In this document: positions 1-64,000 of the stretch, piece by piece
How positions within the stretch are numbered: position 1 is the first letter of the stretch
Layout of the letters: the number at the start of each line of letters is the position of its first letter
Position numbers and translations under genes: made by a program
Assembly: GCA_020536535.1 (NCBI GenBank)
Contig: JAHLWZ010000275.1
Location: 99,748-163,747 of the forward strand
Length of the DNA stretch: 64,000 nt
Direction of reading: 5' to 3'
Source: Pelomyxa schiedti
Taxonomy: Eukaryota; Protista; Evosea
Notes under the pieces: model-generated
The model's input: only the letters and a program-made list of their open reading frames with translations
Told to the model about the DNA's origin: nothing
Database searches by the model: none

Positions 1-80
1 ATGGGTTCCAAACGAGTGCCAACCGAAAGTACTTTTACCTTGCTGTGCAGCTGAAGTCTGCCTCAGGCACAAAATGGTGA
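1..80 (+). CDS. 3' end of an upstream gene, probable paralogue of the methyltransferase C-terminus of the 190-4147 gene (partial)
   Basis: Frame starting at nt 3 reads GFQTSANRKYFYLAVQLKSASGTKW*, compared with IDRKYFYLAMHT* at 4112-4147. The 14-mer aagtacttttacct is shared. Confidence 0.6.
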   Translation, partial: GFQTSANRKYFYLAVQLKSASGTKW

Positions 81-189
81 ACGTGATTCGGAATTTAAAT
101 TATTTTTTTCTTTATTGTATTTGTGGACCAATTTAGGCTACCGTACGACAACGTTCTTTAAGAAATAACAAAAAAAATAGTTTTGCGGG

Positions 190-3100
190 ATGTCGGACAA
201 CAACCCCCCGGTCGCTTTTACCGAAAACCCGAGGAATACGGTAGTCGCTACTTGCACAAAAAAAAAAACAACTTCGCAACTCACTCGTATTCCCCACGTA
301 TAGAACCCAAACCCCAGCGCCATCGAAACCTCTACGACCACGTCGCCAGCGACGTCGACCTCGTCGGCTAGTCCTGCAAGTAGCCCTCCCAGCCAGAACC
401 CAGTCGCCGATCACGTCCAGCAGCCGCGCAATCCCTGCGACAACGACGCTGCTATCGCGGCGGCACTGCAGCAGCGGGAGGAAAACGGCGGCCGGGAGCT
501 CCCCCGACTACCGGAAGAAAACCGTGAGCCTCTGTTGCGTGATACTGGTCCAGTCGCCAAGCACGAGGCGGTGAGTCCACCCAATGCCCCTGACACCATC
601 AATTGTGGAGGCACTGCTAAGCTGGAAGCTGGGTATCACTTACCAGCAAAACGCAATTATGAATATGGGGATGAACCTCCATCTGCATCGCCTCCAAAGA
701 GACCTACTGCCGTAGCCGCTAGTTTCCCGTACAAGCCAGCACTCCCAGATAGAGCGATTATCATTTGTAAGACCTGCCAAACCAGAGTGAAGGATAAGAA
801 AGAATTCCTCAGTCACAAGTGCCCAAACAAAGTAATCGCCTATATCTGTCAAAGGTGCACATCCGAGGCCATATTCTCCACAACTCAGAGTTATGCTGCT
901 CATATAAAGAACACACACCACTTAAGACAACACACCACTTCTGCACAACCACTAACAACAAACACGACATCTATAATCACACATCCCAATCCATTACCAA
1001 TACCAACACCTGTGTCACCATATCCAACACAAAACACACCTTCCCATGCACCACGAAATACACACACTCTAGCTGTAGATATGACAAAGTGGACGACAGC
1101 ACAATTCCCGTGCTCTGTTTGCAATGAGGTGTTCCAGGACCATATCTCGATTGAAGCGCATAAGAGGGAACATAATCACATCTGCGACACAAAGTGGCAG
1201 TGCCGCCACTGTGGAGTACGATATGACGTCCAACATGCACATGCGGCACACATTGGACAATTGAAAAAGGTAAAAACTGCTTCGTGGCACTCACTGATTA
1301 ATCACTACCAAAGGAAATTGGTAAAAACAGATTAAATGACCAAGACACCGAACGGGTCATCGGACTCATTGAAGAGAAATTGCAGAAAATCAGTGTGCAG
1401 CTTCTCCCTTCACTCGAGTTGATTGACATCAAACCCAATGTTCCCCACCCTCAAAAGTCCTCAGGGGGCACAACCAACTCCCTTGCGGACCCACACTCTA
1501 GTTCGCCAGATCCGCATCCAACAGCACCCGAACTCCCACCGTACCAAGTGTTTCCATCACAGGAGAGAGAGGCCCGCAAGCTTTTCGAGATTATTAAAGG
1601 GGAGTGGAACGAACTTCCTAACTCTTACAGAAGCCTGGACGTGCTGATCTTGGTCCAACTACAACTGTTCGATCAGACACTGAATAGAGTGAGGAGCTTT
1701 GAGGAACACATCACCAACAGCGAGCAGTTTCATGGGATGAGGAGGAACCTCCGCATCCGAGTTGTCAAGGGCAACAATTACAAAGATAGAAAACATGACA
1801 CAAGGGAGTTTTTTGACAAAGCTGAAAGGTGCAAAGACGACCCTGAACACTTTTTTGTCATCATCCACGACGAGTGTCACTGGGGAACAAAGTACACCAA
1901 AAAAGAGAAACCTGGTAGGCTTGGCTCCATCCTCAAGGATGCCCTTGTGAGGCCTGGAAACAACATGTTGATACTTCAGATTTCAACAACTGCGTGGAAC
2001 CAGATCGAACTGCTGAAACGATCTTTTGGGTCTGAGAAAATTGAGGAGAGAGAGAAGATTGGGAAGCTTGAGAAGCACGTGCATGTGTGGACTGAGACCG
2101 GTCCTGATGACGGCATGGAATACATTGGTCGCCAAAAGCTGATGGATAGTAAGTGCATCACCGAAAGCAACTCGTTTTGCCTTGAGAAGTGCGAGGAACT
2201 TTGTAACGAGCTGTTTCCTGATGACCCATTCCTGTTCAACAAACTTGCTGCCTCGAGTGACTGGCCCACCTTTTTGAGTCTCATGACGTATATTGCTGCG
2301 TTCATCAAGCGCCATTGTGAAGAGGTTGATTCCCTTTCCTTTTCTCCCGTTTGTGCCTCACCTTTAAACAAAACAGTATTCTGAAGTCGTTCCCAGTGAA
2401 AGATGGATCCAAATTGTGGACTGTCCACACACCCTTGAAGCAGTGAAGTTGATAAAACAGGGTCACATTGTTGCTGTGAGGCTGCCGAGCAACCTGTCAC
2501 GGTGTTACGGAAAAATCATCTCGCGGCTCCTGAAAGGGTTGGGAGAAACAAGATTCTTCTGTGTTCATGATGCCATTGACTCTGACCACGATGGCTCCAA
2601 AACACTCGTGACTGAGGAATGTGCTGTCCGTCTCGCGGCGTTGCAGGGAAGGAGAAAGGCCACATTCCGGAATTACCAAGACCTCAATGGGCTTCCTTGT
2701 CTGCTCGTTCTCGTTGAGAAGGTGTGTGCTTTTTGAATGTGGAGGAGTCTTCCCCCCCCCCCCCCAACCGACTGACTGACAACCAGGCACGAATGGGAGA
2801 CACAATGCCAATCAACTTCAAACTGTTTGACCTGAGGGCACGTTACCTCACTCCAAAGTTTGTTTTTTCGGCCTTCTTGCAGGACATTGGACGTGCATTC
2901 GAGTGGTGTCAGGCTGAAAAACCTGGAAAACCTACCCAAGACTGTATCCGCGTTTACGTCAACTCAATGGCATATCAGTATGCAAAAAACCCCGTTGAGA
3001 CACTTCAGTGTTCCAATGGCCAGTTGGAACCTTGCTTGAAGAAGACCGGCGGCAAAAAATGTCCATATGAACGAGTGAGTTCTTTGACAATGTGGTTCCC

Positions 3101-4147
3101 CCCAGACTTACCTCAATTTTAGGTGCCGGACAACGCTTTCCCAGCGTCGCTGGAGGTGTTCCTCAACCCGAATCTCATTTGGAAGCCATCGGAAATGGGT
3201 TCCTGGAAATTTCTGGAGGAGAACTTGAGTGACCTGTCAGACAAACTGAAGCAACGGTTTGTGATCTCAGCTGAGCCTCAGATCGGCAAGACTGGTGCTT
3301 ACCTCCACTTCATTGAGCTCCTCGTGAATCACTTCGAACTCCCGCCTGCTAACCATGAGGAGGAAATGTTTTACTATGTTCTCGGGAGCCTGACAAACAT
3401 GGATCCCAATGAACTCCACTCCAAGTTGGAACGGGGCGACCCAGAAACACTCCAGAATTGGAGATTTCTGCTTCAGTGCCAAGACAAACTGTTTGAGGCA
3501 ACGTCGGAAAGGGAGCGACTGTTGCTGATACCACCTGAAGATCAGACGGTTCCATCATCACGAGCAGCCAGCTTCATCTGGGATCTGTGCTTTAAACACG
3601 GCCTTCCGCAAGAATCCCTTCTGGACGGCTCCCCCGTGTGTCTTGTTGCGGACATGGGCTGCGGAACTTGTGCACTCGCGAAAAAGTTGAAAGAATACCA
3701 CCCCCAAATACAGGTGCGCGATCACATAATGTAAGTCCCACCCAACCACTATTCATCAACAAACAGGTGACCAACTTTGACCACACATACGGGGAAGAGG
3801 ACAGCTGCTACAAAGTGGTGCCGTGCAACTTCACCAACACTCCAGCCCAAGAGGGAGTGTTTGATGTTGTTGTGTTCAGCATGTCGCTGAGCTGGGGCGG
3901 CGCCAGGCCAGAGTTCGTTCATAAAGCAATCGTGGAGGCAAAGAGGATACTCAAGCCGAAGGGATACATCTTTGTGGCTGACGAGTTGAACAACTGGTGT
4001 TGGCTGGGTGGCGTTGACCCGGTGCCGCGTGCGCTCATGGTAGAATTCGCAAACCAGGCAATCTCGCGGATTGGGAATGATGGGAGCTTGTTCATCAAAG
4101 AGAGAAGCATCGATAGGAAGTACTTTTACCTGGCAATGCACACGTGA
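190..4147 (+). CDS. C2H2 zinc finger + GREB1-like circularly permuted SF2 ATPase + class I SAM-dependent methyltransferase fusion protein (~1210 aa, 7 exons)
   Basis: Exons 190-240, 304-1269, 1314-2324, 2377-2721, 2787-3074, 3123-3713, 3767-4147 are joined in frame by GT-AG introns. Motifs: CxxC..H..H fingers; FFVIIHDECHWG (Walker B, DECH at 1869-1880); LPCLLVLVEKARMGDTMPINFKLFDLR; QDIGR; ISAEPQIGKTGAYLHF (Walker A, 3276-3293); VADMGCG (DMGCG at 3651-3665); FDVVVFSMSL..EAKRILKPKGYIFVADE. Confidence 0.85.
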
Positions 4148-4284
4148 CAATTTCCGGCACAACGAATTGTCGTACAACGAAAATTTTTTCTCTGTCCACT
4201 GCTTTTTTCTTTTTGTTTTTGGCCACGGAATTGCCCCGAAAAAAAAAACACTTGCGAAAGTTCGAGTTACAACAACGCAAGACG

Positions 4285-5145
4285 ATGTCTCAGAAGTGCC
4301 CACGTTGCACCAAGTCCGTCTACGCAAACGAGCGGTATTTTCCTTTCTTTTGCTTCCTCCTTTTTTTTCCCCAGTCGGTGCCTAGCGCGCGAGTTGAGAG
4401 AAAATGGAATAACTTTGTTTGCGTTAGAGTTTCTGCTCTTGGAAAGGCTTTCCACAAGTCATGTTTCAAGTGCATGCAGTGCAACGGCGCCCTGCAGCTC
4501 GGTAGCGAGTGCGGCGGCCCTGATTCGTTGCCCTACTGCAAGAAATGTCGGTTTCCTTTTCCACCTTATTTTAAAAATAAAAAAGCTGCGAAATGTTCTA
4601 ACTTACACTTCTCATTGAAGGTTACGGCCAGAAGTTCGGCCCTAAGGGTTTCGGTGTGTCTTCCCCCTGTTTTGTAGAAACCCTAGAATTACTTTGGTCG
4701 TGGAGTCTTAGGCATTTATTAACATGCAAAAACAGGACACGGCTCAACAGAGGCAACTAATTCGCAGAGGCGACAACCCGGCGCACCGGCTCCCAATGTT
4801 GCACCCAGTGGGCCTGTTGTTGAGTGCATGATGGATAAGGAGGCCGCCCAGTATGATTCACCACCAGAGCCTGAGCCGCAACCAGAACCCACACCAACTC
4901 CTGTTGCAGTGACTACTCCTGCTTCACCCCCTTCAACACCCACTCCAGCTGCTACTACTGGGCCCAAGTTCTGTCCAGGTTTGAATCTTTTTCGTCATTG
5001 TTCTTATACTAAACAAACTCCCACCCTTATCTGCTAGAGTGTGGATCAAAAACCACTGGTGCCAAGGTAGTTGCCCCGTTTTGTTTCAAAATATTGACAC
5101 TGCCCCACATAGTTTTGCCCAGAGTGCGGAGCCAAGCTGATTTAA
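4285..5145 (+). CDS. LIM-domain (CRP-like) protein with Pro/Thr linker and C-terminal double zinc ribbon
   Basis: Spliced [35 protein letters not shown]...PYCKKC-YGQKFGPKG; C-terminus KFCPECGSKTTGAKFCPECGAKLI*. Confidence 0.85.
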
Positions 5146-5472
5146 ATTTCAAAATGGACATGAAAAACATCTTCACTTTCTCCACTTTTTTTTGAATAGG
5201 AAAAACCCAAGTTGTGTATTGCCAGGAAAAGGCTTGGCACTTGTTTGGAACCCAACAGTGTGGTGAATTCAAAATTCTGATCTGCACACAGGCTGAAGAG
5301 CCTCAAGATTGCAGAGGTACTGGACATTTGGGTAATTTTTAATCACCAGACAAGCCTCCCCTCCACTTGATTCCTGCATCTGAAGAACGCATCGCGTTAC
5401 TGTCTTTGGAGCTCTTCCACCTTGTGCCTGGGCGAAATTGGTTGCTTTTCCGGCACTTCCGCAATTTGGGTG

Positions 5473-6646
5473 ATGCTTGTCCCCGATTTTTTTGTGGCCG
5501 CGCACGGGTCGTCCAGTGGCTTCAGTGGTTGTCCCATAATTGTGGTACATTGGCTCTGCCATTTGTTGTTTCCTCGTTTGGTTCGGGCTCCATCCGGACA
5601 CCAACCTCCCTGAACCACCGACCGACCGCGATCGACTCTAACCCCCCACAAAACGACAGCCGGCTTTGACTATCGGCAATGTACCGCAGATGGCCTGTGA
5701 CCTGCTGATTCACAACAGCCACGCGAACCGCGTTGGCTACATTTGCTCCGACGACGTTGTTGCCACATGCGGCGTGGATGCCTACACTCCCCCGTCTTCT
5801 GGCGTTGTTCATACTTCTGTGGAGTGTATTGACTTTCTCCCCCTCTTTTTGGGAATATTTTCTTTCTCTGCTCGTCGCCTACATTTTCCTTATCGAAATA
5901 ACTTAGTGTATGAGTGTCCCAGACCCACGGGTAGTGTATTCATTCTCCAGCAACGCTCTCCAGTGAGACAGGTGATTCCCACCTTTGTATATGTTGCTCC
6001 GCTGATTCATCTTTCTTTTACTCCAGGGTTGTGGCTTGCAATATGCCGCTAGTCTTAGCAAGTGGCTAAAGGACTCTGGGTTTTCCCATGTTGTATTGTT
6101 AGTAAGTATTGATGCTGGGAGAGTGCCACCACAAGAAGGGTACCGTCTTTGGCAATCCTTACATAAATAATCAAACCAATCCCAAACCGAAGGCAAAGGA
6201 ATTAATTGGTTAAACTGCAGCTCATTGAGATTCTTTGTGAATAACCTGGAGAGTGCACTTTCGACTCTCTCCCCCATGGGTCAGAAAGTTACCGAATCCG
6301 ACCTTCTTATGCTCTCTGAGGATTCACCTTCACTCGCGTAGGTGTCCATTTGTGTTGCCCATTCTCACCCCCTTTAGACTGTGGAAGTTTTCCAAAGAGA
6401 GTGCCTTACCCTTTGTTGTATTGGAAACAGTATGCCACGAGGGAGACAATGTAGTTGACGCAGTACAATTCACCTGCCAGGTTAATGACTATTTGCATCT
6501 GTTACCAGGTAGGCAGAACAAACCCCTTGACTGCCAGTAACCCTCTGTTTTCATCAGTTACGGAAAACCCAAGAATAACTGTGCCTCCATCCTGGAGCCA
6601 TACCGTACTCTGGGGTTCTGTTGGCCACACAACAACACTCTACTGA
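5473..6646 (+). CDS. PSMG2: Proteasome assembly chaperone 2 (PAC2 family)
   Basis: Spliced PALTIGNVPQMACDLLI, ILQQRSP, LSKWLKDSGFSHVVLLVS, CHEGDNVVDA, VPPSWSHTVLWG match PAC2 motifs. Confidence 0.85.
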
Positions 6647-6672
6647 GCACAACAACACACCGCTCCTCCAAA

Positions 6673-6761
6673 TGGCTGATTAAAAAAAACACCAGACCGC
6701 CGATCCTGAGCCAATAACGAAAAGTACAGCGTTCCGGTCTGTTGATTATTTTATTCAGGCA
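6673..6761. repeat. ~90-nt palindromic dispersed element, copy 1
   Basis: Core caccagaccgccgatcctgagc..ataacgaaaa..acagcgttccggtctgttgattattttattc is shared with 6771-6852 and 29460-29550; imperfect terminal inverted repeats. Confidence 0.9.
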
Positions 6762-6770
6762 AAATACACT

Positions 6771-6852
6771 TGGCAGAATAAAACACCAGACCGCCGATCC
6801 TTAGCGACGATAACGAAAATGACAGCGTTCCGGTCTGTTGATTATTTTATTC
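6771..6852. repeat. ~90-nt palindromic dispersed element, copy 2 (tandem, slightly truncated)
   Basis: Near-identical to copies 1 and 3; 9-nt spacer after copy 1. Confidence 0.9.
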
Positions 6853-6919
6853 CTCTTGCCTTCCCAGAAAAATAGCGTGCGTGTCGCACAGTGAGAGCTG
6901 GTAAATTTTTCAAATCGTG

Positions 6920-7654
6920 ATGGCTACATCAACACCAAGCAGTGGGAGTGGCAGTGGGCTCGTAGTTGGGCTGAAGAGGGAGGCCCCTGCTTTTGTAGTT
7001 CAGACCGAGCACACTGCCGCCAAGTACTCGAGCGGCCTGGCTCCTGTTCTAGCAACACCGCACTTGGTGAATCCCAGCAGTAATAATAATAATGGGCAGC
7101 GTCGTTGAGTGGTGGTTTAATATAATAACAGTTTGTCCATCACCGCAACTATGTGGTTGGGGTGTTTGTTAACAACTTCTATTTGCTGTATGTAGGTTGC
7201 CATGTTTGAGTGCTGCGGGAAGGACTTGATGGATCCGTTCTTGGAGCCAGGCCGTAGCTCCGTCGGGTACTCTCAACATGCCAATCCTCCTTGTACTAAC
7301 AGCCTTTGTTTGTTGCAGATCATTCATTACTGTCAAACATACTGCTCCTACGCCAGTGGGAATGAAAGTTACCATTTCCATGGAACTAGTACGCTTCCTT
7401 GCCCTTATTCTCTATACTAGAAAGTATAGTATAATAAAATAGTACTTGGAAAAATTCAAAACAGCTAATATCTTTTTTTTTACTCAAAAAAAAAGGTTGC
7501 TGTCGATGGACCAAGACTTAAGTTCAAGGGTATTGCTAGGGATGAAGTGGAAGTTATTGGAGAATGTGAGCACGAGAGGTTCATAATCAATTGGGAAAGG
7601 TTCATGGCTAAAGTTGCTGCAAAACAAGCCAAAATCGCCACTTCATCCTCATAA
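6920..7654 (+). CDS. FlK-type (fluoroacetyl-CoA thioesterase-like) hotdog-fold thioesterase
   Basis: HTAAKYSSGLAPVLATPHL-VAMFECC..SSVG..HTAPTPVGMKV..VAVDGPRLKF..IGECEHERFIINWERF: the Thr/Glu/His pattern of the FlK family. Confidence 0.85.
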
Positions 7655-7702
7655 GAAAATTTTCAATAAATGAACTCCATGCCTCAAGCTCTTTCTGACT
7701 TC

Positions 7703-9819
7703 TTAGCGGCGTTTTTTGAATATTGAGCCTTCCTGGTAGAGGTATGAATCGCCGTTCACAGTGAATCTTCTTCCTTGAGGAAGGGTACGGTAGTGTGTAG
7801 GCACGTTTGCGTGAAATTGGTTGGAGGGAACCATGAAAGGAGGTGTGGGGAGTAATGGGTTCCTCGGGTTTGGTGTGGGACTAATTGGACGTGGGTTGAG
7901 TTGTAAAGGTAACTGATCGGAATTGAACCGCGGAGTTGGACTTTGAGTCATTCCCCTTGGCGTTGCATGTACCTACTTGTGTTAGAAACATTAAGAGAAA
8001 GTACTTGCTAGACCACAGGAAAAGTGCAGTGAGCCGCTACAGGCGACGTGCTAGAAGCTATGGATGGTGTCTGCGTGTCTGGGTGTGAAACAATGGGTTG
8101 CATTGGAGGGATGGTGCGCGTTTCAGCGGGTGAACTGTGGAGGCCTTCATAGCGCGGCTGTTCACAAATACTTGTACAACCTCTGAGTGCATCTCTACCA
8201 GCCGGCTCGACCAAGGTCTCATCACTTCTGAGGGACGAAAAAGGAATCTGCACCTTGGAAAATAGGGTAGAGAACATGCTGGGTGGGTCTTTGTCCTCGT
8301 AACGGGCCCTGGATTGCTGAACAGGGGCAGTATATGCTTGAGGAAGATCCCAGGGCAATACATCTCGTAATGCAGGAGGAGGTGGCAAAGGTGGAAGAGG
8401 GGGGAGCGTAGTATGGTCGTTGACGGGTATAGTTGGCATTGGGCTCTGAAGGAATTGAGTATCAACAATCCCTAGTCGAGTTTGAAGTTGTACTAGAGCG
8501 GATTCTCTCTCCTTCAATTTGGTATCAAAGGCGGCAACTAACTGTTTTTGAAAATATAACTCATTATTAGTAGCCCTGGCCTTCTCTGCGCGGTGGGTCA
8601 ATTTGGTTTCCAGGTTTTCCATCTCTTCTTGCAGAGCCACAATCTGTTTCTTCATTTTCACATTTTCTTCATCATTTTCAGTCGTTTGTGACCGCTGGTG
8701 TGCTTTGAGTAGCTCTACGTATGCGCGCAGCTGTTCCACTTCACTTCTGAGCTCTCTTGCTTCGTCTAGGGCAGTCTGAAATCTCCCAACCTCTACCACT
8801 TCCGCTCTGAATTGCGCAAGTTCAGCTGAATCAAGTTTCAGTTGAACCACCTTCTTTTCTAGATTTGCGCATTCAAGCTTCCATTTAGATGCCTCTTCTG
8901 TGAGAGTTTTCTTGGCGACTTGCTCGGCCGATACACGAGAACATAATATTTCTACCTGGTGTCTGAGTTGAGCTGCTACATCTTCGGCTGTATGCAGTTT
9001 GTTCTCTGCCTCAGTAAGGGATACTTGACTTTTTCCTGTTGCCTCCTCGGCCACACCACAGCGTTGTTTCCATGTCTCCGCTTCTGATCTGTTTGCACTG
9101 ATTTGGTTTTTGAGCCGTGTTATCTCTGATTCCATATGTCTCAAGGACTGCGTCAAATCTGTTTCGGTTTTTTTGTTGGATTGCTTGAGCTGTGCTAAGG
9201 CTTGCTTGGTGGCACACACTTTTCCCTGTTCGTCCAGTAGTTGGGTTGCCAGTTCAGTTTTACTCTTTCTCTCACTATCAAGTAATTCTTCTAGAGTCTG
9301 GCATCTTTGGTTTTGTCGTCTCAACTCTTCATGGAGTGTCAAGATAGTGGTTTCATGATTGTCCAGTACTTTCTCAGGTGAATTTGTTATTTGAATGCAG
9401 TTTGTGTCGGCTTCTGCACGTTCAACATCCATAGGTGGTTGCGTCACAGTAGAGTGAATGTGTGTATCCTGCTGAATGATAGGTGCTTCATTAACAGCTG
9501 TGGGAGCCGAGTCACAGTCTCGATGGACTGGTAAATCCTCCGGAACGTTGAAAGGTACTGCTGCACAAGTTCCCTGTTCAGGTTGTTGGTCAAGGCTCTC
9601 TCCATTCTCTTTCGGTTGGTTCCTTTGCATAGAAGGAGGAGAGTGCATCAGTATGTCTTTCATTAGCTTCTCGTGTCTGTGTGCGAAGTGGTGAAGTAAG
9701 AGTAGCACGGAATCTACGCCTCATTTAAACGCAAGAGGTTGGAGAAAGAAAAAATTGTACCATAGAAACCCCGCGATGACAGTAGACAAACGACAAGCGT
9801 TACTACCCAAGTCGTCATT
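7703..9819 (-). CDS. Hypothetical long coiled-coil protein with Pro-rich C-terminus (start approximate)
   Basis: 566-aa ORF 8008-9708 with heptad E/K/Q-rich segment, plus a terminal exon within 7703-7951. Confidence 0.6.
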
Positions 9820-10056
9820 CCGACGACAATGCTCGCTACTGGTGTAAATCTAAGAGCCTGTGGATCTCGCCACAACACCGATGCGCCGTCGTGCTGCCTT
9901 TGTTTGGTTGTTATTGGTTTTTTTAACCTTTGGCATTCATCATCCTGGCGTCCAATATTTTGGCAGGAATCCCCTGCGACACGAAAGTTAACGCGAAGAA
10001 GACAAAAAAAAAAAATTAGAGCGAGTGGTTATTTGGATACTGCTATAACTTGTCGT

Positions 10057-10139
10057 TCTGACGCTCTACCAGTTGAGCTACCCCACTTTTTGATGACTAG
10101 TGGGGGTTGGCGTTGATCCAACGACCTTCAGACCTTCAT
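10057..10139 (-). tRNA. Putative circularly permuted tRNA-Phe(GAA): 3' half (10139-10098) precedes 5' half (10087-10057)
   Basis: 3' half ATGAAGG-TCTGA-AGGTC-GTTGG-ATCAACG-CCAAC-CCCCACT-A; 10-nt spacer GTCATCAAAA; 5' half AGTGGGG-TA-GCTC-AACTGGTA-GAGC-G-TCAGA. All four stems pair perfectly (7/4/5/5 bp). A T-run follows ~40 nt downstream. Confidence 0.7.
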
Positions 10140-10315
10140 AGACTGGGTTTTTTAATCGAGGAAGCAGTAGAGTCCCTTTTGGCACTCTCCCCAGTCTTTT
10201 TTGCCAGCGTCGTCCTTCTTCCCCGTGCGAATTTTTCCACGAACATCATTGTGGGAACCTTTCTCAAAAATCGGCCCGTCAACCAACAAACAAAACAAAA
10301 AAACCACGCAAAGCA

Positions 10316-11427
10316 ATGCCGTTGTTCAAGGTAGATTCGGTTGTGCTTCTCAAGCCCAAAAAGAAACACGCAGAAACCAGGGAGCAATACCGTTCCCTCA
10401 AAGGTTCGTGTTTTTCCACATTTTTTTTTTTTTGAAGGTGGAATTAATTGATGAAACCAGTGACTCTGTCGCTCACCCACTTACCAACCCCTTTCTGGGG
10501 TTTTTTTTTTTAAACTACAGCAAGTTTGGGAAGGGGTATGCAGCTGAAGGATGCTGTTAGACTGCCTCCTGGGGAAGACCCTAATGTGTGGATAGCAATG
10601 AATAGTAGAATCCCTTCTTTCTAAAAATATTGTTTATATCTGCTTGCTATGTTCACTTTTCTTTGATTTGACTGTAATAATTACTAGCTATGGAGTTGTA
10701 CAACACAACTTTTTTGTGCTTCGGCATTGTCACTGGGACTTGTACCACAAGAAGTTGCCCAAAGGTTTGTAGCTTTATATACTGCTCCCTTTCATTTAAC
10801 CACCCACCAAGATGACAGCTGGTCCAAGGTATGCCACATGACCAGAGAAGTGGGCGGAATAAATCTTCTTTGTACAGGTATGAGTTTCTGTGGACAGATA
10901 AAGGAACAAAAGCCAACGTTTCCTTGCCGGCACCAGGTTAGTCACTGTTTGCATTTTTAATCTTAAACCCTTCTCTAGTTTATATAGACAATCTCGCGGA
11001 TTGGGTTCACGAACAAATCAACGATCCAGCTGTCTTTCCACCCAACTCCCGAGGTTTCAGCCCAATAACTCCGCTTCTCAGATTAACTAATTGCACTAGC
11101 CTACCCCAAGACCTTCATTCCCACCTGCTCGAAGATTCTGTCGAGGCTTTTCAGGGTGTAAGTTCCAGAAACCTTCTTATCCCAACCCGTATCCACCTTC
11201 ACCACAGATTTGCACACATGTATCACCATCACTTTGATGACCTGAGGGTACATTTTTTTCTTCTCCCTATCTAACTTTCCACCAAAACTAACCACTTCCA
11301 GCGCCTTGGTGCTGAAGCTCATTTCAACACCACCCTCAAGCACTTCTACTTCTTTGTAAGTGAATTCCACCTTGTTGAACCTGCAGCCCTTGACCCTCTC
11401 GCTGCTGTACTTTCCACTTTCGTCTAA
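10316..11427 (+). CDS. MOB kinase activator family protein
   Basis: Spliced LKDAVRLPPGEDPNVWIAMN, CTTRSCPK, YEFLWTD, YIDNLADWVHEQINDPAVFP, KILSRLFRV-FAHMYHHH, AEAHFNTTLKHFYFFVSEFHLVE. Confidence 0.9.
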
Positions 11428-11555
11428 AAAAAAGCCCCCACCTGCTTTTGATTGTTTTCTTTTTTTTTTTTTCTTTTTAAATCCAGTGCACTAAGGGAGG
11501 GCAAATGAATGAAAATAAATCCATTTCCCACCAAGCATCCCACCCTCGAGCCACA

Positions 11556-14385
11556 TCACATGCCAGAGGAAGCAGGTGTGCCAGTTTGTGTGCCGGTGCC
11601 TAGTTCATCAGCTGCTGTGCTGAATGACTGGCCTGCATCGTCGCTGTCTCCGCCGGGGAATTCCTCTTCATCGCCGTGGAAGACGGCTGTGTCGTCGAGT
11701 GAGTGGGGCGCCGCGAGTATTCCCGAGCGGGCCAAGGGGGCAATTGGGGGTGGCGGGAGCCGAGAGGGTGCCGTGTTGGTGAGCTGCAGACTAATTTATT
11801 TATGGGTGTGGTGGTTAGATAGACCACGCAGAATGTTTGGGCGCCATACTGTTTAATGAGAGTATCGAGGTGAGCAAGGGTGTCTGTTTGTTTTTCAGCA
11901 ATCTCACCGGCAAGGCTGCCGTTAAGCTCCGCGACTTGCTTGGAAACTTGTTCATTTGTGGCAGAAATACTAGATAAGGTTGGTGCAATTCACGTACACA
12001 ATGTGTTAAACCTGGCAGTATCGACAAGGAGTTTTTCTAAGCTCTTGGGTGCGGTTTGGGAAAGATTTTGAATCAGGGGGTATGTTTCGTTGAAGTACTT
12101 GAACCCTTGGAGGTTCCTAAATTCTCGTTAAGAACTATTAAAACCTCGGCTCCACACAGTTGGTTAAAGTAGTTCCCAAGTGTTTCAAGATCTTTGTGTA
12201 AAATAAGAAGTGTGGCTTTGGTCTCCCTAAACATGCTGATGAGAAGTATTGCAAAAAGATGGAGACACACTCCGTTATTCGGCCAACAATTTGCTCTTTC
12301 CTGGTTTTTTTTTTTTTTGTTTAGTCGGAATTTAGGGGAAAATGGATTTCTTCACCTTGCCTCAGCTTTTGTAGTGGCGTCAGTGGAGGTAGAAACCATG
12401 ACAGAATTAAATTGTTGTTGCAGTTGATCAATGCTATTCTTTATAGCTGTTCTAGTCTCTCTATGGATATTGGTAGCAATTTCAGTAGTGTGACAAAGGA
12501 GAAGTACTGTGCTGATCTAGCAATAGCTTCGTTGAAGTCCACCTTAGGAGTAGCCTCTGCGAGCCTTGATAGGAGTGAGGTTGGAGAGAGGATTGCTAGC
12601 TTACTTGGAAACAGTCCCAGGAAGTTGACCACCGACAAAGTCTTGTAGTGTTGCCGTGTGCTTTGTTAAAGCTGTGGTAATCCTATTCAAAGTTACGGTC
12701 ATTTTGTACTAAAGGAATTACTGTTTTGTGGACTGTTCGAGCTCTGTGGAGAGAACATCAAACCGAGACTGCATTGTGACCAGTCTGAATACACATCAGA
12801 GAAACAAAGAAAATGGGTTGCACACTGCTCCATAGTTTGCTTTAACTTTTCAGATGTTTTTACAAGACTAGTGGTTGTGTCCGTTATTCCAGAGGCAACT
12901 GCAAGTCGAGTGTTTGCTTGTTCCTCAAATGACAACTTTGGTTGTCAGCGTTATTACTTTGGGGGTTTCTTATACCTTAACTTGGGAATTATTGTCATCG
13001 ACCTGCTTCACGAGCTGGTTGATGCGCCCAAGAGATGCCTCGATACTTTGCACTACCACAGTAAGCTTTTGGTCAGCACCTTCTTGTTTGGCTGTGGTTT
13101 GGAAATCTTGCTTCCTGTGCGCTGTCAGAGTCGTCAAAACATGGATCTTCTTTTACATTTGTTGAGATTGTGTGTCCACCTTGTTTTCCAGGTCCCCACT
13201 GTACACAAGCGTTAAATTATAAAGTGTGAAGTAAGGGAGCTACATTTTGTTGACAATTTCGGTTGCTTGTTGATGCTGATACCTGAAAGAGTTGGAAAAG
13301 AAAAGTAACAAAAACAAAGAACTACAGTTGAAGTGTCTCCGTGATTTGCTGGCACATGGCCTTCACATCCTTTTCAATTTGTTGATTTGATGCACAATTT
13401 TAACAAGAGATTACCTGAGAGATAGCAGTGCTTATAGAATGTTGCAAAAGATTAATTAACTCCTGCCGTTTGTGTGCTTTCTCCTCTTGGGATGTGCCAT
13501 GATGCTGTGAGAATTCTCTGAACGCAGCTCTAACGGTTTTCTTATTATCTTCAACATTTCGAAGCATTCTGGCACTACAAGTAGCAGACAAAAAAAGTCA
13601 GTCCATATGTACCAATGAAGGTGAATCAACCTTAGTTCAGCTCGTAAATCACGCAAGGAAACCTCTAGTTTGCGCCTTACCATCCATTGCACAACAATGG
13701 ACACGAGAATAACAATTGTACAGCCTTGCATAAATAGAACAGCTCCCCGGATTAAACCTACAACCAACCAATGTTAGCTTACCAACTCTAAGTTCAGGGA
13801 AGAGGAGAGAGAAAACAAAGGGAAAGAAAAAAAAAAAAAAAATTGCACTCATTTCACCCCCCACCCTCCATTCCTCGTAGACACACTTGTCTGTGGATCC
13901 CATTGTGCCGCCTTGTTGCTGAAAAGCAGTGTGAACGCGGGCAGCAGAACCAACAACGCAACATCGAACGTCATCCACACGAACCCGCGCCCCTTCTTCG
14001 GCGGCAACGGCGGCGGCTCCTTCTCCTCCACCATCTCCGTCTCCATCCCCATCTCCATGCCCATGCCCATGCCCATGGCCCCCTCGCCCTCGCCCTCGCC
14101 CCCCGCGTACCCCTGCCCCCCCTCCACGTACTCCCCGCCCTCGCCCACGGCTCCCTCCGCGGCCCCGTCGTAGCCCCCCTCCGCGCCTCCCAGCTCCATG
14201 GCCATCGCCCGCTGCTGCTGCGGCGGCTGCTGCGAGTCGTCGTAGTCGGCGCCGCCTTCGTATGTGTTGCTGCTGCCCGGAGTGAACCCCGCGCACAGGG
14301 GCTGCGCCACCGCGTCGGTAGATCGCGACGCTCCGTCGACCTCATCGCCCCCGACAACTTGCTCCCCGGTGTTGGCGTCGGCCAT
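11556..14385 (-). CDS. Hypothetical multi-exon protein: acidic/Gly-rich N-terminus, PPLPPK motif, helical body (possibly two genes)
   Basis: GC-rich first exon MADANTGEQ...PPPLPPKKG and a chain of minus-strand exons; no family recognised. Confidence 0.45.
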
Positions 14386-14589
14386 TTTTTGTGCGTGTTG
14401 TTGCTTGTGGCTTTTTTTTTCCTTGTTTTTGTTTTAGATTTTTTTCTTTTTTGGAACTTGGTGGGTGCTAAGACAGTTGCGTGAAAATATCAACCGACTG
14501 GAGATACAGATATGAGAGAAAGGCTTGCTTTGTGTTTTGTTTGGTACGGTTTTATAGTACACAACAAAGATTTTTGTATTGTAATACAG

Positions 14590-15847
14590 TCACAGCTTGA
14601 TACAGTAGTACTCAATGTAGGACCAAGCAGTGCAACCAACAAACGACAGTAGAAACAGGATAAAGGCCAGGGTGAGGTGGCAGCCCCAGCTGCACCCACT
14701 GTCCCAACACCAAGCTTGTGTCATAAGGCAAGGTGGTGCTAGTAACTGCACTGCAAATCTCGCTGTAGATACAGCATGCAGGGAAGCAAAGACTGCCCAT
14801 TGTGTGCGCCTCCGCACAAATGAAATGGTTGAGCCACGCCCAAATTCATTGGGAAGTGTAGCGGCACCCTTGTGTCTTAGGATGAGAACGAGTGAAAACA
14901 AGTAACAGGCAAGCCCCTGGAATACAACAACGCACAGAGCTGCGATAGAAGTTGCCAATACTGATTGAGGATTTGCTGATGAGAAGCTGTGCAATGGAAT
15001 CATTAGAATAAGCATCCCTATGCACAGAATTGCATTGCGTATTGTAAGAGCCTCCAGAAATATTCCAAGCCACATAACAAAATACTCAGCGCATACAAGT
15101 GTAAATGTCCATTTTCCCTTCGATAGTAAAAATAGAAGCAACAGTGCCAAAGTAGTTTCTCCTGTGGCAAAACCATTTTTCGTTCTACTGTCAATGGGGC
15201 GAGGGCCTGCTATCATCCACAAAAACGCAATAAGCGTAGTAGTGTATAAAACTAATGCCGCGACAGTTGAAATCAGGTTGTTATCGGTATCTGCAAGGAC
15301 AATGAAAGTGGCCACGAGATCGACAATTGTCACGTAGAAACCAAACAGAAGGTAGTCTTGTATAATTCAGAGACAGGAGAGGAGAACAGTAAAAATACCA
15401 AATAATGTTACATCTACAAGCGGCTCATTGGCTTTTTGAATGTAGAGGATTAGATCAAAGTTACAAACTTGAACAGAAAGATACTTGCTCTGGATTTGTA
15501 AAGTGACCTCCAGCACATCAACTGGTACCGATATAGACGGGAGCGAGGGAAGTCACGTAAAAACCTGGTTCTCCACAATTCTTCAGAGCTCGCCAGGTCA
15601 TACCAATGTCTACAAACCTGACAAGCAACGGCACATTAGCAAAAAGTCCGCAAACAGGATGCAAGCACAATCATAGATCTACCCTCTGACAAGAAGCCAA
15701 AGATCTCGCATCCAAGTACTTGAGCACTTTCATGAGATAGGCGTCACGCAAAACCGGGTGACAGTCATCGCCAACTGGCTGGCGCAGTTTCGGTGATAAA
15801 TATGCTTTCTTGAGCTCCCTCACAATGCTGGGCACCAGCTTCAACAT
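14590..15847 (-). CDS. Hypothetical multi-pass membrane protein
   Basis: 247-aa terminal exon with ~7 hydrophobic segments; start approximate. Confidence 0.5.
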
Positions 15848-16137
15848 TTTCTTGGTTTTTGTTGTATTAATTTGCCGGACTGCCTGTCAACGTACTCCCT
15901 CACTAGCGCAGTTTTCTATTTACAGAGTGCTTTTTTTTCTTGCTCCTATTCGCTTTGTTGGGGAACACGGAGCTATTGCAGTTTAATTGCACTCACCCAC
16001 AGGCTCCTGCACTTGATTCTGAGAAATCTGATAATCGAATGAGTTGATAACCACAGGCAATTCTCTCAAAGCCACTTTTTTTCGACCGACCTCTCAGATT
16101 TGTGCGGGTCAACGAAAAACATCAACTTCTCACAAAA

Positions 16138-16961
16138 ATGTCGCAACAGCAGAAGGCGGTTATGTGGCCGACCGGGGTTGGGTTTGAGTACTGTGCGGTG
16201 GAGTTGAGTGACGATCTTAACTGCGTTGTGTGTTTGTCGTTGTTGGGAGAGGGGTGCGTTCAACACCCGCGATGTGGGACACATTTTTGTCAAAATTGCG
16301 TAGGTAGCTAAACCCCGTTTCGTTCTTTTTTTTTTTTTTTTTTTTATTGTAACCCAATGCGGTTTTTCCATTTTTTTCATGGACAGGTAAACTCCGTGAT
16401 TGTCCAATTTGCGGCGATGTGCTTCTTACGGCACCTCCGAAAGATAAGGTACTGGAGGCACTCTCTTTGGTTCATGTATACTGTCCTGTAACAGGGTGTC
16501 CGAAAAGTAAGACCCTCTCAACAACACCTTCATCTTCATCGCCTTCTTCGAAACCAACTACCTCTTCACTTGATGGTGCCCCACTCACCAAGGCAACTCT
16601 GTGCGACCACATGGCCTCTAATCATCTAAGGGAGCTATTGTCCAGTATGCAAGCGCAAATTGATTCCCTCACCGCCCTTGTTCAGACACAACAAGCAGAG
16701 ATACTCTCCCTAAAATCGGCCACTCCTCCTCCGCCAACTACCACTACAACCTCGACCACCGCTCCGCCTCCTCCCGCACCTGTTCTATGCGGAAGATGCC
16801 GGACCATGTTCGCGGAAGCAGAGAATAATAACCATGCCTGCCACTACCACTCTGGCTCACTGACCAGGGGGGCTTGGAGCTGTTGCTCTCGTGGGGGTAC
16901 CTCTCCTGGCTGCCGAACGGCCAGACACTGCTCCCTTGCTGAATACGGAATGTCATCCTGA
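16138..16961 (+). CDS. RING finger (TRAF-like) protein with coiled coil and C-terminal Cys/His zinc motif
   Basis: CVVC...CGTHFCQNC..CPIC RING; VYCPVTGC; C-terminus CGRC..CHYHSG..WSCC..GCRTARH. Confidence 0.8.
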
Positions 16962-17258
16962 TGCACTGGCACTACACCATTTGTCGGACTCCCCTGTTTC
17001 TTTCATTACATCTTTTCATAACAATCAGCTTCAGGTTCATCCAATGCTTTTGCTTCCTAGTTTAATGCACTTTGTATGCAAAAGTACCCCACTGGATCAG
17101 AGCTCTTGTTGTCTTTGGCTATTTTTTTGAACTTCGTCCCTCTGGCTTTTTTTTTTTTACCACTTTTTTCTGCATCTGTAATCACCCACCTTTTTCGGGA
17201 AACAGGCCCAAACGGTGCTTCGACTTTTGGCGAAAAAAAGAAATTAAAAAAAAAAACC

Positions 17259-20200
17259 ATGTCATTTGCTGATCTCTGGGTACTTCAATGCAGCAGTGAC
17301 ACAAAGATCTAACAGGCAACAACAGGACAACTTCGATGTGGCGTGTAAATTCATATTGGATAATTTGGCGGTGTTTAAGTACGTCACCAAGTGTCTCAGA
17401 GGAGTAACGAAGTTAGAAGAGGAGAGATCCAAAGCACTGTCTTTGGTCTCAAAGCATTTTCAAGACGACGTGAAACCGCCGTATGGGAACTTACACTTTT
17501 TATTATTTGTTTGTTTCCTTTTTTTCTTCCTGATCTTTTTTTTTGGGGGAGTTGTTGGGAGTATTGCACTGGAGTTGTGATTGTGATATTAATAATTTAC
17601 ACTGGCAGATGCTTGGCACAGAACGAACTGTTGAGGGGATTGACAAATCAGGTTAATGCCGAAAGTGAGGTGAGCCATACACTTTCGGAGAGCATTACGA
17701 ATAAGGTTTCTTACGGCATCGAACTTTCTTCCTCTACAAACAAATTTATGTTTGTAGGTGTGCCTGCCACTGAAGCAAGCGTTACCAGACCTAGAGTCAT
17801 TCTATAGACAGGTTTGCTGCTGGACTCTTTATAAAAACTCATCATTTTAAGTTCGTCTCTGAAGGAACAAAAAATGCTCATGATTACCGAAATTCTGTTT
17901 CGAAGCTTGAGAGAGTACAGGAGATTTTTGAGAATTTTTGTTGACTTTTACTCCCAACAGAGTAGGGCAGCTTTTATTCGGGTAAACAAGGAACTCGGGC
18001 AGACACATGATGCACCTAAGCGGGCAAAACTTACTCAGGACTTGGCTCAGAGTACCAAAGACTATCAGGTTCAGATAGAAGAAACAAACGGTATGCAGAC
18101 TAAATTTTTAGCTGAAGCCAAGAGAGTGCTTGAGGTTCACCTGCTTGACTCGTAATGAAGTGCCTCATTTTCATTATAGGAAATGCAAAAATTGGATTCA
18201 AGAAGATCTGAACTACTTTCGACACATTTGACGATTTTTTTTGATGTATGCTTCTTTTCTTTGTTTCGCAGTAACCTTGATATTTCCATACTAATATTTT
18301 GTTAACCACAGATACATGCAACTCTACCAGCTCAAATCCAGGATCAAATTGGGAAGTGGCGAGACCTTCAACAATCTTCCAATTACCAAAATGGTAATTT
18401 TCTCCCTCTCAAATGAAGTCAAACCATGTTCGCCAGACCTTGTCCAATTTGTTGTGCAGAATCGTAGTGGAGCGCCACCACCTCCACCATTTGAGTTTGA
18501 GGCGTACAAGCCAGAGGGTGTAACTGACCGCCCCAAATCTCTTCGACCTGCATGGCTTAAGCTTGGAACTCTCAAGAAAAAGGTATGGAGGGGAATTTTA
18601 CTTGTAACTCACCTCTCACAGGAAGCAGAGGACCTGATTCAGCCAGGGCTTCCACCAAAACCTCTTATATATGGTGTGAGTTTAGATGAAATAGTCTCGA
18701 GACAGAAAGAAAAATACCCAAACCTCAGAATTCCAATGTTCTTGATTTTGATGCGAGACACTCTATACACACTTGAAGGTTTTTCTTCATGTACACTTAC
18801 TTGCTTTCTAAAACGTCTTTGCCAGCACCCACTACTGAGGGAATATTCAGGTACTTTAATGTTGTCAAGTCTTCCTGAAACTGAGCTATAAATAAGGGTA
18901 CCTGCCAATCAAAATGAATTGAACAAATACCGGGCTGCATTCGACTTGGAGGAATTCTATATATCAGAGACAGCAAGTGTCCATACTATATGTGCCCTTC
19001 TCAAACTCTTTCTGCGAGAGCTTCCAGTGGCCGTCATTCCTCAAACAGTCTAGTATGTAAAATAAGTTTCTCCCTTACTGACTGTGCTCAGTTCGACTTT
19101 CATCAACCAGCCGTTCATTGATAGCATAAACTCTGAAAATGTGGAGTCTTTAGTATTTGATAAACTTCCAGAAAATCACAGAGATGTTTGCTTGTTTCTC
19201 CTCAAAATGATTCATGAGCTCGCTGCTTACTCCTCTGAGACAAAAATGGACAAAAGCAACCTAAGTATACAGTTTTGCTTTGTGGGTCCCATTTCCTTCA
19301 CTGACAAGCTAGTTCTAAGGTATGGTGTTTGCACCTGGTTTACTTCGATGCCCTCTCGTGAATAGCCCTGATATGGTTCAACTCTATGAATTGGAGAGGG
19401 CTTTTGTACTTGCTATTGCATCACGAACGCCAACTAAGCTCTATGACTCTCTCAACACTACGCTTTCTGTGAGGCCAACATTGAAGGGACCTGATGAACC
19501 ATATGACGGCAAGGGTTTTGAGGTTCTGACTGAAGAACAAATAACCCAAATTCGCAAGGTGTTTTCTTTTTATGTTAGCTTTATTCCTGATTTTCTTCAA
19601 GGAAATTGCAGAAGAACTTTTACGGGCTGAGCTCGAGGCCTCTGAAAAACTCTCTCTTTCATCCTCTGGGCCACTTACCTCTCAAACAACAGCCACCCCA
19701 TCATCAGACCGCTTGACAAAAATAGGCCGCAAAAACATAAAGAATCAAATACTCAAAACGTTAGGAGGCTTAGACTCTGTGCGTGGCTCGTTGACAACTT
19801 CTCCAGTCCAGCAACCCACTCCGAATCCTACACCACGGGTCTCTGGTCCCTTGGAGAATACTGCAGACGGGATGTCATCAAACCAACCTACATCATCACC
19901 GGCTCGCCACCTTCCTCCAAGAAGTCATGGAACGCTGATTGGTGCCAAGGCACTGCCTGCACAAACCACTCAAGGTGGACCACATGCAATTCATCACAAC
20001 AACCCCCTACCCACAACGCCACAACGACCCATCCGTGAGCCAATTGATGATACAAAGTTGAATAGCTTTGCTCAGGATATCAAGGATGAAGTTGAGCTTC
20101 TCCACACAAAATTTTGTCTGGATAACGACTCAGAGACTTTATTGTTTCTTGCCTCTATTGTTGAAGCCAATTACAAAGTTTGTTTCCCAAAAAAATAAAT

Positions 20201-21688
20201 GGTGTAAGATGAAAGCTGGTTAATATGTAAATTTGTAGACCTTTAAATGATCCTTTCTCAATTCCTCCCCTTTTTTTCCCTACTAGTTGGCTTCTGAGAA
20301 AATTGCACCTATCTTTCAGGGAATCACCAGCAGTACCACGCTAAACATAGTTCCACCAAAATGTTCTTCACTTCTCGTCACTCAACAGTTTTGTGAAGTC
20401 ATTATGCAAAGCATGCAGAAAATGGAGAGTTATGTGTCATGGCTAGCCGCTAATGCAACAAATTATAAGCAGATTCCTCCTATCAAAGATGCCATTTTAG
20501 ATCTGCATGATGTATGTTTTCTCCTTCCGAATTTCACTGACGTCTCTATCACCCCCTTTGTGCCTATCCAATAGTCATTGATGGTATGCACTTTAACCTG
20601 TATTCAATTTCCTTATGCAACAAGACTGTTCAAGGGAAACGAGGACTACAAACGGCTACAATGAAAACTTCTCCGAGCCTTCTACCATTTGCTTATAAGC
20701 AGCCGGATATCTCTCCACCCCCTCCCATACCTTTTGTGGAATCTCCACCCCCAACTGATTCCGTTGGCCCACCCATTGATGCTATTGCACCCCCACCTCC
20801 CCCCGTAGATCCCATCGCACCACCTCCACCAGTTGACTCTATCGCACCGCCACCTCCTGTAGATTTTCTTCCACCTCCGCCTCCTGTTGATTCTGTTCTA
20901 CCACCACTTCCCACAATTGAAATTATTGCACCACAGCCTCCAGTTGTTGCAGTTCCACCACAAGCTGCCCCCACACCCCCGCCCGTAGAACCGATTCCAA
21001 TCCCACCCAAGAACGAAGCCGAAATATCTTCACCAAGTACCCCACCCATTACCGTCCCTCCTGTGGAACCGATTGCACAGAAACTACCTTCAGACAGTCA
21101 GGCTTCATCTGTCGCAACTCCCACTGATCCGGTAGCGCAGATAGCCACTAATCCTACCATTCCACAAGAAAAGGAACCCGACACAACAGCCGAAGTGGAG
21201 GAAGACACGGCGAGAGATAGTAGGTTCTTCACTTTTTACTGTGCTTAACCACCAAATTTAGGTTTGGAAGAATTCAATGGTCTCTTCTTGGACCTTAAAA
21301 ATGCCCTTGTACCATTAGCAGAGCTACTCGCTTCCCCTTCACTTACACTAGAGGTTTTGCTCCCCCGGGCAAGGCCGCTCCTAGCATCCCTCAAAGTAAG
21401 AACAATACCAATCTTTTAACCCAGTCACAATTAATCCACACACAGCTGGCTACTGAATTTGCAGCCACCAACAACATTCCCTTCGATGCACCTCCGGCAC
21501 CACCCAAACTGGATGACAAAGTGAAGATGTTTATTCTAGTCACAAAGCACTCTGTTGCCCGCACTGTGAAAGTATTTGACGGAATCAGGTTGGCTCTGCC
21601 CAAGCTGTCTCCTGAGGTGGTGGAAAAGGCTCTCACCCTTCTTATGGAGTTTGTGGATATGCTAGAATCCAACAACGCGACAGATTGA
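17259..21688 (+). CDS. F-BAR + RhoGAP domain protein with polyproline region
   Basis: FCH-like start MSFADLW..DNFD; RhoGAP IYGVSLDE, IPMFL, EGIFR-VPA, VHTICALLKLFLRELP, KMDKSNL-MVFAPGLLR; Pro-rich 20700-21100. Confidence 0.85.
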
Positions 21689-21736
21689 AACAGAGGGAGA
21701 AAAAAGCCAAAGGTTTTTTTATGTTACAAGAAATAG

Positions 21737-24046
21737 CTATTTATTTGGGACTGGGAAATGATGGATACCCTTTCCACTAGGGGTTTGTACCAACACTGTG
21801 CAGTTGTTTGGGGATAGGTCTCCAAGGGTAGTTTTGGGCTTTGAACTCCTGCTTTTGCGGGGATAGAGTGCACTGCCAAATGAGGGTGTTGTTGTGGGCC
21901 CACTGACCTCGACTGCTCTGCCCCATGGAATATCAATGGGGTCTATTTCTCCCGCCAGGCCAAGTGGCTCACTGATGTAATCATCCAAGCTCTCTTGGTC
22001 CCCGTACTGCAGAAAGCAAAGTGAGTTTTTTTTTTTTTTTGGGTTCAATAGTGAGAGACCTGGCTGTCAATAATGTCAGTGCCATTCAAAAATGTGTACC
22101 AGGAATCGCCCCCGGCTGCTAGGAAGGAATTCACAGCAACCCTGTTTCGGAAATGAATATAGACTCGGGTGGCAGGGCTGAGAATACCGGTAGTATGTTG
22201 AAAGAGAGATTGGCACTCCGTTTAATTGCACGTTTTGTACGCCGTAATCACTGCCAGTGTTCCACCACTCGAAGTAGAAGCCTTCTGAGACTTGAATCAT
22301 TCCCTTAGCCAAGGAAGCACCCTGGACGAGAACATCAACAACCTGTTAATCAACGAAATAGAGTTAATGTACGAAATAGAATAACTTCATGCCTTTCCTG
22401 CTGTCCGGTGAGGCTCATTACAACTAAGGTATTTCCAAAGGGAAGTACATCAAAGGTGTCACCCCATGTTACATTGCACTGACCTGAACCAAAAATACAT
22501 TTTCGTCTCCAAGGGGTTTTAAAGCATTGTACTTGTGTAGGGGCATGTAATATCAGCTCTTAGCCCTCCTGGATTATTGAAAGCAATTTGGAGACTACCA
22601 TCGAGTTTGTCATTGTCCCACAAATCCATTGCCCATAGGACGCCATCACTGCACAAGGAGCCCTAGTGTAACCAATTAGACGAGAAGGTTCGTTTTTTTT
22701 TTGTACCATAAGACTTTCACCATAGGTGTTTCTAGTGATATTTAGTGTCGTGATTCCAATGACAATGCTGGTAAGCGGCTCTACTTCGGCTTCCCAGTAA
22801 GCAACTTCCGTTGCCACATCTGGATCCTCACCACAGGTACTTGAAGAGATGGGGTTCAAACATCCATTTGTGACTTGATAAGTGTGGGTTTCAGGGTAAA
22901 CATCGATTTCTACCTGTAATGAAGTTAATATGGGGTGTAATATACTCTGTACTTACTTGACCAACATAAAGACCCTTATCCCCAGCTTCGGCGATGTATA
23001 TTCCATCAATATCAATGGGAGGCTGAATAACCTCATTTGTGTGCCCCCCAAAAATAACGGCAACATGCTTTGAGGCACTGGCAAGGCCCTGTGCGAGGGA
23101 TATTGTTCCCTACTTCTGTTGGTGTTTAAAAAGTACTTGAATGAGCGTACAGGATAAGTTACTCCATCTGCCAAAACATCTTCTGTACCGCAATGCGCCA
23201 GAATGATAAAAACATCACATGCGGCATCAATCTCATCATAATAGTGCAGAGTCGTTTCCAACATATCTCGAAAGTGAAGTCCTTGAATTAATTCAGTTAC
23301 ATCCTGACCAAAAGGCAAAACTACCAGTGAGTACTCCAGGTGTTGAGTCTATGGGTGTCTCAGTAGTAGTTAGCCCCAAGACTCCGATTACCACTGTGCC
23401 AGCCTTAAGAAACGTATATGGTTGAAGCCAAGAGGGCTGATCCCATTCTGTACCATCAAGAATTATGTTAGCAGACACCCAGGTGAAATTTGACTGCTGG
23501 ATTCTATCTTTTTTTGGTTTTTTTTTTTTTTTTCAGGTAAATTGACATCAAAAATAGAAGAGAAGGGGGATGCCTTCAAGAATATCTATGCCATGGTCAA
23601 ATTCATGGTTGCCAATAGCAGCAACCTGGTACCCTAAGCACTACGGTTAGGTTACCTCCCTATGCTAAGTTTAATCTCACCCATCATGTTGTAAATATCA
23701 ATTGTGCTTTCTCCCTCCAGAAGCTCGGAAATTGCAGGTGCACTGAAGAAAACATCGCCCACATCTATCAGCAGGACGTGGGTATGTGTGCTTTCATATT
23801 CTCTAATCTGATCCACAAACCACGCAATATGTGCCGACCCTCCCTCCCCGGTGTTGTCCCTTGGGTACCCACAGTTTACTACCACACGGCAAGAATAAGG
23901 TCTACTTACGGTTCGAGGTTTCCGTGGAAGTCATTGGTGTGCAAGAGAATTAACTTTTCATTATCTGCTGCTGTAGTTTGTGCGAACAAAACGGCAACAA
24001 ATACCAGCAGCCCGGGGGCCGCACCCCAAACGTTACTTGATTTCAT
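21737..24046 (-). CDS. Secreted 5'-nucleotidase (metallophosphoesterase + 5'-nucleotidase C-terminal domain)
   Basis: Signal peptide; ILLHTNDFHGNLEP, LLIDVGD, AIGNHEFDHG, VLGLTT, ILAHCG, GGHT, RNTYGES, DVLPFGN, GDQESLDDYI. Confidence 0.9.
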
Positions 24047-24344
24047 TTCAATTTCAACTCGGACCGACTTCTCAAATCTGATCTGCTCCGGTCGTAGCTC
24101 CTTCACCCAAGCTCAAACAAGGAACATGGGTACATCATTGAAGACAACTTGGCTGTTGGTATGTGGTGGTCGTTGCTACCATTTCAGCGGGTTCAATTAC
24201 CAACGCGCATTCGTGTTTACCCGTTTTTTGGTTTTTTCTTTGGACCAAGTCGAGGCTTATATCCAACAGATACAGGAAATAGCATACGTGTGTCTCCAAT
24301 AATTATGCAGTATTGAGGACACTTAACGGTTTGGGTATTTTTTT

Positions 24345-24777
24345 TTACATAATCGAACAAGGACAGCCGCCGCCAGTCCTTTCTTTGAATTCTATAAACT
24401 CCTATTGGCGAATACTGTCAACTTTAAATCATTCTGTACAATTACGCACTTGATCTTGAATGTCAGTATATGAGCCTATTCTATCATCATCTTTCAACCA
24501 GACTTTTTCATCTGTGATTTGTAAGCCCACCGATTTCGTGTTTGTCTTGTAATGTAGTAGTGTATGATCCATATACTTATAAGTATGCGGTTGGTAGTGA
24601 GCGAAACCAACCAGGTAGATACAAGCCAATGTTATTGTTCTTATAGGGCACTCTTAGACTCTCGCCAATAAAGGTGACAGAGTCCTTGACAGTAAGGTTG
24701 CTGTCGATTCTCACCACCTTGTGGATAAGGGGGTATGTTTGAGGAAATTTGATGCGCAGAACCAACGAATTGGCCAT
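24345..24777 (-). CDS. Small ubiquitin-fold (talin F0-like) protein with C-terminal CaaX motif
   Basis: MANSLVLRIKFP..KVVRIDSNLTVKD..IGLYLP..VWLKDDDRIGSY..EFIEFKERTGGGCPCSIM*. Confidence 0.7.
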
Positions 24778-26324
24778 ATTCAGTCAAGTTATGTACTAGA
24801 GTGTGGGGAATTTGATGGTGTGGGGGAAAAAATACAGTGGGATGATCGGTGATGTAGGTGTGTTGTGAAGTCGATGTACAGCAGCAACAACTTACGTCGT
24901 GTATGTTTGGGTTGTTTGCGTGTGTGCTGTGTACAACACTACGGTACGGCGATACCGCGTTGTTGGTTTGTTTTTTGTTTTGAGGAAAAAAAGGAGGTAA
25001 CGAGAAGTTTTTCAATTCCCTATCTAGGGCTAGGGCTCCGGGCTATTTTCTTTCTTTTCTATCTCGCATTCTGCGGAATGTCACCGAGCCACTTTATTTC
25101 AAATAAAATCGAAGTGAGAAAGCCGCAGTTGCAGGCCCGGAAGGTAGTTTTTTTCAAACAGGTCCAGCTGGGTGCTGTTGAGTACAACCTGCAACGAACT
25201 GCCACTGTGAATTCAATGAGAAGCTTTTAGTCTGTGCTCCTCAAGGTGATACCGCATGAATCCTTGCGACATCTGTGATCTAGGGTGAGAATGAGGACAG
25301 TGATACAGAAGTAAGCTATGTGTATTGTCGACATTTTGAAAACTAGAGGAACTTCTTTTCATTCCCAAACGCCGTACACCAGATTCTGTCCAAAAAGCAT
25401 CATCCCTAATGCTTCTCGAAAGCTACTCCAGTTAGCGGTGCTAGCTTGAACCTCAATAGAGTTCTTGCAGCGTTACTGTTGGTGTTATCAGTGGCACCCT
25501 TCACAATAGCCAAGTTTCTAAAAAAATAAAAGGACTACCTCACAGGCTCTTTTGTTTTACCATGTTACATCAACAGAGAGTGGTGCCAGCACACAACAGA
25601 GTGGCACGCAGGTCTTTCAGTCTTTGTACTGAAGAATACAGAGTAGTAGCATACTTTGGTGAGTGGCAACCAACAATGTCCCCTCCAAACCATGTATCTC
25701 CACTGAATAGCAGTCGTTCAAGGAATATCCTATGCTGTAAGCAACGGGATCGGCTACTTACTGCCATCACTCTAAGCCGCTTTCTGTAGACTGAAAACAG
25801 GGGCGAGACCAGTCGATACGCGAAGAACGTAGGTAGCGGACTCCGCCGTGTACTGTTTTATACGATTTCAAAGAAAGTTCTACTCTTCAAGTTAAAGGTA
25901 GAATGTAACATAGGCACTGAGGCTTCAGCACAACAAAGTGACATTATGTCAAGGTGCTGGTCGCGCCATCCAACGTACCAACCCACTTTCCGTGGTCAAC
26001 CGTAGAGTTTTTCACTTGGTCCTCTCATCGAAGACTCGTTCTCTTTGCTGTTTCCCTGATTCGTGGAAAGGGGTGTGCCCGGGTTCCTCTGCATCAGTAC
26101 CAAAATTCTGAAATGTGCTTACAAATCTAAATGTTACCAAAGCTTTCGGTTGGAATGTTTCTGTTCTGACTGATGTTGCCAAAGCCCCAGCCGAAATAGC
26201 GCCGGTGCTCCAAATAGAAGCAGAATTCTTTAAGAGAGTTTTTTGTTTGCCCCTTATAAGGGCAGTCAATCTGATCACTTTTAAATAAAAATAAACAAGC
26301 CACACCCAAGCAAAGAAAACAACC

Positions 26325-26939
26325 ATGGCAGACATTCACATCAACATGAGCGTGCAAGAGAGGGCTCCAATGACTGCGCTCTACGAGGAGCACAGTGGCG
26401 CCTACAACCTCATTGGAGCAAAATTCGACGTCGTGAGTTATCTCTTTTTTGTTTGATGCCCTTAACAATTGAACCACAGGTCGTCAACACTGGGAAAACA
26501 CTTCTCGGGTTGCCTGAGGCCGAAATGCTTACATTGGGAATATACTACAACGACCCTTACTCCACTCCCGTGGATCAGCTCCGTTCTCGTGCCTGCCTCG
26601 TGCTGACTGATCCCCAAGCAGGTAGTTATTCTCTCACAAAACTCTTTCTCCTTTGGTTTCATTTCACCTAACCTCGCATCTATCTACAATCAAAAAAAAA
26701 AAAACCCCTCAGAAAGAGCCAAGGCAGCTGGGAAGAATGTGATGATAGTCCCTGGCGGTAAATACGCTGTGGGGCACTGCACTATTGGCTGTGAGCAGTT
26801 TGGACCTGCCTGGGCAAAGTTCATGGAAATGCTACCAACACAAGGACTCAAGTCGGACACAACCAGAACGTGCTACGAGGCCTACGTGGGTCACGACAGG
26901 AACACATTCACCCTCGACCTCTGTGAACCAATTCTTTAA
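26325..26939 (+). CDS. GyrI-like small-molecule-binding domain protein
   Basis: EHSGAYNLIG, LGIYYNDPYSTPVDQLRSRAC, VPGGKYAV, CYEAY, DLCEPI; two introns. Confidence 0.85.
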
Positions 26940-27024
26940 GTAATTACTTACAAGAAAGAAGAGAAAGAAGAAATTTATCTTTTCCTATTTATTTTGCTAT
27001 GAACACCCTGAAACAGGTTTGTAC

Positions 27025-29007
27025 CTACGACCGATTGTTGGCCTTCTGCGTTATGGGACATATCCTTTTGTGGATCGGCCAGTCACTCTTCTGGCATTCT
27101 TTCGAACAGTAGGCAGCACAATGGCATCTTTGGCACAACTTTGTGGGCCGGTTTTTCTCATGACACTTCTCACATAGATTTGTAGTTCCTTTGTTTTCCA
27201 TGGCCTGTGCATAGTTGGATCGATTGATTGAATGGGACTTGATACCATGGCCACCCTCTGGTAAAACGAATCGCGGGCCTCCTCTGGTACAGGTGGAGTG
27301 CCAAACAATGCGGCTGAAGAGTGTGGTGGAGGTCCTGATGGTACTGTGGTAGAAGCTGTCTCTATTGCATCCACTCGTACAGGAACTGTTGGCGGAGTCA
27401 TCGATAGGGTTGTGGCAGAAGTAGATGGAGAGGTGCTCGCCGGTATTATTGGATAACGCTGCTGAGGTATCTGTAAGGATTGAAGTGAAACTGTGGTAGT
27501 AATTGATGTTTCTGGCTCCTGAACTGGCACCACGGCTGACTGAACCTGGTTCTTGAGTTGTGCTATTTCCCTGTCTTTTTCCTTCATCTTCTTATTTGCT
27601 TCACGCTTCCTTATCTGTGTTTGTTTCTTATATGCTTTTCCTTTGTTTTTCCATTCTGTTTCTTTTTTCTGTAGTGTAGCTTCAAGTTCCTTTCTTTTGT
27701 TTTCCTCTGCCCTTCTTTTGTTTTCCTCTGCCCTTCTTTCGTTTTCTGCTTGGGTTAACTTTCTTCTTAGTTCCTCTTCATTCATTCTCATTTCCCTCAT
27801 TTCTTTTTCCCTTCTACTTATTTCTTCTTTATTTCTTTCTGCTTCCTCTCTCAATAGGCTATTTGCTTTCTGTATAATTAGTTCTTGTGGCCATTGCATA
27901 AGATCTTCTCTAGAGGTGTAAATAGCGCAGTATAGGATTGCCAGAATTGGGCATGCTACACCATGTTTGCAAGAACCAGTAGGGAGTGAAAAAGAAACCG
28001 CTTCTCTAAATGTATATTGTCTTTTGGGGGTTCGCACAGTGCATGGTAGACGGTCAATTGTGCTACTGTACCCGTTACCACCATCAAATAAGACCATGAC
28101 ATATTTCCTTTTGTTACTCAATAAGGATATTCCACAACCTGAACATACTTGAAATGCGCAAATTCTGGGTGTTGATTGAGAAAAGTATTGAAACATCTAG
28201 TTTTTGTGGACCATTTAACCACAGATGGCCTTGAAAAGGTTACAGAAACAAGAAACGAAAGTAATAGTACATGTTGAAGGATGCCTTTATTTCAATCAAG
28301 ATAATTGCAGGGCCCTGGATGACAGTATCAATTGCAAGTTGTGACCCACAGTTTGTCTGCACTACAATGGAGTCCTTGGGCAAAATGTGTTGCAAGGTAA
28401 TCTCTCCAGACTCCACAATAACCTGGGCATCAATATCCCCAATGTCTATAATCAACAATATTAGTTCATTTATTTCAACAGAGGAATGGATACTTGGGTC
28501 CACAACTTCAACTGCTTTAGCCCTCACTCCTTTGTATTGGTGAAGCTCAAGAGCCTTTTGGAGCCCATCAAAATATAGATCCTCCATAACGCGGCCAGTA
28601 AAAGATGCATCAGAATCATTTGTTACTTCAATTGATAGACTTGATGAATGCAAGGCTATGAAGTGAAATCTTTTAGGAAAGCTCTTGAAACCCTTTTTTT
28701 AAAAAAAAAAAAAAAAACTAGGAACTACACAAGAGCGTCTCACTAGTATCTCCAGCATCCAAGTCGGAGTCGCTGCCATCATCTTCCACCAATAGTTTAC
28801 CTTTGCCGAGAGCGCCTCATTCTGTGCGGCACTGTCTGATGTAGTGCATCGTCGTTGGACAAGCACCGATGGGACCGAGGTTTGCACTACACCATCTCGA
28901 GACGAAACTACCCGATCCGCGAGCGGTGCCGCAGACACAGCAGCAGCAGAGCAAGTATTTCGCTGCTGTTGCGCATTTGGTCCCCTGTTTGTGCGCTTTC
29001 GGGTCAT
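27025..29007 (-). CDS. Coiled-coil protein with C-terminal MYND zinc finger
   Basis: After an intron near 27247-27205 the frame reads CEKC..LCQRCHCAAYCSKECQKSDWPIHKRIC (MYND), which the ORF track misses. Confidence 0.8.
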
Positions 29008-29459
29008 TGTGCTGTCAGTTACCTGTGCGGGGTGTCAAATTGTTGTTGTGTTGAATCTGTTAATGTTCTTTGGAATTTTTTTCATCTTCCGGGGACAGGA
29101 GATTGTAGTGTAAATAACTCGGCAAATACTCCCGATCCGGAGAACCCAGCCACAGCAACACACACTACAATTAATTCTCGACAGAACCCTCTGACGATAT
29201 TCCTCCGTTGTGTCAACGGGCAAGTCAAGGTTTGGTGCAGTTGTTGCCATCGAGCTATGTTTTGTCAAGATTCGGTAAGTCCACCGTCCGGAAAGTGAAA
29301 GAACCAGGTTCGAGTCACCAGACGTTTTTGACGCCGTTGTCCGACCCGTTCGCACGGACCGGGCATTACACGTCACCAACGATCAAAGGTTTTTTGAGGT
29401 TCGTGGAAGTGCGATCCCTCGCAGACAGTGCAAACACCTGGGTTCCCTCTGAGCTGAAC

Positions 29460-29550
29460 TGGCTGAATAAAAAAAACACCAGACCGCCGATCCTGAGCGA
29501 CGATAACGAAAAGGACAGCGTTCCGGTCTGTTGATTATTTTATTCAGCCA
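29460..29550. repeat. ~90-nt palindromic dispersed element, copy 3 (most intact)
   Basis: Perfect 13-bp inverted termini tggctgaataaaa / ttttattcagcca and inner stem cagaccg / cggtctg. Confidence 0.9.
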
Positions 29551-29625
29551 ACTGATGGTCGAACCCACAAATTGCTTAAAAAGGAAAAGTGTCAGGAAGT
29601 CGGCAACTGATTTGAGTTTTGTCGC

Positions 29626-31077
29626 ATGAGTAAGGCCAATCTGCCGACGCAGGAGTACCGCCGTCTGTCCGGGAACCACGACGGCCCAATCAACGTAATA
29701 GTTTGGAATGGTTTGTTCGTTCTTTCTTTCTTTCTGTTGTGCTCACCCACCTTACTTTAAAAGTACCTGGAAGTTATTGCTTGACGGGAGGACAGGACAG
29801 GTCCATCAGTTTGTGGAATCCATTCACTGCAAAGCACATTAAAAAGTACAGAGGCCACAATAACGAAATATTGGATATCACTGTGTATGCCGTTCTACAA
29901 AGAGTTGCATTATTTTTAACTTCAGGTTAGTTCATCTGATAATAGCAGAATAGCCTCGTGTGGTGGGGATAGGTACCCCCTGCATTGGGACGTTGGCACT
30001 GGACAAATCATAAGACGCTATAAAGGACATGAAGGAGTATGCCTCCTATGTTCGCCTATCCCTTTGATTCACCTTCCCAGAGGGTAAACTCAGTCAAGTT
30101 CAATGAGGAGGACTCTGTTCTAATCACTGGTATTGATTTTTCTCTGAACTGGGATTCTGCTTAATATAGGATGCAAGTGAACAGGTTCTTATGACAGATC
30201 AATTAAAATTTGGGATTGCAAGTATGCCAACAAACTTAAAGAAACCACAACCAACAAGAATATATAGATCTAGATCCATTGATGCTATTCAAGCAATGGA
30301 TGACGCTAAAGACAGTGTTACAAGTGTAGCTGTTGCCACACCTCTTATATATTCAAGGTTTTCGTTACAGACTACTGTAGATCAGACACTCATAAACAAA
30401 AAAATGCCTCATTCTCACTAAATCTTTTATTAGTTCTGTTGATGGAGGGGTAAGATGCTATGATGTGCGAATGGGAAGGCTCACTACTGACCAAATGGGC
30501 CGTATGCGTAACCAATATTAGTGACTTCCATAGTCTCACGTCACTTGACAGAACCCGTTACTTCTGTAATGTTAAGTAATGACCGCAAATGTATTCTGGC
30601 AGTATGTCTGGATAATACTATAAGATTGATAGATCGAGCTTCTGGGGAACTGCTGAACGAGTAGAGTGCTCTTTCGTTTTGCTTTGGACTGAATGCCTAA
30701 ATTCCAGGTATACAGGGCACGTAAACAGCAACTACAAGCTCTCTGGTTGCTTTTCCAACACCGACGCACAAGTTGTCTGCGGCTCCGAAGACGGGAAAAT
30801 CTTCATTTGGGACCTAGTCTCAGTATGTCCCACCCATCAACCCAAATAACACAAAATCCAACAACTCCTTTGTCACCCCGCACATCCCAGCTCACGCACC
30901 CAACTTCATTTTTCATGCAACATGCAGGCTACTGTATCCACCTCAATACGGGCACACAGCAAGACCGTCGGGTATGTCAGCTACCACCCCAAGCACCCCT
31001 GCCTGCTCTCGTGCTCGGTCGACGGCACCGCCGCTCTGTGGACTTCGCCGACATTCGACCCTGAGGAAGAACTCTAG
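29626..31077 (+). CDS. WDR83: WD repeat protein 83 (MORG1)
   Basis: YCLTGGQDRSISLWNP, DNSRIASCGGDR, RVNSVKFNEE, DDAKDSVTSV, SVDGGVRCYDVRMG, GELLNEYTGH, CGSEDG. Confidence 0.9.
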
Positions 31078-31344
31078 GTGCTAGTAGCACAACCTACTTG
31101 TCTCTCTCTTCTTGGGGTGGCCCAACCCTATCTAGGGGGAGCTGGGAATTTCCTAGATTTTTCCGGCCGGAAAACGCTTCTTATTAAAACCATCACTCCT
31201 TTTTCCTTTTGAAAATTACTTTGAAGAAAGGAAAAGAAAAAAAAAACCACCCGTTTGGCAGTTTGCGCGCCGGTCTTTGCGATAACAGCAATAAAAGAGA
31301 CAAACAGAACATACAGGCAGATCCAAGGTGTTTTGTAAAACAAA

Positions 31345-31955
31345 ATGACAACAACGTACTCGTCTGGACACTTTCGAGCGGGTCGACCTCAGAAACCGTT
31401 ACCATCGCGTCCGCTGTTGATATACTCTGGGACCGAGGGAAAGTACGGTTGTCTGTGTAATTTCTACATGGATCCGTTTGAGCACGAGGGCAAAATTTGG
31501 CCGTCAATAGAACATTGGTTTCAATCCCAAAAATTCACAACACCCGAATACCAAGAGCAAGTAAGCTTACTAACACTGGAAACCGCTAACTCACTAAAAC
31601 AAACAAAACCAAACTCTCGCGCTCCAATTGCGAATACGATTACTTACGCTTTTGTCAGATAAGACAAGCCAAGACTCCTGATGACGCCAAGGAACTGGGA
31701 TCACAGAGGAGGCCAGATTACCGACCTGACTGGCCACAAGTACGGGAAGCTGTCATGATGGCTGGACTGCGGTCAAAGTTCAACCAGAACGAGGAGCTCC
31801 GGCGTATTTTGATTGAGACTGGGGATGTGAGTCTTGCAGAGTACGCTCCCGACGACGCTCTGTGGGGTGATGGCGGCGATGGAAAGGGCAAGAATCTGAT
31901 GGGGGTTCTTCTGGCAGTGCTGAGGGACGAGCTGAAGAAGGCTGAGGGATTGTAA
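31345..31955 (+). CDS. NADAR (YbiA-like) family hydrolase
   Basis: YGCLCNFY, WPSIEHWFQSQKF, RPDW, KFNQN, LIETGD..LAE, DALWGDGGDGKGKNLMG; one intron. Confidence 0.92.
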
Positions 31956-32166
31956 TACCACTGGGAGGCTTGTTTGTGTGTACTTTTTGAATTTTGCAGC
32001 ACCATCTGTTCCCAGTGCCCCCAGGCCCCTTTTGTAAATCTTCATTTAACTTTTTGAACCAAACAATAAAACTTCCTTTTTCCGCGCTTGGCCCTTTTCC
32101 TTCGTTTTTTCGTGAGTTGAAACGACATTTCGTAGAAAACCACAACACACACAAAAAAAAAAACGA

Positions 32167-34171
32167 ATGGGCAACACCAACCGCGCCTCAACGTCAACGC
32201 CTTCCTCGGCCTCCTCGTCTTCATCAAACAACACTGGAATCTGCACGTCGCAGGGCGAGTGCGGGCACCCCTCGAAGGAGGGCGCAGAAATCGTAGGCTT
32301 CCTCAGCAGCTCGCGCGACGGGTGGGCGGCGGGGAACGCGTGGCGCCAGATCATGAGCGACGACGAGACGTCGATGCTGTGGCTGGACCCCAAGGAGTGG
32401 GCGCGGCGGGCGCTGCTCGAGCGCGAGCCCGGCGACGCCAAGGGCCGCTCGGCCACGTACCTCGCGGCCAAGCTGGGGCTCGTCGCCTTCCTCGAGTTCT
32501 TCCTCCCGGCGTGGAGCGTCGCCGACGTCTCCAAGGGCTTCGGCAAGCACCGCGGCACGCCGCTGCACGCCGCGTGCAAGCACGGGCACCTCGACTGCGT
32601 CAGGGCGCTGCTGGCGCGGGCGTGCCCGCCGCACCTCATAGCCGACGCCGACGGAAAAACGCCCGGGGACCTGGTGCCCGCGGATTGTGGGAGCCGCGCC
32701 GAGATCCTGGCCGCGCTGGACGCGTACGGCGCGTCGCTTGATGTTCAGATGGAAACTCCGAGATGGAAGGCCGGCCGGCAGTTCTGTTCTGAGAAGCTCA
32801 GCTGCTGCATCGACAGGGTCCAGGCTTGCCCTTCGTTACATCACGACCAAATATATTTGTGCAACTGCAGAATTGAGCGCACTGATATGGGAGTAAATGT
32901 TAATGGGGAACCTGCTGTGCCGGTTCGTGCGAAGCCGCTGCGAATGGCGGAACCTGCGTGCACTGAGGGTGGGCAGCTGTCTCCACTTATATCGTGCTAT
33001 CCCGCTCTTGTTGAATCCACTGCCCCTCCCCCCTCGTCATCAACTTCTTTGCTGAATCTGCCTGACAATTCGCTGGTCAAGATATTTTCTCTGTGCCGGC
33101 GATTTTGCCCTTGTGGTCATCATGCTCACGTCATTCGCGTAGCCAAACAATTGAGAAATACTTATCTTGCCTCCCCTGGCTACCCAACTACGCAGACACG
33201 GTGGAGTATGTATGATACTGTATACACTCTATGCACTTTAGAGATGGTTTGCAAGCGCTTTTGCTTGCCAGATTCATCAGGAAAATCACTACCAGAACAA
33301 ACTGCTGAAGGCATTTGCAGAGAAATTGGCATAGTCAAACTTTCCATGGGAAAAAATTGGAAACAAGAGTTGATGCTATCTGACATTGTCGCCCTTGAAA
33401 TTGACCTGAGAGTTAGAGTTGACCTTCATACCCAGGCCTACGAACACAAAAATAGCACTGCACATAAGGAAATAATCAAGCGTTGGGGAAAGCCAGATCC
33501 CATTCTTGCGGTGTTTTGCCTACTCCGCTGGCTTCTCTACAATTAACCAATAAAAACAGGGAAAAAAAGGACGAGACGCTATTAATAGCTGCTTCTCACA
33601 GGACACTCTTGCCCTAACTCCATCAGGATGGAAGTAAGACTCATATTGTGGTTTCTCTAATATGTCTTCAGGTGTGTTCAAGATTTATCCGTAGGGGATT
33701 GTATTATTTCTGAAAGTAACACCCAACGCAAAATTTCTAAAATTCTATCCTATTCCGTGCACGACCACTGCAAAGGGGCAATTATTGATGGAGTAAAATT
33801 AACCACCGGACATCCTGTAAGATTTACTCAGCCTTTCCAGTTTCTAACTGTAATTAGGTTCTTCATAATCGCGAGTGGATGCATCCATTTGAAATTATCA
33901 CGGTGGAAGAAATGTATGTAGAGGCATGGTACAATCTAGAGCTTGAGGGGGGTCCATCACACAATGACCACTCCGTTTTATTATCGGCAGCGATTGGGTA
34001 CTCAAATCAAAAGTAATTCTATTTGTAACCAACCACAAAAGGGCACCCACAGTTGTTGCATGTACACTTGGAAAAGACTGTGGGGAGAGAATCACATCAG
34101 GGTGGCCAAAGGCTGATGCTATGTTTGGCAGAGGTTACTGGTCCTACGTAACCGACCCACTTTCTGCTTGA
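32167..34171 (+). CDS. Ankyrin-repeat protein with F-box-like motif and C-terminal Hint (Vint-type) domain
   Basis: GTPLHAACKHGHLDCVRALL ankyrin; LLNLPDNSLVKIFS; spliced tail AINSCFSQDTLA..VQDLSVGD..LTTGHPV..WMHP..WYNLEL..HSV..VACTLG..MFG. Confidence 0.8.
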
Positions 34172-34430
34172 GGAGTATTTTTTGATTATTACCTGAAGCA
34201 CCTTTATTAGCAAAGTACCAGGCGATTTCAGTTTGGCCCTGTATACAACCCCACCAATATTTAGTGTTTTTTTGCTTGAAGAAAAACCAACACATTTTCT
34301 TAATAATGACCCCCAGTTCATAAACCTGGGGGCAACAACACGAAAACCATCTTCAGGATGTTCCCTTACTGTTGGGACTGGAAGGTGCCCAACTTAGAAA
34401 CAGAGAGAAAAAATGTGGTTTGGCACTCGC

Positions 34431-35687
34431 TTAGGATCTGTGTTTAACCTGAAATATTGGTGGGAATCTAATAAGGGGGATTAAATCACGCACTATGTAT
34501 TTGTGGACATCAGAGACATCCTCTGATGTAAAGCGCAAGGGAACTTCTTCTACCCAGTCATGTGCTTCCTGAATTATATTATGACTCTCCGTACCATCAG
34601 GGAATAGGGACAGAGAGTGCTCGATACTGGGTATTGTAATCAGTATGCAGCCTGGCTTGCAAACAGATTCGAAAATGAATCTCCATGCAACCACTTGGCC
34701 TACGAGAGGGACAAACCACTCAAACACATTGTGCATTATGACCATGTCAGCAGATTGCAGCAAGGGTTTTTGGGTGAGTACATCTGCGTGAACCAGATGG
34801 ATTCGAGACGACAAGAATGGAAATCCCCGGCTCACGATCGACTGCTGAAGGTCATAAAAGAATTTGTTCTTTTCAATCCCCACAATCTGTTGTGACTGTT
34901 TACTGGTGCTCCTTAAAAAAAAAAGTGAAGGTAGTCACACCTGAGATGCATTTGTATAAGCATAAGCGTAATACAGAACAGCACCAAGCCTGGACCCCAC
35001 ATCCACAATGGTTTTGCCATTCCAGTTCTGTGTGGGACCAATAACCTGCGGTGAGAACATGAACCTCAGCTCCTCTCGTGAGGCACTGTGCGTGATGAAA
35101 TTCAGCCTCCTTATTGTCCTCGACCCACAGCTCACACAAAAGAAGTACCCGTCGTCCCACTCCTCCTCCAATTCACCCTCCCCCTCATTCTCATTCCCGT
35201 CACTTTGGCCGTCATCGTTTTCGTTAGTGTTCTCGGCGCCGTCGTCGTCTTCCACATTCTCATTTTCTTCTTCTTCTTCTTCTTCGTTCTCCTCGTTGTC
35301 GATGCCATTGTCATTGGCGTTGGCATTGGCATTGGCATTGGCGGCATCATCAGGGACGACATTGGCGAACTGGACCTGCCGGGAGCCGCACGTCCCACAA
35401 TAGTGGCGCGACAGCCCGCCCCTGCGGCACTCGCGGTCGACGTCGCTGTCCCGCGGGTACAGGAACGAGTCCACGTGGATGGTGTTGCGGCGGCTGTACC
35501 CCGCGAAGTCGCGGGACCACCCAGGGGGCGCCGCAGCGCACCCCCCTTCCGCTGCCGCCCCGGGATCCTCCTCGTCGGGGGCCAGGGCCGACGCAGGCAC
35601 GGACGCCCGCAGCCGCTTGGCTATCCTTGAGATCAGCTTGGGGCCCCCCGTGGGGCTCAGGTCTCCCCCCCGCCCGCAGTGCCTCAT
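34431..35687 (-). CDS. Uncharacterised class I SAM methyltransferase with CxxC motifs
   Basis: HVDSFLY, YCGTCGS, FITHSAS, IVDVGSRLGAVLY, VGIE, HADV, IMHNVFEWF. Confidence 0.75.
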
Positions 35688-35765
35688 CCCCCCCTGTCTT
35701 TCGCCTTCGGCTTTTTGGAAACGATGCGCTGGGTATAATAGATTGAAAAAAAAAAGGAACAACAG

Positions 35766-38267
35766 ATGATGAAGCGGGGCGGTGCAGCGGGACCAGGAGG
35801 GGTGTTGTTGCTGCGGCAGGCGGCGTCGTATAGGCCGGAGATATCGGGGGTGTCGGGATTGACGTGGTCGCAGGGCGAGTTGTTGTTGGACTCCTCTGGG
35901 CTGTTGTCTTTCTGCGTCCAGGGTCAAAGGAACCCAACGGTGGTTTTGTTTTGTTTTGTTATGTTTTTTACCAATTGCAATCATATAGTTAAGTGTGGAT
36001 GCCAAATTTATACGAACTTATGCGCAGGGCACGACAAGACCATCTGGCTTTGCTCTCAAACTCAGTTTATCCCTCCTCAGTTTGTGCTGGTTGTTCTTAT
36101 TCCACGACAGCGTGGAATGATGGGTCCGGAGGCCCTGATATGGGTGCTGTCTTTACATTCGTTACTGCTGAAGAACGTGATCGCGCACGTGATACACTTT
36201 GTGGTATAAACAGAATGCAGAAGGAAAAACCGCCACCCCCGAAACAGTCACCTCCGAATACCAGCCCCGTTGTCAAGAGGGAATACCCTACCCTGTCACC
36301 ACCACTCTCACCACCTTCATTCCAGTCTCCAGTCCCTTCGCCCACACAAAACGCATCCCCACCACCTAGATTAGAGGTACCTCCACCAACTTCTCCACCA
36401 ACATGCACCACCACAGCCACAACTTCTACAACCCCATCTTCCACGTCATCACCCACAAAATCAACGAGTTCGGTAATTCCGCCATGCTCAAGGGCGCCCC
36501 CTCCCCTTCCCTCTTTTCGGCTTCCTGATGAAGCGGCTTGCCAAGCCCTTCTGCAGTCCGACCCTGAACTGTCAGCACTGTACAATACACTTGTTGTTCG
36601 CACTAAAACACTGACTCATGAAGAATTCTGGGAATCAAGGTCTCGCATGTTTTCGCGACATGGTGTGGATTTCCATCTGAACACATTTGTTCCACTTACG
36701 TCGTTCTACTGAAACCAACAACAGAGGGTAAGAGTAAAGGCTTAGAAAATGCAATGCTTGCAGATATTCGTCCTGACATAGTTGCATCAGATGCATGCAA
36801 TAAACTAAGATACAGACTATCCCGACAAACTGTCAGAAATGTTTGTCAAGTCAAACTGCCTTTTACAAAGAGTCACACAACACAAGATTTTTCTGGAGTA
36901 CCCTTCTGTAAAAAAGGCTTATGATGAATATGTTCCAAATCAATACTCAGAGCAAGAATTTTGGGCTGGTTACTTTCAGTGCGCAGCATTTCATAGCACT
37001 GCCTCAGCACAGACGGATGTGCGACACTTCAATGAATGGTGCTTCACCACAGCCAACCTTTAACAGGGATTTGCTGGAAACCAGCGCATGCAAAAATTGC
37101 AAAGCATTTTTGAAATGTGTGCCAATAATGAAGAACGAGACCCACCTGTGACACAAAAAAAAATCAAGGTTTGCCACACTATTTGACAGTGACATTGAAC
37201 AAAAGCCAGGGATTGGATCCTCAAGCTGACGTCTCTGGTGAAGAGCGGGCTGACGTTAATACAACAAGTACGTCTACCCTGAAGCTTGGACCTTCACAAA
37301 CTTCTCTGGGTATTATCAGAAAATTTAATAGGTTCTGACTTTATGTGCCATTTTACCGAGTAACTTTTCTCAACAGGCATGGTGCTTTGATTCTCGGTTC
37401 TGTTGACCTTCTTACTCCACCTGAAATAAGACCCAAGAATTTTGTGGCATCACAGACACCAACCACATGTATCTCGCTCCCTTTTATTGCTTTAATAGTT
37501 GTAGTTCATTTAAAATGTCTGTTATAGTGGCTCGACCACTTCCCGATGTTGTGCGGCTGAATGACTTGGATGATGAATCCGGGCTGCCATTACTCCCGCT
37601 AAGCATTCAAGACCACCGAAGCTACTTTGAAAATCCAAACCAACCGGAACATGGGCTTGCAAAGGCACATGTACTTAATCATCAGCAAATACAAGAAACC
37701 TTTCGCGCTATGGTACAACTCTTTAACTTGCCTGTTTTCTAAACTTCTTGTAAGACAAAAGATGCCGTCAAAACATGCCGATTAGCAGTCACAGGAGTAC
37801 CAAAGACTGTAGTTGTGGAAGTTCTAAAAGACCTTGCTGGAACCAATGTAAAAAAAAAAGCAGCGGGAGTTACTTACTGACATATGATTCCCAGAAACAC
37901 GAGGAAAATACCACGGCATCACAAGAATCTGTACCACAAGCTTCAATTGAAGCTGACCTTCGTTCCCTCTTTTCAACAGAATGTGAGTTACTCAGACATT
38001 TTTGGGCATGTTTCCCAACCGACTCCGCAGAGAAACGCTACAAGGTAAGGACCCAAATTTGCCAGCACTGCAGTCTAACAAGCTTTTTCTCAGAGACAAA
38101 GACTTGGTGATGTACTTTTGGTACATCAAAAAGACCTCATTCTAAAACGAGAGCAAGCTGCAGCACATCAATATCCTCTGTTGGCACCAACTCTGGACCA
38201 TTTGATTACAATGTTTAATAAGGCTATTGCGAAGAACAAGACTCTTCAAAATACTAGTAGCACTTGA
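35766..38267 (+). CDS. GTF2H1: TFIIH subunit p62/Tfb1 (PH + two BSD domains)
   Basis: LLQSDPELSALYNTLV..EEFWESR; IFLEYPSVKKAYDEYVP..SEQEFW; KFNRHGALIL; ELLRHFWACFP. Confidence 0.88.
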
Positions 38268-38275
38268 ACACTGGA

Positions 38276-39351
38276 TCAATCTTGTGATTCTTTTACTTCC
38301 TCTACATCCTCCAAGTGCTCCTTTTCCGGCAATTGTACATGCCTGTCGCTTGCTGCTTTTTTACTGCCTCTACACAAGCAAGGCTTCCAAAGTGCCAAAC
38401 ACATGAATGCGCACAGTACAGTAAGAACCATAACAAAAAGAAGTGTTCCAAATGATATCCCTTGTGGAATCGTTGTTGCCTGCGGTGGTAATTAGGAAGG
38501 AATAGAGTGGTAGCTAGGCAAAGTTTTCATACCCAAGTGTACTTCTGAGCCAATATTGAGGCTACAATTTCACCAGCTTTGCACTGAGTACCCTATGAAA
38601 GGTAAACTTAAGTTATAACAACCGCAACATACTGGACACATCAAAGCACTTGGGTTGGAAATTGTGGCCATGAATGTATTGATTGTAAGCCCGGCATTTT
38701 CACACTGTGCACACGCACCCTACTGAGTTATTGAGTCAAAAGAAATGAGGAAAAAGTAAACTAACCATGGTACAGTAGCCAAGCCACTCGTAGAATAAAA
38801 ATTGTGTCAGATTTTCAGGGTTAAAGACAGGAACTCCACAAACAGTCTCTGCCGTATCTACAGTTGGCACCTAGTGTATGTGAGTGTAGGGATGCCACTT
38901 TACAGAGGAAAACCTCAATTGGCACAGTACTTGTAGGGTCAACCCATAAAGTGAAGGGGTTGCACGGTGTTCCAAAAATACTTGTGTCAATAGACACACA
39001 AGTCCCAGAGTCAGTGAGTCCCTTGTTAGAATGTCAAATAGGGGTTTTCTTTGTGCTGAGTTGCTGTGTTTCTTTAAAAAAAAAAAACCTGTTGTTTTCT
39101 GCAGTATTTGCCAATTGGACAGTCGCAATTTCCTTGGCACTCCGAGCAAACACTATTCACACAAAAAGGCTGTACACACGTGTAATGCATCACGTCAATC
39201 GAGTCCCATAACTCCCCCCTCAAAACACTAGTCTTAACAAACAAACCTTGCCAGAGACTGGCACGCAATCATTTGGCACACTGCATGCGGTGCATGTTAC
39301 CAAACCAACCCACCACACAACACCAACCACTACTGGCAACAACACTTTCAT
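38276..39351 (-). CDS. Cys-rich single-pass membrane protein with signal peptide
   Basis: MKVLLPVVVGVVWWVGLVTC signal, many Cys-rich exons, hydrophobic segment near 38400-38460. Confidence 0.65.
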
Positions 39352-39597
39352 CACAAAGGAAAATGATTTCGTGTACAAACACCTGTTTGAAAGAAAACTT
39401 CTCTGATCGGAGGAGATTGGCACCCAGAGTGCAGGCTCACTCTAAGTTGTTGTGAGACTGGTCTTGCAAAACAGAAAAGTGTGCATTTATTTTTTGTAAC
39501 AAGGTGACGGTGCATTATCTGAAGGGTTTATATTACAGTTTGGGCTGGGCACTGAAGACCACAAATGGAGAAATATGGTGCACGAGTGCTCTTCTGT

Positions 39598-42500
39598 CTA
39601 CTCACTGGATAGGATTTCATCCTCAGCAGCGTCCTGGGAGTTGATTTGTGAGGCACCAACATCATCCTGTGTCCCTGGGTCATCAAAGAACTCCCCAGAA
39701 TTGTTTGTTTCCAGGTCCTCGCCAGTGCTGCTGTTGTTTGGGTTGCGCTGTGATGGCCTCCTAGAAGTGAGATTCTTCTTCACCGGTTGTGGGGCCGATA
39801 CTGACACACTGACATCTTGTGATTGTGACTGGTCTTCATCATACCGCGGAGTGCGCCCACTTTGTGAGACTTCTGCTTCTGATTCCTGGTGATCGCCTGA
39901 GGTGTTGGTATTGAAGCTTCCTTCATTCAAGTCCCACTCTCCTGATACACTATTTACATTTTCCGGCTGTTGGTTATGGTGGTGAGATGTGGCAGCATTG
40001 TTCCCATTATTACCCCCTCTGGGAGGTTGCGGTGCTGGTGGTGCTGTTGTTGGTCCACCTGCTTTGGAGTTGCTTTTGTTTGTGGTTTGTTGGTCAGTTT
40101 GTGGAGCCTCAGTGGTTGCTTTGGTGTTTGTTTGTGTTACTGGAGATGGAATTTGTAGTCCTGATGTTGCCGGAGATGCAAGTGAAGTCAGAAGTGGCCC
40201 AAGAGCAGCTAATGCAGCTGAAGCCTGTGGAGATGTTCGGATGGCATTGGCTTGCTGTGCTTGAATGAAATTTTGAAGTTGTGTCTGAAACCAATTAGTT
40301 TTGTTGGTTTTGAACTTATGTTATGGGCATCTTTTTTGCAAATGATAATTACCCTCATTCTATCAGTAAGCTGTGCAACATTTTTTTGCAATTTGATCAC
40401 ATCTTCGGCTTGTTTCGCCATTTTTTCATCTTTAGACTATAATGCGTGAGGGGAAGGAAAATGTATTGCCGTATTTAACCTGTAATTGCTTTTCAAGGAG
40501 AGAAATTTCTCTGTGTTGAATTGTTGTTGTACTCTGTAGTTTGAAGAACTCCTAGCATAACTTTAGTCTCCCATGAACTTAACCTTATTTATGTACCTTC
40601 TCCATCATATCGATTTCAGCTTTGTGAGTACCAACTTCTGTTTGAGGTTATTCCATCAAAACGATAATAAATTTGAACACCATGTGCAAGTTGGGCTTCA
40701 TGCTTAGCCTGTTGAGCAATATCAGCTTCAGCTGCCCTTGATGGCGTTGGGATAGTTGTAATTTCTAATAACCTTACTTCAACTTCGATTCAAGATCCGC
40801 AATGGTTTCTTTCGCCTTCATCAATTCTAATTTACTTGTCTTTTTCACTAAGAGATTAATAGTGAATACGATAGTTATTTGTGAGCAACCTCAGGTGGTA
40901 GTCTCTATAGATAATTTGAGTTCAACATTAATGAGAGGAAGATGAACCGATGAGGCTATGGCAAGTTTAGAGATGGTTTCATCCTTTGATCTTGCCATTT
41001 GCTCTAGTTCTTTGATCCGTTGATCGCGATCTCGCAGTTGATCACTTGATGAGTGCTGCGCAGAACTTGAGTGTACGTGTCCACCAGAGGAAGCTGTATT
41101 TTGAGGCACCGAGTCATCCTTAGTAGCCCTGGTCTTATTATTATATCCATCTCTAGAAGATTTTCCCTTGGAATGCCGCATTGGGTCAGAGGAATTTAGT
41201 TGCTCCAACTCCTGAATTCGACTATCTCTTTGCTTCAACTATGGAAAATCAGTGCTAATTCTGTGGAGTAATGGATAGTCGACCTGTTCTACAATAATTT
41301 GGTTGGTCTCTTCAAGATCTGCTATTCTTTGTTGCAGTTCCTCTGAGGTACTATTGAGTTGTGCTTTTTGTTGTTCCAGCTCTGCAATGGTATGTTGAAG
41401 TTCTTCTGTTGCTTCGTCATGTCGTTGGACTTGAAGTTGAAGCTGCTTCACATTGCTTTGCAATGCGGCCGTTTGTGCCCTATTCACATTAGTTTTCCAA
41501 TGCGAATTGGATGGGGTTCTGCACTTATGCTGTTTAAGTTCCTCTTGTGCTGTTTGAAGAAGAACTCGAGTCTCAATCTTCTCTGCTTCACGTCTATTGA
41601 AGTCATCCCCCAAAGATGAAGATTGCTCCAACTAAGAAGAGTTGTAAACATTTAATTACCAACTACATGAGAAAACCTGTTGAATCTCCACTTTTCTTGA
41701 CAGGCTTTCAAATCCCTTCTGAAGTTGTGATATCTGTCTGATAACTATAAGACGAAAATTTCGGAAAATGACTCTTACTGCTGAAGATGTTGATTGCCTT
41801 TAGTAAGAGTTTCGATTTTGGCATTCTTTTTCTGAAGTTCGGCTAGAAAGAGTTAGCTGGGACTCTTCATTGAGAGCATCAAAAACCTTTTAGACGTTGT
41901 AGCTCAGCACTTTCATCAGCAAGAGATCCCTATAACATATTTATTTGAGGATATTTGTGTATTGTAGCACACCGGCTTTGATGGGGAAGAAGGTTGAGAA
42001 AGTTGCTGTCGCAAATTCTGAATAGTTTGGTCCATTGAACTTATTTGTGCACGCAACTCCTAACAAGAGTGAAAAAGTAGGCATGTTCTCGCCAGTAGAA
42101 CCTCCTCTTTCCGTTTTGAGGCCTCCAAATTTGTTTTATATTCAAAAAGTTGCTCTTTGTACCTGGAAACCTGCCCACCTCTTGTTAAAAGAGGAAAAAG
42201 GGAAAATAAAAAGATAAACCACAAACCTCAGCTAGAAGGGAGGAAATATGTCGTTCTTTATCAATAACTAAATGTTTAAGCCCTTCTCCCACCTCTTCAA
42301 CCTCTCTTGTAACTTCATGCCAAGAGCTCTTTTTTCCCAAATTACAAGTTAATATTAACACTATGAAGCGAAAATGAAATATTACGCACGCCAGGGCGCT
42401 GGGTGCTCTGTTTTTGCAGCATGATGGATTGCTGCAGCACATCCAAGGCACAACACCGCGGGCAAAAATGAGTACTCTGTCCATTCCAGCAGCAGTCAGA

Positions 42501-42761
42501 CCCACCACCACACCCATTCCCACATTGACACCCACTAGTGCCATTAACAGCCTCCCCACCATTCGCAGTTGCATCAAACCGTTGCGTCACATTTGGAGTT
42601 GCATTGACGTTGCAATTGGGACCAACTCCACGAGGAGGCGCCGGCCTAGGGGCCGACTGGGTGCCGCGTCCCACAATGCTTCCTCGCGGAGGTGGTCTGT
42701 AGTTTTGTGGGGAAGTCGCTGTGCTGGTGGCGTACATTCCAGTCGTAGTCCTGCTGCGCAC
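39598..42761 (-). CDS. Hypothetical long coiled-coil protein with low-complexity termini (start approximate)
   Basis: Chain of E/Q/K-rich minus-strand exons separated by short introns. Confidence 0.55.
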
Positions 42762-43075
42762 TGTAGCGCCCCCGTACGGCCCACACGATGCAGCCCTGAA
42801 TTATGGGTGAGATTGTTAGAGTTTGTCTTTAATATGGCCGTCCCTTTTTTGCGTTTTGGGTTGGTCGTTTGGTGGAAAAAAATGGAAGACGAAACAATTT
42901 TGAAACGGCGAAAGAAGGAACCGACTTGTTTAGTGACGTCCTCAATGCCCTAAGTGTCTCGACGGTGGCTGGCCCCGACATTCAACAAGGTCTTGTTTAT
43001 TAGAAACTACGTGACTTGAAATCCTTCGCGAAAATCAAAAGTTCCGGAAAATTTTGGTTACTTGATGTTTTTTCC

Positions 43076-44193
43076 TTACGACCTCTTTCTTGCTGCCTCT
43101 GCTTCAGACAAGTCAATTTCTGAAACGTGATAGTCCATGGCAATAATTGACTGCATATTGGTGGGATCACGCAATTTGACACCTTCAGGACAACCAGTGA
43201 GTTATGTTACAGCAACACCACATCTTCCTGGAATTAGGTGTGACAAACCTGTTGCACATTTGAAGAAACAGCGGATTTCAGGTACTACTTCACATTTCTT
43301 TAGCCAGTCATCGGCAGTGATGATTCCATCGTTATTATCATCAGCCGCAGCAAAAATCTAATCAGGGTCAGGCAGGGAATGTGATTGGCAGTAGTAACCT
43401 TGTTAACCGTGTCCAATATCAGTGAGGAGCTGGAATCAACGTACTGCTGAGCACTGATAACTTATTAAGTGTGGTTAGGAGACTCCGTTATAAAATACTC
43501 CAAAGATACTCGCTTGATTTCTAATAATCTCCAAAGCATCAACACCGGGCCTATCTAGGAGAGATGCGAACTCAGTTTTTGCCAATCCCATCGTCAGAAT
43601 GATTTGAGTGTAGAATATTGTTACATCGATTGAATGCTTTAATTCCTCTTTAGTAAGTCTCCCATCACCTTTGGCTGGTTACCGTAGAATTGAAACAGTT
43701 GAAAGAGGAACCATTTTTATCTGCGAAGTTGAAAGCTAGCATGGCCTTCTCCTTGGCATTACCATATGTAAGCAAGGACAACTATAATAAGAGTTATTTC
43801 AATAGCAAGTGCCGGCGAGGGGCTGTACCCCCGCAAATAAGCTCTCACGAGAAATCAATCCAGTATGCTCACTGTCAAGAAGGTGGAATACCATGCCATT
43901 GAATTCAACTTCTCTGATAGCAATACAGTCAGAGAAAAATCTCCTCACCTGCCCCATCAGCTTTCCAAACTTTACCTCATTCAACTAACACCACGTAAAT
44001 ATATTTTGGAAGAAATAAAGGGGAAAAAAAAAAGAGGTAAGTGCCAATGGAAAGTCCCTCAAATTGAAGAAGCACATAAGGAGGGTACATGTGATTCCCC
44101 ACAGGACGCCCAGGCGTCATCCAATGCCCTTCTTTGTTCCTTGGTCATCCTGGCCCCTCTGGCCAAATCGGCCTTGGACACACTCTCACCCAT
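43076..44193 (-). CDS. Calcineurin B / neuronal calcium sensor-like EF-hand protein
   Basis: MGESVSK myristoylation-type start; EF loops DSEHTGLIS, DKNGDGRLTKEE, DDNNDGIITADD; GNAKEKAMLAF. Confidence 0.8.
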
Positions 44194-44383
44194 CACTATA
44201 CTAGTAAATAGTACCCTAGTACTTGATAGAAAATTAAATAGTTTCGCCTTGGGTGCCCCTTCTGCAACTTTTCCCCATTCCTAGAAGCATAAGATCGGCC
44301 CATCAAATTGGATCACGGACTGTCTGAGAACAGAGGGAGGCTCGCCCCATTGTGAACCGTGAATTGGGAATTGGGAATTGCAC

Positions 44384-45203
44384 ATGGCGGCCACACACGC
44401 TTACGGATTGATTGAGCCTGCGGAGCTCGCCGAGCTGCTGAGGGAGCTGGACTCCCACACAACAACAAGTAGCACTCCGTCGCCCTCGAATGGTGCAATA
44501 AAAACACCCAGCGCTGATATCAACACGATCACAACAACAGCCACAACAGCCAGTTGCGGGGATGATGCCCTTGCCACTGGTACTGCTACAGCAAACACTG
44601 GAACGGCGGATAAGAGACCAACAGTGTGTAGTTGCACTACTGCAAGCACCACCAGGAGCAGTGCGACCTCTGGTGACGTCGCCAGCACAAGTAGGCCAGT
44701 CAATGCGTCTTTGGCGAAACCAGGGAAGCCGACGGCAGTAACCACAACAAAAACGACATCGTCAACACCTACGGCTGCAAGGGCAAAGGGTGCAACAGCG
44801 CAGTCAAAGCCAATTGCTGTGCGGCAGCAAGGGGGTGGAGCTGCACAGCAGGAAATTGTAATAGTTGATGTGAGGGGAAAGCTTCGGCCACACATCCGAG
44901 GAGCCAACCAAATCGCCTGCCATGAATTCCTTCGCTCCGTTGATGCATATGTAGCACAGTGGAGCACTGCAAAACGGGTGGTGTTCCATTGCCAGCACAG
45001 CCAAGTGAGAGGCCCACAGTGCGCCGGTGCTTTTGTGGAGAGGCTTAGAACCAAGTTCCCTTCCTCTGAAACCCAGGTGTTGTTGCTAACTGGTGGATTC
45101 ACCAGGTACAAAGCCCCTTTGTTTCCATCAAACCAAAACAAGTAACTATCACAGGTTTGAGCACAAGTTTGGCAAGGACAAGGACTTAGTTGTTGACACC
45201 TAG
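44384..45203 (+). CDS. Cdc25-like rhodanese phosphatase / arsenate reductase (Acr2/Ych1 type) with Thr-rich insertion
   Basis: IVDVR..HIRGA, VVFHCQHSQVRGP (HCx5R), LLTGGF. Confidence 0.88.
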
Positions 45204-45346
45204 TGGGCTGGGACTGAGACATTCGGGCGGTTGTGATCCAGCCCAACCGTTACGTCTACGGGAAAATTTTCGGAAACGCCGAAGCATATTATTCTGGGAA
45301 AACGAACCAAAACTTCACTTCAAAAAAAAAAAAAACAGAAGAAAAG

Positions 45347-46979
45347 ATGAGCCACCACGAGCACGGCGGGCACCACGACCCCCATGCCCACGAGCACGCA
45401 CAGTGTTGCTGTCAACGCCATGATTCTCATTCGCACGCCCCACGACCTCCGTCCCCGCGCTCTTCGCCGTCGCACCACCACGCTCAATGCGAGACCGCGG
45501 AGATGGCCCATCATGACCGATACGCCCACGAGTCGAGGGAGGCGTCCCACAATCACGAGGGCAGCTCGTCCTCGTCGTCCTCTACGCCTCATCATCACCA
45601 CCGTAATGAGCACCCACCTGTGGACCACCACGGGCCTCCTTCCCATAATCCCCATGGCCGCGGGGAGCATGAGTATGAGCATGAGCATCACCACCACGGT
45701 GAGCACGACGGCCACCACGACCAAGATTATGGGAGGCCGAGGCATATGGCCCGTTATGACGACGACCGCGGGCGAGACCCCCGCAATCACAACCACGAGC
45801 ACGAGCATGATGTGTCCCCTCACCATTCAGGCGGCGGAGAAAGCAGCAGGGACCACCGCCACAGTGGTGATTATGGGACGCAGCCGCAGCCCTCCGGGAG
45901 GACGTCGCCCCACACCTCGCCCCATAATTCCAGGCACCCAAGCGGATCGTCTGAGGTTGTCCACGGCCACTCGCACGAGTCGAGTGATGGAGGCCACGTC
46001 AGCGAAGGGATTTCCTTGAAGCTGTCTGGTAGCAGGGATGATGAGGCACATGGTCATTATGGTGATCATCATTCTAGTCACTCCTCTGGTTCTGCTGCTC
46101 ACTCTCCCAGGTACACTCTCTTATCTCCCATATATATGGAGGAAAAACAAAACCTAACATTTGTCGGCCATGATTACAGCAGAGGGCACACTGATTCCCA
46201 TGCTTCATCTTCGTCCCACCACTCCAGTTCAAGGACTTCTGAGAAATATGCACGCGTGAAGAAAGAAAATAAGGCACTGGGGCTAATATGCCGCTTCACA
46301 CCAGAACAAATGACAGACTTCAATAATGCATTCAGAAAGACTGTGAGTGTAACAAAACAAAAAAAAAAAAAAAAAAAACAAAGCCAATTCTCTCTCACCG
46401 AATAACACCTTTCAAATACAGGGAAAACGTTATGATGGCGAACTCAATTTGGCAGAGTTTCGTAGTATCCTCCACCTTGTACTTCCAGTAGAGGAGATTA
46501 CAGACCAAGATACCAAAACCCTCTTTGAGCTCATGGATGTTGATTACAGTGGCGGTGTAAGCTTCAGTGTGCACCACATTCTTTCTCTTTCTTTTCTCCT
46601 TAACACCAAAATCAGAGGAGTTTTGTTTGTGGTCCAGCATCTTTACTGGGGCGTCCACCTCACAAGACGTATGCACGTGATTCCCAATCCTTATTTTCTT
46701 ACCCACCGCACTGCTTCCCAGAAATCCGCCTGGCTCGATGTTATGTTTACAATGCTAGATACGGACGACAGCGGCACCCTCGACGCAGACGAGATTGCAA
46801 TAGGCTACATGCGGGTAGTCAAAGGGACCACGATGCTGGCAGGAGGCTCAGCCGACTCGGAAGAGCTTCAGGCCACAAGTGCCCACATTACTGATGCTGT
46901 AAACAACCACTTCAAGGGCAGGAAGAAGATATCGAAACCTGAGTTTATGAAGTTCTGGGAGGCACTTACGGGAGAGTGA
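45347..46979 (+). CDS. His-rich N-terminal region + EF-hand protein
   Basis: ~280-aa His/Ser-rich segment; EF loops DVDYSGGVSF and DTDDSGTLDADE. Confidence 0.8.
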
Positions 46980-47133
46980 GCTCAAAAACATTCAGACAAA
47001 CAAATAAAGCAAACCAAAAGGCGTGCAATAAAAAGGGACTTGTGTTGGTAACAGTTTATTTGTGCAAAAACATTTATACAAACAGGCTAAATACAAAATG
47101 TGGGTGTGCAGGGATTTGGCGATGTTGGACTGA

Positions 47134-48269
47134 CTAAAATACATCCTCAATCCCTATGCAGGACAGTGAATATTAGCTGAACCACATCAAAAAAAAAAAA
47201 AACCTACCCATGTGCCACTCTGGGAAGCATTCAATACACAATGGTACACAACAAGCTATGCAGTAAACTCGAGTTTTCGATCTTTTACAGTGGTTGCTGT
47301 AGCAATTCTTGCATGATCGCCTGACATCATTAGAAAATTAGGAGCTTTCTTTATGTTACCTTATTTTACGGTTGTCAGGCCCACGGCCTTCAAATTTTGC
47401 CGGAAAATGTCGTTTCCTCCCTGAGGAAAGTTAGTCTAATTTACAATAAAATTAGGAAACCTGCAAATTGAGGGGGTGGTACTGTGCAAACAAGTGGTTC
47501 AGAAGTTAGTTGAGGCTGGGCTTGGGATGGTGGGAGTGGTAAGGGTAATGGCATGGTTAATTGCGAGGACAAGGGAAGTTGCGGCTGTTGCAAGGGTTGA
47601 GTTGTGATTGAGGGTACTGTCAGTGGTAATACCATTCCTACTGGTCCATTTCCAACAATCCCAATAGGTTGGGTATCACGTTTCCAGTGGCAAAGGCAGC
47701 CCCCTACACAGGAGCAAACATTTGCGTCTGGTATACATGTGCACATAAAGGTTGTGTCATTTTTTGGGGGGAATGAAGGACTTGCAACCAAAGGATTTGC
47801 TGCTGTGGATGAAGTGGATGTGGTGGACACAGTAGCTGGAGACACTTGGGTTGATACTGTAATGGGGCTGGGTGATGCCGTAGAAGCCTCCTCAAAAAGT
47901 TGTTGAGCTAATCTCAATTGATAAGAGCATTTTTTTGATCTGTGCACAAATGTGTAAATGTCAATATCTGAGAGTGCCTGAAAGAAGTCAAACCCTTGCT
48001 TGTGCCCCTTTCTTTTGCAGTCAGCACAAATTGGCAGCTTATTTTGAAGAGATTTTCTTGGAAGAACACTGCATTTGACTAGCGACACCTATAGACATCC
48101 CCCAGTAAGCAAATAGCACAAATAGTCTGAAGGGGAAGAAAAAAAAAAAAAGTAATCGACACACGTCAGTGATCCACACAGAAGACGACTGCGGCGGAGT
48201 CACAGGTGTCCCCGTATTCATTGCATTAACATTCGGCGGCGAGTCATGGGACCTGCATAAAGAAGGCAT
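47134..48269 (-). CDS. Protein with C-terminal piggyBac-type cysteine-rich domain
   Basis: Spliced tail HFPAKF..RRSCKNCYSNHCKRSKTRVYCIACCVPLCIECFPEWH; upstream Cys cluster and Pro/Thr linker. Confidence 0.6.
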
Positions 48270-48718
48270 TTATGATGTAAGATCCAAGTGGGCGCTGTGG
48301 TTTTTCTCCCTCCCCTCTACGATTTATATTGTTATTATGTGTTTACATGTTGTTTATTAGCTAGGATTTCGACACGAAGACTACGGCTGTGACGGTACCT
48401 TGGCGTTGGAGCTCGCTCAAACGAAAATTAAATAAAAACACGATCCAGAAAGTGGGATCTCAGAGGAAACACTTGATCTTGGAGGTTGCCGTGGTGTAGG
48501 AATGAAGGTGCTGTGGTCCAAGTCCCAGCTGCCAGATACACCGAAACCGCTTGTATTTTCGTTGTTTTCTTGATTACCCGCGATCTTCAGCATAATCTTG
48601 TGTTTTTTCTTTTCGGCCAACGCAGTGGACCACTTGTTAGTCCTCAGTCCCGCCCCAGCAGCACCGAAAAACAAGGGTGGAAAAAAACAACAAAAATAAA
48701 AAATAAAAATATATCACG

Positions 48719-50593
48719 ATGGTGAGGCTCACAGAGGCGATGGTCATCGCCAAGTCCCGGATGGAAAACATCACGCAAATACGAAACTTGAATATGTGGG
48801 GCAATGACCTGACTGATGTGAGCTCATTACACTCCACAGTTTTTTTTTTGTTTTGTTTTTGTTGTTGGTGGTGCTGGCTTTTTTCTTCCCCAAACCAGAG
48901 TGGGGCTCCGTTTGTTAACTGTCTTTTTTCTTTGCAAAACAAAAAAAGGTGTCAATTTTGCAAAGCATGCCCAACGTGGAAGTTGTGTCACTAAGTATTA
49001 ATAGAATTTCTTCTCTGGGGCCATTTGCCTCGTGTATGTACCCTCAAGAGCATAGTGCACCCAATGTGCAATAATAATAACTAATTAGGTAGAAAACTTG
49101 TAGAACTTTACCTGCGAAAAAACGAGGTTTCAGACCTAGATGAAGTGGTACACCTTCAGGCTAACACAAGGTTTCTAAATGAGACAGTAAAAACCTCTGG
49201 GATGAACATTAAAAATAAGGTTACGCATTTTGTGGCTTGGTGGAAATCCATGCTCTCAACTGTCTAATTACAGGCTTCGTGTTATACGCGCGCTTCCTCA
49301 ACTTCAAAAGCTTGATGACACAGGTCCTTACTCATTCTGCACTTTAATTTTCCTTATTTATTTTATTTTGCAGACATAACCCCTCAAGAGAGAGAACAAG
49401 CTCTTTTAATTGAACCACCGCTGAGCAAGCAGGCTGTCCTACGACCTGCTACATCTCCTGCAAATCTTATTGCCACACCATCCCTCCCTCCCTCATCCAC
49501 AAATACTGCAGCCCAAAATGCAAACCTTTCACCATCAACACAGTCCCCACATACAGCAAGTAACTCCAACCTTGTGGCCAGGAGAAGCTCCAATGCAGTA
49601 TCAAATAGTCCAGGCTTATCTTCTCATTTAAACAGGCCAAGAGGGACGTGGCAGCTTCAAGATCGACCACAGGTTATTCACTCTCCTTGATATTCAACTT
49701 CAAATATGCAAGAAATATATTCGCACTATTTTAAAAACAGATGTGTCTGATAACCTACAGCAATCAGGCTCTGAAGCATCTATTGATGGCACTAATTCTA
49801 CAGTCTCTCAACCCTCACAGCCACCCCAATCACAATCAACCACCTTTCAAAACTCACCAGAACCTACACAATCCCCCTCTCTTCACTCACATTTATATGC
49901 ACATTCTACGCAAACAACGGCGTCTCCTTCATCAAACCCACAACGTCGTCATACAAGTCTTCATCAGCACCAAACTATAGCACAGACACCAATGGACTCG
50001 CACATGAGTCCCCAGCACACACAACCGGATATCCAACAAACTGTACAGCAACCCTCACACCCACAACCTTCTGTAGATCAGGTACAGACAACAAAGCAGG
50101 CTCAGACACAGTCATCAGTACTTTGCTTCCCATTTATTCTGGTACTCGTATAACTTCCGGCTTTTTTTTTCCCCCCCCCAGGTATCTCCTCAAGAATCCC
50201 TTTCAGTGCCACCTTTGCACTCAAGGTACCTATTCCTATTAACCACGTTTTCTGGACTAATATCTTCTAAGCCGAGGCAGACCGTCCAGTCAGCCGGGCC
50301 ACCCCAGACAAATGGTAGTACCTCGAAAATCCTCCCCAACACTCTTCTGCCATACCAATCAACCCTTTTAGACAGGGCAAAGAATAAGAAGTAGTGGAGC
50401 TCTGAGTGGAAATAATGTCCTCACCGCTGTAACATTACTGCTGAAAGAACTAGATGATGAATCACTTGTAGTTATCAGGGACAACATAAACACAATCCTG
50501 GCAACACACCAGGCCCATTCTGTACACCATCAACCACACACATCACACACAGAAACAGCGGCATCAGCCCAACAACAACCACCCAAATTGTAA
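48719..50593 (+). CDS. CFAP410: Cilia- and flagella-associated LRR protein (C21orf2-like)
   Basis: [73 protein letters not shown]; C-terminal [14 protein letters not shown]. Confidence 0.88.
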
Positions 50594-50686
50594 AAAAAAA
50601 AAACCAACTACTGGTTGTGAATTTTTTATTCTGTTACAGTAACAAAATTGTTTGGGAAATCTCTGCTGTGGTGCAGGAAGTATGAA

Positions 50687-53600
50687 TCAAACACCCCCTT
50701 TTGTTTTTCTCAGCATGGATTGGCCAAATACAGGAGGCTGTGGTTGGACTGGGCCACCCGGTTCAGCAGAAGCCCCCTTTGGTCTTGCAAGGGTACTTTT
50801 CTGGCCTGATTTGATGAGGGCAATAATGTCCCCCATGGGGTCTTCACCTTCCTTAATTCGGGCACCAAATGTACCGGCAGCTTTCTTGTGCACTTTTTGT
50901 GTTCTGGAATTGTTTGGATGAGTTTGATGGGGGATTTTGTGGGTAGTTACATACTCGCGTTTCACGGGAGGTGCTGCTGTAGCGGCGGCAACTCGTTTGC
51001 AACTGGCAATTAGAGTCTTGAAAATTCCAAAGAAAATCTCAGTTGTTTGAGTTGCAGCAAGGGCCTTGTTTGTGGTAAAGAACTCCACGGATTCTAGGAA
51101 TATATCTTGGGAGGAAAGCAAGTCCTCCTTTGCTTTGTTAACATCCTCTGTAGCTATTGATGGTCATGTTATAAGTCAATATTCAAACGGGCTTGTACCA
51201 GAGGACAAGAATTGGTTGGCAATCATCAAAAAGGCATCGTTGCTCCCTGAAGGGGGGACTGTTTCAATTGTCTGATTGATGTCTAGGAAAAAGTTAACTC
51301 TTGATTTGTAGCACACTATTCAAGTACTTTGTATTCCTTTGATTAGGCTATTCAAGTTGGTCTCTACAAGTTTTATATCTACTGTCGCTGCCTCAGACAC
51401 ATGTTCAAGTTCAGTTGCTTTATTGTGTAAGTTTGCACGTAGAATAACGGGGTCTCCTACGTATATTTTGGGACTCGGAACAGGAGCCGATTGCATAGCT
51501 CAATAGATTTGATGACGATGAGGAGTCTTTGATTTCAGCAAATTGCGTAAGCATTTCAATGTTGAATCCATCAGCCTGCCCCCTCGGCGTTCCTCCTATG
51601 AACAAATTATTTGCAAGTCTAATGTTGAAGGGTACCATTTAGATAATTCCCAATGGCCAATATAGTTCCGAGAAGAGAACGAAGAGCTGGACTCTCCTTT
51701 ATTTCCTGATTCCGATTAAATGATAATAACTCTATCAACTTGGACATACGGCAGAGGCTTTTTGGACTGTTTGGATTGGTGTACATATGTCAGCCAGCTT
51801 CTCAGGAAAGTCGTTTGCAAAGTCCCAAAAATTTAATCGTTCACGTATGTAGGGAATACCAAGTACAAGGAGAGAAAATCTAGTAGCAATTAAAATGTCA
51901 TAGAAATGAATGATTGGTACTGTTCTGGCTTATCAAAAATAACTCCAGGGACATCTGCTTCACGAATCGTCATCTCTTCTTCGTTGGAGGGTAACTGCAG
52001 ATTGTCATGATTGGTCTGCTCAAAAGGAACGCCTTACATTATGCATAAGTTCGTGGATCATTTCCTTCGATATTTTGGATCGATCAACATCCCGTAAAGC
52101 TTCTGATGTTAAATGAATTCAGAGTGCAGGGGTGGGTACCCTGAGTAAGCTCAGCATCAGGAGGAAATCGCCCACGCATGATTCCAAGGGCATTTGATTT
52201 TTTACTTGGAAGAAGGCGGACCACTTGTCTTTTTTCAGGAGCCTGATGTATAAATGAAATTGACTAAAAACGAAAAGTTTGTAATACAATTTCCTCTGGC
52301 TTGGGGCCAGTAGCGTCGGGTTTTGCTTGATTTTTCATGGCAAAATGCTCCAGAAGGTTAGATTCATCAAATTCTTGCTCCTTTACGGAATCCCAGATGC
52401 ACTTTTTCCTCTCAGAATCGACTCTAAAAAAAGTTAGCTGCAGCAGCTAAGAAATGTTGCTAACTGAGGTGGTGGAAGAATGAGCCTTGTCCAATGAACA
52501 GCACGCATTTTGGCTTTTGGAACGACTGCAGGTTTGTTTGTTTTTTGCTTCATAAGACCTGGACCTGGTGGCGGGGGTGGAGGAGGTGCGCCTGCGCCTG
52601 GTGGAGGTGGTGGGGTACCAACGGAGCTTTCCGTTTCAGGGGGCATTTCTGATAGTGGAGGAGGCGGAATATCCGAGGCAGGGGTAGCTTCTCCACCACC
52701 ACTCTTTCTCCTATGTTTGTGAGTGTGCTTGTTGTCGTCAGTTGATGTAGATGTTGAGGAAGTGGTTGTTGTTGTGGAAACTGATGTTGTAGAACCAGAG
52801 GAAGCTGTGTGAGATCGATCCTAAAGAACGAATTAATTGAGAAAAGGAATAATTAGTGCCGAAACATACCACAGCGGAGTTCACAGAAGAAAGGGAGCCT
52901 GTAGGTAAGGGATCTGTCTGAACGAATTTGCTCACTCCAATTTGCATTTCTGTTTGTGTGGGGCGAGAAGAGGTTTTTACAATCTCTGTCTGTACGCTGG
53001 CATTTTGTGTTGGAAAACGTCTTTCAGCTGAAGATGTAGTTGTAAGGGGTGCAGGAGCACCTTCTTCAGGTTCTGTTTGCACCCACACATCAACCATTTT
53101 GCCAACTTTATCAAAGTATGCAATCAATTTGTCGTGTTTCTCTGTTCGAGTCAGACTGATATCTGTCTGTACGGCCACCTCTATGAATGCAGCAGCACTT
53201 CTTGTCATTAAGACTTTACGTTTCACCCAATCTTTGGCTGACGTCGGTGCACTGGAGGCTGCTGTACTTGAAGTAGTACTGCTGGTTGCAGTTGTGCTGG
53301 AATCTGAGGTGGTACTTGTAGTGGTACTGGCATCTGTGGGTGTGGTGGATGTTGAGTCAGATGTGGGGGTGGCAGTAGGTGTGGAGGTGTTTGCAGAAGG
53401 TGCCGACTCCGATTGCCGGTGTGCGTGCTTTTTTCGTGATCCTCTGCGACTTGGACGGGAAGATTTTCGTGCTGGTGCCTCCTGGCTTGCTGTTGACGGT
53501 GTTGTCTCAGTAGTATCCCCTTTGGCTGGAGAGGGTAAGTTGGAAGTATAACTTGTACACAAACTTAAGAAAGATAAATCAACAGGTGAGGATTCAGCCT

Positions 53601-55586
53601 TTGTCCCAACAAGTGTATCATGTCTTGACATTGGAGCTCCTATAGGATGAATTAATGGTATTGAAAAAAAGGTCAACAAACTTATGTTCACTATGGTTCC
53701 AGAGTCCGAAATTTGTTGTAGGGAATTTTTGCAAAACATCAATTCGTGCTTGAGAAGGTACACTAGAGGTTGTTGTTCCTCGTATCTGGCCATTTATCAG
53801 TGAATTATAAGAGTGTTTAGGTACTTTTCAAGGGCAGCTTCCAATTCTTTGTAGGTACGCTTGCCTCTGCTTCCCTTTTCCGTGGAAAGCAGTAGTTGAG
53901 TGGAATTCACCTAATTTGCATGTATTTCTTAAATTAAATCGGGAATGATTGTGGAAAAACGAAAAGACACACGAGTTTACCTCAAACATCGCAAGTTGTG
54001 TTTTAAAGGATGGGTGCACAATTCGACTTTGTTTCTAGGTTTTCCCTTAGTTACTTCCTTTCAGGCGACTTGCATACCCGCAAAATGCCGTCTATTCCCA
54101 ATTTTTTGAAGTGATTCAATAATTTTAGTTGCTTTTCAGCGGGTGCATTGTCCAAGAGGCTATTGAATAGAGTCAAAGCATTGACTTGAGTTTCTATATC
54201 ACCACTACAGGGAAAGGTAAACAAGAAGTTTTCCCACCAATGCAACGAAACCTGGCCAGGAGAGCAATAAGATTGGAGTATTTATCTTTTCCCCGTTTCT
54301 TCGCGGTTTCTTTTGCAGCTTTGTGCACCTACAAATTCTTAGAAGACAAAATCAACTCAGAAGTTAACCAAGGAAAATCCATCAAAGCTACATAAAACTA
54401 ACAGTAGTTCAGTAGCTTGTCGACAAACAGGGGCCATGGTTTGGGAATCCACTACAAGTGATGAGTGTGATGCTGTTCTTAGCAGACATACCAAGTGTAA
54501 ACAACATTTCCACAAAAGGAGGGTTCTCCATGATTTCCTGATAATAGGTTACAAATTGGGATGGTGGATTTAGTCATGCCTCCAATCCAGAGAGATACCC
54601 CATCAACGAGCGTACAGCACCAAGAGCATAGGCTTGTGTGTTTCCCTCTTGTTTGATTACAATGTTCATTAATAAGGCCATTCCTCCCTGATCAAGGAAT
54701 TCCTCAGCAAAAGAAGGGTCCTTGTAGACAATGAAATAAGTCTGACCAAAAAAAAATGTCACACCTGTAACTGGTATCTCATCCTAAAGGTAGTTTCCTT
54801 TAGCGAGTCTTCAGAGGTTAACACATCAACGAAGTTTCTCGCCCGTATGTTTGGCTACACTTGTCATCCATTTCAGGCATTTTAGGGAACAGAAAGTAGG
54901 GTATATAAATACTACTAATATTTTTTTACTAGTAGTATCCCATCTTATCTTTGTCTTTTGCACACAGACATAGACACATCACATGAGATAGAAAAGTTTT
55001 GGCAAATTTTTGACAGAGGGGGTGTTGCATTCCCAACCTTGATCCTCACTATCAATGTGTCACTATCAGCCACATCCTTCAAAAAATAGTACTCGTCGTC
55101 CACATACTGCCCTGTGTCCTTTGACTGGAACCCAAACGATTCGGCGAAGGCGCTGTTGAACGACATGGTCGACGCGACGCCCGTGGTCGAGCGACGCAGC
55201 AGCGATCCAACCGACGCCGAGCCCGACGGCGCGAGGGCGAGCGGCGACGGCGAGGACGAGGCGACGCCGCTGGGGAACGTGTCCTCGAGGAGCGACTCCA
55301 TCTGCTCCCGCGAGGGCTTGTTGACGTCGAACCCATAATCGACTTTGATGACCGCCGAAGGGGACGACGAAGGGGAGGAGGAAGGAGCAGCTGGGGTGGA
55401 AGCTGTGGTGGTTGGTGAAGAAGCTGATGAAGATGAGGATGATGAGAGGAGAGAGGTGGATGAAGTGGAGGAAGTGAGGAGGGCTGCACCAGCCCCGGAC
55501 ATCATGGCCCTCTCGTACAGCCGGTCATCGAGGGGCGGGAACTCGACGTGGAGGGTCCTCTTGGTGGTGCTTCCCCCGGTAGTCAT
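50687..55586 (-). CDS. FHOD-type formin (GBD/FH3, FH1, FH2)
   Basis: FAEEFLDQGGMALL..EGNTQAYAL; polyproline FH1 52550-52700; FH2 MRAVHWTRL, IRERLNFWDF, LAIGNYLN-GGTPRGQADGF, TEIFFGIF. Confidence 0.9.
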
Positions 55587-55818
55587 CACACTCGTTTGTT
55601 GTTTCGATTATTTTTCGACAGTTCGAAGCCCTCTTTTCGCGAAGCCCCGAAGCGGAAAGGACCACGAAGAGATGGAAGTCCAATTCAATTATCTGTGACG
55701 AGTGAGCTGTCTAAGAGCAACGGAGGGGTATTGCCCTTCAGAACCGAAAGTAAGGGTTTCGAGTCAGTGGTGCACCGGAGTACAATTTCTCTGATTCTGC
55801 ATCCCAGAATTTTGTAAA

Positions 55819-57868
55819 ATGCAACCTGAAACGACGGAGGGTGGTTTCGGCGTGCTAATGGCCTCACTGTCACGCAAGGCTCCCACAATCCCCGTGGACA
55901 ACAAGTACTTTCTCTTGCTTCTCCACCGCACCCATCTCACCACCAATTTGACCCCAGGATCAAGCTGGAGGTATACATTGGGTCCGCCAATACCCTTCTC
56001 CGCAAACTTCGAGGCCTTCCTTGGTACTCATCACAGTCCCTGTCTCAGCCTCAGCCTCTCACTCAATCACTGTACCCTCCTCTTCAGCCTCAATCAGTCA
56101 TGGGCAGTAGCCCTCGTGGTCGCACTACGGCGCCGTCGGTCGTTGTATCGACGTCGGTATTGCCACCACATCCAAATATCTCGTCGGAATTGAGACTGAC
56201 GGAGCTGTGCAAAGTCTATATTCTATCCTTCAGGTTTCTGAATTTTTTTTGGTGACTACAAGCGAACTACACAATGAAATGAATTCCCCCCCAGGATTCT
56301 TAAGCTGCACACAGATTTGCCAAGCTCGTCATTAATACTATTTTGCAGCATCATGACCATAATTCACCCATCTATGCGAGTGAGTCATAGCAATTATATA
56401 TACAGAACTTGGAGTTCACAAATAAGCTAACATCTTCTAAAGAAGATATTAATAACTTGCGCAGTGAAGCCAAACTTATTGTGGAAGAAATACGTAAAAT
56501 AAAAATGTATGTACAAGTGATCAGTGATCCCACCTTATATCGTAAAATGAACTAGATTGATTGAACAGTTGTTCATTGGAACTTGTGAAACATATACTGA
56601 GCCTCAAGGGGCTCCCTATGTACCTCCAACAAAACCTCTTCCCGAGGAACAGCAGATATGCTTAACAGACTCTCCCACAACTGCGTATGAACCAACGCAA
56701 TACCGCGAAAAATCACCTTCGTAGTCAGATGGTGAAGAGAACTGGTGCTGATTTTGATCTCCTCGCTGAACTTGGTTCAGGAGGGTAAACCCCATTTTAC
56801 ATTTTCCCAAATTAATTCTAATAGGTTGGAAATAGTTTTGGTACCTGCAGAAAAATGTTTGATCGGAAGGCAAATCGTGTAACAGTTGTGAAGAGCATAC
56901 ATTATACCACTGTTGGAGATGTAAAAAAGATCATGCGGGAGATCAATGCACTTAGGTGCATGTCTCACCCAAACATTGTGCAGTATTTTTTAACCTATCT
57001 TGAACCTGAGCACATCTGTATATGCATGGAGTTTTGCGATGGTTCGTTTTCTTCATTTGCAAATAACTTTCATTCTTACTTGCTCAGGTGGGGATATGGG
57101 GAACTGGATTAAGAGGAGATCTTCCCGGTTAGGCCATTGGACACCAGTCCGGGATGAACTTATCTTTCGTTGGGCGTATGAAGTAGTACAAAGAAGAGAA
57201 GGATAAGTTTATACTCACCGGGTTTAGTTTTGTAGTGGTATGGAATACATTCATCGCACAGGCTGGCTGCACAGGTTTCCTGCATTTCACTTCTCAGTTC
57301 CTAAGCCCCAACATAGGGATTTAAAACCAGCGAACGTTTTACTCACTTCCGTGGAGAATTGTGCACTTACTGACCACGAGAATGATCAACCACATTACTC
57401 CGTAAGAATAGCCGATCTTGGATTATCGTAAGCATAATTCACAACTGCCACCCTTCCCTAACTCCCATAAGTGTGGACCTCGAGAGCTACAGCCACGCCT
57501 CCTCCAATGCCGGAAGCATGGCCTACTGGGCACCGGAGCAGTACCAAGGTTCGCTGCCATCCCGCCGGACTGATGTTTATAGTGGCGGCTGTGTCCTATA
57601 CGAAATCATGATGGGGCCCAGCAACCCGGCTTGTGCCCTTCTCGTCCACGACGAAAAGGGTACAAGGGACACGAAAATTCACGAATTCCGCTGTGCGTAC
57701 CATCCTTGTGCTAGCACTACAACAGCCACCTCCACAACAACAACTGCCACAGACAGTAGTGTTCTGACACCCACACTGAAGATGTGTGATGTAGTTCTTC
57801 AGATGATGGACCATGAGCCAAAGCAGCGCCCAACATTTGCCTCCCTTATGTCCACCCTAAACCACTGA
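55819..57868 (+). CDS. Ser/Thr protein kinase (NEK-like), multi-exon
   Basis: HPNIVQY, MEFCDGGD, HRDLKPANVLL, IADLGLS, GSMAYWAPE, DVYSGG, RPTF. Confidence 0.88.
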
Positions 57869-58039
57869 GTCCAAGCAAATAACCAAACAGAACAAAACAA
57901 CAGAAAACCAAAGACTAGATTGAGTAGAATGTAATTTTACTTCATTCTCTTTCTCCTTCCTTTGGTGTGTGTGGTGATAGTGTAGTGCAGGTGAATGTGA
58001 TTGTGTGCCAGGGTTCCAGACAGACAAAGCAAAGCCAAG

Positions 58040-60064
58040 TCAACCAACAAATATCCTACGTAATGATTTGACACTGATTTTGCCGCGGCAGGTGGGGCAT
58101 TTGTCACTGCCGCGAAGCCAATGGCGAATGCATTTCTCACAAAACACATGCCCACACTTGGTGCTCGTGCAAGTTGTGATTTCCGTGAGGCAAATCGGGC
58201 ATTGTGTGCTCAGGGTCTTACTCTGGGCTCGCGGTGCTGAGGGCGACGTTGTTGATGTTGTTGTTGTTGAGGATGAGGATGAGGCTTTCTTTGGGGATGA
58301 ATCCTCAGAGTCGCTCAGAACAATTACATCTTGTACAGTCATGGGTGAGGGTGGCGGTTGCTGTGTGACCTGTAAATGGGAAACGATGAGGTGAGAATTG
58401 TGTGGGAGAGAAAACATAACGTTGGAAGCGGAAGGCCGTTGTGGTACCGGAATGTTGTAAGGCATGCAGGGAAGTGCTGGGAGTTGGGAAAGCGGAGACT
58501 GCCGAGCATTGAAACCTGTTATGTCAAACGGGGGAGGGAGGAGAGGTGGGATGTGTTGTTGACCACCGCTGTTCCATAGGGATGAGAATAAATCTACAAT
58601 GCGTGTTGGTGGTGCTGTTTGTGAAAATCCTATTTCGGTGTGAATCGGAGGTAAGAGTGTAGAAGCGGCATGTGTGGTGGGCATGGTAGTTGAGGGAATA
58701 TGATTGCCTGCGGGCCAACTACTTGCATTGCTGTGTGTACTGGCAGTCTGCGGCATTTGAGTCAAACTAGTGGTGTTATAGGAGTCTAGAGGGCTAATCG
58801 AGGGATAGAGGGGAGGACTCTCTGGACTATCTCTAGATGAGTCGTAGCGGAAACTCCCAACCCGCGTATTAGCTGGCACATATGGGGTATATCGCGGACT
58901 CCTCGGTGCATACATTGGACTTTCAGAGCGATAGCCTGAGTACACAGGACTCACGGAGCGGTAGCCTGGACTTGTGGGGCTATAGACTGGAGTAGTGGGG
59001 CTGTAAAGTGGACTCGTGGAGCCGTAGACGGGACTCGAGAGGATGATGGTTGGGCTCGCCGGGATGACGGTTGGACTCGAGGGCTCGTAGAATGGGGTCC
59101 CAGGGATGCTTCCAGGACTTGTGGGAGTGTAGGGCGGAGGTGTGGAGGAAGGAGATGTTGGGTAATAAGGTTGTCTCACTGGAGAATCGCAAATGAGAAT
59201 AGGTGAAGTTGGATCGAAAGATGAAATAGGAATTGGGCTTGTAGTTCCAGAGGAAGTATTAACAGTAGCAGTCTGCATTGAAGTTTGTACGGGACTAACG
59301 ACATTGTAATCTGAAGGATGAAACAGAATGCGGGATAACAAGTCTTGGTAAAAATCGTCTTGATGAGTACGTGAAGGATTTGTGTCCAAGTGTTCCATCA
59401 AGGGTGGTGTCCTTGGGCAAAATTCTGAGGTCACAGCAATGTTTTTCAAATCGAATGAAGGCTCCCTCGTAGAGGCGCCAACGAGCTCACAAACTCCGTT
59501 CGCAGAACCAGTAAGATTCCCGCCCGGCGGCGCACGTGAACTTGTTGTCGAAGTAGTCGCGGTCGAATAACCAGGTGCCGCAGCCGAGCCCATCGACGAT
59601 TCAGGCGGCAGATTCGCTGCCGGCGCCCGAGTCTCAGGTGTCAAAAACCTCAGTTGGAGCTGCTGCTGCCGCCGCCTTCTTCCCATAATAGGCGGAGAGC
59701 TCGCATTGGCCGCAGCATTAGGGGCAGAAGCCTCCCCCAAATGAACATTCGCAGAACCCGCGTCGCCGCCGACACCAACGAGCACAACGCCACCACTGTC
59801 GAAAGAGCTCTCCGTCGGCCGCGAGCTCGCCGTAGTTGTCGTCGTCCCAGCGCCTCCTCCTCCTCCTCCGCGGCCGTTGGCGTCGACGGAGCCGAGACCG
59901 CGCGCTCCATCGCCGTAAAGCCCCCGCGGCGCCGACGTCGGCCTGCTGCCGTTGACCACGGCGCCGTGGCCGTTGAGCAAGCTGCGTCGCCGGCGGGGCA
60001 CCACCTGCAGCACTTCCACCTCGTCGTCGCTGAGCACTATTACAGGTGCATCCACCGCGTCCAT
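58040..60064 (-). CDS. RNF4/Slx8-like C-terminal RING ubiquitin ligase with SIMs and YSPTSP-like repeats
   Basis: CPIC..STKCGHVFCEKCI..KCPTCR..LRRIFV; SIM-like VIVLSDDE and VIVLSDSED; intronless ORF. Confidence 0.85.
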   Translation of the reverse strand: MDAVDAPVIVLSDDEVEVLQVVPRRRRSLLNGHGAVVNGSRPTSAPRGLYGDGARGLGSVDANGRGGGGGGAGTTTTTASSRPTESSFDSGGVVLVGVGGDAGSANVHLGEASAPNAAANASSPPIMGRRRRQQQLQLRFLTPETRAPAANLPPESSMGSAAAPGYSTATTSTTSSRAPPGGNLTGSANGVCELVGASTREPSFDLKNIAVTSEFCPRTPPLMEHLDTNPSRTHQDDFYQDLLSRILFHPSDYNVVSPVQTSMQTATVNTSSGTTSPIPISSFDPTSPILICDSPVRQPYYPTSPSSTPPPYTPTSPGSIPGTPFYEPSSPTVIPASPTIILSSPVYGSTSPLYSPTTPVYSPTSPGYRSVSPVYSGYRSESPMYAPRSPRYTPYVPANTRVGSFRYDSSRDSPESPPLYPSISPLDSYNTTSLTQMPQTASTHSNASSWPAGNHIPSTTMPTTHAASTLLPPIHTEIGFSQTAPPTRIVDLFSSLWNSGGQQHIPPLLPPPFDITGFNARQSPLSQLPALPCMPYNIPVPQRPSASNVMFSLPHNSHLIVSHLQVTQQPPPSPMTVQDVIVLSDSEDSSPKKASSSSSTTTTSTTSPSAPRAQSKTLSTQCPICLTEITTCTSTKCGHVFCEKCIRHWLRGSDKCPTCRGKISVKSLRRIFVG

Positions 60065-60240
60065 CCCCAACACCGAATTCGGCAAGCTGTAAAAAAAAAA
60101 AAGCGGGAAAAAAAACAAAATGAAAAATTCTAATCTGACAAACTTTTGTGTGTTTGGTTTCGGGGACGAAACGAACACACAACTTGTTGCGACAACTCGG
60201 GTCACTTGGAACGTTGGTTTGTGCCCGCAGCAAAATCGAA

Positions 60241-62991
60241 TCACTCAAAGTGCAGAGGGTCAGATATCTGGTGCAACCACTCCAGGCCAGGGGAGAAGGC
60301 TGGTGTCTCGTTTATCAAAGGGAAGCACAGTTCAGGGCTGGGCCCGTCCTGGTTGCCCGTAGACTGCTCTGCACTGCCCACTGTAATCAGAGTGCAGGGC
60401 GTGGTCACGGCACTGCTGTCCGCGCTTTCCGTGCTACTGTTGTTGTTGCTGTAGTTGTTGTTGCTGCTGTTGTTATTGTTGTCTGAACTGAAGTATACAA
60501 TGGAGGAGGGGACTTCTAGGTCCAGTGGGAGGGGCTGAAAGGCGTCGTCGTTTTCGTCGAGCTCGCTCCTTTTTCAAAGGTTAATGAAAGGATAGAGGGA
60601 CAAAAAAGGGTCTTACTGTGATACTTGAGGTAGTAGGTCTTCCAGGCGAATTGTCCTTCAAAAAATGAGAGAAATCAATAGGAAGCAAAGACCATACAAT
60701 TGAATAGGCAGAGGAACGACCTCCCGAAAGCGGAGATCAGTATTTGCCCCAGTTCGTTTCAATTTGGGTGAAGGTTCCACAGGTATCTCATAGGAAGATG
60801 GAATCGGGTTGAACGATATATTACATGTGGTGTTGTGGTGGCGATTTTCTTCGATTGGAGTGTTCTTTGAGGTAGTGGTTGTAGATGTGGCATGGCGGCG
60901 GGATTGCCGTGGTACCCTTGGTATATCATTGTGCTGTCTTATCATATCCTTGAATGTTTCTGGTCCGAGTGAGTGTTAAAATGATAAAGGGTATAAAGGC
61001 ACTTTTTTTGAAGTCTTTAGGGTCGACCTCGAACCTGTACAAAAGCCTGTCACCCTTGTACTTAATAACATGGGTGGGTTCTGCAGATTTATAGCGATCA
61101 AACTTTTTGATCAAACTCAGGCAGTTTGTGTTTTGAGGGTTGACTGTACATCGAAAGCAATTGGACTCTTCAATTCGAATAAGATCGGTGAAGAAATTGT
61201 TCGATTGGGAGAGCATACTTAGGAGATCACAGGTTTTATACCACATAATTAGTTGTCCAAGAGCTTCCACAGCAACCCCACTGTTCCAAAACTGGGGTGC
61301 TAAAAGAATATCGAACTCATGTTCGATTAGTCCTGGTGAATCTTGAATATTTGCAATTAGAGAGACAGCTCCAACAAAGGCCCCGCCTCGTGTTGATATC
61401 TCCCACCAGATATTTGAGCGCTGATGGTCACCTAAATCATACAGGGCAGAACGGTACAAGTCCTTGTGCCGTTTTAGGATAATCCGAGTATCATTTGCAG
61501 TATAGGTATGGCCAAAACAGTAATATTGAACAACTTTCCTATCACCTCGTACCTGAAATTTATTCTTAGAATTCGCAAGTGCAATTTGGTCATACAGTGT
61601 AGTGACGCCCAACATCTTCAGGAGAATCAGAACTAAGCGCTTTCAATGTGAGCCGTTGTGTCTGGAAAAGTAACTCGGGGACTCGTTCCGTTGGGATATA
61701 GGGACCCATTGCTCCAGAAGGAGTCATTTCATGTACCTTGCCTGAGGTTAATTCATATAACTGAATTAGTGCATGCGGAACATGAAAGTGATAAGGGAAA
61801 CCTGGTGTAGCACAGTGCCACTGGTTCGAATCAGATGAAACCTGAAGAAGAAATACAAGGTTCATTCCTAGACTTTGTAAACTTCAAGCAGAGAGTGTGT
61901 TTTACATACTCCTGAGGATTGTCGCTATATTTTCAAAGAATAAGAAAGGTAAGACCCATGTTTCGTGAGTACTGGTAGTCCCATTGGAAAGGAGGGACAC
62001 TACAAGATCTTGTGCTTTTTTTTCCCCTCAGTTAGTGAGAGGAAAGGAGGTGGGAAAACATACCGTCGAAAGAATAGCCACACTTCTCGAACATATCCTC
62101 AAAATAGAGTAGGTTTGGCTTCTTCACTGGAAACTGAAACTTGATCTTACTGAGCTCTTTTTTGGAGTATTCAACTCTGAACTTCCCCAAATCCAGAACA
62201 TTTCGCTCCATACCGCTTGCATCCTTCCTCCTGACCCAAGCACAAAATACCTTGCGATGCAGAATTGACACATCGCATTCATGCGAGGCGCAGCCACAAC
62301 CAGCCGGCATCCCGCAGCCCCAAAAAGGCTGCAGGTACAGCAAGATACCAGTGATGTCCGTGTTTCTGGGGACCGCGACGAGCTGCACGCCGTTCAAGCC
62401 ATAAACCGGGGTGTCCTTCTGATTGGCGCATATCGTGAACTGCAGCTTCCTGGACAAACCCTCGTCGCCACTCTGCCGGCACTCGCTCGCGCTAGGAGCC
62501 GAGGTCGCCGGCGTCCAGCTTCCCCACGTCATCGTTTGGCACGGCGATGTCGCCGGCGACGTGGACGTGCTCCGCGACGACGAAGAAGGCGAAGAAGAGG
62601 ACGAGGAGCCGGAGCAGGACGACGACGAGGACGAGGACGAGGAGCCGGAGGACGAAAACGACGGGGGCGTGGTTGCTGGCGTCACGGAGCAACTGCTGGG
62701 GGGCGTGGTTGCCGGCGTAACGGAGCAACTGCAGCTCGAAGGGGGCGTCGTGGCGGGAGTGGTGTAGGCGAAACATGGGGGAGTGGACAGGGGCGGCGGT
62801 GTCAGAGGTCTGCCGCAACAGTCGGGAATCGGGAGGGGCGTGGGGGGCGCCGCGAAGAAGTAGGAAGAGTCGGCCGGGGTCATCGGCAGGCTGAAGTAGT
62901 CGAAATCCGACAGGGGCTGGGACATTGGGAGGCTAGGCAGCGCGGAGTAGAAGTCGGCTGGAGTCGTCGTTGGTGGCGTTGACGGGTACAT
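60241..62991 (-). CDS. Multi-exon protein with RimJ/RimL-type GNAT domain and low-complexity termini
   Basis: FQTQRLTLKAL, FVGAVSL, EFDILLAPQFWNSGVAVEAL, TVNPQNTNCLSLIKKF. Confidence 0.65.
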
Positions 62992-63274
62992 GATGTGCTT
63001 TGTTGTTGTTTTGTTTGGAAAAGAACAGACGTTTGGTGTAAATAAAGAAGGTGTGGTCGGAGTGATGAAGATTTTCTACGCCATCGGGAAAATCAACATC
63101 TTGTTATCCAAAAGTTTCTGTCCTGTTTTGTGTTTTTTTCCGTGGAAGGGAACAAACGCCAGATGTTGATTTTCCAGATGGTGGGTACCTTGTCTTGCCA
63201 GTACATGGAAGGTTCCCGAGAGAAACTTTCTTTGGCTACCTCCTTCTCCGGGACTACGATTCCAACATGTCTCT

Positions 63275-63374
63275 NNNNNNNNNNNNNNNNNNNNNNNNNN
63301 NNNNNNNNNNNNNNNNNNNNNNNNNNNNNNNNNNNNNNNNNNNNNNNNNNNNNNNNNNNNNNNNNNNNNNNNNN
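63275..63374. other. Assembly gap (100 N)
   Basis: Run of N. Confidence 1.
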
Positions 63375-64000
63375 TGGCTCGACCACTTCCCGATGTTGTG
63401 CGGCTGAATGACTTGGATGATGAATCCGGGCTGCCATTACTCCCGCTAAGCATTCAAGACCACCGAAGCTACTTTGAAAATCCAAACCAACCGGAGCATG
63501 GGCTTGCAAAGGCACATGTACTTAATCATCAGCAAATACAAGAAACCTTTCACGCTATGGTACAACTCTTTAACTTGCCTGTTCTAAACTTCTTGTAAGA
63601 CAAAAGATGCCGTCAAAACATGCCGATTAGCAGTCACAGGAGTTCCAAAGACAGTAGTTGTGGAAGTTCTAAAAGACCTCGCTGGAACCAATGTAAAAAA
63701 AAAAAAGCAGCGGGTTACTCACTGACCTTTGATTCCCAGAAACACGAGGAAAATACCACGGCATCACAAGAATCTGTACCACAAGCTTCAATTGAAGCTG
63801 ACCTTCGTTCCCTCTTTTCAACAGAATGTGAGTTACTCAGACATTTCTGGGCATGTTTCCCAACCGACTCCGCAGAGAAACGCTACAAGGTAAGGACCCA
63901 AATTTGCCAGCACTGCAGTCTAACAAGTTTTTTCTCAGAGACAAAGACTTGGTGATGTACTTTTGGTACATCAAAAAGACCTAATTCTAAAACGAGAGCA
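63375..64000 (+). repeat. Near-identical duplicate of ~37528-38155 (3' part of the TFIIH p62 gene)
   Basis: Colinear match including introns with scattered SNPs and small indels; starts right after the N gap. Confidence 0.92.

Follow-up and report, generated by a model that had tools for sequence, protein, structure and literature searches.

GREB1, a much-studied hormone-response and cancer gene, encodes a circularly permuted helicase module (cpSF2) that is considered dead in animals and to which, to our knowledge, no role has been assigned. In fungi and algae, DNMT5 is a fusion of a SNF2-type ATPase with a cytosine-5 DNA methyltransferase, in which ATP hydrolysis licenses methylation. The helicase module of human GREB1 has been described as catalytically inactive, and the TAGT domain of GREB1, predicted to act on DNA bases, was shown to O-GlcNAcylate the ER-alpha protein (PMC7968844). 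The m1A645 mark of yeast 25S rRNA is made by the methyltransferase Rrp8 (PMC3553958). RlmKL is described as an rRNA methyltransferase fusion that also unwinds, and RlmKL and the CMTr1-DHX15 pair provide precedents for duplex opening coupled to RNA base or ribose methylation (PMC3351187, PMC6232587).

Here we analyse positions 190-4147 (+ strand) of a 64,000-nucleotide stretch of DNA (the window) from Pelomyxa schiedti, an amoeba that lives anaerobically. The region is probably one intron-split nuclear gene for a single-chain zinc-finger/cpSF2 ATPase/Rrp8-type methyltransferase enzyme, for which coupled base methylation is proposed. The gene model has seven exons with 3633 coding nt (1210 codons and a stop), free of internal stops and frameshifts, and six introns of 63, 44, 52, 65, 48 and 53 nt, all of them GT-AG, in phase 0 and with intact splice-site pairs. 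For four of the six introns, retention would lead to an in-frame stop, and the exon ends fall on adjacent residues in the paralogues and in uninterrupted open reading frames (ORFs) of other organisms. A sequence-only reading of the same DNA had spliced six ORFs into one protein of approximately 1210 aa; the model agrees with it, adding a short inferred first exon, and all motif strings quoted in that reading are present where it had placed them. Searches were made exon by exon or with paralogue proteins as queries.

Putative exon 1 (190-240) has 17 codons (MSDNNPPVAFTENPRNT). There is no ATG in frame 1 between 304 and 1081, and the exon was placed here because it holds the sole upstream ATG able to feed the open frame at 304, via a putative 63-nt intron 1 (241-303, GTAGTC...TATAG, with an in-frame TAG) whose size is in keeping with the other introns (44-65 nt). 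Exon 2 (304-1269) encodes a P/A/S/T-rich disordered N-terminus followed by two pairs of zinc fingers. The position of the 44-nt intron 2 (1270-1313) is common to all three copies of a tandem array to which the gene belongs, its sequence and length varying among the copies. Exon 3 (1314-2324), which is 69.6% identical to residues 493-816 of paralogue P0001, encodes most of RecA-like domain 1 with motifs Ia, II and III, and the start of a helical insert; the exon ends flanking the 52-nt intron 3 (2325-2376) correspond to P0001 residues 816/817. Exon 4 (2377-2721) comprises the first part of RecA-like domain 2 and ends midway through motif V (first half LLVLVEK), which is split by the 65-nt intron 4 (2722-2786). 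Splicing of this intron rebuilds the family consensus motif V (VEK/ARMGDT), and its flanks are adjacent in P0001, P0002, the Mastigella transcript P0013 (585/586) and the uninterrupted ORF of P0006 (634/635). Exon 5 (2787-3074) holds the second half of motif V, the FDLRARY string, motif VI and a variable linker. A read-through or an alternative genetic code was considered for the in-frame TAG at 3120-3122 and rejected, the stop lying inside the 48-nt intron 5 (3075-3122, GTGAGT...TTTTAG). Exon 6 (3123-3713) encodes the relocated strand, P-loop and helix of Walker A, a helical linker and methyltransferase motif I. The 53-nt intron 6 (3714-3766) lies inside the methyltransferase domain, with flanks at P0001 residues 1218/1219 and P0002 residues 988/989, and exon 7 (3767-4147, stop 4145-4147) completes the Rrp8-like class I SAM methyltransferase. 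Along the protein the domain order is disordered N-terminus, two finger pairs, cpSF2 ATPase, helical linker and Rrp8/nucleomethylin-type methyltransferase.

The permuted motor is recognized by the Pfam profile PF20692 (cpSF2-GREB1), which matches four consecutive exons colinearly at profile positions 2-157, 298-389, 390-437 and 670-702 of 716. The E-values for exons 3, 4, 5 and 6 are 1.7e-19, 4.9e-6, 4.3e-6 and 4.2e-9; exons 3 and 6 score 70.3 and 36.0 bits, and exons 4 and 5, at 25.9 and 26.1 bits, are just below the curated cut-off of 26.2 bits. A PF20692 search of the whole genome also matches this locus. The motifs follow one another in the order Ia (1644), II (1866), III (1980), V (2701/2787), VI (2880) and then Walker A (3270), and the same order is found in all relatives. 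Motif II (Walker B, HDECHWG, a DExH box) lies at 1866-1886, its DECHW being invariant in 8/8 core relatives, the second half of motif V (ARMGDT) at 2787-2804, FDLRARY at 2826-2846, motif VI (QDIGR) at 2880-2894 and Walker A (AEPQIGKTG) at 3270-3296. Counted over the separate exon rows of the alignment, the window copy keeps 80/87 family-conserved columns, including DECHWG, RMGDT, FDLRARY, QDxGR, AEPQIGKTG and DMGxG, and the ATP-binding and catalytic motifs I, II, V and VI as well as the SAM motif are intact. Thus, the GREB1-type circular permutation claimed earlier, with Walker B and motif VI ahead of Walker A, is borne out by the profile match, as are the intact DExH box, QxxGR and GKT by the motif comparison.

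The helicase profile searched against PDB sequences gave a single match, to MEMO1 ('DxCHWG'), which is spurious; since this was all that the sequence-profile search yielded, a fold search was required. Structure models were built on paralogue P0001, which is 55-96% identical to the protein analysed here. The AlphaFold model of P0001 residues 545-1130 (pLDDT 77.7, pTM 0.79) has a confident strand, P-loop and helix at 531-557, and its matches by Foldseek (probability ~1) and VIA (Z ~10) are all SF2 motors: DDM1, MDA5/RIG-I, HsdR, RadD and Mfd. In the ESM Atlas the closest shapes to the motor are bacterial HsdR/ResIII-type ATPases, and several of its PDB neighbours are also of HsdR/ResIII type. 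The profile and structural check suggested along with the first reading thus points to GREB1 by PF20692 and to SF2 motors by the fold of P0001.

The N-terminal fingers, read initially as C2H2, are so in three of four cases. The first pair (766-918) consists of a CCHC-type finger (CKTC...HKC, 766-822) and a C2H2 finger (CQRC...HIKNTH, 847-918), and the second (1111-1251) is a classical tandem C2H2 pair (CSVC...HKREH, 1111-1173; CRHC...HAAH, 1201-1251). Fingers 2-4 fit the C-x2-C-x12-H-x3-5-H spacing, and the Cys/His ligands are invariant in five paralogues. With a profile the fingers match HIC2 (E 1.1e-8) and PRDM9 (1e-5), also SALL4 and ZBTB24; single-sequence Pfam scores are under the cut-offs, with zf-C2H2_4 on the second pair at E 1.2e-3.

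At the other end of the protein, SAM motif I (VADMGCGTC) lies at 3645-3671 in exon 6, and exon 7 contains NFDH, FDVVVFSMSLSWGG (3860-3901) and EAKRILKPKGYIFVADE (3935-3985). Exon 7 matches Methyltransf_11 over the cut-off (30.6 bits, E 5.3e-7), and the same exon alone, the domain being split by an intron, scores 24.7 bits (E 2.4e-5) with Methyltransf_8 (PF05148), for which the cut-off is 27 bits; the paralogues P0002, P0014 and P0001 exceed it with 60.4, 51.7 and 32.8 bits, respectively. The methyltransferase family profile finds human RRP8 (2zfu) in the PDB with E 2.2e-18, the next match being at 3e-5, and 2zfu is also the Foldseek top match (E 1.5e-10) of the methyltransferase model of a paralogue (pLDDT 79.9). 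The C-terminal domain is therefore specifically Rrp8/nucleomethylin-like, as had been proposed for a class I effector in this position. A family-specific invariant Trp distinguishes the fused methyltransferases (SLxWG) from human RRP8 (SLMG). The genome has a separate canonical Rrp8 gene (C213:42382-43024, Methyltransf_8 E 4.4e-31), and the fused domain is not the Rrp8 orthologue. The glycosyltransferase TAGT (PF20691) was found neither in any exon of the gene nor in the whole genome, and the proposed effector swap relative to GREB1, with a methyltransferase in place of TAGT, agrees with this.

Mastigella, Echinamoeba and an aphelid have the same fusion, as do a few environmental (metagenome) sequences. 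The cpSF2-methyltransferase family is rare, with ~12 clusters at 90% identity in a set of 5.8 billion proteins and 11 representatives in one of 1.8 billion. In the domain tree most methyltransferase-fused proteins are on one side of a split (support 86/94), and the methyltransferase-bearing Echinamoeba P0017 and aphelid P0018 are on the other side, together with the TAGT-fused protein. In the cpSF2-only clade (P0019, P0021, P0030), the N-terminal 400 residues showed no hidden methyltransferase or other effector. An OTU deubiquitinase-like domain is present in relative P0006; a C-terminal OTU domain suspected in Echinamoeba P0017 from the string HDGNCGFY received no confirmation from Pfam. A survey across eukaryotes and viruses, proposed earlier, has thus extended the architecture to other Amoebozoa, an aphelid and metagenomes, and bacterial and archaeal genomes and IMG/VR viral contigs gave pattern matches only, with no relative confirmed by tblastn, which does not prove absence. 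As for novelty, the searchable literature contains no description of a cpSF2-methyltransferase fusion, a coverage outside which lies Iyer et al. 2013 (NAR 41:7635), which reportedly defined the GREB1 domains, and other genes have the same architecture.

Could the model have fused two separate genes, an ATPase and a methyltransferase, in error? Some Mastigella isoforms (P0005, P0012) do stop short of the methyltransferase, but Walker A and the SAM motif share the uninterrupted exon 6, which makes the fusion independent of any splicing inference, the order is kept without stops in 7/7 genomic copies, P0006 and P0015 are single uninterrupted ORFs with cpSF2 and Methyltransf_8, and both domains also occur together in Trinity-assembled transcripts, P0013 from Mastigella and P0017 from Echinamoeba. 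At the sequence level this alternative is already refuted, and we would regard it as extremely improbable; the ATPase and methyltransferase are on one chain, as the sequence-only reading had it. A different doubt concerns the standing of this particular copy. P. schiedti has seven copies, three of them in tandem, and the window gene is the third of these. The window opens with the 3' end of copy 2 (1-80, + strand), which ends ...RKYFYLAVQLKSASGTKW with a stop at 78-80, leaving 109 nt to the ATG at 190; window positions 1-81 are 81% identical to the 3' end of copy 1 (blastn), and exon 7 placed on locus L037 by tblastn gives a match ending at locus position 5798. The window copy might be a decaying duplicate that relates to copies 1 and 2 as a young pseudogene or as a paralogue with a regulatory or dominant-negative role; the short upstream gap would be congenial to this. 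Motif Ia is the nucleic-acid contact motif of SF2 helicases. In the relatives it reads LILVPPRN(T/S)LxxQT, and in the window copy (1644-1679, LILVQLQLFDQT) VPPRN(T/S)L has become VQLQL by an in-frame 6-nt deletion and substitutions, as an alignment of the DNA of the three tandem copies shows. In motif III the relatives have an invariant Ala (ISATAWN), which is Thr here (ISTTAWN, 1980-2000). With P0014 as outgroup, and counted over separate exon rows, the window copy has 88 unique changes vs 45 in copy 1 (p = 2.4e-4), a rate ~2x that of copy 1; it is the fastest-changing of the three tandem copies, and it is absent among the NCBI-derived Pelomyxa proteins returned, which include three paralogues. 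Against decay stand the 1210 open codons and six intact splice-site pairs, dN/dS values of 0.36-0.46 vs the tandem copies, well under 1, and the conserved columns kept, with all ATP-binding and SAM-binding motifs among them. P0014 also has R -> Q in motif Ia, so the position tolerates change in Pelomyxa, and exon 4, at 95.7% identity and dS 0.05 to copy 1, marks a gene-conversion tract that homogenises the two. A decaying duplicate is on the whole unlikely. Given the loss of motif Ia and the doubled rate, the window copy is likely a weakened or diverging paralogue, in which motor function may be being lost, and not the best representative of the family.

For the family, we return to the reading of a coupled enzyme: the protein probably methylates bases of RNA or DNA in a reaction coupled to ATP, as predicted from its domains. 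The fingers would dock the protein on nucleic acid, ATP hydrolysis by the motor would open the duplex or drive translocation along it, and the tethered methyltransferase could then methylate the exposed base, by analogy with Rrp8 perhaps at the N1 position of an adenine within structured RNA, rRNA for instance. Structurally, the neighbours of the motor favour neither RNA nor DNA. RNA seems a reasonably probable substrate, DNA is rather doubtful and anything else more doubtful still. An alternative is that the protein methylates proteins or serves as a scaffold, with the motor and fingers used for recruitment, as proposed for animal GREB1. Class I methyltransferases readily change substrate class, the fused domain differs from human RRP8 by its invariant Trp, and the OTU deubiquitinase-like domain of P0006 points to protein-level chemistry nearby; a precedent is the GREB1 TAGT, predicted to act on DNA and found to modify ER-alpha (PMC7968844). 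The sole specific methyltransferase relative is nevertheless an rRNA base methyltransferase, the ATPase motifs are conserved, unlike those of animal GREB1, and the fingers resemble nucleic-acid-binding C2H2 pairs. Taken together, a protein substrate or scaffold role appears quite improbable compared with base methylation.

More broadly, the cpSF2-methyltransferases might be undescribed eukaryotic writers of base methylation, ATP-driven and zinc-finger-guided (m1A by Rrp8 analogy, in structured RNA or DNA), that preserve the ancestral active state of the GREB1 family; we put this forward only tentatively. If true, GREB1 would descend from a nucleic-acid-modifying motor with an exchanged effector, methyltransferase vs TAGT. 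The existence of a sister branch with all ATP-binding motifs and another transferase suggests an origin of the module as a working motor by which a modifying enzyme is brought to its substrate. It can now be tested what the cpSF2 motor acts on, and whether eukaryotes have an ATP-dependent base methylase beyond DNMT5 and Snf2-assisted systems. The window copy adds an evolutionary point of its own, a tandem array with gene conversion in which one member is losing a motor motif.

When set beside the known systems, the window protein has no sequence relation to RlmKL or CMTr1-DHX15. Type I and ISP restriction-modification enzymes share with it the combination of motor and methyltransferase, in their case an HsdR-type SF2 translocase with an adenine methyltransferase, and Pfam ResIII gives weak matches to the motor; in contrast to them, the window protein is eukaryotic, has introns and has neither a nuclease nor a target-recognition domain. 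DNMT5 likewise carries an SF2 motor and a SAM methyltransferase on one polypeptide, but its Snf2 motor is not permuted, its methyltransferase belongs to the C5-cytosine family and the domain order is different. Rrp8/nucleomethylin, the m1A methyltransferase of 25S/28S rRNA, is what the C-terminal domain matches best, and the only family it matches specifically, in both sequence profile and fold; the two have hhDhGCG as SAM motif and the order of their core strands in common, and the fused domain differs in the invariant Trp (SLxWG) and in being tethered to a motor. The closest resemblance in layout is to GREB1/GREB1L, which share with the window protein an N-terminal zinc-binding region, a motor and a C-terminal transferase, and which, together with protist GREB1-like proteins, have the same cpSF2 module with a colinear Pfam match and with motif VI preceding motif I; P0008, a GREB1-like protein of Planoprotostelium, retains DE(C/S)H, Q..GR and PQIGKTG. 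The effector is a TAGT glycosyltransferase in GREB1 and an Rrp8-like methyltransferase here, and the ATPase motifs are intact in the window protein whereas animal GREB1, taken by its published description, is inactive (PMC7968844). Rather than being a GREB1, the window protein belongs to a sister branch in which the effector is swapped and the catalytic ATPase motifs I, II and VI are intact.

The gene of tandem copy 3 (190-4147, forward strand) consists of six long ORFs in alternating frames connected by short introns, preceded in the splice model by a putative exon 1 of 17 codons (190-240). The remaining forward-strand exons are open at 304-1269 (exon 2), 1314-2324 (exon 3), 2377-2721 (exon 4), 2787-3074 (exon 5), 3123-3713 (exon 6) and 3767-4147 (exon 7). 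All six introns are phase 0, 44-65 nt long and bounded by GT-AG, and retention of four of them introduces an in-frame stop. Together the exons contribute 3633 coding nt (1210 codons and a stop), which matches the spliced protein of about 1210 residues proposed by the sequence-only reading. Exon ends of copy 3 adjoin in two Pelomyxa paralogues, P0001 (KAH3764601.1, copy 1; residues 816/817, 931/932 and 1218/1219) and P0002 (KAH3732779.1; residues 634/635, 753/754 and 988/989). At the exon 4/5 junction the two ends are likewise contiguous in a Trinity transcript from Mastigella (585/586) and in an environmental ORF that has no interruption (634/635). Intron 4 interrupts helicase motif V, and splicing regains the family consensus VEK/ARMGDT. 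The position of intron 2 is common to all three tandem copies, its sequence and length varying between conserved flanking exons. Exon 1 and intron 1 are the only parts of the model that we infer: frame 1 contains no ATG within 304-1081, and the sole usable ATG that can feed it is at 190. Similarity searches used single exons of copy 3 or stored paralogue proteins as queries.

The circularly permuted SF2 (cpSF2) domain of GREB1 (PF20692) matches exons 3-6 colinearly (Pfam E 1.7e-19, 4.9e-6, 4.3e-6 and 4.2e-9). In the forward-strand translation, exon 3 carries a degenerate motif Ia (1644), motif II (HDECHWG, 1866) and motif III (ISTTAWN, 1980), motif V is split between exons 4 and 5 (2701/2787), and motif VI (QDIGR, 2880) lies in exon 5. 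Walker A (AEPQIGKTG, 3270) follows in exon 6, and this order demonstrates that the circular permutation is real. Exon 6 also encodes methyltransferase motif I (VADMGCGTC, 3645), so that the motor-methyltransferase fusion is independent of any splice. The N-terminus of copy 3 contains four zinc fingers arranged as two pairs, with ligands invariant across paralogues. Single-sequence Pfam scores of the fingers are below threshold; their profile matches classical tandem C2H2 fingers (HIC2, E 1.1e-8; PRDM9, 1e-5). The placement of motifs II, VI and Walker A, the GREB1-type module, the ATPase-methyltransferase fusion in a single protein and the N-terminal C2H2 fingers had all been proposed from the sequence alone, and each is borne out. 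The predicted product of copy 3 is one polypeptide that joins fingers to an SF2 motor, with catalytic motifs I, II and VI intact, and to a SAM-binding methyltransferase of the Rrp8 type.

The motor fold was modelled on residues 545-1130 of P0001, which is 70-96% identical to exons 3-6 of copy 3 (pLDDT 77.7, pTM 0.79). At the C-terminal end of the model (residues 531-557), a strand, P-loop and helix are confidently predicted. Foldseek and VIA-align returned SF2 motors exclusively (Z ~10), among them DDM1/ISWI/INO80, MDA5/RIG-I/Dicer, HsdR, RadD, Mfd and UvrB, and this restriction confirms, for the paralogue model, the SF2 fold assigned earlier. In the ESM Atlas, the closest shapes belong to bacterial ATPases of the HsdR/ResIII type. 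The C-terminal methyltransferase of the family is specifically Rrp8-like, again as first suggested: the only match of P0002 among PDB sequences is 2zfu, human RRP8/nucleomethylin (E 5e-8), the family profile finds 2zfu at E 2.2e-18 and the next methyltransferase at 3e-5, and 2zfu is the top Foldseek match of the domain model (pLDDT 79.9). In yeast, Rrp8 deposits m1A645 in 25S rRNA (PMC3553958). Pelomyxa has its canonical Rrp8 as a separate gene (C213:42382-43024, loci L011 and L012; Methyltransf_8 E 4.4e-31). That match is broken by two TGA and one TAA, which presumably sit inside short introns.

Seven cpSF2-methyltransferase copies are present in the Pelomyxa schiedti genome: copies 1-3 in tandem on this contig, two on contigs C1121 and C146, and two more distant ones on C97 and C1659. 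Exons 3-7 are found without stops in all seven. The first 80 nt of the window are the 3' end of copy 2, ending RKYFYLAVQLKSASGTKW with the stop at 78-80, and an A/T-rich spacer of 109 nt lies between this stop and position 190, the putative ATG of copy 3. At the DNA level, neither copy 1 nor copy 2 matches the first 130 codons of copy 3. A LIM-domain gene (4285-4674, forward strand; Pfam LIM E 1e-8), beginning MSQKCPRCTKSVYANER, starts 138 nt past the copy 3 stop and appears to encode a small LIM/CRP-like protein in several exons. P0002 (locus L004, G000:C1121:13848-17657) bears the NCBI product name 'bifunctional metallophosphatase/5'-nucleotidase', which is unsupported, as Pfam gives cpSF2-GREB1 and methyltransferase domains only. 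The segment with motif VI (…FLQDIGRAF…) is left out of its annotated model although it is intact in the C1121 genomic DNA.

Relatives are few. HMMER, run exhaustively over 1.8 billion representatives with exon 3 as query, found only 11 proteins, and word-seeded searches of 5.8 billion clusters gave 13 and 14 matches. The survey across eukaryotes advised by the sequence-only reading located the cpSF2 and Rrp8-like fusion in Amoebozoa, an aphelid and environmental sequences: Pelomyxa (P0001, P0002 and P0014), transcripts of Mastigella eilhardi (P0013) and Echinamoeba exundans (P0017), the aphelid Amoeboaphelidium protococcarum (P0018, KAI3644430.1) and environmental P0006, P0015, P0016, P0027 and P0028. 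The precomputed Pfam domains of P0018 comprise cpSF2 only; its C-terminal 250 residues (620-876) match the family methyltransferase profile (hhalign probability 95.6%, E 1.3e-8, motif IADLGCG), thereby extending the fusion past Amoebozoa. P0006 and P0015 are each a single uninterrupted ORF with both domains. N-terminal to them, P0006 (1024 codons; L009, Logan contig SRR30674853_210100) carries an OTU-like cysteine protease domain (residues 98-205, 25.3 bits, above cut-off). Mastigella P0005, P0012 and P0013 are Trinity isoforms of one gene; i6 (1008 aa) has the cpSF2 module and the methyltransferase, and i3 (831 aa) and i7 (741 aa) stop short of the latter, which may reflect alternative or incomplete splicing yielding motor-only products. 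On the eukaryote-like Logan contig of SRR25266765 (L010, 9144 nt) cpSF2 pieces are spread over several called ORFs, and the opposite strand has ORFs that match ResIII and may represent a second, inverted copy. No relative was confirmed by pattern scans covering viral contigs together with bacterial and archaeal genomes. The unrooted domain tree (17 rows), which does not fix the order of events, has a split with 86/94 support: most methyltransferase-fused proteins are on one side, and a TAGT-fused Planoprotostelium protein, a cpSF2-only clade, P0017 and P0018 are on the other.

Copy 3 has diverged while retaining 80 of 87 conserved columns (at least 7/8 identical among relatives, counted over separate exon rows of the alignment), including all ATP-binding and SAM-binding motifs. 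The seven altered columns are the PPR of motif Ia (three), Ala to Thr in motif III, the start Met and two variable-linker residues between motif VI and Walker A. According to the DNA alignment, VPPRN(T/S)L of motif Ia became VQLQL through an in-frame 6-nt deletion and substitutions. Due to this loss copy 3 may couple poorly to nucleic acid; in P0014, too, the Arg of this motif is replaced by Gln, showing that some change is tolerated there within Pelomyxa. Summed over separate exon rows with P0014 as outgroup, unique changes number 88 in copy 3 and 45 in copy 1 (p = 2.4e-4). The dN/dS of copy 3 (0.46 vs copy 1, 0.36 vs copy 2) indicates that selection is still acting. Exon 4 (2377-2721) is 95.7% identical in protein to that of copy 1 (G000:C275:93353-93697, L008:5354-5698) at a dS of 0.05, compared with 0.35-0.59 outside this exon, suggesting a probable gene-conversion tract in the tandem array.

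In the most likely mechanism, the zinc fingers would dock on a nucleic acid, the motor would use ATP to open or track the duplex and the methyltransferase would methylate the exposed base. Rrp8 chemistry acts on the Watson-Crick face of adenine and requires an unpaired base; structured RNA therefore fits best, and RNA is the mildly favoured substrate. A ribosome-linked role would agree with the OTU fusion of P0006. DNA is a less probable candidate, in favour of which are the motor's restriction-like shape, fingers resembling those of transcription factors and the family link to TAGT, and judging from the paralogue model the structural neighbours of the motor do not discriminate between RNA and DNA. 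A substrate other than RNA or DNA seems unlikely.

No paper describing a cpSF2-methyltransferase fusion was found in the searchable literature, a scope that excludes the founding Iyer 2013 analysis. Copy 3 belongs to the same cpSF2 domain family as GREB1 but is not its orthologue, since it lacks TAGT, the glycosyltransferase effector of GREB1, and has ATPase motifs predicted to be active. The human GREB1 helicase module has been described as inactive (PMC7968844). A genome-wide search revealed no TAGT domain in P. schiedti, and the intact DExH box and QxxGR together with the effector swap relative to GREB1, both anticipated by the sequence-only reading, hold. The Planoprotostelium fungivorum protein P0008 (PRP75493.1, 2887 aa) combines TAGT with two near-identical cpSF2 modules (~290-850 and ~1690-2270), both retaining DE(S/C)H, Q..GR and PQIGKTG; thus, unlike human GREB1 as described, protist GREB1-like motors look active from their motifs. 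Similarly, the methyltransferase of copy 3 is of the Rrp8 family, yet not an Rrp8 orthologue. By analogy, the working mode of the family could be likened to that of DNMT5 or, among restriction-modification systems, to a motor-methylase without a nuclease.
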